64,000 nt of DNA from Stegostoma tigrinum (taxonomy: Eukaryota). Of the stretch, positions 1-64,000 are shown piece by piece (the first letter of the stretch is position 1; each line of letters begins with the position of its first letter). The stretch covers positions 21,412,629 through 21,476,628 of the forward strand of contig NC_081391.1 in the NCBI RefSeq assembly GCF_030684315.1. The letters are read 5' to 3'. A program made the translations under genes and the position numbers. The notes beneath the pieces were generated by a model. It was not told the DNA's origin. It did no database searches and was given only the letters and a program-made list of their open reading frames with translations.

Positions 1-338
1 CTAAATGTGTACTTAGGCTGTGACCCCTGGTCCTGAACTTTTCCATCATCAGGAACATCCTTCCTGTCTTTTCCACAGCTGACACTGTTACAATTTTCGA
101 TGACCCCGAGCCAATTTCCCATCTTTCTTTCCCAAATCCCAGCACAACAGGCTGAGAAACTGACACTCCCCTTCCTCAATGAGTCCCTTGTGCAGTTGAT
201 CACAACCACCATAATTTAAAAACAAAACGAGCAATCTTTTCTCAAACCATATTTACTTCTTTCAGAAAAGAACCAAATGACCTATGACCTGATTGAGTGG
301 TGCAGAAGGTTTGAGATGCCGAATGGCCTCCTGCTGTT

Positions 339-560
339 CCAATCACAGAATAACCATCCAGACCTGGCTCTCATCTCCACCTCTGATCAGCTCTGCTTAA
401 CACACCCTCCCCCTCTCTCTCATTGGTGCCTCTATGCATGGGTGGCTCCTGATTGGCTAGCAGCAACTGTCAGTCATCATCAGTTCTGCCTCTCTCTGTG
501 TGACTGCAGGATGGTCCCAGGACTATAAATACAAGAGCCTGTGGGAGAGAGAGACTTAGT
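339..560 (+). promoter_or_regulatory. Ferritin copy 1 proximal promoter (CCAAT 339-343, CACCC ~403, reverse CCAAT 422-426 and 452-456, TATAAATA 524-531, Inr-like TTAGTT ~556)
   Basis: Motifs read directly. The block recurs upstream of copies 3, 5, 6, 7, 8 and 10 (TATA altered in 5 and 7). Confidence 0.75.
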
Positions 561-600
561 TCTAGAGTTTTCTTGGTGCTTGTGAGCAGGAATAGTGAAG

Positions 601-2996
<2,396 letters not shown>

Positions 2997-3064
2997 GTGA
3001 GGTCAATAATGTGTCTGTTGTACATGGTGACATAATGCTAGTAACTTGGTTGTGCTCTGAGCAA

Positions 3065-3070
3065 ATTAAA
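3065..3070 (+). terminator. Putative polyadenylation signal ATTAAA of copy 1
   Basis: ATTAAA ~70 nt after the stop. Conserved at the equivalent position in 8 of 10 copies. Confidence 0.6.
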
Positions 3071-5078
3071 ATAGTGTTCACCATGGAACTGAGTACTTTG
3101 TATAATTTCACAGCTGCTTCTGGCTCTTGGTATTGCTGTTTGACACCTGATCATTAATTCCTTTTCTGTTCTGATTAACCTTTGATTCAATGCCTGCCCC
3201 AGTCGTCTGCTCCTTTTCTCTCGTTTGTAGGAATTAGGTGGGCAATCCTCGCAGTGGAAATTCCACAAGTGTTCAATTTGGGTTTTTGGCTAGTAAGCAG
3301 TGTTGTATTGACTTTTTTATTCCAAACCAGCTTCTAGTCAATATCTTCAGTGAAACCAGCCCCCTGTCTCAATGTTAGACACTGCCCTTGGCAATGTTCA
3401 AGTCTCTTTTGTAAATAAGCAGGGGCAGGAAATAGCAGGTTTGGGGAGCATCTGTGGAGAGAACTGTTCTCAGTCCCAGGACCCAAGATACAGTCACATC
3501 TCGTGACAGATGTTGCCAGACCTGTGAGGCTTTCCAGCAATTTTTTTGTCGCACTTCAAATCTAGCAATTTGAGCATACTTTCACTCTTTTGAACAGGAA
3601 TATATAGTGGAACATCCAGCATCTAAGATGCACTGATCTTTAGCACTTTAGATAAGCAATTGTTTCCAGAGCTGGGAAATAGTTTACTCTCTTTTGCTGC
3701 AGTGGGGGAAGGAGTAAGGGCACTGCCTGATTGTAGGAGAATGGCAAAATTTGTTTTCTCGTGTATCAGTCTTTCTGCTTTTAGACAATGATCCTCATTA
3801 TGTAATGCAGCAGTGCCCACCTTGGAGCCCCTGTGGTAGAACTTCTATCATTGCTCTGCAATGTAGAGATGCCAAAGGCTCAGGACACCTAGTAAAAATA
3901 AAGCTAGAATGCAAATGCCACTAGCAGAAAGCAGCAGTTTGTGTGCTTAGCAAGGAAATAAGCTCTCCTGATCTACGCTGACCGGCATGTACCTCCACCT
4001 GCAATGTGCTATGGCTGCCTAATTACTGGTGCTCAGGGGTGACAGTTTCCTTTTATTTAAAGGATGAGGATGTCTCTGAGCTGACACCATTTATTTATCC
4101 ATTGCTCATTGTCCCCAAGGCCAGGTCAAAGTCACACACGTGGCTGTGGTTGCAGCGTCATACGCAGGCCAGGTAAGGATGGGTTTTTGACACTGAATAT
4201 AATGCTCCTCATCAGCTTCTTAATTCTAGAACTCCAGAGAGTTGTCGCACAGAATTAGGAGATCATTCCACCACTCCAGAAACTTGATGGCCTCCAGCAG
4301 CCACTAGATGCATTCTTTGCACCACTGACACACACGGAGTACACTGTGTACTGCCTCCCAAAAGCTGGAGAAATCCACCAAAGCTCCTGAGAATACTTTC
4401 CAAAGCCCTAATTACTTGCCATGGGAGAAAGGCATCTGATACAGGGGAAAACCACCCCCTCTAAGTTCTCCATCAAGCTACCTGCCATCCTGAGTTGGAA
4501 ACACAACACCCCATTCTCCAGTGTTGGTGGATCAGAATCCTGGAATTCCCTCACTAGGAACATTGTGGATCTGACTACAGCAATTAAAGAAGGAAAGCCA
4601 CCCCATTCTCTCATGGTGGGTGTGATCTCCGAGCGGGTCAAATACCTCTGGCTGGGCCGCCTTTTGTGAAATTGTCAAGTTCTAGCTCAACTCCATCTCG
4701 AGTGCATGGTTCTAGTAGGTTCAATCCAAAGATGCTTATGCACAGAATTTCTGGAATGAACCTGGGCAGAAAGTTAATTGGCTACGATGATAATCGTTTT
4801 CCCAAGTCCCTCGATGTAGAAGTGGACGGGATGTCTGTGCTTGAAATTTACAAGTGGATTCATGGATTTGACAGGGTAGATAGAGAGATCCTGCTTCTTT
4901 TCAATTCACATCCAGGACTGAGAGGGGGGAATATGATTACATTCCTAGCAGTAGAAGTAAATCATCCATGATAAAGCAAAAAACAGCTGCTTTTTGGAAA
5001 GGATAATATGTGAATGAGCAGTTAGATATTTATTCGGTAAGATGTTGATGTTGCCAATCACTTTCCCATTGGAACATA

Positions 5079-6254
5079 TGACCAAACAGGTAGATGAGAG
5101 TAAACCGGTTGATGTGGTGTATATGCATTTCGGCAAGGCGTTCGATTAGGCTCCCCACAGTAGGCTATTGTACAAAATGCGGAGGAATGGGATTGTGGGA
5201 GATATAGCAGTTTGGATCAAAAATTGGCTTGCTGAAAGAAGACAGGGTGGTGGTTGATGGGAAATGTTCATCCTGGAGACCGGTTACTCGCGGTGTACCG
5301 CAAGGGTCCGTGTTGGGTCCACTGCTGTTTGTCATTTTTATAAACGTAGAAGGATGGGTTAGTAAATTTGCAGATAACACTAAGGTCGGTGGAGATGTGG
5401 GTAGTGACGAAGAATGTTGTAGGTTACAGAGAGACGTGGATAAGTTGCAGAGCTGGGCTGAGAGGTGGCAAATGGAGGTTAATGCCGACAAGTGTGAGGT
5501 GATGCACTTTGGTAGGAGGAACCGGAAGGCAAAGTACTGTAAGATTCTTGGTAGTGTAGATGAGCAGCGAGATCTCGGTGACCATGTACACAGATCCTTG
5601 AAAGTTGCCACCCAGGTTGACAGGGTTGTTAAGAAGGCATACAGTGTTTTAGCTTTTATGAATACAGGGATCGTGTTCCGGAACCAAGAGGTTATGCTGC
5701 AGCTGTACAAAACTCTTGTGCGGCCGCACTTGTAGCATTGCGTACAGTTCTGGTCACCGCATTATAAGAAGGATGTGGAAGTTTTGGAAAGGGTGCAGAG
5801 GAGGTTTACTGGGATGTTGCCTGGTATGGAGGGAAAGTCTTACGAGCAAAGGCTGAGGGACTTGAGGCTGTTTTCGTTAGAGAAAAGAAGGTTGAGAGGT
5901 GACTTAATTGAGACATCTAAGATAATCAAAGGGTTAGACAGGTTGGATAGGGAGAGCCTTTTTCCCAAGACGGAGACAGCGAGCACGAGGGGCATAGCTT
6001 TAAATTGAGGGGTGAAAGATATACGACAGATGTCAGAGGTAGTTTCTTTACTCAGAGAATAGCAAGGGTGTGGAACGTTTTGCCTGCAACGGTAGGAGAT
6101 TCACCAACGTTAAGTACGTTTAAGTTGTCATTGGACAAGCATATGGACGTACATGGAATAGTGTAGGTTAGATGAGCTTCAGATCGGTATGACAGGTCGG
6201 CACAACGTCAAGGGCCGAAGGGCCTGTACTGTGCTGTCATGTTCTCTGTTCTAT
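5079..6254 (+). mobile_element. 5'-truncated CR1-clade LINE (RT C-terminal half, disrupted)
   Basis: ORFs 5229-5735 and 5775-6008 with GVPQGSVLGPLLF, KFADNTK and LYKTLVRPHL. TTCTAT-type 3' tail. Flanked by AACATA (5073-5078, 6255-6260), and the empty site is visible at ~31812. Confidence 0.92.
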
Positions 6255-6276
6255 AACATAAAAGATGAATGCATTT

Positions 6277-6800
6277 AAGATTATTTTCATTAGAAGGGTG
6301 ATGGGGTCGGGGGGGAACCTGACTGAGGTCAACAAAATCATGAGAACTATAGACAAGGTGAATAGCAAGAAGCTTTTTCCCAGAGTCGGGGATTCAATGA
6401 CTCGGAGTCATGAGTTCAAAATAAGAGCAAAGTTTCGAGGGGATTTGGTTAGATTGCCTACAGTGTGGAAACAGGCCCTTTAAGCCAAAAATGTCCACAC
6501 TGGCCCTTGAAGCATCCCACCAAAACCCCCCACACTTCTGAACGCTACGGGCAATTTATCATGTGGATGTGTGGCAAGCTCTTTACGCAGAGGTTGGAGG
6601 GTGCCTGGCACACTTTGCCTGTGGAGGTGGTAGACGAAGTCACGCAAGTGTCTTTTTAAGATGTATCAGGACAGGTACATGGATGGGCAGGGAGCAAAGG
6701 GATACTGACCCTAGAAAAGAGATGACAGACTTACACAGGATCTCGATCGGTGCAGGCTTGGAGGGCCGAAGGGCCTGTTCCTGTGCTGTGATTTTCTTTG
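6277..6800 (+). mobile_element. Older degenerate CR1-like LINE 3' remnant, homologous to the intron-1 remnant of copies 6 and 10
   Basis: KIMRTIDKVNSKKLFPRVG-like translation and a GGGCCGAAGGGCCTG tail. Matches ~34440-34940. Confidence 0.7.
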
Positions 6801-6906
6801 TTCTTAAATGTGGAATCAAGATAGTGACCAGGTTAGTTTCTGATTGAGGAGTGCCATTGATTAACATCAGATATGTTTCCCTTTCCTGCCTTTCTCTTCC
6901 CCACGG

Positions 6907-8116
<1,210 letters not shown>

Positions 8117-10469
8117 ATGGGGTCAATATCTATATCTGTTGTACAAGGTGACCTCATTCTACTAAATGACTAGTTGTGCTCTGAGCAAATTAAAATAGTG
8201 TTCACCATGGAACTGAGCACAGTGTGTAATTTTCATAGCTTCTGGTTCTTGGAGCTTTTTGTGTTTTAATGTCTGATCATCAATCCTTTGTTCTTTGTGA
8301 CAAGCTTTTGATTCAATGCCTGCCCCAGTAACTTGATCAGTGTTTGATTCTGCTGTGTCTGGGGATTGAGTGGGCAATCCTTTTATTGGAAATTCCATAA
8401 CTGGTAAGGTTGTTGACAGATAAATCAGCATTACTGACATGTACTCACAGGGACAAGTTTGCAGGACCAGCTTCTAATCAATACACTGACTGAAATCATT
8501 CCTTTGCCTAAAGGGTAGGCACTGATCTAATGCACTGCCCTTGGCCATGTGTTTGCATCTCTTTTAAATAAGGAGATTCTGGAAACCAGGAACACAACCT
8601 GCTGGGAAATCTCAGGTTGGGCAGCATTGGTAGGGAGAAGGGTTGAACAGAACCTGGACATGAGACACTCAATCATCTCTTGATTGACTTTGTTGCCTGA
8701 CAGTGAGGTGTTTTCCAGCAATTTGTTGTAATGCCTCGATGTTAGTGATTTTAGTAGTTTGTAAAATTCCTCCTTACAAGACTAAGATACAATGCTTTTC
8801 CACAGTCTCTTTTTTTCTTTGACATAAGCAATTGCTCATGTCATTGTTCCCAGAGCTAGGGAATTAGTTTCTTCAGTATTTCCTTTATACATGTAGGAGA
8901 AGGAAAAATCTACCTTCTCTTAGAATGCTAACGTCTAGGAACGGCCATGCGAATGAAGCGGTGCCCACCTCGTTCCCTGTGTGATAATTTCTATTATTAC
9001 CCTGCAACGAAGAGGTGACAAATACTGAGGATGCCTGGTGGAAAATCAAGCTAAAATACAAATACCAGGTGCAGAATCGGCAGTTCCAATTTTTACGTTT
9101 ATTAATCTTCAGCAGGAGAGCTGATCTGGCTGACCTGTGACTCCAAACAGTGCACTGTGGTGGCCTAATCACTATCAATCAGCCCTGAATTACAATGTGA
9201 CTGGTTTGTGTAAGTGCTTTAACAGGATCAGGCTATCACTGACAGGCAGCATTTATTATCCATCTCTGATTACCCACCCAGCCCATGAGTAATTCAAATT
9301 AAACCCCTTTGCTCTGCCTGTGGCGTTACGCAAAGGCCCGATCAGGTAAGGATGGCAGTTTCTTACGAACAAGGACATTAGTGAACCAGAAGAGGCTTGT
9401 TTGGACCATCTCTTCTGGAAAGAGAATGATGTGCATGAAATTCTGTCAAGTCAGACAGTATCAGGATTACAGGTGTCAGTCTAACACTCCAGAATGTTGA
9501 CAGCCTCCAGCAAACGAGCAGCCACTTTCGTCTATCCTTCCACCACTGACATACGCAGAGACTGCAATATATACCATCTACCAAATGCTGTAGGAATCCA
9601 CCAAAGCTCCTCAGCCAACTTCTTAAAACCGTAACTACTTTCCATCGGACAAGGGCAGATGATATGTGGGAACACCACGTTCTACACCAAACCACCGATC
9701 AGCTGGTGTTGGAAACATCGCTCCCAGGTTCCCTCCCTAACAGCAGTATGGGTTTGATTACACCAAATGGGCAACAGTAATGCAAGAAGGCAAGGCACCA
9801 CATTCTCTAAACTAATGTTGGCCCTGATCTCTGAGGGGTTCAAATACCTCTGGATGAAGAGGTTTTGGTGAAATGGTCAAGTTCCTGTTCAACCACAGCC
9901 GGAGTGCACAGTTCTGGCAGGTTCGACCCAAAGATGGTTATGCACAGAATTTCTGGAAGTAACCTGGACAGAGAGATGGTTAATTCATGATAACGGCTTG
10001 TCTAGTCCCTCTGTGTCGGAAGTTAAGGGATGGCTGTAATTGATAATTTTCAGAGGATTAATGGATTTGACAGGGTAGAGAGGAAAGAACCCATTTCTTC
10101 TCAATGATCATCTCGGACTGTGCGCAGAATGGGATGACAATCTTCACATTAGAATTACATCATCCAGGATAATATCAAAAACAATTTCTTTGTGGAAAGG
10201 ACAATATCTGCACACACAGATATTTACTGCACAAGGTTTGATGTTGCCAATCACTTTCCAATTTCAACAAAAAAAAGTGAGTAATGCATTTTTGTCGAAG
10301 AAACACAAAGTCAAAACAGGCTCGATGTTACAAATCTGATGTGAGTACAGGAGCTCAGCGACTTTCAGTTTCAAGTATGTGATTATCTGAAAGTGGTCAG
10401 GCAGGATGAAGCTGTTATTAATGGAGATTGAGCCACTTTTGTGAACCTTGTGTTTTCAAATTGAGGCAT

Positions 10470-11030
10470 CGAGTATAAAAGCAACGAATTGATGTTACAC
10501 CTCTACAAATCATTGGTTAGACCACATTTCCATTATGTACTCAGTTCTGGGCGTGACATTCAAGGAAGGATGTGAAAAACCTCAAAAGTGTTCAAAGGTG
10601 ATTTATTACGATGACCCCAGGAATGGGGAATTTTAGATACACGGAAAGATTAAGGAAAATGGGGGAAATCTCCTTGTAGGTGACCTTATTGACGTGATCA
10701 AAACTATGATCAATTTTGTCAGAGTAAAGCAGGATATTCTGATTTCAGCAGTTGACTTGTCAGTGACGAGGGGTCACAGTTTGTCAGTAGGGGAGATCAG
10801 AGTGAAATGGTTAGAAAACTCTTTGCTCAGAAAGTTGTTCGGATTTGGAATGTGCTGCCTGGGAGAGTGACGGAGGTCGATTCCATGGTTGGTTTCAGAA
10901 CAAGAGTTGGATATGTCCTTGGAAGTGACGAATTTAGAGAGTGACAGAGATAGGGCTGGAAAGTGAGACTAATCAGGTAGCTCTTTCAGAAGCTATTACA
11001 GGAACGGTGGGCTGAACGGCCTCCTGTTGT
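10470..11030 (+). mobile_element. Ancient degenerate CR1-like LINE remnant carried in the spacers (also ~18200-18770, 25220-25800, 32000-32575, 45330-45890, 55990-56560)
   Basis: Decayed 'ctctacaaatcattggttagaccacattt...cagttctgg' (LYKSLVRPHL..QFW) and a 'gggctgaatggcctcc' tail. Confidence 0.7.
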
Positions 11031-11588
11031 GAAAAACGCTCTGAATTTCCACTCAGGAAATTCTGAGAGTTTGGGGACGGGGTTTGAATTCCACCTGTAC
11101 AAGGCACCTTTAATGTGGGAAAGCTGTTACACGCCAGCAGAGACATGGTCCTTTACACAAGGTAGACCCAGTTCCACTGGCAAAGAAATGTTGACTGGGG
11201 ATCCCCCCACTGCTGACCAACACCCACTGTCACAGCCAACGATCGCACACACCTATCTTCCACCTGGATGGCCGCTGGGGACTGGTTTTGCATTGCACTT
11301 TATCAGGACCCTCCCCTCGATCGTACCATCCTGGGTGGCCCTGCCAGGAGGTGAAATCCTCTTCACTTATCACTCTGAGAACCAACAGAACACTCGAGGC
11401 TTTCCATCACTGCGAGGTGACAATCCACAGGCAGGAGCTGGAGGCAGGGAGATTCTGCTCAGGTACAGACCCACCACAGAATCGGAGAATTGTTATGGCA
11501 CAGCAGGAGGCCATTCGGTCCTTTGTGCCTGTACCTGTTCTGGTTGTTTTCTAAATCTGCCTGTAGAGATGATTTAAGATCTCTGGAT

Positions 11589-11656
11589 CTGGTAGGAACT
11601 TGTACCAAGGCCTCCTGGTCCACAGCTAGGGACATGACCCCTTAACCACAAGACCC
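11589..11656 (-). mobile_element. tRNA-derived SINE head, degenerate (copies at ~26367-26434, 39626-39693, 46449-46516)
   Basis: Minus strand reads GGGTCTTGTGGTTAAGGGGTCATGTCCCTAGC...GGCCTTGGTACAAGTTCC, with A-box-like and B-box-like Pol III motifs. Confidence 0.55.
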
Positions 11657-11684
11657 TGGCTGCGCTAGTTGCACAAACGTGGAA

Positions 11685-12000
11685 TCATAGAAAATAAATG
11701 TTGAGTCGGCCATTCATCCCTTCCAGCCTGCTCTGCCATTCCATGTGATTGTGGCTGATTCCATAACTCAGCACCATATTCTCACCCTCTCTGCATTCCC
11801 TTTTGATCCAGCCCTCAAAGCTCTCCCCAATTCCTGTTTTGGCTTCAATCCTTTTCTGTGGCAGAGAATTCCACAGGATCCACCACCCCGCCCCCCGAGG
11901 TGAAGAGATTTCTCCTCACCTCAGTTCTAAATGTATCCTTAGACTGCAAACCCTGGTCCTGAACTCCCCCATAATCAGGAACATCCTTCCTGTCTTTTCC
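11685..12000 (-). mobile_element. Degenerate CR1-like 3' end, antisense (also ~26460-26800, 39720-40060, 46540-46870)
   Basis: Minus translation FRTEMRRNLFTERVGVLWNSLPQK in the 26549-26932 copy, with a TTCTATGATTC tail. Confidence 0.7.
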
Positions 12001-12523
12001 ACAGCTGACACTGTTACAATTTTCTATGACCCAGAGACAATTTCCCAACTTTCTTTCCCAAATCCCAGCATAACAAGCTGAGAAACTGATGCCCCTCTTC
12101 CTCATTGAATCCCTCATGCAGTTGCTCACAACCACCTTAATTAAAAAAAATGTGAAAACTTTTCTCAAACCAAATTGACTTATTTTAAAAAAGAACCAAA
12201 TAACACACGACCTGAGTGAGTGGTGCAGAAGGTTTGAGATGCTGAATGGCCTCTTGCTGTTCCAATCACAGAATAACCATCCAGACCTGGCTCTCATCTC
12301 CACCTCTGATCAGCTCTGCTTAACACACCCTCCCCCTCTCTCTCATTGGTGCCTGTATGCATGGGTGGTTCCTGATTGGCCACCAGCAACTGTCAGTCAT
12401 CATCAGTTCTGCCTCTCTCTGTGTGACTGCAGGATGGTCCCAGGACTATAAATACAAGAGCCTGTGGGAGAGAGAGACTTAGTTCTAGAGTTTTCTTGGT
12501 GCTTGTGAGCAGGAATAGTGAAG

Positions 12524-14787
12524 ATGGTTTCCCAAGTGTGTCAGAACTACCACAAGGACTGTGAGGATGCTGTTAACAAGCAGATCAACCTGGAGCTCTA
12601 TTCCTCCTATGTTTACCTCTCCCTGGTGAGCTTTGTGGAATTGAAGCCTGTGCTATGATAGTGTTGACCTGTTTGGTTTTTATGCTGGGTTAATGAATTA
12701 GCTGTAACATGTATTATTTTCTGTGGCCCTTCCCCTGTTGCAATCTAGTGCAGGTCTTATCACTGACTCTCTGTTCAAAACTTGACCACTGTCTTCATGT
12801 CCAACTGGCTCCTGGATGTGGATGCCCAGCTTGCTGTCTCTGGACAATGTAACCCTTGGTGATTTTTTTCATCTAACTCTGGAGGGATGATCTGGTCTTG
12901 GTCAATAATTAATTTTTGTAAAACTTTGGTTGTATTCCTTTTCTCAACAAAAGCTTTTCCTGACACAAATATACTCCTTTTTTAAAACCTTGCCCTATTC
13001 ACCGGACTGTCTTGTGCTCAAGATGTCAAGTTCCCTGAACTAAAAGAACAGCTGCTGCTAGACATTAAACACTAACAAAAATAGCTAGAAAAGCTCTACA
13101 GAGCTGGAAGAAATCCAAGCTCTGGGTCCATTGACCCTTTCTCAGAAGTGGCTTTGAGCTATGCAATGTGAGGAAAGGGGCACATTTTCAGACTATGTAT
13201 GTGTTTTTTTTTCTTTCTCTCTAACAAAGCAGTTAAAATTCTGTGGAGTGGGTGGTAGGACACTGCGGTTATTCAGGTGGGTGATAGTGATAATGAGACT
13301 GCTGACTGAGCTTTCTGGTTGTGTTAATGAACACATGTCCCTTCATTCAGTTGGACAGGGGCCGAACTGGTCTCCACCTCCTGAACAATAGTGTTTCTAA
13401 CCTGCAGAGCAGGGATGTCTAATGGCTCTAGACAGCTCTCCCCTTCATCATCCATGGAAGGTGACTTCCTGCTTTGTCTGTTTTTTTAACCACTTAAATG
13501 TGGAATCCAGATGGTGCCCAGGTTAGTTCCAGAGTGAGGAGTGTCATTCATGAATTTCAGACAGTTTCCTTTTAGCCTCTCTCTTCCCACAGTTCTCTTA
13601 CTTTGACCGGGATGATGTTGCCCTGCATCACTTTGCTGAGTTCTTCAAGGAGCAGTCCCATGAGGAACGGGAACACGCTGAGAAACTGATGGCATTCCAG
13701 AATAAACGTGGAGGTCGAGTCATCCTGCAGGACATCAAGGTTAGATTCTGAAGCCTTCTGTTTGCAGCTTTTTGTGAGCAGCTACAATCGACTGGTATCT
13801 CCATCTATTTAGCTTTAGCCTTGAACAAATACTGTGTGAAGGGGAGGGTGTTCACCAAAATAGGATTCCTTTAGGTTGAAAGGAAATACTCTGCACTTAT
13901 GAGGAACCAGAATAGTGAGTAGATATCAATGTGAATGACTCTCCTTCAGACAGAATGAGGTAACAAAAGCTAAGACAGGAAATTGTTGCACTGTGGAAAG
14001 TAGCAGTGTCCAGCCTTTCTGAATCTGGAAGATGTTTCTAACACCACAATAGTGAAGCCAGGAACTACTTCCATTGGTACCTATTCTCTACATGTGAATT
14101 CTGAGAATCTACATTAACAGTAGAATGTGTTTAGAAAATTTGTTATTCCCTCAGTACAAAATCTAGTTGTTGTCTTCAAATTCAAGTTGGTTTGCAGTAC
14201 CTCCCCTACAATGATGAGGGATAACTAACTGATCAGATGTAGACTAATGATACAACTGCCTGCTGAACTGTGCTTTCTGTTCCTGCTTCCCTCCCTCCAG
14301 AAGCCAGAGCAGGATGAGTGGGGCAGTGGTCTGGAGGCAATGCAGAGAGCTCTGCAGATGGAGAAGGATGTGAACCAGAGTCTGCTGGATCTGCACAAAC
14401 TCGCCTCTGGCCACACTGACCCTCATGTGAGTTTGTAAACTTTCTTCTTGGAAGAAAGTGGTGTGTTTGTGCACTCTCTGGGTAAAAATCCAATTACCTT
14501 CTCCCAGCCTCCTGCAGGCTGGTAAAACAAACTTACAAATGCATCACCTCAGTGGACCTCCACCTGGTTGTGATGGTCACATCTGTCATGGGGGTCACTT
14601 TCAGACACTTTTGATCCTCTGGATTAATTTTCTCTTCCAGCTGTGTGACTTCCTGGAGAGGCAATACTTGGATGAGCAAGTGAAGATGATCAAGAAGCTG
14701 GGAGATCACATCACCAACCTGAAGAGACTGGGAGCCCCTGACAATGGCATGGGAGAGTACCTGTTTGACAGGCTCACACTCGGCTGA
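12524..14787 (+). CDS. Ferritin heavy/middle-type subunit, copy 3 (intact); exons 12524-12625, 13593-13739, 14301-14426, 14641-14787
   Basis: TATAAATA 12447-12454, canonical splice sites and open frame. Variants M34L, ERQY and C-terminal LTLG. Confidence 0.94.
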
Positions 14788-16863
14788 ATGGGGTCAATAA
14801 TGTGTATGTTGTACATGGTGACATAATGCTAGTAACTTGGTTGTGCTCTGAGCAAATTAAAATAGTGTTCACCATGCAACTGAGTACTTTGCATAATTTC
14901 ACAGCTGCTTCTGGCTCTTGGTATTGCTGTTTGACACCTGATCATGAAGTGTTTTTCTGTTCTGATTAACCTTTGATTCAATGCCTGCCCCACTGGCTTG
15001 CTCCTTTTCTCTTGTTTGTAGGAATTAGGTGGGCAATCCTTGTAGTGGAAATTCCACAAGTGTTCAGTTTGGGTTTTTTTGGCTAGTAAGCAGTGTTGTA
15101 TTGACTTCTTTATTCCAAACCAGCTTCTGGTCAATATCTTCAGTGAAACCAGCCCCCTGTCTCAATGTTAGACACTGCCCTTGCAAATGTTTAGGTCTCT
15201 TTTGTAAATAAGCAGGGGCAGGAAATAGCAAGTTTGGGGAGCATCTGTGGAGAGAAAACTGTTCAGTCCCAGGACCCAAGCTTTCCAGCAATTTTGTTGT
15301 CGCACTTCAAATCTAATGATTTGAGCATACATTCACTCTTTTTGGAACAGGAATATATATAGCAGAACATCCAGCATTTCAGATGCACTGATCTTTAGCA
15401 TTTAGATAAGCAATTGTGTCCAGATGTGGGAAATTGGTTTCTCTCTTTTGCTGCGGTGGTGGAAGGAGTGAGGGCAGTGGCTGTTTGTAGGAGAATGGCA
15501 AAGTTTGTTTTCTTGTGTATCAGTCTCTCTGCTTCTAGACAATGATCCTGATTAGGTAATGAAGCAGTCCCCACCTTCGAGCCCCTGTGGTAGAACTTCT
15601 ATCACTTCTCTGCAGTCTAAGGACGCCAAATGCTCATGACACCAGGAGAAAATAAAGCTCGAACCCAAATGCCACTGGCAGAAAGCAGCAGTTCCTATTC
15701 TTAGCAAGGAAATAAGCTCTCCTGATGTAGATTGACTGACTGGAATGTACCTACACCTGCAGAGCACTCTGGCTGCCTAATTACTGATGCTCAGGGGTGA
15801 CAGATTCCTTTATAAAAAGGATGAGGATGTCTCTGAGCTGACACCATTTATCCATTTCCGATTGCCCCCCGCCAAAGCCAGGTCAGAGTGTCACGCTTTG
15901 CTGTGGTTGCAGTGTCATATGCAGGCCAGACTAAGTAAGGATGCATTTTTGACACTGAATTTAATGCTACTCATCAGTTTCTTAATTCTAGAACTCCAGA
16001 GAGTTGTTGCACAGAATTAGAAGATCAGTCCACCACTCCAGAAATGTGATGGCCTCCCGCTCCCACCAGCCACGAGATTCATTCTTTGCACCACTGACAC
16101 ACACAGAGTACACTGTGTACTGCCTCCCAAAAGCTGCAGAAATCCACCATCGCTCCTGAGACAATACTTTCCATAGCCCTAATTACGTGCCATGGGAGAA
16201 AAGCATCTGATACAGGGGAACACCACCCCCTCTAACGACTCCACCAAGCGACATGCCATCCTGAGTTGGAAACGTGACCCGCCATGCTCCAGGGTCGGTG
16301 GATCAGAATCCTGGAATTCCCTCACTCAGAACATTATGGATCTGACGACAGCAAATAGGCAACAGCAATTCAAGAAGGAAAGCCACCACATTCTCTCATG
16401 GTGAGCCTGATCTCAGACCGGGTCCAATACCTCGGGATGGGCCTTCTTTTGTGAAATTGTCAAGTCCTAGTTCAACCCCATCTGGAGTGCACTGTTCCAG
16501 TAGGTTCAATCCAAAGATGCTTATGCACAGAATTTCTGGAATGAACCTGGGCAGAAAGTTAATTGGCTACGATGATAATAGTTTTCCCAAGTCTCTCGGT
16601 GTAGAAGTGGAAGGGATGTCTGTGCTTGAAATTTACAAGTAGATTCATGGATTTGACAGGGTAGATAGAGAGATCCTGCTTCTTTTCAATCCCATTCCAG
16701 GACCGAGAGTGGGGAATATGATTACATTCCTAGTAGTAGAAGTAAATCATCCATGATAAAGCAAAAAACAGCTGCTTTTTGGAAAGGATAATATGTGAAT
16801 GAGCAGTTAGATATTTATTCGGTAAGATATTGATGTTGCCAATCACTTTCCCATTGCAACATA

Positions 16864-18007
16864 TGACCAAACAGGTTGATGTGGTGTATATGGATTTCGG
16901 CAAGGCTTTCGATTAGGCTATTGTACAAAATACGGAGGAATGGGATTGTGGGAGATATAGCAGTTTGGATCAGAAATTGGCTTGCTGAAAGAAGACAGCG
17001 TGGTGGTTGATGGGAAATGTTCATCCTAGAGACCGGTTACTCGCGGTGTACCGCAAGGGTCGGTGCTGGGTCCACTGCTGTTTGTCATTTTTATAAACGT
17101 AGAAGGATGGGTTAGTAAATTTGCAGACGACACGAAGGTCGGTGGAGATGTGGATAGTGACGAAGAATGTTGTAGGTTACAGAGAGACGTAGATAAGTTG
17201 CAGAGCTGGGCTGAGAGGTGGCAAACGGAGGTTAATGCGGACAAGTGTGAGGTGTTGTACTTTGGTAGGAGGAACCGGAAGGCAAAGTACTGTAAGATTC
17301 TTGGTAGTGTAGATGAGCAGAGAGATCTCGGTGACCATGTACACAGATCCTTGAAAGTTGCCACCCAGGTTGACAGGGTTGTTAAGAAGGCATACAGTGT
17401 TTTAGCTTTTATGAATCCAGGGATCATGTTCCGGAACCAAGAGGTTATGCTGCAGCTGTACAAAACTCTGGTGCGGCCGCACTTGGAGCATTGCGTACAA
17501 TTCTGGTCACCGCGTTATAAGAAGGATGTGGAAGTTTTGGAAAGGGTGCAGAGGAGGTTTACTAGGATGTTGCCTGGTATGGAGGGAAAGTCTTACGAGG
17601 AAAGGCTGAGGGACTTGAGGCTGTTCTCGTTAGAGAGAAGAAGGTTGAGAGGTGACTTAATTGAGACATATAAGATAATCAAAGGGTTAGACAGGTTGGA
17701 TAGGGAGAGCCTTTTCCCTAGGACGGAAACGGCGAGCACGAGGGGGCATAGCTTTAAATTGAGGGGTGAAAGATATAGGACAGATGTCAGAGGTAGTTGC
17801 TTTACTCAGAGAATAGTAAGGGTATGGAACGCTTTGCCTACAACGGTCGTAGATTCACCAACTTTAAGTACATTTAAGTCGTCATTGGACAAGCATATGG
17901 ACGTACGTGGAATAGTGTTGGTTAGATGAGCTTCAGATCGGTATGACAGGTCGGCACAACGTCAGGGCCGAAGGGCCTGTACTGTGCTGGAATGTTCTAT
18001 GTTCTAT
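16864..18007 (+). mobile_element. 5'-truncated CR1-clade LINE, same insertion site as 5079-6254
   Basis: 288-aa RT-fragment ORF 17063-17929 (FADD motif). AACATA flanks at 16858-16863 and 18008-18013. Confidence 0.93.
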
Positions 18008-19214
18008 AACATAAAAGATTAATGCATTTTGGTTGAGAAACATAGAAAGACAAAACAGGCTCGATGTTACAAATCTGAGGTGAGTACGGGAGCAGAGGGA
18101 CTTTGGGTTTCAAGTATGTGATTATCTGAAAGTGGCCGAGCGGGACTAACCTGCTGTGAAGAAGGCTTTTGTGAAATGTGTGTTTTCAAATAGATGCGGA
18201 GAGTATAAAAGCGAGGAATAGATGTTACACCTCCACAAATCATGGGTTAGACCACATTTGCAGTACTGTGTTCAGTTCTGGGCATGGTATTTAAGGAAGG
18301 ACATTAAAGCCCTCGACAGAGTTCAAAGGGCATTTACGAGAATGACACCAGGAATGAGGGATTTTAGATACAAGGAAAGATGAAGGAAATTGGGATAAAT
18401 CTCCTTGAAGCATAGTTGATTAAGAGGTGTCCCCGTTGAAGTGACAAAAATAATGAACATTCTGTCAGGGTAAAGGAGGATATCCTGTTTTCACCAGTTG
18501 ATACGGCAGTGATGAGGGGTCACAATTTGTCAGTAAGGGAGCTCTGAGATGAGGACAAACCTCTCTATTCAGAAGGTTGTTAGGATTTGGAATCTGATGC
18601 CTGGGAGAGTGGCGGAGGTAGATCCCATAGGTGGCTTCAAAACAAGAGCTGGATATATACTTGGGAGTGACGAATATAGAGGGTATAGGGCTGGAGAGGG
18701 GGACTAGGTGGGTAGCTCTTTCGGAAGCCGATACGGACATGATGGGCTGAATGGCCTCTGTCGTTAAAAATCCTCTGAATGTCCACCCAGGAACTTTTGT
18801 AAATTTTGGGTTTGTATTCCTCTCAGTCTTAAATGTCCAACCCAGTCCTCTTACATCAGGATACCCTGATCCTGGACTCCCCCATCATTGGGAACATCCT
18901 TCCTGTCCTTGCCCCGTCTGATCCTGTCACAGTTTTCTATGACCCAGAGCCAATTTGCCACCTTTCTGTCTCATATCCCAGCACAACAGGCTGAGAAACT
19001 GACACCTCTTCTTCATTGACTTCCTCGTGCAGTTTGTCACAACCACCTTAATTTAGAAACAAAATGTTAAAGCTTTTTTCAATTGCCAGTCATCATCAGT
19101 TCTGCCCTTCTCTGTGTCAGTGCGGGATGGCCCCCAGGAGTATAAATACAGAGCTTGTCGGGGAGCAACTCAGTTCTAGGGTGGTCTTGGTTTTAATGAA
19201 CAAGGCTAGTGATG

Positions 19215-21624
19215 ATGGCCTCCCAAGCGTGTCAGAACTACCACAAGGACTGTGAGGATGCTGTGAACAAACAGATCAACCTGGAGCTTTATTCCTCCTA
19301 TGTTTACCTCTCCATGGTGAGACTTGTGATCTTGAATGGTCTATTTCAGTGTTAGGGCTGTGATATGATTGTACTGATCCTTTAAGTGGCTTCTTGCTCA
19401 ATGATTTAGTACTACCATATATCTTGTCTGTTGTCCTTCCTGGAATGAATCCTGTGAGTGCTCTTAATGCTAATTCTGTCGCAATTTTAAGCTTGTCTTG
19501 TGTTGGAGCTGGCTCTTGTCTAGGAGTCCCCAGTATGTTGTAATTCTGGGCAGAGCACATTTTTGGTGCTGAGGGATGGCCTGGTTCTGCTTCTTAATTC
19601 AACTCCTCCTTCCATGTTGATATCAATGGCCCATTTATATTTGAAATCATTTACATCCTTGTGGAAGCTTGCATCAGTCCAAATCTAACTTTTTATATCT
19701 TGTCCTTTTAATGAAGCCTTTTTTTTAATAAACATCCTAACTGTGATTAACTACTGGAAATAAAAGACTAAAATGAGCTGCTGGAAAAGCTTAGTGGGTC
19801 TGGTAGGATCTGTGGTGAGAAATCAGTTCCTGTTTTTGGTCCAGTGACCTTTCCTTCATGGTTTTTAGTTGCTACTTATGAGGAGCAGACTTTTTCCACT
19901 CCCAAGATGGATTATCTGGAACAAAAATCAGTCACTGTCTCTTGTGCAGATGAGGTGTTAGGACAGTGGGGCTAAATCAGATGAGTGATGTTGGTAATGT
20001 GAGGAGCTCAGATTTCAGCTTCTCTTGGTCAACATGCACATGTCCCTTCGTTCTGTTGGACAATGCCCTGATTGGCTTCCAGCACTGGGTAATAGTGTTT
20101 CTGACCTGCAGTGCAGGGATGTCTAATGCCTGTTGCCAGCTGTGACCGTCACCGTGCACTGTCTCACCAAGTCACCGACCAGGGGTTGTAGCGGGTGCTA
20201 CTTAATCTTTATTTCTAGATGTTTGAACAAATGTCTGTCTAGTTTAGTTTATGGATGACCATAAATGTAAATACCTGTCTTCTTACTGTCCATCTAACTT
20301 CCATTTCGTGAGCAAAACCAAGCTGAATTGAGTGAAATTTACTTCCCATTTTGTCTGTTTGCAGTTCTCTCTCTTTGACCGGGATGATGTTGCCCTCCAT
20401 CACTTTGCTGAGTTCTTCAAGGAGCAGTCCCATGAGGAGCGGGAACACGCTGAGAAACTGATGGCATTCCAGAATAAACGTGGAGGCTGAGTCCTCCTGC
20501 AGGACATCAAGGTTGGATTCTGAGAATGTCTGTCTGTTTGCAGCTTTTTGAGCAGCTACAATCGACTGGTATCTCCATCTATTTAGCTTCAGGATTGATC
20601 AAATACTATGTCAAGGGCAAGTTGTTCACCAAAACAGGATTTGTTTAGGGAAAAGGGAAATACTTTGCATTTGTGACTCAATAGCAGAAGGCAATTCAGA
20701 TGATCCAGGCTACTGGATGGTGAGCACATGTCCCTGTATGTGACTCTATATGGACAAGGTGAGGTAACAAAAGGTAAGGCTGAGAACTTGCAGCTACAAA
20801 AAGCAGCAGCATCCAACCTCACTACATCCAGAAGAGGTTTGTAATGCCTTGGGACCATTCTGGTCACTACATCAAACAGTAAAGCAAGGGATTACTTCCA
20901 TTGCGACTGATTCTAGATACGACTTCTTTCAGAATTCACAGTAACAGTGAGATATGTTAACATTTCTTTATTCTCAGACCAGCATAAAATCTAGAGGGTT
21001 TTTGTATCCAAGTAAAATTTTTTGTCTGAATGTAACCCCTGGAAATGATGAGGGATAACTAACTGATCAGATGTAGACTAATGATACAACTGCCTGCTGA
21101 GCTGTGCTTTCTGTTCCTGCTTCCCTCGCTTCAGAAGCCAGAGCAGGATGAGTGCAGCAATGGTCTGGAGGTGATGCAGAGAGCTCTGCAGATGGAGAAG
21201 GATGTGAACCAGAGTCTGCTGGATCTGCACAAACTTGCCTCTGACCACATAGACCCTCATGTGAGGTTTTATCCCTTTCCTGGTAGAAAGTGATCTGTTT
21301 GTGTACTTCCAGGGTGGGGAATCCAATTATTTTTCTACCTGCCTCCTGCAGGATGTTTAAACAAAACCTTGTGAAGGCATCACTTGCATGCCCCTCCCCC
21401 ATAGGGAGGTGATGGTCACTTCTGTCATGGGAGGTCACTGACATTTTTTGATCCTTGTTGGATTAATTTTGTCTTCCAGCTGTGATTTCATGGAGAGGCA
21501 CTACTTGGATAAGTAAGTGAAGATGATCAAGAAGCTGGGAGATCACATCACCAACCTGAAGAGACTGGGAGCCCCTGACAATGGCATGGGAGAGTACCTG
21601 TTTGACAGGTTCTCACTCAGCTGA
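19215..21624 (+). pseudogene. Ferritin copy 4, pseudogene; exons 19215-19316, 20365-20511, 21135-21260, 21480-21624
   Basis: CGA>TGA stop at 20488-20490. 2-bp deletion at the start of exon 4 (CTGTGATTTC). CAA>TAA in the DEQ motif and W>C in exon 3. CCAAT region of the promoter deleted. Confidence 0.93.
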
Positions 21625-24012
21625 ATGGGGTCAATATCTATCTGTTGTACATGGTGACCTCATTCTACTAAATGACTAGTTGTTCTCTGAGCAAATTAAA
21701 AGAGTGTTCACCATGGAACTGAGTACAGTGTGTAATTTTCATAGCTTCCGGTTCTTGGAGGTTTTTTGTGTTTTAACATCTGGTAATCAAATCCATTTTC
21801 TGTTCTTTCTTGCAACCTTTGATTCAATGCCTGCCCCAGTAATTTGCTCGGTGTTTGCTTCTGCTGAGAGTCTGTAGGGATTGAGTGGGCAATCTTGTCC
21901 TTGGAAATGCCACAACTGGCAAATATCTGCATTGCAGACAATGCCAGAACAAAATCTGTCCTCAGCTTTCCCAGGACAATTTTTCAGGACCAGCTTCGGC
22001 TCAAAACCATGACTGAAATCTGTCCTGTGCCTAAACATTAGGCATTGCCAAGGCCCGTCCATTCATTCAATCTTCAGCATTTTTGGAAAAACCAAGCTGA
22101 CACTGGAAACCAGGAACAAAAGCTGCTGGGAAATCTCAGGTTTGGTAGTGAGAAGTGTTGAACAGAACCGGGACATGAGACACGTGTTTATCTCTTGAAT
22201 GATTTTGTTGCCAGGCCATGAGGTGTTTTCCACCTACTTGTTCTCTTGCTTAAATCCTACTGACTTTAATAGGTCACAAAATTCCTCATTACAAGGATAT
22301 AAAGTTGACCAATCGTGCAAGGTACACCTGCTTTTCTGCAACTGTTTACCATTTACATGTTTCCTGCGCTAGAGAATTGTTTCTCTCGTATGTCCTTTCC
22401 ATTCAGTAGAATGAAAGCTCTGCTTTCTCCCTGACAATGCTAATGACTATGGCCTCTATTAGGCAATGAAGCAGTGCCCACCTTCTAAAGCATCTGCTGT
22501 AACTCCTGTCCTTGCTCTGCAATGCAAAGGTGACAAATGCTGAGGACACCTGATGACAATAAAGCAAAAACCAAAATACCACTTGCAGAAGTCAGTAGTT
22601 CCAATTTCCTTTACATTTAATTGTGAAGAAAATCAGCTTTCTGATGTAATCTGGCCTCCATGTGGCTCCACACACGCTGCATTGGGTCTAGCTCATTGCT
22701 GTCAATCACAATTAGTCACTGGTTTCTAATGGATGACCACTGACAATTCCTTGACAGGATAAGGATGTCACTGACCAGGCAGCATTTATCCTCTGTCTGA
22801 ACTGCCCATGGGCCCATTAGTCAACTACAGTGCTTTAGGCTTGGTGTCATATACTGGCCAGACCAGGTAAGGATGGCAGTTTGGCAGTTCCCTTCCCTGA
22901 ATGACTTCAGTGAAAGGGATATTTTATTCAGACTAGGAATTGCATGCTCATTTTTAGGTTCATAATGCCCGAAGAGAGTTTTTCAGACAGAATCAGGACA
23001 ATGGGCCTCAGTCCCACACTCCAGAAGCTTAAGAGTTGCCAGCTCAGAGCAGCCACGAGATTCACTCCTTCCACCACTGACACACAGGGACTGCAATGTG
23101 TACTATCACCAAATGTTGTAGAAATCCACCAAAGCTCCTTAGACAACACCTTCCAAAGCCCCCATTACTTGCCATGGGACAAGGGCAGCAAATACATGGA
23201 GCACAACCGCCTCTAAGTTCTACACCAAGCCATTCACCATCCTGAATTGGAAACATGGTCCCATTCCCCTAGTGTGCTGGATCAGAATCCTGGAATTCCC
23301 TCCCTAACAGCATTGGGGATCTGCCTACACCAAATGGGCAACAGCAATTCAAGAAGGCAAGCCACCACATTCTCTCATCTAATGTTAGGCCTGATCTCTG
23401 AGGGTTTCAACTACCTCTGGCTGATGGTTCTTTTGTGAAATTGTCAAGTTCTAGCTCAACCACAGCTGGAGTGCTCAGTTCTAACAGCTTCGACCCAAAG
23501 ATGGTTATGCACAGAATTTCTGGAATGAACTTGGACAGAGAGCTGGTTCATTGATGATAACGGTTTGTCCCAGTCCCTCTGTGTAGAAGGTTCAGGGATG
23601 GCTGTGTTTGAAATTTCAAAGAGGATTAATGGATTTGACAGAGTGGACAGACAGAATCTGTTTCTTGTCTATGGTCATTGAGGACTGTGTGCAAAATAGG
23701 ATTATAATTTTCACATTACAACTAAATCATCCAGGATAGTGTCAAAAACAGCTTCTTTGTGGAGAAGATAATATGCGCACGTGCTGTTAGATATTTATTG
23801 GGTAAGGCTTGACTTTGACAATCACTTTCTAATTTCAACACTAAAAATATGTGAATAACACATTTTGTTTGAGAAACATAGAAAGACAAAACAGGCTCAA
23901 TGTTCCAAATCTGATGTGAGTACAGGAGCAGAGAGACTTTGGGTTTCAAATATGTGATTATCTGAAAGTGACCAGCCAAGATGATGCTGTTATTGAGAAG
24001 GCTGTGGTGAAC

Positions 24013-25204
24013 CAAGCATGTGGATGAGGGAAGGGCAGTTGACGTGGTGTACATGGACTTCAGTAAAGCCTTTGATAAGGTTCCACATGGTAGGCTATTG
24101 GAGAAAATACAGAGGCACAGGATTGAGGGAGATTTAGCAGTTTGGATTAGAAACTGGCTTTCTGTAAGAAGGCAACGAGTGGTGGTTGATGGAAAATATC
24201 CAGCCTGGAGTCAGGTCACTCGTAGTGTGCCTCAAGGATCTGCTTTAGGACCACTGCTGTTTGTCATTTTTATAAATGACTTGGACGCAGGCATAGGTGG
24301 ATGGGTTAGTAAGTTTGCAGATGACACTAAAGTCGGTGGAGTGGTGGACGGTGTGGAAGAATGTTGCACGTTGCAGGGAGACTTGGATAAACTGCAGAAT
24401 TGGGCTGAAAGGTGGCAAATGGAGTTCAATGCAGATAAATGTGAGTTGATTCAATTTTGGGTGAATAACAGGAAGGCAGAATACTGGGTCAATGGAAAGA
24501 TTCTTGGCAGTGCGGATGTGCAGATGGATCTTGGTGTCCATGTACATAGATCCCTGAAAGTTGTCACCCAGATTGATAATGCTGATAAGAAGGCTTACCG
24601 TGTGTTAGGTTTTATTGGTAGAGGGATTGAGTTCCGGAGCCGTGATGTCATGCTGCAACTGTACAAAACGCTAGTGCGGCCTCATTTGGAATATTGCGTG
24701 CAGTTCTGGTCACCCCGTTACAGGAAGGATGTGGAAGCATTGGGAAAGGTGCAGAGGAGATTTACCAGGATGTTGCCTGGTCTGGAGCGCAGGCCCTATG
24801 AAGAAACGCTGAGGGACTTGGATCTGTTCTCATTGGAGAGAAGTAGGCTAAGAGGGGATTTAATAGAGACATACAAGATGATCAGAGGATTAGATAGGGT
24901 GGACAGTGAGAGTCTTTTTCCGAGGATGATGACTTCAACTTGTACAAGGGGGCATAGCTACAAATTGCAGGGTGATACATTTAAGACATTTGTCAGAGGC
25001 AGGTTCTTTGCTCAGAGAGTGGTAAGGGCGTGGAAAGCCCTGCCTGCCAATGTAGTTAACTCAGCCACGTTAGGGGCACTTAAACAGTCCTTGGATAAGC
25101 ATATGGATGGTGACGTGATTGTGTAGGAGGTGGGGCTTGGATTAGCTCACAGGTCGGCGCAACATCGAGGGCCGAAGGGCCCGTTCTGCGCTGTATTGTT
25201 CTAT
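24013..25204 (+). mobile_element. 5'-truncated CR1-clade LINE with an uninterrupted 368-aa RT ORF (24020-25126); independent insertion
   Basis: DVVYMDFSKAFDKVPH, PQGS.LGPLLF and FADDTK motifs, TGTTCTAT tail. Interrupts the spacer motif GTGAACC|TTGTGTTTTC seen intact at ~10441. Confidence 0.93.
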
Positions 25205-27318
25205 GAGCCTTGTGTTTTCAAATTGAGGCATCGAGCATAAAAGCAAGGAATTGATGATACCCCTCTACAACTCATTGGTTAGACCACATTTGCAGTGATG
25301 TGCTCAGTTCTGGGCGTGGCTTTTCAGGAAGGGCATTCAAGCCCTGGACAGAGTTCAAAGGTGATTTATAATAATGACACCTGGAATGGGGAATTTCAGA
25401 CACACGGAAAGATTAAAGAAATTGCGCTTATTCTCCTTGGAGCAAGAAGCACTTGTTGAAGTGATCAAAATTATCACCAATTCTGTCAGGGTAAAGGGGG
25501 ATATTCTGTTTTCACCAGTGGATACGTTACTGACGAGGGGTCACAATTTGTCAGTGAGGGAGCTCACAGTGAGAGGAGGAGAAACCTCTTCACTCAGAAA
25601 GTTGGTAGGGTTTGGTATGCGTAGCTGACAGGAGTGATGGACGCAGATTCCACAGGTGGCTTCAGAAAAGCAGCTGTATACATATATGGAAGTGGCAAAT
25701 TTAGAGGGATACAGACATAGGGCTGGAGAGTGGGGCTGCGTGTGGAATGCTTTCAGAAACTGAATCAGGCACGATGGGCCAAATGGCCTCCTATCATTAA
25801 AAATCCTCTGCATGTTCCCCCAGGAAATTCTCAGAGTTTGGAGAGGGGCTTTGTACTCCTCTCAGTGGGCACCTGTACAAGGCACATTTAATGTGGGAAA
25901 GCTGTTACACATCAGCAGAGACATGGTCCTTTACACAAGGTAGACCCAGTTCCACTGGCAAAGAAATGTTGACTGGGGATCCCCCCACTGCTGACCTTCA
26001 CCCACCGTCACAGCCAACGATAGCACACGCCTATCTTCCACCTGGATGGCCGTTGGGAACTTGTTTTGCATTGCACTTTACCAGGACCCTCCCCTCGATC
26101 GTACCATCCTGGGTGGCCCTGCCAGGAGGTGAAATCCTCTTCAGGTATCACTCTCAGAACCAACAGAACACTCGAGGCTCTCCATCACTGCGTGGTGACA
26201 ATCCACAGGCAGGAGCTGGAGGCAGGGAGATGCTGCTCAGGTACAGACCCATCACAAAATCGGAGAATTGTTGTGGCACAGCAGGCGGCCATTCGGTCCT
26301 TTGTGCCTGCACCTGTTCTGGTTGTTTTCTAATTCTGCCTGTAGAGATGTTACAAAATCTCTGGATCTGGTATGGACTTGGACCAAGGCTTCCTGGTCCA
26401 CAGCTAGGGACATTACCCCTGCATCACAATACCCTGGCTGCACTGGTTGTACAAACTTAGAATCATCGAAAAAAAATTGTTGGATTCGGCCATTCAGCCC
26501 CCTCCAGACTGCTCTGCCATTCCATGTGATTGTGGCTGATTCCATAACTCAGTCCCATCTTCCCACTCTCTCACCATACTCTTTGATCCCTTCAGCCCTC
26601 AAAGCTGCACCCAACTGCTCCTGGAAAACATTCAAAGTTTTGGCCTCAAATGTTTTCTGTGGCAGAGAATTCCACAGGACCCCCACTCTCTCGGTGAAGA
26701 GATTTCTCCTCATCTCAGTCCTAAATGTGTACTTAGGCTGTGACCCCTGATCCTGAACTTTTCCATCATCAGGAACATCCTTCCTGTCTTTTCCACAGCT
26801 GACACTATGACAATTTTCGATGACCCCGAGCCAATTTCCCACCTTTCTTTCCCAAATCCCAGCACAACAGGCTGAGAAACTGACACTCCCCTTCCTCAAT
26901 GAGTCCCTTCTGCAGTTGATCACAACCACCATAATTTAAAAACAAAACGAGCAATCTTTTTTCAAACCATATTTACTTCTTTTAAAAAAGAACCAAATAA
27001 CACACGACCTGATTGAGTGGTGCAGAAGGTTTGAGATGCCGAATGGCCTCCTGCTGTTCCAATCACAGAATAACCATCCAGACCTGGCTCTCATCTCCAC
27101 CTCTGATCAGCTCTGCTTAACACACCCTCCCCCTCTCTCTCATTGGTGCCTACATCCAAGGGTCATTCCTGATTGGCCAGCAGCAACTGTCAGTCATCAT
27201 CAGTTCGGTCTCCCTCTGGGTGAGTGCCGGTTGTCTCAGGAGTAGAAACACAACAGCTTTGGGGATTGAGGCCTTTGTTCCAGAGTTGTCCTTGTGATTG
27301 TGAGCAGGAATAGTGAAG

Positions 27319-29700
<2,382 letters not shown>

Positions 29701-32700
29701 ATGGGGTCAATAATGTGTATGTTGTACATGGTGACATAATGCTAGTAACTCGGTTGTGCTGAGCAAATCAAAATAGTGTTCACCATGGAACTGAGTACTT
29801 TGCCTAATTTCACAGCTGCTTCTGGCTCTTGGTATTGCTGTTTGCACATCTGATCATTAAATCCTTTTCTGTTACTTCTGATTAACCTTTAATTCAATGC
29901 CTGCCCCAGTAGTTTGCTCCTCTTTTGTCGGTACGAATTCAGTCAGCAATCAATGTAGTGGAAATCCCACAAGTGTTCGGGTTTTTTTGTCAGTACAACA
30001 CTGTTTACTAGCCAAACAACTTTTCAGGACCAGCTTCTAGTCAATAGGCAGGGGACTGGTCTCAGTCAAGCTAAGTGTTGGGAACTGAACTGGAGCCCTG
30101 CCCTGTGCAATGTTCAGGTCTCATTGGAATAAGCAGCTGCAGGAAATCTCAGGTTTGGCTGCACCTGGGGGAAGAACTGTTCAGTCCTAGGACCTGAGAC
30201 ACATTATCATCTCCTGACAGATGTTGCCACACCTGTGACTTTTTCTAGCACTTGGAGTCTAATGATTTGAGCATACATTCACTTTTCAAACAAGAATATA
30301 AAGTAAAAAAAATTTAGCCTGGAAGATGCACTGATCTCTTTAGCAATTGCTTATCTACAAAGGATACAAGTGGTTTCGCTCCCATTTCCTTTGCTCCTTT
30401 ATCACTGGTGGAAGGAGTGAGTCTCATGGCTGCCTGTAAGAGAATGAGAAAACTTGTTTTCACTTGTCTCAGGCTCTCACGCGTGCACTCGCCAGAGAGA
30501 ATGACCTGTTAGTCAAGGCAGCAGTGCCCATCTTGGAGCAGGTGTGGCACAACTTCTCAGTGCTCTGCAACGTAAAGATTACATAGGCTAAGAACACCAG
30601 GTGAAAGTAAAGTTAGAACCCAAATACCATGAGGAGAAATCAGCAGTTCCAATCTTTAGCTCTTTATTTTCAATGAAATCAGCTCTCCTGCTCTCAACTG
30701 ACCTGCATGTGCCAGCACATGCACTGCTCTGTGCCTGCCTTGTTCCTGATGTTCAGGGGTGACAGTCTCCTCTATTAAAAGGATGTGGATGTCTCTGAGC
30801 TGACTGCATTTATTATCCATTTCAAATTGCCACAAGGCCAGGTCAGAGGTGCACACATCGCTGTGCTTGCAGGGTCATATGCAGGCCAGGCTCGGTAAGG
30901 ATGGGTTTTTGACACTGAATTGAATGCTCCTCATTACCTTCTTAATTCCAGAGCGGTGTCAGATAGAATCAGGAGATCAGGCCAACACTCCAGAAACTTG
31001 ATGGCCTCCAGCTCCAAGCAATGATTGTCAAGCTCATTATTAGGTTCTTATTGCCAGAAGAGAGTTGTTCAGACAGAATCAGGTCAACGGGTATCGGTCC
31101 AACACGCCAGGAGCTTAAGAGCCTCCAGCTCAGAGCAGCCGCGAGATTCATTCTTTCCGCCACTGACACACAGGGACTACAATATGTGCCGTCTAACAAA
31201 TGCTGTAGAAATCCACCAAATCTTCTTAGACAACACCTTCCAAAGCCCCCATTCATCCAGTGTTGGTGGATCAAAATGCTGCCATTGCCTCACCAGGAGC
31301 ATTGAGGATCTGCCTCCACTAAATCAACAACAGTTCAAGAAGGCAAGCCACCACATTCGCGAATCTAATGTTAGGCCTGATCTCGGACCAGTTCAAATAT
31401 CTCAGCGTGGAGGTTCTTTTGTTCTAGTTCAAACATATCTGGAGTGCACAGTTCGAGCAGGTTGGACGCAAAGATCGTTATGAACAGAATTTCTGGAATG
31501 CCCCCGGACAGAAAGTTAATTGGTTACGATGATAATACTTTGCCCAAGCCCCTCTGTGTAGAAGTGTAAAGGACGTCTGTGCTTCAAGTTTCAAAGTGGA
31601 TTAATGCATTTGACAGGGTACATAGAGAGATCCTGCTTCTTTTCAATCCTCATCTAGGACTAAGAGTGGGGAATATGATTACAATCCTCGCATTAGAAGT
31701 AAATCATCTATGATAAAGCCAAAAACAGCTTCGTTTTGGAAAGGATAATATGTGAATCAGCAGATACATTTTTATTTGGTCAGATTTGATGTTGCCAATT
31801 GCTTTCCAATTTGAACATAAAAGATGAATGCATTTTGCTTGAACAAACGTAGAAAGACAAAACAGGCTCGATGTTTCAATTCTGAGGCGAGTACAAGAGC
31901 AGAGGGACTTTGGGTTTCAAGTATGTGATTACTGGAAAGTGGCTGAGCGGGATAAAGCTGCTATGAGAAGGCTTTTGTGAAATGTGTGTTTTCAAATGGA
32001 CGCAGAGAGTATAAAAGCGAGGAATAGATGTTACACCTGTACAAATCATGGGTTAGACCACATGTGCAGTGTTGTGTTCAGTTCTGGGCATGGTATTTAA
32101 GGAAGGACATTGAAGCCCTCGACAGAGTTCAAAGGGCATTTACGAGAATAACACCAGGAATGAGGTATTTCAGATACAAGGAAAGATGGAAGAAATTGGG
32201 GTAAATCTCCTTGGAGCATAAATGTTTAAGAGGTGACCCTGTTGAAGTGATCAAAATAATGAACAATTCTGTCAGGGTAAAGGAGGATATTCTGTTTTCA
32301 CCAGTTGATTATGGCAGTAATGAGGGGTCACAGTTTGTCAGTAATGGAGCTCTGAGATGAGAACAAACCTCTCTATTCAGAAGGTTGTTAGGATTTGGAA
32401 TGTGATGCCTGGGAGAGTGGCGGAGGTAGATCCCATAGGTGGCTTCAAAACAAGAACTGGATATATACTTGGAAGTGACGAATATAGAGGGTATAGGGCT
32501 GGAGAGGGGGCCTAGGTGGGTAGCTCTTTCGGAAGCCGATACGGACATGATGGGATGAATGGCCTCTGTCATTAAAAATCCTCTGAATGTCCACCCAGGA
32601 ACTTTTGTAAATTTTGGGTTTGTATTCTTCTCAGTCTTAAATGTCCAACCCAGTCCTCTTACATCAGGATACCCTGATCCTGGACTTCCCCCCCCCCATT

Positions 32701-32927
32701 GGGAACATCCTTCCTGTCCTTGCCCCGTCTGATCCTGTCACAGTTTTCTATGACCCAGAGTCAATTTCCCACCTTTCTGTCTCATATCCCAGCACAACGG
32801 GCTGAGAAACTGACACCTCTTGTTCGTTGACTTCCTCGTGCAGTTTGTCACAACCACCTTAATTTAGAAACAAAATGTTAAAGCTTTTTTCAAACCAAAT
32901 GCAGTTCTTTTTAAAAAAGAGCCAAAT

Positions 32928-33024
32928 AACTTATGAAGAAGTGTCCAGACCTGAAACATCAGCTTTCCTGTTCCTCTGATGCTGCTTGACCTGCTGTGTT
33001 CATCCAGCTCAACACCTTGTTCTA
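32928..33024 (+). mobile_element. ~97-bp Penelope 3'-end-related insertion upstream of the copy 6 promoter (also ~56910-57007)
   Basis: 'tgaagaagtgtccagacctgaaacatcagctt...gatgctgcttgacctgctgtgttcatccagc' parallels 58443-58520. Flanked by CAAAT repeats and absent from the other promoters. Confidence 0.75.
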
Positions 33025-33329
33025 CAAATGACCCATGACCTGATTGAGTGGAGCAACAGGTTTGAGATGCTGAATGGCCTCCTGCTGTTCCAATCACAGA
33101 ATAACCATCCAGACCTGATTATCATCTCCACCTGTGATCAGCTCTGCTTAACACACCCACCCCCTCTCTCTCATTGGTGCCTGTATGCATGGGTGGTTCC
33201 TGATTGGCTAGCAGCAATTGTCAGTCATCATCAGTTCTGCCTCTCCATGGGTGAGTGCAGGATGGTCCCAGGACTATAAATACAGAGCCTGTGGAAGAGC
33301 AACTCACTTCTTGAGTGGGAATAGTGAAG

Positions 33330-36260
<2,931 letters not shown>

Positions 36261-39200
36261 ATGGGGTCAATATCTATATCTGTTGTACATGGTGACCTCA
36301 TTCTACTAAATGACTAGTTGTGCTCTGAGCAAATTAAAATAGTGTTCACCATGGAATTGAGTACAGTGTGTAATTTCCATAGCTTCTGGTTCTTGGAGGT
36401 TTTTGTGCTGTCATGTCTGATCATCAATACTTTGTTCTTTGTGACATCCTTTGATTCAATGCCTGCCCCAGTAACTTGCTCAGTGTTTGATTCTGCTGTG
36501 TCTGGGGATTGAGTGGGCAATCATTTTATTGGAAATTCCATAACTGGTAAGGTTGTTGACAGATAAATCAGCATTACTGACATGTACTCACAGGGACAAG
36601 TTTGCAGGACCAGCTTCTAATCAATACACTGACTGAAATCAGTCCTTTGCCTGAAGGGTAGGCACTGATCCAATGCACTGCCCTTGGCCATGTGTTTGGG
36701 TCTCTTTTTAAATAAGCAGATTCTGGAAACCAGGAACACAACCTGCTGGGAAATCTCAGGTTTGGCAGCATTGGGAGGGAGAAGGGTTGAACAGAACCTG
36801 GCCATGAGACACGTGATCATCTCTTGATTTGATGTTGCGTTGCCTGACAGTGAGGTGTTTTCCAGCAATTTGTTGTAATGCCTCGATGTTACTGATTTTA
36901 GTAGATTGTACAATTCCTCCTTTTAAAGAGTAATATACACTGCTTTTCTGCAGGTTTTTCCTCTTGATAAGGAATTGCTTATGTCACTGTTCCCAGAGCT
37001 CGGGAATTAGTTTCTTTGGTATTTCCTTTTATACAGGTAGGAGGAAGAAAAATCTACCTTGTCTCAGAATGCTAATGACTAGGAACTGCCTTGGGAATGA
37101 AGCAGTGCCCACCTTGTTCCCTGTGTGATAATTTCTATTATTACCCTGCAAAGAGGTGACAAATACTGCGGATGCCTGGTAGAAAATCAAGCTAAAATGC
37201 AAATACCATGTACAGAAATCAGCAGTTCCAATTTTTACCTTTGTGTTCAATTTTCAAGCAGATCAGCTCTCCTGCTGTCGACTGGCTGACCTGTGACTCC
37301 ACACCGTGCACTGGGGTGGCTTGATAACTGTCAATCAGCCCTGAATTAAAATGTGACTAGTTTGTGTAAGGGCTTTAACAGGATCAGGCTATCACTGACA
37401 GGCAGCATTTATTATCCATCTGATTACATTATCCATCTCTGATTTACCACCCCCCCCCTGCCCAGCCAGCCCATGAGTAATTCAAATTAAAACCCTTTGC
37501 TGTGGGGTTACACATAGGCCAGATCAGGTAAGGATGGCAGTTTCTTACAAACAAGGACATTAGTGAACCAGAAGAGGCTTGGTTGGACCCTGTCTTCTGG
37601 AATGAGAATGATGTGCGTGAAATTCAGTGATGTCAGACAGACTCAGGATAACAGGTAGCAGTCTAACACTCCAGAATGTTGACAGCCTCCATCAAACGAG
37701 TAGCCACTCTCGTCAATCCTTCCACCACTGACATACGCAGAGACTGCAATATATACCATCGACCAAAGCTCCTTAGACAACTTCTTAAAACCACAACTAC
37801 TTTCCATCGGACAAGGGCTGCAGATATGTAGGAACACCACGCATCTCCACATTCTACACCAAGCCACCGATCACCCGGCGTTGGAATCGTAACCCCACGT
37901 TCCCTCCCTAACAGCAGTATGGATTTGCCTACACCAAATGGGCTACAGTAATGCAAGAAGGCAAATCACCACATTCTCGAAACTAATGTTGGCCCTGATC
38001 TCTGAGGGGTTCAAATACCTCTGGATGGAGAGGTTTTGGTGAAATTGTCAAGTTCCTGTTCAACCATAGCTGGAGTGCACAGTTCTGGCAGGTTCGACCC
38101 AAAGATGGTTATGCACAGAATTTCTGGAAGTAACCTGGACAGAGAGATGGTTAATTCATGATAATGGCTTGTCCAGTCCCTCTGTGTAGAAGGTTAAGGG
38201 ATGGCTGTAATTGATATTTTTCGGAGGATTAATGGATTTGACAGGGTAGAGAGGAAAGAACCCATTTCTTCTCAATGATCATCTCGGACTGTGCGTAGAA
38301 TGGGATGACAATCTTCACGTGAGAACTACATCATCCAGGATCATGTCAAAAACAGTTACTTTGTGGAAAGGACAATATCTGCGCGCACAGATATTTACTG
38401 CACAAGGTTTGATGTTGCCAATCACTTTCCAATTTCAAGACATAAAAATAAAGTGAGTAATGCATTTTCGTCGAAGAAACACAGAAAGACAAAACAGGCT
38501 CGATGTTACAAATCTGATGTGAGTACAGGAGCTCAGAGACTTTCGGTTTCAAGTATGTGATTGTCTGAAAGTGGTCAGGCAGGATGAAGCTGTTATTAAT
38601 GGAGATTGAGCCACTTAAGAAGATTTATTAGAATGACCCGAGGAATGAGGAATTTTAGATACACGGAAAGATTCAGGAAAATGGGGTAAATCTCCTGGCA
38701 GGTGACCTTATTGAGAGGCGACCTTGTTGACGTGATCAAAACTATGAACAATTTTGATAGAGTAAACACGATATTCTGATTTCAGCAGTTGACTTGTCAG
38801 TGACGAGGGGTCATAGTTTGTCAGTAGGGGAGATCAGAGTGAAATGGGAAGAAACTTGTTTGCTCAGAAAGTTGTTCGGATTTGGAATATGCTGCCTGGG
38901 AGAGTGACGGAGGTCGATTCCACGGGTGGTTTCAAAACAAGAGTTGGATATGTCCTTGGAAGTGACGAATTTAGAGAGTGACAGCAATAGGGCTGGAAAG
39001 TGGGACTAATCAGGTAGCTCGTTCAGAAGCTATTACAGGACGGTGGGCTGAATGGCCTCCTGTTGTGAAAAACACTCTGAATTTCCACCCAGGAAATTCT
39101 GAGAGTTTGGGGACAGGGTTTGAATTCCACCTGTACAAGGCACCTTTAATGTGGGAAAGCTGTTACACATCAGCAGAGACATGGTCCTTTACACAAGGTA

Positions 39201-40576
39201 GACCCAGTTCCACTGGCAAAGAAATGTTGACTGGGGATCCCCCCACTGCTGACCTTCACCCACTGTCACAGCCAACGATAGCACACGCCTATCTTCCACC
39301 TGGATGGCCGTTGGGAACTTGTTTTGCATTGCACTTTACCAGGACCCTCCCCTCGATCGTACCGTCCTGGGTGGCCCTGCCAGGAGGTGAAATCCACTTC
39401 AGGTATCACTCTGAGAACCAACAGAACACTCGAGGCTCTCCATCACTGCGTGGTGACAATCCACAGGCAGGAGCTGGAGGCAGGGAGATGCTGCTCAGGT
39501 ACAGACCCATCACAGAATCGGAGAATTGTTGTGGCACAGCAGGCAGCCATTCGGTCCTTTGTGCCTGCACCTGTTCTGGTTGTTTTCTAATTCTGCCTGT
39601 CGAGATGTTACAAAATCTCTGGATCTGGTATGGACTTGGACCAAGGCTTCCTGGTCCACAGCTAGGGACATTACCCCTGCATCACAATACCCTGGCTGCA
39701 CTGGTTGTACAAACTTAGAATCATCGAAAAAAAATTGTTGTATTCGGCCATTCAGCCCCCTCCAGACTGCTCTGCCATTCCATGTGATTGTGGCTGATCC
39801 CCTAACTCAGTCCCATCTTCCCACTCTCTCTCCATACTCTTTGATCCCTTCAGCCCTCAAAGCTACACCCAACTGCTCCTGGAAAACATTCAAAGTTTTG
39901 GCCTCAAATGTTTTCTGTGGCAGAGAATTCCACAGGACCCCCACTCTCTCGGTGAAGAGATTTCTCCTCATCTCAGTCCTAAATGTGTCCTTAGGCTGTG
40001 ACCCCTGATCCTAAACTTTTCCATCATCAGGAACATCCTTCCTGTCTTTTCCACAGCTGACACTATGACAATTTTCGATGACCCCGAGCCAATTTCCCAC
40101 CTTTCTTTCCCAAATCCCAGCACAACAGGCTGAGAAACTGACACTCCCCTTCCTCAATGAGTCCCTTGTGCAGTTGATCACAACCACCATAATTTAAAAA
40201 CAAAACGAGCAATCTTTTCTCAAACCATATTTACTTCTTTTAAAAAAGAACCAAATGACGTATGACCTGATTGAGTGGTGCAGAAGGTTTGAGATGCCGA
40301 ATGGCCTCCTGCTGTTCCAATCACAGAATAACCATCCAGACCTGGCTCTCATCTCCACCTCTGATCAGCTCTGCTTAACACACCCTCCCCCTCTCTCTAA
40401 TTGGTGCCTCTATGCATGGGTGGCTCCTGATTGGCTAGCAGCAACTGTCAGTCATCATCAGTTCGGTCTCCCTCTGGGTGAGTGCCGGTTGTCTCAGGAG
40501 TAGAAACACAACAGCTTTGGGGATTGAGGCCTTTGTTCCAGAGTTGTCCTTGTGACTGTGAGCAGGAATAGTGAAG

Positions 40577-42967
<2,391 letters not shown>

Positions 42968-45900
42968 ATGGGGTCAATATCTATATCTGTTGTACATGGT
43001 GACCTCATTCTACTAAATGACTAGTTGTGCTCTGAGCAAATTAAAATAGTGTTCACCATGGAATTGAGTACAGTGTGTAATTTCCATAGCTTCTGGTTCT
43101 TGGAGGTTTTTGTGCTGTCATGTCTGATCATCAATACTTTGTTCTTTGTGACATCCTTTGATTCAATGCCTGCCCCAGTAACTTGCTCAGTGTTTGATTC
43201 TGCTGTGTCTGGGGATTGAGTGGGCAATCCTTTTATTGGAAATTCCATAACTGGTAAGGTTGTTGACAGATAAGTCAGCATTACTGACATCTACTCGCAG
43301 GGACAAGTTTGCAGGACCAGCTTCCAATCAATGCACTGACTGAAATCAGTCCTTTGCCTAAAGGGTAGGCACTGATCTAATGCACTGCCCTTGGTCATGT
43401 GTTTGGGTCTCTTTTTTAAATAAGCAGATTCCGGAAACCAGGATCAAAACCTGCTGGGAAATCTCAGGTTTGGCAGCATTGGGAGGGAGCAGGGTTGAAC
43501 AGAACCTGGCCATGAGACACGTGATCATCTCTTGTTTGATTTTGTTGCCTGACAGTGAGGTGTTTTCCAGCAATTTGTTCTGATGCCTTGGTGTTACTCA
43601 TTTTCGTAAATCGTAAATTTCCTCCTCCAAAGAGTAAGATAGAATGCTTTTCCGCAGTTTTTTTCTTTGACATAAGCAATTGCTAATTGCACTCTTCCCT
43701 GAGCTAGGGAATTAGTTTCTTCAGTATCTCCTTCTTACATGTAAGAGAAAGGAAACATCTACCTTGTCTTACAATGCTAAAGGTGAGGAACTGCGTTGGG
43801 AATGAAGCAGTGCCCCCCTTGTTGCCTGTGTGATAATTTCTATTATAACCCTGCAACAAAGAGGTGACAAATACTGAGGATGCTTGGTGCAAAATCAAGC
43901 TAAAATGCAAAGAGCATATGCAGAAATCAGCAGTTTCAATTTTCAAGCAGATCAGATGGCCTGCTGTCGACTGGCTGATCTGTGACTCCACACAGTGCAC
44001 TGTGGGGGCCTAATCACTATCAATCAGTCCTGAATTACAATGTGACTGCTTTGTGTAAGTGCTTTTAACAGGATCAGGATATCACTGACGGGCAGCATTT
44101 ATTATCCAGCTCTGATTACCCACCCAGCCCATGAGTCATTCAAATTAAACCCCTTTCCTGTGGCCGTGGGGTTACACATAAGCCAGAGCAGGTAAGGATG
44201 GCAGTTTCTTACAAACAAGGACATTAGTGAACTAGAAGAGGTTTGTTTGCACCATCACTTCTGGAAAGAGAATGATGTGCAGGAAATTCAGTGATGTCAG
44301 ACAGAATCAGGAAAACAGGTAGCAGTCTAACACTCCAGAATGTTGACAGCCTCCAGCAAACGAGCAGCCCCTTTAGTCAATCCTTCCACCACTGACATAC
44401 GCAGAGACTGCAATATATACCATCTACCAAATGCTGTAGGAATCCACCAAAGCTCCTCAGACAACTTCTTAAAACCGTAACTACTTTCCATCGGACAAGG
44501 GCCGCAGAAATGTGGGAACACCACGCATCTCCACGTTCTACACTAAGCCACTGCTCATCTGGCGTTGGAAACATAGCCCCACATTCCCTCCCTAACAGCA
44601 GTATGGCTTTGCCTACACCAAATGGGCAACAGTAACGCAAGAAGGAAAGTCACCACGTTCTCTAAACTAATGTTAGCCCTGATCTCTGAGGGGTTCAAAT
44701 ACCTCTGGATGGAGAGGTATTGGTGAAATTGTCAAGTTCCTGTTCAACCACAGCCGGAATGCACAGTTCTGGCAGGTACGACCCCAACAATGGTGATGCA
44801 CAGAATTTCTGGAAGTAACCTGGACAGAGAGATGGTTAATTCATCATAATGGCTTGTCCAGTCCCTCTGTGTAGAAGGTTAAGGGATGGCTGTAACTGAT
44901 ATTGTTCAGAGGACTAACGGATTTGACAGGGTAGAGAGGAAAGAACCCATTTCTTCTCTATGATCATCTCGGACTGTGCGGAGAATGGGATGACAATCTT
45001 CACATGAGAACTACATCATCCAGGATCACGTCAAAAACAGTTACTTTGTGGAAAGGACAACATTTGCACGCACAGATATTTACTGCACAAGGCTTGATGT
45101 TGCCAATCACTTTCCAATTTCAAGACATAAAAAAAAGTGAGTCATGCATTTTTGTCCAAGAAACACAGAAAGACAAAACAGGCTTGATGTTACAAATCTG
45201 ATGTGAGTACAGGAGCTCAGAAGCTTTCGGTTTCAAGTATGCGATTATCTGAAAGTAGTCAGGCAGGATCAAGCTGTTATTAATGGAGATTGAGCCACCT
45301 ATGTGAACCTTGTGTTTTCAAATTGAGGCATCGAGAATAAAAGCAATGAATTGATATTGCACCTGTACAAATCATTGGTTAGACCACATTTCCATTATGT
45401 ACTCAGTTCTGGGCATGGCATTCAAGGCAGGACATGAAAAACCTCAAAAGAGTTCAAAGGAGATTTATTAGAATGACCCCAGGAATGAGGAATTTTAGAT
45501 ACACAGAAAGATGAAGGAAAATGGGCTAAATCTCCTTCCAGGTGACCTTGTTGACATGATCAAAACTATGAACAATTTTGATAGAGTAAACACGATATTC
45601 TGATTTCAGCAGTTGACTTCTCAGTGACGAGGGGTCACAGTTTGTCAGTAGGGGAGATCAGAGTGAAATGGGAAGAAACCTCTTTGCTCAAAGTTGTTCG
45701 GATTTGGAATGTGCTGCCTGGGAGAGTGACGGATGTGGATTCCATGGGTGGTTTCAAAACAAGAGTTGGATATGTCCTTGGAAGTGACGAATTTAGAGAG
45801 GGACAGAGATAGGGCTGGAAAGTGGGACTAATCAGGTAGCTCTTTCAGAAGCTAATACAGGAACGGTGGGCTGAACGGCCTCCTGTTGTGAAGAACGCTC

Positions 45901-47384
45901 TGAATTTCCACCCAGGAAATTCTGAGAGTTTGGGGACGGGGTTTGAATTCCACCTCTGGAAGGCACCTTTAATGTGGGAAAGCTGTTACACATCAGCAGA
46001 GACATGGTCCTTTACACAAGGTAGACCCAGTTCCACTGGCAAAGAAATGTTGAACTGGGGATCCCCCCACTGCTGGGCAACACCCACTGTCACAGCCAAC
46101 GATCGCACACCCCTATCTTCCACCTGGATGGCCGCTGGGGACTGGTTTTGCATTGCACCTTATCAGGACCCTCCCCTCGATCGTACCGTCCAGGGTGGCC
46201 CTGCTAGGAGGTGAAATCCTCTTCAGGTATCCCTCTCAGAACCAACAGAACACTCGAGGCTCTCCATCACTGCGAGGTGACAATCCACAGGCAGGAGCTG
46301 GAGGCAGGGAGATTCTGCTCAGGTACAGACCCACCACAGAATCGGAGAATTGTTATGGCACAGCAGGAGGCCATTCGGTTCTTTGTGCCTGTACCTGTTC
46401 TGGTTGTTTTCTAAATCTGCCTGTAGAGCTGATTTAAGATCTCTGGATCTGGTAGGAACTTGTACCAAGGCCTCCTGGTCCAAAGCTAGGGACATTACCC
46501 CTAAACCACAAGACCCTAGCTGCGCTGGTTGCAGAAACATAGAATCATAGAAAAGAAATGTTGAGTCGGCCATTCATCCCCTGTAGCCTGCTCTGCCATT
46601 CCATGTGATTGTGGCTGATTCCATAACTCAGCACCATATTCTCACCCTCTCTGCAATCCCTTTTGATCCAGCCCTCAAAGCTCTCCCCAATTCCTGTTTT
46701 GGCTTCAATCCTTTTCTGTGGCAGAGAATTCCACAGGTTCCACCACCCCGCCCCCCGAGGTGAAGAGATTTCTCCTCACCTCAGTCCTAAATGTATCCTT
46801 AGATTGCAAACCCTGGTCCTGAACTCCCCCATAATCAGGAACATCCTTCCTGTCTTTTCCACAGCTGACACTGTTACAATTTTCTATGACCCAGAGACAA
46901 TTTCCCACCCTTCTTTCCCAAATCCCAGCACAACAAGCTGAGAAACTGATGCCCCTCTTCCTCATTGAATCCCTCGTGCATTTGGTCACAACCACCTGAA
47001 TTTTAAAAAAATGTGAAAACTTTTTTCAAACCAAATCGACTTCTTTCAGAAAAGAACCAAATGACCCATGACCTGATTGAGTGGTACAGAAGGTTTGAGA
47101 TGCCGAATGGCCTCCTACTGTTCCAATCACAGAATAACCATCCAGACCTGGCTCTCATCTCCACCTCTGATCAGCTCTGCTTAACACACCCTCCCCCTCT
47201 CTCTCATTGGTGCCTGCATCCATGGGTGGTTCCTGATTGGCCACCAGCAACTGTCAGTCATCATCAGTTCTGCCTCTCTCTGTGTGACTGCAGGATGGTC
47301 CCAGGACTATAAATACAAGAGCCTGTGGGAGAGAGAGACTTAGTTCTAGAGTTTTCTTGGTGCTTGTGAGCAGGAATAGTGAAG

Positions 47385-49831
<2,447 letters not shown>

Positions 49832-50326
49832 GTGGGGTCAATAATATCTGTTGTACAGGGTGACCTCATTCTCGTGAATGGTTTTGGTTGTGCTCTGAGC
49901 AAATTAAAATAGTGTTCACCATGGAACTGAGTACTGTGTCACTTCATATCTGCTTCAGGTTGCTGTTTTAACACCCGATTGCAAAATGGATTTTGTTCTT
50001 TGACAACCTTTTGATTCACTGCCTGTCCCAGTAATTTGCTCGCTGTTTGCTTCTGAGTGTTTGTAGGGATTGAGTGGGCAATCTTGTCCTTGGAAATGCC
50101 ACAACTGGCAAATATCTGCATTGCAGACAATGCCAGAACAAAATCTGTCCTCTGCTTCCCCAGAACACTTTTTCAGGACTAGCTTCTAGTCAAAACCATG
50201 ACAGAAATCTGTCCTGTGCCTAAACATTAGGCAGTGCCAAGGCCCATCCATTCACTCAATCTTCAGCATTTTTTGGAAAAATCAAGCTGACCCTGGAAAC
50301 CAGGAACAAAAGCTGCTGGGAAATTT

Positions 50327-51283
50327 CAGGCCCAGCAGCATCTCAGGGGCACAAAAGCTGACGTTTCGGGCCTAGACCCTTCATCAGAGAGTGGGATGGG
50401 GAGAGGGAACGGGAATAAACGGGGAGAGGGAACGGGAATAAACAGGGAGAGAGGGGGAGGTGGACCGAAGATGGAGAGTCAAGAAGATAGGTGGGGAGGG
50501 GATAGGTCAGTCCAGGGAAGACAGACAGATCAAGGAGGTGGGATGAGGTTAGTAGGTAGATAGGGGTGCGGCTTGGGGTGGGAGGAAGGGATGGGTGAGT
50601 GGAAGAACCGGTTAGGGAGGCAGAGACAGGTTCGACTGGTTTTTGGATGCAGTGGGTGGGGGGGAAGAGCTGGGCTGGTTGTGTGGTGCAGTGGGGGGAG
50701 GGGACGAACTGGGCTGGTTTAGGGATGCAGTAGGGGAAGGGGAGATTTTGAAACTGGTGAAGTCCACATTGATACCATATGGCTGCAGGGTTCCCAGAGG
50801 GAATATGAGTTGCTGTTCCTGCAACCTTCGGGTGGCATCATTGTGGCACTGCAGGAGGCCCGTGCTGGACATGTCATCTAGAGAATGGGAGGGGGAGTGG
50901 AAACGGTTTGCGACTGGGAGGTGCAGTTGTTTGTTGCGAACTGAGCGGAGGTGTTCTGCAAAGCGGTCTCCAAGCCTCCGCTTGGTTTCCCCAATGTAGA
51001 GGAAGGCACACCGGGTACAGTGGGTGCAGTATACCACATTGGCAGATGTGCAGGTGAACCTCTGCTTCATGTGGAATGTCATCTTGGGGCCTGGGATAGG
51101 GGTGAGGGAGGAGGTGTGGGGACAGGTGTAGCATTTCCTGCGGTTGCAGGGGAAGGTGCCAGGTGTGGTGGGGTTGGAGGGCAGTGTGGAGCGAACAAGG
51201 GAGTCACGGAGAGAGTGGTCTCTCCGGAAAGCAGACAGGGGTGGGGATGGAAAAATGTCTTGGGTGGTGGGGTCGGATTGTAA

Positions 51284-51288
<5 letters not shown>
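50327..51288 (-). mobile_element. 5'-truncated Penelope-like element (Cys-rich linker plus GIY-YIG endonuclease; Neptune-like)
   Basis: Minus ORF contains CNRRKCYTC, NVVYCTHCTRCAFLYIGETKRRLGDRFAEH and GTLQPYGIN. It is the reverse complement of ~57545-58502. Confidence 0.92.
50360..50387 (-). ncRNA. Minimal hammerhead ribozyme core in the Penelope 3' region
   Basis: Minus strand reads CTGATGA-AGGGTCTAGGCCC-GAAACGTC: conserved core, stem II, palindromic ACGT and a GUC site. Stem I is weak. Confidence 0.6.
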
Positions 51289-53675
<2,387 letters not shown>

Positions 53676-56600
53676 ATGGGGTCAATAATGTGTATGTTGT
53701 ACATGGTGACATAATGCTAGTAACTCGGTTGTGCTCTGAGCAAATCAAAATAGTGTTTACCATGGAACTGAGTACTTGGCATAATTTCACAGCTGCTTCT
53801 GGCTCTTGGTATTGCTGTTTTCACACCTGATCATTAAATCCTTTTCTGTTACTTCTGATTAACCTTTAATTCAATGCCTGCCCCAGTAGTTTGCTCCTCT
53901 TTTGTCTGTACGAATTCAGTCGGCAATCAATGTAGTGGAAATCCCACAAGTGTTCGGGTTTTTTTTGTCAGTACAACACTGTTTACTAGCCAAACAACTT
54001 TTCAGGACCAGCTTCTAGTCAATAGCTTGACTGAGACCAGTCCCCTGCCTAAGTGTTGGGAACTGAACTGGAGCCCTGCCCTGTGCAATGCTTAGGTCTC
54101 ATTGGAATAAGCAGCTGCAGGAAATCTCAGGTTTGGCTGCACCTGGGGGAAGAACTGTTCAGTCCCAAGACCTGAGACACATTATCATCTCCTGACAGAT
54201 GTTGCCACACCTGTGACTTTTTCTAGCACTTGGAGTCTAATGATTTGAGCATACATTCACTTTTCAAACAAGAATATAAAAGGAAAAAAAATTTAGCCTG
54301 GAAGATGCACTGATCTCTTTAGCAATTGCTTATCTACAAAGGATACAAGTGGTTTCGCTCCCATTTCCTTTGCTCCTTTATCACTGGTGGAAGGAGTGAG
54401 TCTAATGGCTGCCTGTAAGAGAATGAGAAAACTTGTTTTCACTTGTCTCAGGCTCTCACGCGTGCACTCGCCAGAGAGAATGACCTGTTAGTCAAGGCAG
54501 CAGTGCCCACCTTGGAGCGGGTGTGGCACAACTTCTAGCAGTGCTCTGCAACGTAAAGATTACATAGGCTAAGAACACCAGGTGAAAGTAAAGTTAGAAC
54601 CCAAATACCACGAGGAGAAATCAGCAGTTCCAATCTTTAGCTCTTTATTTTCAATGAAATCAGCTCTCCTGCTCTCAACTGACCTGCATGTGCCAGCACA
54701 TGCACTGCTCTGTGCCTGCCTTGTTCCTGATGTTCAGGGGTGACAGTCTCCTCTGTTAAAAGGATGTGGATGTCTCTGAGCTGACAGCATTTATTATCCA
54801 TTTCAAATTGCCACAAGGCCAGGTCAGAGGTGCACACATCGCTGTGCTTGCAGGGTCATATGCAGGCCAGGCTCGGTAAGGATGGGTTTTTGACACTGAA
54901 TTGAATGCTCCTCATTACCTTCTTAATTCCAGAGCGGTGTCAGATAGAATCAGGAGATCAGGCCAACACTCCAGAAACTTGATGGCCTCCAGCTCCAAGC
55001 AATGACTGTCAAGCTCATTATTAGGTTCTTAATGCCAGAAGAGAGTTGTTCAGACAGAATCAGGTCAACGGGTATCGGTCCAACACGCCAGGAGCTTAAG
55101 AGCCTCCAGCTCAGAGCAGCCGCGAGATTCATTCTTTCCGCCACTGACACACAGGGACTACAATATGTGCCGTCTAACAAATGCTGTAGAAATCCACCAA
55201 ATCTTCTTAGACAACACCTTCCAAAGCCCCCATTCATCCAGTGTTGGTGGATCAAAATGCTGCCATTGCCTCACCAGGAGCATTGGGGATCTGCCTCCAC
55301 TAAATCAACAACAGTTCAAGAAGGCAAGCCACCACATTCGCGAATCTAATGTTAGGCCTGATCTCGGACCAGTTCAAATATCTCAGCGTGGAGGTTCTTT
55401 TGTTCTAGTTCAAACATATCTGGAGTGCACAGTTCTAGCAGGTTGGACCCAAAGATGGTTATGCACAGAATTTCTGGAATACCCCCGGACAGAAAGTTAA
55501 TTGGTTACGATGATAATACTTTGCCCAAGTCCTTCTGTGTAGAAGTGTAAAGGACGTCTGTGCTTCAAGTTTCAAAAGTGGATTAATGCATTTGACAGGG
55601 TACACAGAGAGATCCTGCTTCTTTTCAATCCTCATCTAGGACTAAGAGTGGGGAATATGATTACAATCCTCGCATTAGAAGTAAATCATCTATGATAAAG
55701 CCAAAAACAGCTTCGTTTTGGAAAGGATAATATGTGAATCAGCAGATACATTTTTATTTGGTCAGATTTGATGTTGCCAATTGCTTTCCAATTTGAACAT
55801 AAAAAATTAATGCATTTTGCTTGAACAAACGTAGAAAGACAAAACAGGCTCGATGTTACAATTCTGAGGCGAGTACAGGAGCAGAGGGACTTTCAGTTTC
55901 AAGTATGTGATTACTGGAAAGACGCCGAGCCGGACAAAGCTGCTATGAGAAGGCTTTTGTGAAATGTGTGTTTTCAAATGGACGCAGAGAGTATAAAAGC
56001 GAAGAATAGATGTTACACCTGTACAAATCATGGGTTAGACCACATGTGCAGTGTTGTGTTCAGTTCTGGGCATGGTATTTAAGGAAGGACATTAAAGCCC
56101 TGGACAGAGTTCAAAGGGCATTTACGAGAATGACACCAGGAATGAGGTATTTCAGATACAAGGAAAGATGGAAGAAATTGGGGTAAATCTCCTTGGAGCA
56201 TAAATGTTTAAGAGGTGACTCTGTGGAAGTGATCAAAATAATGAACAATTCTGTCAGGGTAAAGGAGGACATTCTGTTTTCACCAGTTGATTATGGCAGT
56301 AATGAGGGGGTCACAGTTTGTCAGTAATGGAGCTCTGAGATGAGAACAAACCTCTCTATTCAGAAGGTTGTTAGGATTTGGAATGTGATGCCTGGGAGAG
56401 TGGCGGAGGTAGATCCCATAGGTGGCTTCAAAACAAGAGCTGGATATATACTTGGGAGTGACGAATATAGACGGTATAGGGCTGGGGAGGGGGACTAGGT
56501 GGGTAGCTCTTTCGGAAGCCGATACGGACATGATGGGATGAATGGCCTCTGTCATTAAAAATCCTCTGAATGTCCACCCAGGAACTTTTGTAAATTTTGG

Positions 56601-57393
56601 GTTTGTATTCCTCTCAGTCTTAAATGTCCAACCCAGTCCTCTTACATCAGGATACTCTGATCCTGGACTTCCCCCCCCCCATTGGGAACATCCTTCCTGT
56701 CCTTGCCCTGTCTGATCCTGTCACAGTTTTCTATGACCCAGAGTCAATTTCCCACCTTTCTGTCTCATATCCCAGCACAACAGGCTGAGAAACTGACACC
56801 TCTTCTTCATTGACTTCCTCATGCAGTTTGTCACAACCACCTTAATTTAGAAACAAAATGTTAAAGCTTTTTTCAAACCAAATGCAGTTCTTTTTAAAAA
56901 AGAGCCAAATAAGTTATGAAGAAGCATCCAGACCTGAAACATCAGCTTTTCTGTTCCTCTGATGCTGCCTGACCTGCTGTGTTCATCCAGCTCAACACCT
57001 TGTTATACAAATGACCCATGACCCATGACCCATGACCTGATTGAGTGGGACAGCAGGTTTGAGATGCTGAATGGCCTCCTGCTGTTCCAATCACAGAATA
57101 ACCATCCAGACCTGATTATGATCTCCACCTGTGATCAGCTCTGCTTAACACACCCACCCCCTCTCTCTCATTGGTGCCTGTATGCATGGGTGGTTCCTGA
57201 TTGGCTAGCAGCAACTGTCAGTCATCATCAGTTCTGCCTCTCCATGGGTGAGTGCAGGATGGCCCCAGGAGTATAAATACAGAGCTTGTGGAAGAGCAAC
57301 TCACTTCTTGAGTGGTTTTGGTTTTAGTGAGTGGGAATAGTGAAGATGGTCTCCCAAGTGTGTCAGAACTACCACAAGAACTGTGAAGAGCGA

Positions 57394-57450
57394 TAGGGTT
57401 AGGGTTAGGGTTAGGGTTAGGGTTAGGGTTAGGGTTAGGGTTAGGGTTAG
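57394..57450 (+). repeat. Interstitial telomeric repeat TAGGG(TTAGGG)8TTAG
   Basis: Perfect 57-bp array read directly. Confidence 0.98.
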
Positions 57451-58532
57451 ACACATCCCTCACACCCCGCCCCCAAGAGGATCCCCCTCGTTCTCACACA
57501 CCACCCCACCAACCTCTGGATACAACGCATTATCCTCCGACACTTCTGCCATTTACAATCCGACCCCACCACCCAAGACATTTTTCCATCCCCTCCCCTG
57601 TCTGCTTTCCGGAGAGACCACTCTCTCCGTGACTCCCTTGTTCGCTCCACACTGCCCTCCAACCCCACCACACCTGGTACCTTCCCCTGCAACTGCAGGA
57701 AATGCTACACTTGTCCCCACACCTCCTCCCTCACCCCCATCCCAGGCCCCAAGATGACATTCTACATTAAGCAGAGGTTCACCTGCACATCTGCCAATGT
57801 GGTATACTGCATCCACTGTCCCCGGTGCGGCTTCCTCTACATTGGGGAAACCAAGCGGAGGCTTGGGGACCGCTTTGCAAAACACCTCCGCTCAGTTCGC
57901 AACAAACAACTGCACCTCCCAGTCGCAAACCATTTCCACTCCCCCTCCCATTCTCTTGATGACATGTCCATCATGGGCCTCCTGTACTGCCACAATGATG
58001 CCACCCGAAGGTTGCAGGAACAGCAACTCATATTCCGCCTGGGAACCCTGCAGCCATATGGTATCAATGTGGACTTCACCAGTTTCAAAATCTCCCCTTC
58101 CCCCACTGCATCCCTAAACCAGCCCAGTTCATCCCCTCCCCCCACTGCACCACACAACCAGCCCAGCTCTTCCCCCCCCCACCCACTGCATCCCAAAACC
58201 AGTCCAACCTGTCTCTGCCTCCCTAACCGGTTCTTCCTCTCACCCATCCCTTCCTCCCACCCCAAGCCGCACCCCCCACTACCTACTAACCTCATCCCAC
58301 CTCCTTGACCTGTCCGTCTTCCCTGGACTGACCTATCCCCTCCCTACCTCCCCACCTACACCCTCTCCACCTATCTTCTTTACTCTCCATCTTCGGTCCG
58401 CCTCCCCCTCTCTCCCTATTTATTCCAGTTCCCTCCCCCCATCTGATGAAGGGTCTAGGCCCGAAACGTCAGCTTTTGTGCTCCTGAGATGCTGCTTGGC
58501 CTGCTGTGTTCATCCAGCCTCACATTTTATTA
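57451..58532 (+). mobile_element. 5'-truncated Penelope-like element (GIY-YIG endonuclease ORF 57754-58308; Neptune-like)
   Basis: CNCRKCYTC linker and VVYCIHCPRCGFLYIGETKRRLGDRF motif, C-rich 3' UTR. 16-bp TSD ACAAG[A/G]ACTGTGAAGA at 57374-57389 and 58533-58548. Confidence 0.93.
58443..58470 (+). ncRNA. Minimal hammerhead ribozyme core in the Penelope 3' region
   Basis: CTGATGA-AGGGTCTAGGCCC-GAAACGTC. Minimal hammerheads are an established feature of Penelope-like elements. Confidence 0.6.
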
Positions 58533-61057
58533 ACAAGGACTGTGAAGATGCTGTTAACAATCAGATCAACCTGGAGCTCTATTCCTCTTATGTTTACCTC
58601 TCCATGGTGAGCCTTCTGACATTGAAGACCTGACCTCAAATTGAAGCCTGTGATATATTTGCATTGACTCTCTTAGGTTTATTTTCTTGCCTAGTTTCAT
58701 GATTTAGTTGTAGCATGTGTTTTGGTCTGTGGCCCTTCCCTGACTGAATCCCAGTGAAATGGTTCACACTGACTCTGTTGGAAACTTGAAGTTTGTCTTG
58801 TATTGCAACTGACTCCTGGGTGACAATGGCCACTTTGTTATCTCTGGACAATGTACTCCTTAGTGACTTTTCTCCTTCCTCTGAAGGGATGAGCTGATGT
58901 TGCTGATAAACCTATATTTTCCTTAAATTTGGTTACAATTTTCTTTTAAAGAGAAGATTTCCCTGGTGAATATTTCTATGCAAAATGTACTTGCACTCTT
59001 AAAACTTTGCCCCATTCACCAGGCTGCTCTGGTCTGAAATAGTTCTCTTCTAAAAGAAAAGCAACTGCTGGAAATTAGAAACAGCAACAAAAATAGCTGG
59101 AATAGCTTTACAGATCTGGCAGGATTTAGAGAAATCAGTTCATGTTTTGGGTCCAGTGACTCTTCCCCAAAAGTCCTCTGTCTATTCAGTAGGAAGATAG
59201 ACAAGTGTGGCATGTTTTCATACTCCAAATCTGAATTACAGAAAAAGAAACCAGTTAGAACTCAGTGCTGAGTCGATGGTAGGACAGAGTGGGGTTATTC
59301 AGGTGGGTGATGTTTGTAATGCTGGCGTTCACCATGATTCATGGCTCTGTCCATCCACGTGCTCTTTCATTCAGTGCTGCGTCCTTGATCGGCTGGTTGT
59401 GTGTCCTCTCTTTCTTCTATAATCCATGGGAGAAGACCTTCTGCCTGTCTATCATGTTCCAGTAATTAAATGTCCAGTTCTGGTTGCCATACTAACAAAA
59501 GGATGTGAATGCTTTGGAAGGGGGTGCAGAGGAGGTTCACCAGGATGTTGCCTGGTATGGAGGGTGTGAGCTACGAAGAAAGGTTGAGTAGATGAGCATT
59601 ATTTTCATTAGAAGGTGGCAGATTTGGGGGTGGGGTCCTGATTGAGCTCCTCAAATTCATGAGGGGTGTAGACAAGGTGGATAGCAAGAAGCTTTTTCCT
59701 TGAGTGGGGAACTCAATTACTAGGGGTCATGAGCTCAAAGTAAGAGCAGGGAAGATTGGGTGAGATTCCTTTCAGTGTGGAAACAGGCCCTTTAGCTCAG
59801 TGCACACTGGCCCTTGAAGCATCCCACCCAGACCCATTTCCCCTATAACCCCCATACCACTGAATGCTACAGGCAATTTATCATGTGGATATATTTGGAA
59901 AGCTCTTTACACAGGTTGGAGGGTGCCTGGCACACACTGCCTGTGGAGGTGGTAGACGCAGTCACACTAGTGTCTTAAGATCTATCTGGACAGGTACATG
60001 GATGGGCAGGGAGCAAAGGGATACAGCCCCTTTGAAAATAGATGACCGATTTGAGACCAGATGTCGCTCGGTGCAGTGTTGGAGGGTCAAAGCCTGCTCC
60101 TGTGCTCCAGCTCTTTTGTCATTAAATGTGGAATCAAGATGGTGACTGGGTTAGTTTCTGATTGAGGAGTGCCATTGAATTTCAGATACATTTCCCTTTC
60201 CTGCCTGTTTCTTCCCCCACAGTTCTCTTACTTTGACCGGGATGATGTTGCCCTGCGTCACTTTGCTGAGTTCTTCAAGGAGCAGTCCCATGAGGAGCGA
60301 GAACATGCTGAGAAGCTGATCATATTCCAGAATAAACGTGGAGGTCGTGTCCTTCTGCAGGACATCAAGGTTGGATTCAATTTTTTCAGCTCAATACACT
60401 GGACTGATATCTCAATATGATCAGGTTCAGGATTAGACAAATACTGTATGAATGGGAGGTTGCTCAGCACAATATGATTTCCTTCACTAAAAGGAAACAC
60501 TTTTGCACTTGTGATTGAACAACAGTTGGCAATTGTGATCATCCTTTATTCTGGATGGTGAGCACATATCGGTGTCTACCGTTGCTTTGGACAAGATGAG
60601 GTGTCAAAAGGGAAAACAGAAATCTTTCAGGTGTGGAAAGCATCAGTATGAAGCCTTTATACTTCAAGGATGTTTCTGATGCCTTGAGATCATTCTGATC
60701 ACAGCATAGCAGGATTTATTTAGAAATGTCCCCCTTCAAGAACAGTACCAAATACAGCATGTGTTTTGCCAAGGTCAAGTTGGCCTGTAGTACCTCCCCT
60801 ACAATGATGAGGGATGACTAACTGATCAGATGTAGACTAATGATACAACTGCCTGCTGAGCTGTGCTTTCTGTTCCTGCTTCCCTCCCTCCAGAAGCCAG
60901 AGCAGGATGAGTGGGGCAATGGTCTGGAGGTAATGCAGAGAGCTCTGCAGATGGAGAAGGATGTGAACCAGAGTCTGCTGGATCTGCACAAACTGGCCTC
61001 TGGCCACACGGACCCTCATGTGAGTGTGGTGTATTTAAATCTGGGTTTTTTGAATAA

Positions 61058-61414
<357 letters not shown>

Positions 61415-64000
61415 TGAATGGGGTCAATATCTATATCTGTTGTACATGGTGACCTCATTCTACTAAATGACTAGTTGTGCTCTGAGCAAATTAAAATAGT
61501 GTTCACCATGGAATTGAGTACAGTGTGTAATTTCCATAGCTTCTGGTTCTTGGAGGTTTTTGTGCTGTCATGTCTGATCATCAATCCTTTGTTCTTTGTG
61601 ACATCCTTTGATTCAATGCCTGCCCCAGTAACTTGCTCAGTGTTTGATTCTGCTGTGTCTGGGGATTGAGTGGGCAATCCTTTTATTGGAAATTCCATAA
61701 CTGGTAAGGTTGTTGACAGATAAGTCAGCATTACTGACATCTACTCGCAGGGACAAGTTTGCAGGACCAGCTTCCAATCAATGCACTGACTGAAATCAGT
61801 CCTTTGCCTAAAGGGTAGGCACTGATCTAATGCACTGCCCTTGGTCATGTGTTTGGGTCTCTTTTTAAATAAGCAGATTCTGGAAACCAGGAGCAAAACC
61901 TGCTGGGAAATCTCAGGTTTGGCAGCATTGGGAGGGAGCAGGGTTGAACAGAACCTGGCCATGAGACACGTGATCATCTCTTGTTTGATTTTGTTGCCTG
62001 ACAGTGAGGTGTTTACCAGCAATTTGTTCTGATGCCTTGGTGTTACTCATTTTCGTAAATCGTAAAATTCCTCCTCCAAAGAGTTAGATAGAATGCTTTT
62101 CCGCAGTTTTTTTCTTTGACATAAGCAATTGCTTATTGCACTCTTCCCTGAGCTAGGGAATTAGTTTCTTCAGTACCTCCTTCTTACATGTCAGAGAAAG
62201 GAAACATCTACCTTGTCTTACAATGCTAAAGATGAGGAACTGCGTTGGGAATGAAGCAGTGCCCCCCTTGTTGCCTGTGTGATAATTTCTATTATTACCC
62301 TGCAACGAAGAGGTGACAAATACTGAGGATGCTTGGTGCAAAATCAAGCTAAAATGCAAAGAGCATGTGCAGAAATCAGCAGTTTCAATTTTCAAGCAGA
62401 TCAGATCGCCTGCTGTCGACTGGCTGATCTGTGACTCCACACAGTGCACTGTGGGGGCCTAATCACTATCAATCAGTCCTGAATTACAATGTGACTGCTT
62501 TGTGTAAGGGCTTTAACAGGATCAGGATATCACTGACGGGCAGCATTTATTATCCAGCTCTGATTACCCACCCAGCCCATGAGTCATTCAAATTAAACCC
62601 CTTTGCTGTGGCCGTGGGGTTACACATAAGCCAGAGCAGGTAAGGATGGCAGTTTCTTACAAACAAGGACATTAGTGAACTAGAAGAGGCTTGTTTGCAC
62701 CATCACTTCTGGAATGAGAATGATGTGCAGGAAATTCAGTGATGTCAGACAGAATCAGGAAAACAGGTAGCAGTCTAACACTCCAGAATGTTGACAGCCT
62801 CCAGCAAACGAGCAGCCACTTTAGTCAATCCTTCCACCACTGACATATGCAGAGACTGCAATATATACCATCTACCAAATGCTGTAGGAATCCACCAAAG
62901 CTCCTCAGACAACTTCTTAAAACCGTAACTACTTTCCATCGGACAAGGGCCGCAGAAATGTGGGAACACCACGCATCTCCACGTTCTACACTAAGCCACT
63001 GCTCATCTGGCGTTGGAAACATAGCCCACATTCCCTCCCTAACAGCAGTATGGCTTTGCCTACACCAAATGGGCAACAGTAACGCAAGAAGGAAAGTCAC
63101 CACGTTCTCGAAACTAATGTTAGCCCTGATCTCTGAGGGGTTCAAATACCTCTGGATGGAGAGGTTTTGGTGAAATTGTCAAGTTCCTGTTCAACCACAG
63201 CCGGAGTGCACAGTTCTGGCAGGTACGACCCCAACAATGGTCATGCACAGAATTTCTGGAAGTAACCTGGACAGAGAGATGGTTAATTCATCATAATGGC
63301 TTGTCCAGTCCCTCTGTGTAGAAGGTTAAGGGATGGCTGTAACTGATATTGTTCAGAGGACTAACGGATTTGACAGGGTAGAGAGGAAAGAACCCATTTC
63401 TTCTCAATGATCATCTCGGACTGTGCGGAGAATGGGATGACAATCTTCACATGAGAACTACATCATCCAGGATCACGTCAAAAACAGTTACTTTGTGGAA
63501 AGGACAACATTTGCACGCACAGATATTTACTGCACAAGGCTTGATGTTGCCAATCACTTTCCAATTTCAAGACATAAAAAAAAGTGAGTCATGCATTTTT
63601 GTCCAAGAAACACAGAAAGACAAAACAGGCTTGATGTTACAAATCTGATGTGAGTACAGGAGCTCAGAAGCTTTCGGTTTCAAGTATGCGATTATCTGAA
63701 AGTGGTCAGGCAGGATGAAGCTGTTATTAATGGAGATTGAGCCACCTATGTGAACCTTGTGTTTTCAAATTGAGGCATCGAGAATAAAAGCAATGAATTG
63801 ATATTGCACCTGTACAAATCATTAGTTAGACCACATTTCCATTATGTACTCAGTTCTGGGCATGGCATTCAAGGCACGACATGAAAAACCTCAAAAGAGT
63901 TCAAAGGAGATTTATTAGAATGACCCCAGGAATGAGGAATTTTAGATACACAGAAAGATGAAGGAAAATGGGCTAAATCTCCTTCCAGGTGACCTTGTTG

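Follow-up and report, generated by a model that had tools for sequence, protein, structure and literature searches.

In vertebrates, the mRNAs of the cytosolic H and L ferritins carry a conserved iron-responsive element (IRE) within their 5' leader that is bound by IRP1/2, and their translation is set by iron. The element, as laid out in the available part of PMC8466369, is about 30 nt long and is defined by a CAGUG(H) loop, a C14-G18 pair, an AGU triplet, a bulged C8 and an upper helix of 5 bp, features also described in the accessible text of 10.1101/524991. A 5' IRE counts as a hallmark of the mRNAs of vertebrate cytosolic ferritins; each of the five salmon isoforms, H (H1/H2) and M (M1-M3), carries one, and its presence has been used to separate real ferritin genes from pseudogenes (PMC4117605). 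Point mutations in the IRE of a single ferritin gene cause human disease (PMC8466369, available part).

Specialised ferritins that lack an IRE have been described in several settings. Mitochondrial ferritin (FTMT) is IRE-less and stress-induced (PMC13010531 and PMC7760355, in the sections available); FTMT and FTHL17 both show restricted, partly germ-line expression, and mouse Fthl17 is a six-gene family. The sponge proteins HdF2 and EmF2 are atypical IRE-less ferritins, each a minor paralogue next to IRE-bearing main genes, with divergent sequences and no predicted iron binding (PMC8395497, available sections). In the snails Lymnaea and Biomphalaria, an IRE-less yolk ferritin linked to the egg exists beside soma ferritins of the IRE type; it is made in the digestive gland and secreted, and has a signal peptide and a 42-aa insert (PMC10799875, available sections).

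Sharks provide the closest described gene arrangement. According to the portion of 10.1101/2024.09.09.611499 at hand, the Greenland and great white sharks have more than 100 ferritin copies in shared FTL/FTH1 clusters that have been kept since their split ~250 Myr ago, with more than 85% of the copies full-length, and the largest cluster is ovary-specific. The available sections of PMC13214024 name the expanded gene FTH1b, report clusters of up to 59 or more copies, some of them 5'-truncated, place FTH1a and FTL on another chromosome than the FTH1b cluster, and describe some FTH1b copies as transcribed in fin and blood of the Greenland shark, for which a link to ferroptosis was proposed. The term 'IRE' is absent from the main text and five supplement files of PMC13214024, as is the word 'iron' from the available text of 10.1101/2024.09.09.611499.

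The 64-kb window considered here (the whole stretch of DNA that was analysed) holds an array of ten ferritin copies that is like these clusters, as far as the accessible parts of the two sources describe them, in having a host that looks to be a shark, in having many head-to-tail copies, some 5'-truncated, and in encoding the full ferritin domain; it differs in that IRE status goes unmentioned there. With vertebrate FTH1 and FTL and the teleost M chains the array shares four exons, the ferroxidase residues, the E54/E61 pair of M chains and the lack of a targeting peptide, but those genes have a 5' IRE in a leader that for FTH1 averages 245 nt (PMC8466369, available part), whereas the leaders predicted here are of 24-43 nt and contain none. 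FTMT, although IRE-less like the array, is an intronless mitochondrial retrogene, and FTHL17 has lost ferroxidase activity, as far as the sources at hand describe them; the array retains its ferroxidase residues and three introns, the latter unlike a retrogene of the FTMT type. The sponge paralogues share with it the missing IRE, but the array is conserved at the ferroxidase centre. Snail yolk ferritin, as portrayed in the available text, is the closest model for how the array may work, both being IRE-less, though the array shows neither signal peptide nor insert. The array works like other IRE-less specialised ferritins without belonging to those families.

Neither shark ferritin arrays nor IRE-less ferritins as such are new, but for shark clusters the lack of the element seems to be unreported: a literature search that took in few subscription journals, and most papers only by title and the opening of the abstract, listed none in which a ferritin cluster of a shark or fish had lost its IRE, the available parts of PMC6312339, PMC4256280, PMC9224801 and 10.1101/2020.05.01.071498 contain nothing on whether the copies of fish or sharks carry one, and an intron-containing, ferroxidase-intact, amplified IRE-less vertebrate ferritin was not found in the literature searched.

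The gene array and its products

Exon searches locate the ten copies head-to-tail on the + strand in the interval 524-61417 (~61 kb), and the window contains only these copies and repeats. Exon searches and translation by coordinates give a layout of four exons and three introns. Copy 1 (601..2996; exons 601-702, 1821-1967, 2498-2623 and 2850-2996) is intact, encodes 173 amino acids and is followed by ATTAAA, a candidate poly(A) signal, at 3065..3070; its splice pattern recurs in contigs from related organisms, which are considered below. By translation, frames with normal splice sites are also intact in copies 3 (12447..14787), 5 (27243..29700), 6 (33275..36260) and 8 (47308..49831). The remaining five are broken. 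Copy 2 (6907..8116) has exons 2-4 only, with promoter and exon 1 missing and the exon-2 acceptor lost; copy 4 (19141..21624), a pseudogene, is interrupted by two stops and no longer has its exon-4 acceptor; copy 7 (40501..42967) contains a stop in exon 2; copy 9 (51290..53675) is 5'-truncated, without promoter and ATG, and its intron-3 donor is out of register; and in copy 10 (57272..61417) exon 1 is split by an insertion (57390-58532) with a 16-nt target duplication. Since half of the copies are broken, the effective dosage is below ten. The promoter region is kept in eight of the ten, being absent from copies 2 and 9, and four combine an intact frame with a TATA box.

Position 57 of the product is His (Arg in copy 8), a residue that we take to be H-like. 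All five intact copies have the ferroxidase residues E24, E58, E59, H62, E104 and Q138 (salmon numbering) and the nucleation residues E54 and E61, which match the description of the salmon M chain (PMC4117605). By inspection, the 173-aa product has no N-terminal extension, signal or leader peptide, or insert. Because the ferroxidase centre is complete and a leader peptide is absent, the product should be an active cytosolic ferritin. E54 and E61 would also suit an M/L class; the tandem multi-copy arrangement and the 5'-truncated members (copies 2 and 9) are features of FTH1b-type clusters, and it is quite likely that the array is the shark FTH1b cluster.

The copy 10 insertion opens with eight TTAGGG repeats (57399-57446), a run that the window has nowhere else, and encloses a frame (57754-58308) that presumably encodes a GIY-YIG endonuclease of a Penelope-type element; a similar frame (50612-51082) is located just 5' of the truncated copy 9. 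A LINE frame at 24053-25123 has its best named vertebrate matches in carpet sharks (Chiloscyllium, Stegostoma; 64%), with rays at 49-57% and birds and turtles at 51% or less, which points indirectly to a shark as the host, and its closer matches (70-74%) include records labelled Klebsiella pneumoniae and Proteus mirabilis, which are probably vertebrate DNA in bacterial records. Intron 2 of all ten copies contains a conserved block (2410-2466 in copy 1) with the C/D-box-like series ATGATGA, CTGA, ATGATA, CTGA, ending ~33 nt before exon 3. Its alignment has 88% mean column identity, and eight of the ten copies give weak matches to Rfam sR1 (best 31.4 bits against a gathering score of 45). The block may be an intronic snoRNA, or, as it overlaps the likely branch region, may merely reflect splice signals or conversion tracts.

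Core promoters, predicted leaders and the search for an IRE

The TATA box TATAAATA occurs six times on the + strand of the whole window and not once on the - strand, each time 55-77 nt 5' of a ferritin ATG. In copy 1 it lies at 524..531 and is followed by the initiator-like TTAGTTC (556..562, a YYANWYY match), which puts the predicted start at the A at 558 and gives a predicted leader of 43 nt (558..600) without an IRE. A reading made earlier from the letters alone (below, the sequence-only reading) had put the initiator A of copies 4, 6 and 10 at 31 nt past the first T of their TATA box, and this is confirmed, with TCAGTT in copy 4 (TATA 19141, initiator A 19172, ATG 19215) and TCACTT in copies 6 (33275, 33306, 33330) and 10 (57272, 57303, 57346). 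Of the three copies that it cited, all of which have the motifs, only copy 6 is intact, copy 4 being a pseudogene and copy 10 being disrupted by its insertion; the interval to which it attached the claim, 524..603, belongs to copy 1, whose initiator A is at +34. The same spacing is found in copies 3 (TATA 12447, predicted start 12481, ATG 12524) and 8 (47308, 47342, 47385), where, as in copy 1, TTAGTTC is the sole YYANWYY match. The predicted leaders are 43 nt long in copies 1, 3, 4, 8 and 10, that of copy 3 being exactly that of copy 1, and 24 nt long in copy 6, in agreement with the ~24-43 nt given before; the copy 6 leader equals that of copy 10 less 19 nt between 7-nt direct repeats. In copies 5 (27243, ATG 27319) and 7 (40501, ATG 40577), TAGAAACA replaces the TATA box and the expected place is without an initiator. 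Copy 5 has both of the CCAAT boxes described below and an intact frame, yet with TATA box and initiator mutated it may be silent or start elsewhere.

Among the 22 TATAWAWR sites on the two strands, the six ferritin promoters are the only ones followed by an initiator A at +28..+35; none of the other 16 sites has one, and the background level is 7.5% of positions. As the six promoters are homologous copies, this amounts to one or two ancestral events rather than six. Further upstream, copy 1 has a pair of inverted CCAAT boxes (ATTGG), one at 422 and the other 30 nt further on at 452, and a GGGTGG box at 440, all within 422..456 on the + strand. Both inverted CCAAT boxes recur at the same places in copies 3, 5, 6, 8 and 10, such that in six of the eight promoters they lie 102 and 72 nt 5' of the TATA position; copy 7 has one and copy 4 none there. 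In zebrafish, oocyte-specific tandem zp genes are driven by CCAAT boxes. Motif scans of the 500 nt upstream of all eight promoters found no consensus for ARE, AP-1, kappaB or HRE, and an MRE-like site only in copies 6 and 10. In the intact copies the start codon has a strong context, with A at -3 and G at +4.

The sequence-only reading had also stated that no CAGTGN-loop hairpin lies between TATA and ATG, and indeed CAGTG is missing from this interval in all eight promoter-bearing copies; within 600 nt 5' of the ATG it occurs in just one of the eight (copy 4, upstream of its TATA box). Rfam gave no match at gathering score over the 64 kb, and at E<=10 no IRE family (RF00037, RF02253) was among the 13 matches, the weakest of which scored 17.5 bits, whereas a comparable model, that of PMC8466369, gives verified ferritin IREs scores of 22.9-33.8 bits. 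On shorter stretches, neither the four Rfam matches in 240-710 nor the one in 57280-57350 was an IRE. The + strand contains 88 CAGTGH loops, of which 13 show the C8 and none passes a test for the 5-bp helix that tolerates up to one mismatch and two G-U pairs; on the - strand two of 92 pass (16494 and 37313), both antisense to the ferritin genes. Looser criteria yield six IRE-like sites on the + strand with at most one mismatch, against 1.2 expected from shuffles, two of the six being duplicates. Those at 32067 and 56049 were rejected because they need four G-U pairs and have no fold with a 6-nt loop, and those at 50385, 23536, 31131 and 55112 because they have CAGAG loops and are distant from any ATG. 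We also considered an IRE remnant in copies 6 and 10, where the first 13 leader bases resemble by eye the 5' arm and loop end of the FTL IRE with ~7 nt missing, but the resemblance is not shared by copies 1, 4 and 5, no Rfam IRE match falls there, and the idea is not supported.

Length by itself excludes an IRE only in copy 6, whose 24-nt leader is shorter than the ~30 nt of the element. In the zebrafish the FTH1 IRE occupies nt 3-37 of the leader (PMC8466369, available part), so a leader of 43 nt could accommodate one, and its exclusion from the other copies is a matter of sequence. Taken together, uncoupling from canonical IRE/IRP translational control, as the sequence-only reading proposed, is well supported by the Rfam and CAGTG scans, and the leaders are very probably not bound by IRP.

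Could translation still be controlled by iron, by way of a hairpin of non-canonical type or of some other RNA-binding protein? The leaders can form hairpins, and copies 5 and 7 contain a CAGAGT, but the folds are weak (-3.5 to -10.4 kcal/mol), differ in shape by copy class and lack what the available part of PMC8466369 finds to be required, namely the C8, the AGU loop and a helix of 5 bp. The 24 nt of the copy 6 leader would again be too few for the ~30 nt of an IRE. Moreover, the leader diverges about as fast as the introns: between TATA and ATG, copy 1 is 73-79% identical to copies 4, 5, 7 and 10, which is about the intron level and unlike a constrained IRE. We therefore regard such control as very unlikely.

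Upstream DNA and the contigs of relatives

A different way to rescue iron control would be for the TATA box and initiator not to be the true start, the mRNAs acquiring an IRE from transcription that begins further upstream or from a first exon that is non-coding. IREs are indeed present in each of the five salmon isoforms, H and M, and the 250 nt before the TATA box are conserved almost to the level of exons, as a leader might be: copies 1 and 6 are 93% identical there, as compared to 96% in coding sequence and 79-80% in introns 1-2. An acceptor-like CAG with a pyrimidine tract, 91 nt 5' of the ATG in copies 1, 3 and 8, could in principle receive such an exon, but it is not called in the other five of the eight copies, including the intact copy 6. 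The sense strand of the whole window is without an IRE and, while only 523 nt upstream of copy 1 are in the window, for copies 3, 5, 6 and 8 the 3.6-5.6 kb back to the stop of the previous gene lie entirely inside it. As all of this intergenic DNA was scanned, an IRE exon belonging to each unit is excluded at the sensitivity of the scans, and what would be required is a shared exon outside the window that is spliced to every unit.

Contigs from related organisms bear on the same point. In two of four runs (X1 and X5, the runs being guessed to be RNA), a spliced contig ~97% alike matches 582-702 unbroken and continues with exons 2-4. The X1 and X5 contigs differ from the window in 18 of 524 and 15 of 529 letters, respectively; a contig in run X7 that starts at 607 differs in 15 of 499. 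Because the X1 and X5 contigs match 582-702 in one piece, the last 19 bases of the predicted leader (582-600) are continuous with coding sequence in these relatives, and the contigs cross both an acceptor-like site at -11 and the ATG without a splice. Considering all of this, an IRE supplied from upstream seems highly improbable. Since calling the runs RNA is no more than a guess, the contigs could be retrocopies. They diverge from the window at 2986, with a different C-terminus and 3' UTR and 154-163 further letters, and may represent a sister paralogue; the window copies all end about three codons earlier than the contigs do (in copy 1, 2986-2996).

We do not use the contig ends as start sites: those of X1 and X5 lie 28 and 22 nt 5' of the ATG, respectively, that of X1 has a 9-nt loose end, and assembled contigs cannot show a start. 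Positions 421-525 are without coverage in the relatives' runs. In run X2 exon 1 is uncovered, and run X7 has, by depth arithmetic, ~40 extra covered bases in the bin 526-630. The runs of the relatives contain more distant ferritin contigs as well (for example, X1 record 3, with 11 other letters in 58). Codon 6 (616 in the window) is Cys in every copy that has it; X5 reads Arg, and X1 and X7 match the window.

Divergence between copies and possible use of the family

The loss of the IRE, as the sequences present it, is older than the split of the oldest copy classes in the array, because both old classes lack the element. The absence would have little meaning if the array were a birth-and-death cluster, homogenised by recombination, in which a weakly expressed IRE-less ancestor happened to be amplified. 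Half of the copies are broken, two of the eight promoters have lost the TATA box and mobile elements have inserted, all of which suit such a history, and gene conversion could explain the high identity of promoters and exons. The identities in the array fit selection and gene conversion alike. Mosaic copies are also seen, copy 7 having a 5' part like that of copies 1 and 5 and a 3' part like that of copy 6, and copy 8 changing class near exon 3, pointing to unequal crossing-over or gene conversion. Recent copy pairs, between which there are few changes, have pN/pS values of 0.51-0.68, which fit drift as well; among the older intact copies 1, 5 and 6, however, pN/pS is 0.12-0.19. Counting further against mere turnover are the ~97% alike spliced contigs of three related organisms and the retention of shark clusters, more than 85% full-length, across a split of ~250 Myr (10.1101/2024.09.09.611499, portion at hand). 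We thus consider an accidental amplification unlikely.

The reading that we favour, and hold to be probable, is that the array represents part of a tandem ferritin cluster of a shark, an IRP-independent family under transcriptional and dosage control that is possibly used for oocyte iron loading. In this scheme, a compact promoter of paired CCAAT boxes, TATA box and initiator would start transcription at the predicted sites 24-43 nt before a strong start codon. A leader without an IRE would offer no canonical IRP1/2 site, such that low iron could not block translation, and ferritin output would then follow transcription and the number of intact copies. Ferritin made unchecked would be expected to deplete cytosolic iron, and restriction to a tissue or stage might be anticipated; the purpose could be a supply of ferritin, in a particular tissue, that precedes cytosolic iron or takes no account of it, iron-sensing housekeeping being left to separate FTH1a and FTL genes. 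Both control by transcription and dosage and a non-housekeeping role had been put forward in the sequence-only reading; by analogy, they are indirectly backed by the published shark clusters, with their ovary-specific expression and with FTH1a and FTL located elsewhere.

The main rival to oocyte loading is a family that is equally IRE-less and functional but has a somatic role, in protection from oxidative stress, ferroptosis or infection. Precedents are the stress-induced, IRE-less mitochondrial ferritin of the accessible sources cited above, and the FTH1b copies transcribed in Greenland shark fin and blood, for which the available sections of PMC13214024 propose a ferroptosis link. All eight promoters, however, are without ARE, AP-1, kappaB and HRE consensus sites over 500 nt, with just copies 6 and 10 having an MRE-like site, and the other Greenland shark study reports, in its available portion, that the largest cluster is ovary-specific (10.1101/2024.09.09.611499). 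A somatic stress role seems to us possible but rather improbable, and oocyte iron loading is the likeliest single use, if at slightly less than an even chance.

It is tempting to extend oocyte loading to the whole shark FTH1b lineage, with its tens to more than 100 copies per genome: the IRE would have been lost earlier than the divergence of the major shark groups, and a ferritin that is independent of IRP and catalytically intact would have been amplified to load iron into large oocytes. We offer this only tentatively. If true, the lineage would be a vertebrate counterpart of snail yolk ferritin, and the expansion in the Greenland shark would be mainly reproductive rather than a trait of longevity or ferroptosis. 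More generally, a family that is amplified, intact and IRE-less would deprive the cytosol of iron with no feedback, and should be confined to a tissue or stage where this is wanted. The missing IRE makes the purpose of the many shark ferritin copies directly testable, and bears on the reading of the Greenland shark expansion that links ferroptosis to longevity.

What the first reader, a model, noticed from the sequence alone, without database searches (positions are those of the whole stretch)
57374..58548. Telomeric repeats capping the 5' junction of a Penelope insertion inside a coding exon
Seen: TSD (16 bp, 1 mismatch, both halves carrying the copy-specific GAAGA variant), then GCGA, TAGGG(TTAGGG)8TTAG, the truncated Penelope, and the second TSD. 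The array lies inside the TSD, has its G-rich strand running 5'->3' away from the upstream target end, and stops at GGTTAG. Known: vertebrate telomerase extends 3' ends and finishes repeats in the GGTTAG register. Penelope RTs are close relatives of TERT, but the telomere-associated ones described are endonuclease-less, whereas this one has GIY-YIG. Inference: telomerase extended the free target end during integration, or the element's RT switched template to telomeric RNA/DNA. Either would be a telomerase-retroelement interplay.
Basis: partly seen in the sequence, partly recalled or inferred. Interest (0 to 1): 0.85.

Follow-up and report, generated by a model that had tools for sequence, protein, structure and literature searches.

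The report
Telomere repeats at Penelope insertion junction
A jumping gene landed in a spare copy of a shark ferritin gene with a short run of telomere repeats patched into one joint, most likely because telomerase briefly treated the cut as a chromosome end; it is one event, of a kind already known at ordinary DNA breaks.

Summary
A 16-bp duplication (1 mismatch) brackets a 4-nt spacer, a perfect 57-nt TTAGGG tract and a 5'-truncated Penelope-like element with a GIY-YIG endonuclease. The insertion breaks exon 1 of one of ten tandem ferritin genes in a carpet-shark-like genome.

The tract is not part of the family: 78 of 153 homologues read through that spot without it. It also did not grow from a precursor, since 8 sister exon-1 copies have none.

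Best reading (0.5): a short interstitial telomeric sequence that host telomerase added to the upstream 3' overhang during integration. Polarity, purity, length and the GGTTAG end all fit. An RT jump onto telomeric nucleic acid, or carry-over from a source copy lying in telomeric repeats, predicts the same polarity and stays open.

The polarity is opposite to Athena-type capping. The two other Penelope-derived insertions in the window were joined by microhomology, so 1 of 3 carries a tract. Nothing shows a Penelope-specific link to telomerase. The family-wide junction count could not be run. My literature searches found no published case. Verdict: new variant of a known kind.

The parts
57346..57389 (+). 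5' part of exon 1 (from the ATG) of ferritin unit 10, H/M-type
   Evidence: tblastn map of the 10-unit array; Pfam Ferritin on exons 2-4; best PDB sequence hits for exon 2 are ferritin middle subunit
57374..57389 (+). Upstream TSD copy; the predicted 16-nt 3' overhang of the upstream target end
   Evidence: the overhang is inferred from TPRT geometry
57390..57393 (+). 4-nt spacer GCGA, apparently untemplated
   Evidence: none of six 7-9-mers spanning it recurs within about 2 kb on either strand; does not match the template flank of catshark TERC
57394..57450 (+). Perfect telomeric tract TAGGG(TTAGGG)8TTAG, G-rich strand continuous with the target top strand and the element sense strand, ending GGTTAG
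57451..58532 (+). 5'-truncated Penelope-like element (Neptune/Nematis-type linker): end of RT thumb region, linker, endonuclease, 3' UTR, hammerhead-like core and tail; a net 14-nt deletion near 57474 is inferred from P0001
   Evidence: 92% aa identity to P0001 (Stegostoma tigrinum) and 88% to P0002 (Rhincodon typus); frames compared
57688..57714 (+). CX4CxxC linker zinc-finger-like motif (CNCRKCYTC)
   Evidence: motif definition from passages of PMC8557442
57799..57936 (+). GIY-YIG core with CxxC between the two motifs and the two downstream His (CCHH)
   Evidence: Pfam GIY-YIG E=0.0016, 19.1 bits, below the 22.6 cut-off
58443..58470 (+). Minimal hammerhead-like core (CTGATGA...GAAACGTC), followed by a 62-nt tail to 58532
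   Evidence: motif match; no Rfam hit; folding z-score 0.11; min-HHR description in PMC4209133 passages
58533..58548 (+). Downstream TSD copy (priming side of the insertion)
58549..58606 (+). Rest of ferritin exon 1 coding sequence
60223..61414 (+). Exons 2-4 of the interrupted ferritin gene (60223-60369, 60894-61019, 61271-61414), no stop codons
33330..33431 (+). Empty-site comparator: intact exon 1 of unit 6, the closest paralogue of unit 10
   Evidence: 111 mismatches in 2915 aligned columns over the right flank; the other 7 paralogue hits are 67-72% identical over up to 900 bp

Best explanation
A short interstitial telomeric sequence was written by host telomerase into the break that the retroelement itself had made. 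Steps: (1) The element's GIY-YIG endonuclease cut ferritin exon 1 on both strands 16 nt apart (inferred from the TSD). (2) The downstream 3'-OH primed cDNA from the element's tail, and synthesis stopped after about 1.1 kb (standard TPRT; truncation shown). (3) The upstream end was left with a 16-nt 3' overhang and no microhomology join formed. A few untemplated bases were added, and telomerase then added about 9.5 repeats, stopping at its template boundary, GGTTAG (inferred). (4) Both overhangs were filled in and joined with no detectable microhomology, which restored the chromosome and killed one redundant ferritin copy by a stop after codon 16 (outcome shown; enzymes inferred, CST-Pol alpha fill-in being one candidate). 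The RT-TERT kinship is not needed for any step.
For: One-step insertion inside the TSD, with no precursor in 8 other exon-1 copies. Not family-internal: 78 of 153 homologues align across the junction +/-20 aa with at most 3 inserted residues, and 0 of 153 contain a telomere-encoded pentapeptide. The G-rich strand runs out from the free upstream 3' end, as telomerase requires. In the catshark TERC row of PMC8537989 Table S1, the telomere-complementary stretch ends at a C whose 5' neighbour is not telomeric, so a full round ends in GGTTAG; the chance of this register is 1 in 6. Short ITS average about 46 nt in primates and 81 nt in rodents, start as exact arrays, and carry added sequence in 16-17% of loci (PMC2246262). 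TERC-ITS exist in a shark. Purity is compatible with the age: about 2.1% divergence per copy gives P=0.29 of no change in 57 nt. The residue before TSLTP is T, N, I or L and never D in 21 close homologues, so tract/element microhomology is about 0. A CST-Pol alpha route for truncated R2 insertions is described in a review passage.
Against: About 75-78% of ITS show in-register microhomology at the primer end. Here the spacer intervenes, and the in-phase match of the 5 bases before the tract (3 of 5) is not significant (P=0.10). No TERC-derived flank, the only direct telomerase fingerprint, was seen: catshark TERC would give CCAAA before the tract or TAAA after it, not GCGA or ACAC. Untemplated bases next to the TSD are also what an RT leaves at the cDNA end. 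n = 1. ITS insertion was not seen in more than 35,000 I-SceI junctions in somatic cells, so the event is rare.
Confidence: 0.5

Rival explanations
1. The element's RT ran off a broken RNA and jumped end-to-end onto the 3' end of a telomeric G-rich single strand (chromosome overhang, fragment or TERRA). It copied 57 nt, added 4 untemplated bases and was joined to the target. Capture of a telomeric fragment by end-joining is a variant of this.
For: Same polarity as observed; about 0 microhomology at the tract/element join; the spacer sits exactly at the cDNA 3' end, where R2-type RTs add untemplated bases and jump (review passage); L1 makes TSD-flanked multi-source inserts by template switching (PMC11702581 passages). 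That G-overhangs often end in GGTTAG is recalled, not checked.
Against: It needs a telomeric strand at the site. End-to-end jumping is described for R2 and L1; the two parts of the in vitro PLE paper that I read do not report it. TERRA ends are recalled to be mostly UUAGG or UUAGGG, not UUAG (unchecked). Plain fragment capture gives this orientation only half the time and this register 1 time in 6.
Confidence: 0.2
2. 5' carry-over (transduction): a truncated source copy already lay in or beside a telomeric array. A read-through transcript was mobilised in trans through its tail, and the RT stopped 57 nt into the repeats. The GGTTAG junction would then be the old junction of the source copy.
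For: PLE terminal repeats suffice to move unrelated sequence in trans (PMC3846280 passages). The CX2-5CxxC linker, present here, has been hypothesised to bias Neptune elements towards simple repeats. The spacer position fits an RT end. A consensus check does not exclude this.
Against: None of the 3 PLE-derived insertions in the window targets a simple repeat; 0 of 153 homologous proteins carry telomeric peptides, a weak test.
Confidence: 0.13
3. Two events: an ordinary insertion, then a later double-strand break near its 5' end, repaired with deletion of element sequence and insertion of an ITS.
For: ITS often come with deletions (50% of rodent loci), and 6 of 27 TERC-ITS lie inside repeats. 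The tract is perfect while the TSD has 1 mismatch. A 14-nt deletion lies about 25 nt inside the junction.
Against: The deletion would have to stop within 4 nt of a TSD whose 16-bp length matches the roughly 14-bp TSD of the tail-only insertion. Tract purity needs no younger age (P=0.29).
Confidence: 0.1
4. Assembly artefact, or slippage expansion of a seed sequence.
For: Raw reads were not available.
Against: No seed in 8 other exon-1 copies or in the family; an artefact would not be expected to sit neatly between a private-allele TSD and the element.
Confidence: 0.04

Closest known systems
Short interstitial telomeric sequences (s-ITS) inserted at double-strand breaks (PMC2246262, PMC7215372, PMC8537989)
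   Same: Exact TTAGGG array of typical length, one-step appearance against an empty site, a few added bases, a target duplication.
   Different: The break partner is a newly made retroelement cDNA inside the same TSD, so the polarity of the break is known. No clear in-register microhomology and no TERC fragment. In the parts I read, ITS lie within or near repeats, or a SINE later inserts into an ITS; co-insertion is not described.
Endonuclease-positive Penelope-like elements, Neptune/Nematis type (PMC8557442, PMC11167929, PMC3846280)
   Same: C-terminal GIY-YIG with CCHH, CX2-5CxxC linker, hammerhead-like core plus tail at the 3' end, TSD, 5' truncation.
   Different: The 5' junction holds a telomeric tract instead of microhomology or an inverted terminal repeat. 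The priming-side nick is not at the ATT/AT-rich site preferred by the Anolis element in vitro.
Endonuclease-less telomeric PLEs, Athena and Coprina (as described in PMC3846280 and PMC8557442)
   Same: Telomeric repeats adjoin the truncated 5' end of a PLE.
   Different: Those lack an endonuclease, prime on chromosome ends and get repeats added to the cDNA end, which puts CCCTAA on the sense strand (my inference from the described mechanism). Here the endonuclease is present, the site is intragenic with a TSD, and the sense strand reads TTAGGG.
LINE 5'-junction extras and template-switch chimeras (PMC2912911, PMC11702581, PMC5110952)
   Same: Extra or foreign sequence between the upstream TSD and a truncated element.
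   Different: The extra sequence here is telomeric. Term searches for 'telomer' found no such L1 junction in these papers; PMC5110952 notes 3 telomeric inserts at I-SceI breaks and none among its TSIPs.

Membership tests
Short ITS (break-repair type) | Short, near-exact TTAGGG array at an internal site | tested here: met
   57 nt, 100% pure, inside a gene array
Short ITS (break-repair type) | One-step appearance against an empty site, with no precursor repeat | tested here: met
   8 of 8 other exon-1 copies have no tract or seed; these are paralogues, not orthologues
Short ITS (break-repair type) | End-joining type changes at the flanks (addition, deletion, duplication) | tested here: met
   4-nt addition and 16-bp duplication
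Short ITS (break-repair type) | In-register microhomology at the 3' break end (about 75% of loci) | tested here: inconclusive
   the last TSD base is in phase but the spacer has 2 mismatches; 3 of 5 in phase, P=0.10
TERC-ITS subtype | Flank copied from telomerase RNA outside the template | tested here: inconclusive
   no match to the template flanks in the first 140 nt of catshark TERC; the host's own TERC was not available
EN+ PLE, Neptune/Nematis type | C-terminal GIY-YIG with CCHH motif | tested here: met
   full-length homologues such as P0006 carry RT plus GIY-YIG
EN+ PLE, Neptune/Nematis type | CX2-5CxxC linker between RT and EN | tested here: met
   57688-57714
EN+ PLE, Neptune/Nematis type | Minimal hammerhead in the terminal repeat, followed by a tail | tested here: inconclusive
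   core motif present; no Rfam hit; fold no better than shuffles
EN+ PLE, Neptune/Nematis type | RT phylogeny placing it in Neptune or Nematis | not tested
   the RT core is missing from this copy, and no named reference sequences were fetched
EN- telomeric PLE (Athena/Coprina) | No endonuclease | tested here: not met
   GIY-YIG present
EN- telomeric PLE (Athena/Coprina) | Attachment at a chromosome end rather than an internal, TSD-flanked site | tested here: not met
   16-bp TSD inside an exon, with at least 5 kb of host DNA on each side
EN- telomeric PLE (Athena/Coprina) | Telomeric repeats added to the cDNA end (CCCTAA on the sense strand), and reverse-complement repeat stretches next to the hammerhead | tested here: not met
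   the sense strand reads TTAGGG; only 2 isolated CCCTAA hexamers in the element, at 58112 and 58221

The most novel reading that the evidence does not exclude
Telomerase engagement is a recurrent, Penelope-enriched way of finishing integration. Shark Neptune-type insertions would leave a long-lived upstream 3' overhang, or their TERT-like RT would use telomerase RNA or telomeric strands, so that a measurable share of 5' junctions carry sense-strand TTAGGG ending in GGTTAG, well above the rate at CR1/L2 junctions. That would be a functional link between an endonuclease-positive Penelope element and telomere machinery inside chromosomes.
Probability: 0.12. Interest if true: 0.85.

Novelty: new variant of a known kind. 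Interest (0 to 1): 0.48.

Why it matters
Whether short interstitial telomeric tracts are written by telomerase or captured as fragments has been argued mainly from microhomology statistics and rare TERC fragments (PMC2246262, PMC8537989). A tract trapped between a TSD and a retroelement records which end was free and in which direction. Retroelement junctions therefore offer a polarity-and-register test that plain breaks cannot give. It would also add telomerase to the host routes that close the 5' side of a retrotransposon insertion. As a single junction in a redundant ferritin copy it has no evident functional consequence beyond the loss of that copy.

Tried and rejected
1. Tract internal to the family: rejected.
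2. Spacer copied from the telomerase RNA flank, or the ACA after the tract as template read-through: no match to catshark TERC. The bases after the tract are explained by the element itself. The host TERC is untested.
3. Spacer templated locally (snap-back): none of six spanning k-mers recurs within about 2 kb.
4. Spacer as a degenerate first repeat: P=0.10, not claimed.
5. Rfam scan of 57300-58620: 4 matches, E 3.6-8.8, all far below their gathering scores; no telomerase RNA or hammerhead family.
6. Folding of the tail: z 0.11.
7. Telomeric peptides in homologous proteins: 0 of 153. This is a weak test: only 37 of 153 have 15 or more residues before the homologous part, and one frame per strand is closed. 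153 of the 160 hits were listed and examined.
8. Relaxed selection on unit 10: 1 synonymous and 4 non-synonymous codon differences from unit 6, on both lineages; uninformative.
9. A text source for the GGTTAG pause was sought in PMC5042394 and not found. PMC4003774 had no telomeric term in its main text, and the telomere mentions in PMC11371274 were unrelated.
10. Athena-type capping: rejected on polarity, endonuclease and site.
Full report
Observation. The structure is exactly as described: upstream duplication 57374-57389, spacer GCGA 57390-57393, perfect TAGGG(TTAGGG)8TTAG 57394-57450, element 57451-58532, downstream duplication 58533-58548. Both halves carry a GAA allele absent from all 8 other exon-1 copies, so the duplication is real and arose in this gene copy; the one mismatch is private to the upstream half. 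No other telomeric array exists in the window: 9 of 12 loose dimer matches are in the tract, 3 elsewhere, with 3.99 expected.

Setting. The window is a tandem array of ten ferritin genes of H/M type. The insertion is in exon 1 of unit 10 and stops the frame after 16 codons; exons 2-4 are still open. Unit 6 is the nearest sister (111 mismatches in 2915 columns) and serves as the empty site. The element's closest named relatives are from Stegostoma tigrinum (92%) and Rhincodon typus (88%), so the host is probably a carpet shark (inference).

The element. It keeps the end of the RT thumb region, a CX4CxxC linker, a GIY-YIG core with CCHH, a C-rich 3' UTR, a hammerhead-like core at 58443-58470 and a 62-nt tail. 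The Pfam GIY-YIG score is below the curated cut-off; Rfam and folding add nothing for the ribozyme. The linker marks the Neptune/Nematis type; I did not test the clade with an RT tree. Against P0001 there is a net 14-nt deletion about 25 nt inside the 5' end (inferred from protein).

The tract is not a family feature. Of 153 listed homologues (160 hits), 78 align across the junction position with at most 3 inserted residues, and none holds a telomere-encoded pentapeptide. In 21 close homologues the residue before TSLTP is T (14), N (5), I or L, never D, so the first element bases belong to an Asn codon and there is about no microhomology with the tract. This test uses proteins, so it excludes a consensus tract but does not count junctions.

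Controls in the window. A second long copy (50327-51288, minus strand, 40 mismatches in 931 aligned bases) has its 5' end joined to exon 1 of unit 9 through a 5-nt microhomology. A tail-only insertion shared by units 6 and 10 has a roughly 14-bp duplication, a 3-4 nt microhomology at its 5' end, and ends at the same tail position. So 1 of 3 independent Penelope-derived insertions carries a tract, and the 16-bp duplication and 3' end are normal for the family.

Mechanism. A staggered cut leaves the upstream end with the duplication as a free 3' overhang, a telomerase substrate, and the G-rich strand runs out from that end. In the catshark TERC row of PMC8537989 Table S1 the telomere-complementary stretch ends so that a full round finishes in GGTTAG, as seen (1 in 6 by chance). 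Length, purity and a few added bases match short ITS described in mammals, and TERC-ITS occur in a shark. The lack of substitutions is compatible with the element's age (P=0.29). Against: no clear in-register microhomology (P=0.10), which about three quarters of ITS show, and no TERC-derived flank. I put telomerase at 0.5.

Rivals. An RT jump onto telomeric single strand, or fragment capture (0.2), predicts the same polarity and places untemplated bases at the same spot. Carry-over from a source copy lying in telomeric repeats (0.13) does too, given trans-mobilisation by terminal repeats. A later independent ITS (0.1) and an artefact (0.04) are less likely. That telomere overhangs favour GGTTAG ends, that human telomerase pauses there, and that TERRA ends otherwise are recalled and come from no call.

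Comparison. It works like a break-repair ITS and meets three of the four features tested, with one inconclusive. It is not Athena/Coprina-like: the endonuclease is present, the site is internal and TSD-flanked, and the polarity is opposite to repeats added to the cDNA end (the polarity argument is my inference). The kinship of Penelope RT and TERT is not needed to explain it.

Literature seen. PMC2246262: parts 2-4 of 7 and term passages. PMC8537989: parts 1-2 of 7, section 3.2, term passages and the Scyliorhinus rows of the supplement (first 140 nt of the TERC entry). PMC11167929: parts 1-2 of 4. Term passages only: PMC7215372, PMC8557442, PMC5110952, PMC11371274, PMC2912911, PMC11702581, PMC4209133, PMC3846280, PMC13586686, PMC5042394 (GGTTAG not found), PMC4003774 (no hits). 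I found no report of a telomeric tract co-inserted at a retroelement 5' junction in searches (search 25 returned nothing; one search was for TERC). The library lacks most subscription papers, and the per-locus ITS supplements of PMC2246262 and PMC7215372, which I did not open, could hold such cases.

Verdict. A real, clean, single event; a new variant of a known kind. Given the many retroelement copies in a shark genome, occasional junctions like this are to be expected from host repair (inference). Its value is as a polarity-marked record that makes the telomerase-versus-capture question countable. Interest 0.48; 0.85 if family-wide enrichment were shown (probability 0.12).

Noticed in passing
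window 50327-51288 (-): A second, independent Penelope copy also hits ferritin exon 1 (unit 9, at the start codon, antisense), about 30 nt from the homologous site used in unit 10. Two hits in the same short stretch of a roughly 6.4-kb unit may mark a hotspot, or tolerated loss of surplus copies; this is a post-hoc observation.
   Followed up: partly
window 50327-50330: The second copy lacks its last 29 nt or so and its TSD, and joins host DNA through a 4-nt microhomology. The unit 8-9 spacing is 3.9 kb against about 6.7 kb, so about 3 kb including the unit-9 promoter was probably deleted.
   Followed up: partly
window 601-61414: Ten-unit tandem ferritin array undergoing birth and death: stop codons in unit 4 (exons 2 and 4) and unit 7 (exon 2), no exon-1 hit for unit 2, lost ATG in unit 9, insertion in unit 10.
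   Followed up: partly
window 56917-57004 and 32934-33021: Tail-only Penelope-derived insertion of about 90 nt, shared by units 6 and 10 and absent from 5 other units aligned; starts inside the hammerhead core. Its downstream duplication seeded a 7-bp tandem repeat at 57011-57037.
   Followed up: yes
window 57474: Net 14-nt deletion relative to P0001 about 25 nt inside the element's 5' end; it may date from integration, come later, or be inherited from a source copy.
   Followed up: partly
window 58093-58206 and 50636-50743: 39-nt tandem repeat (about 2.9 copies) in the element's 3' UTR, present in both long copies.
   Followed up: no
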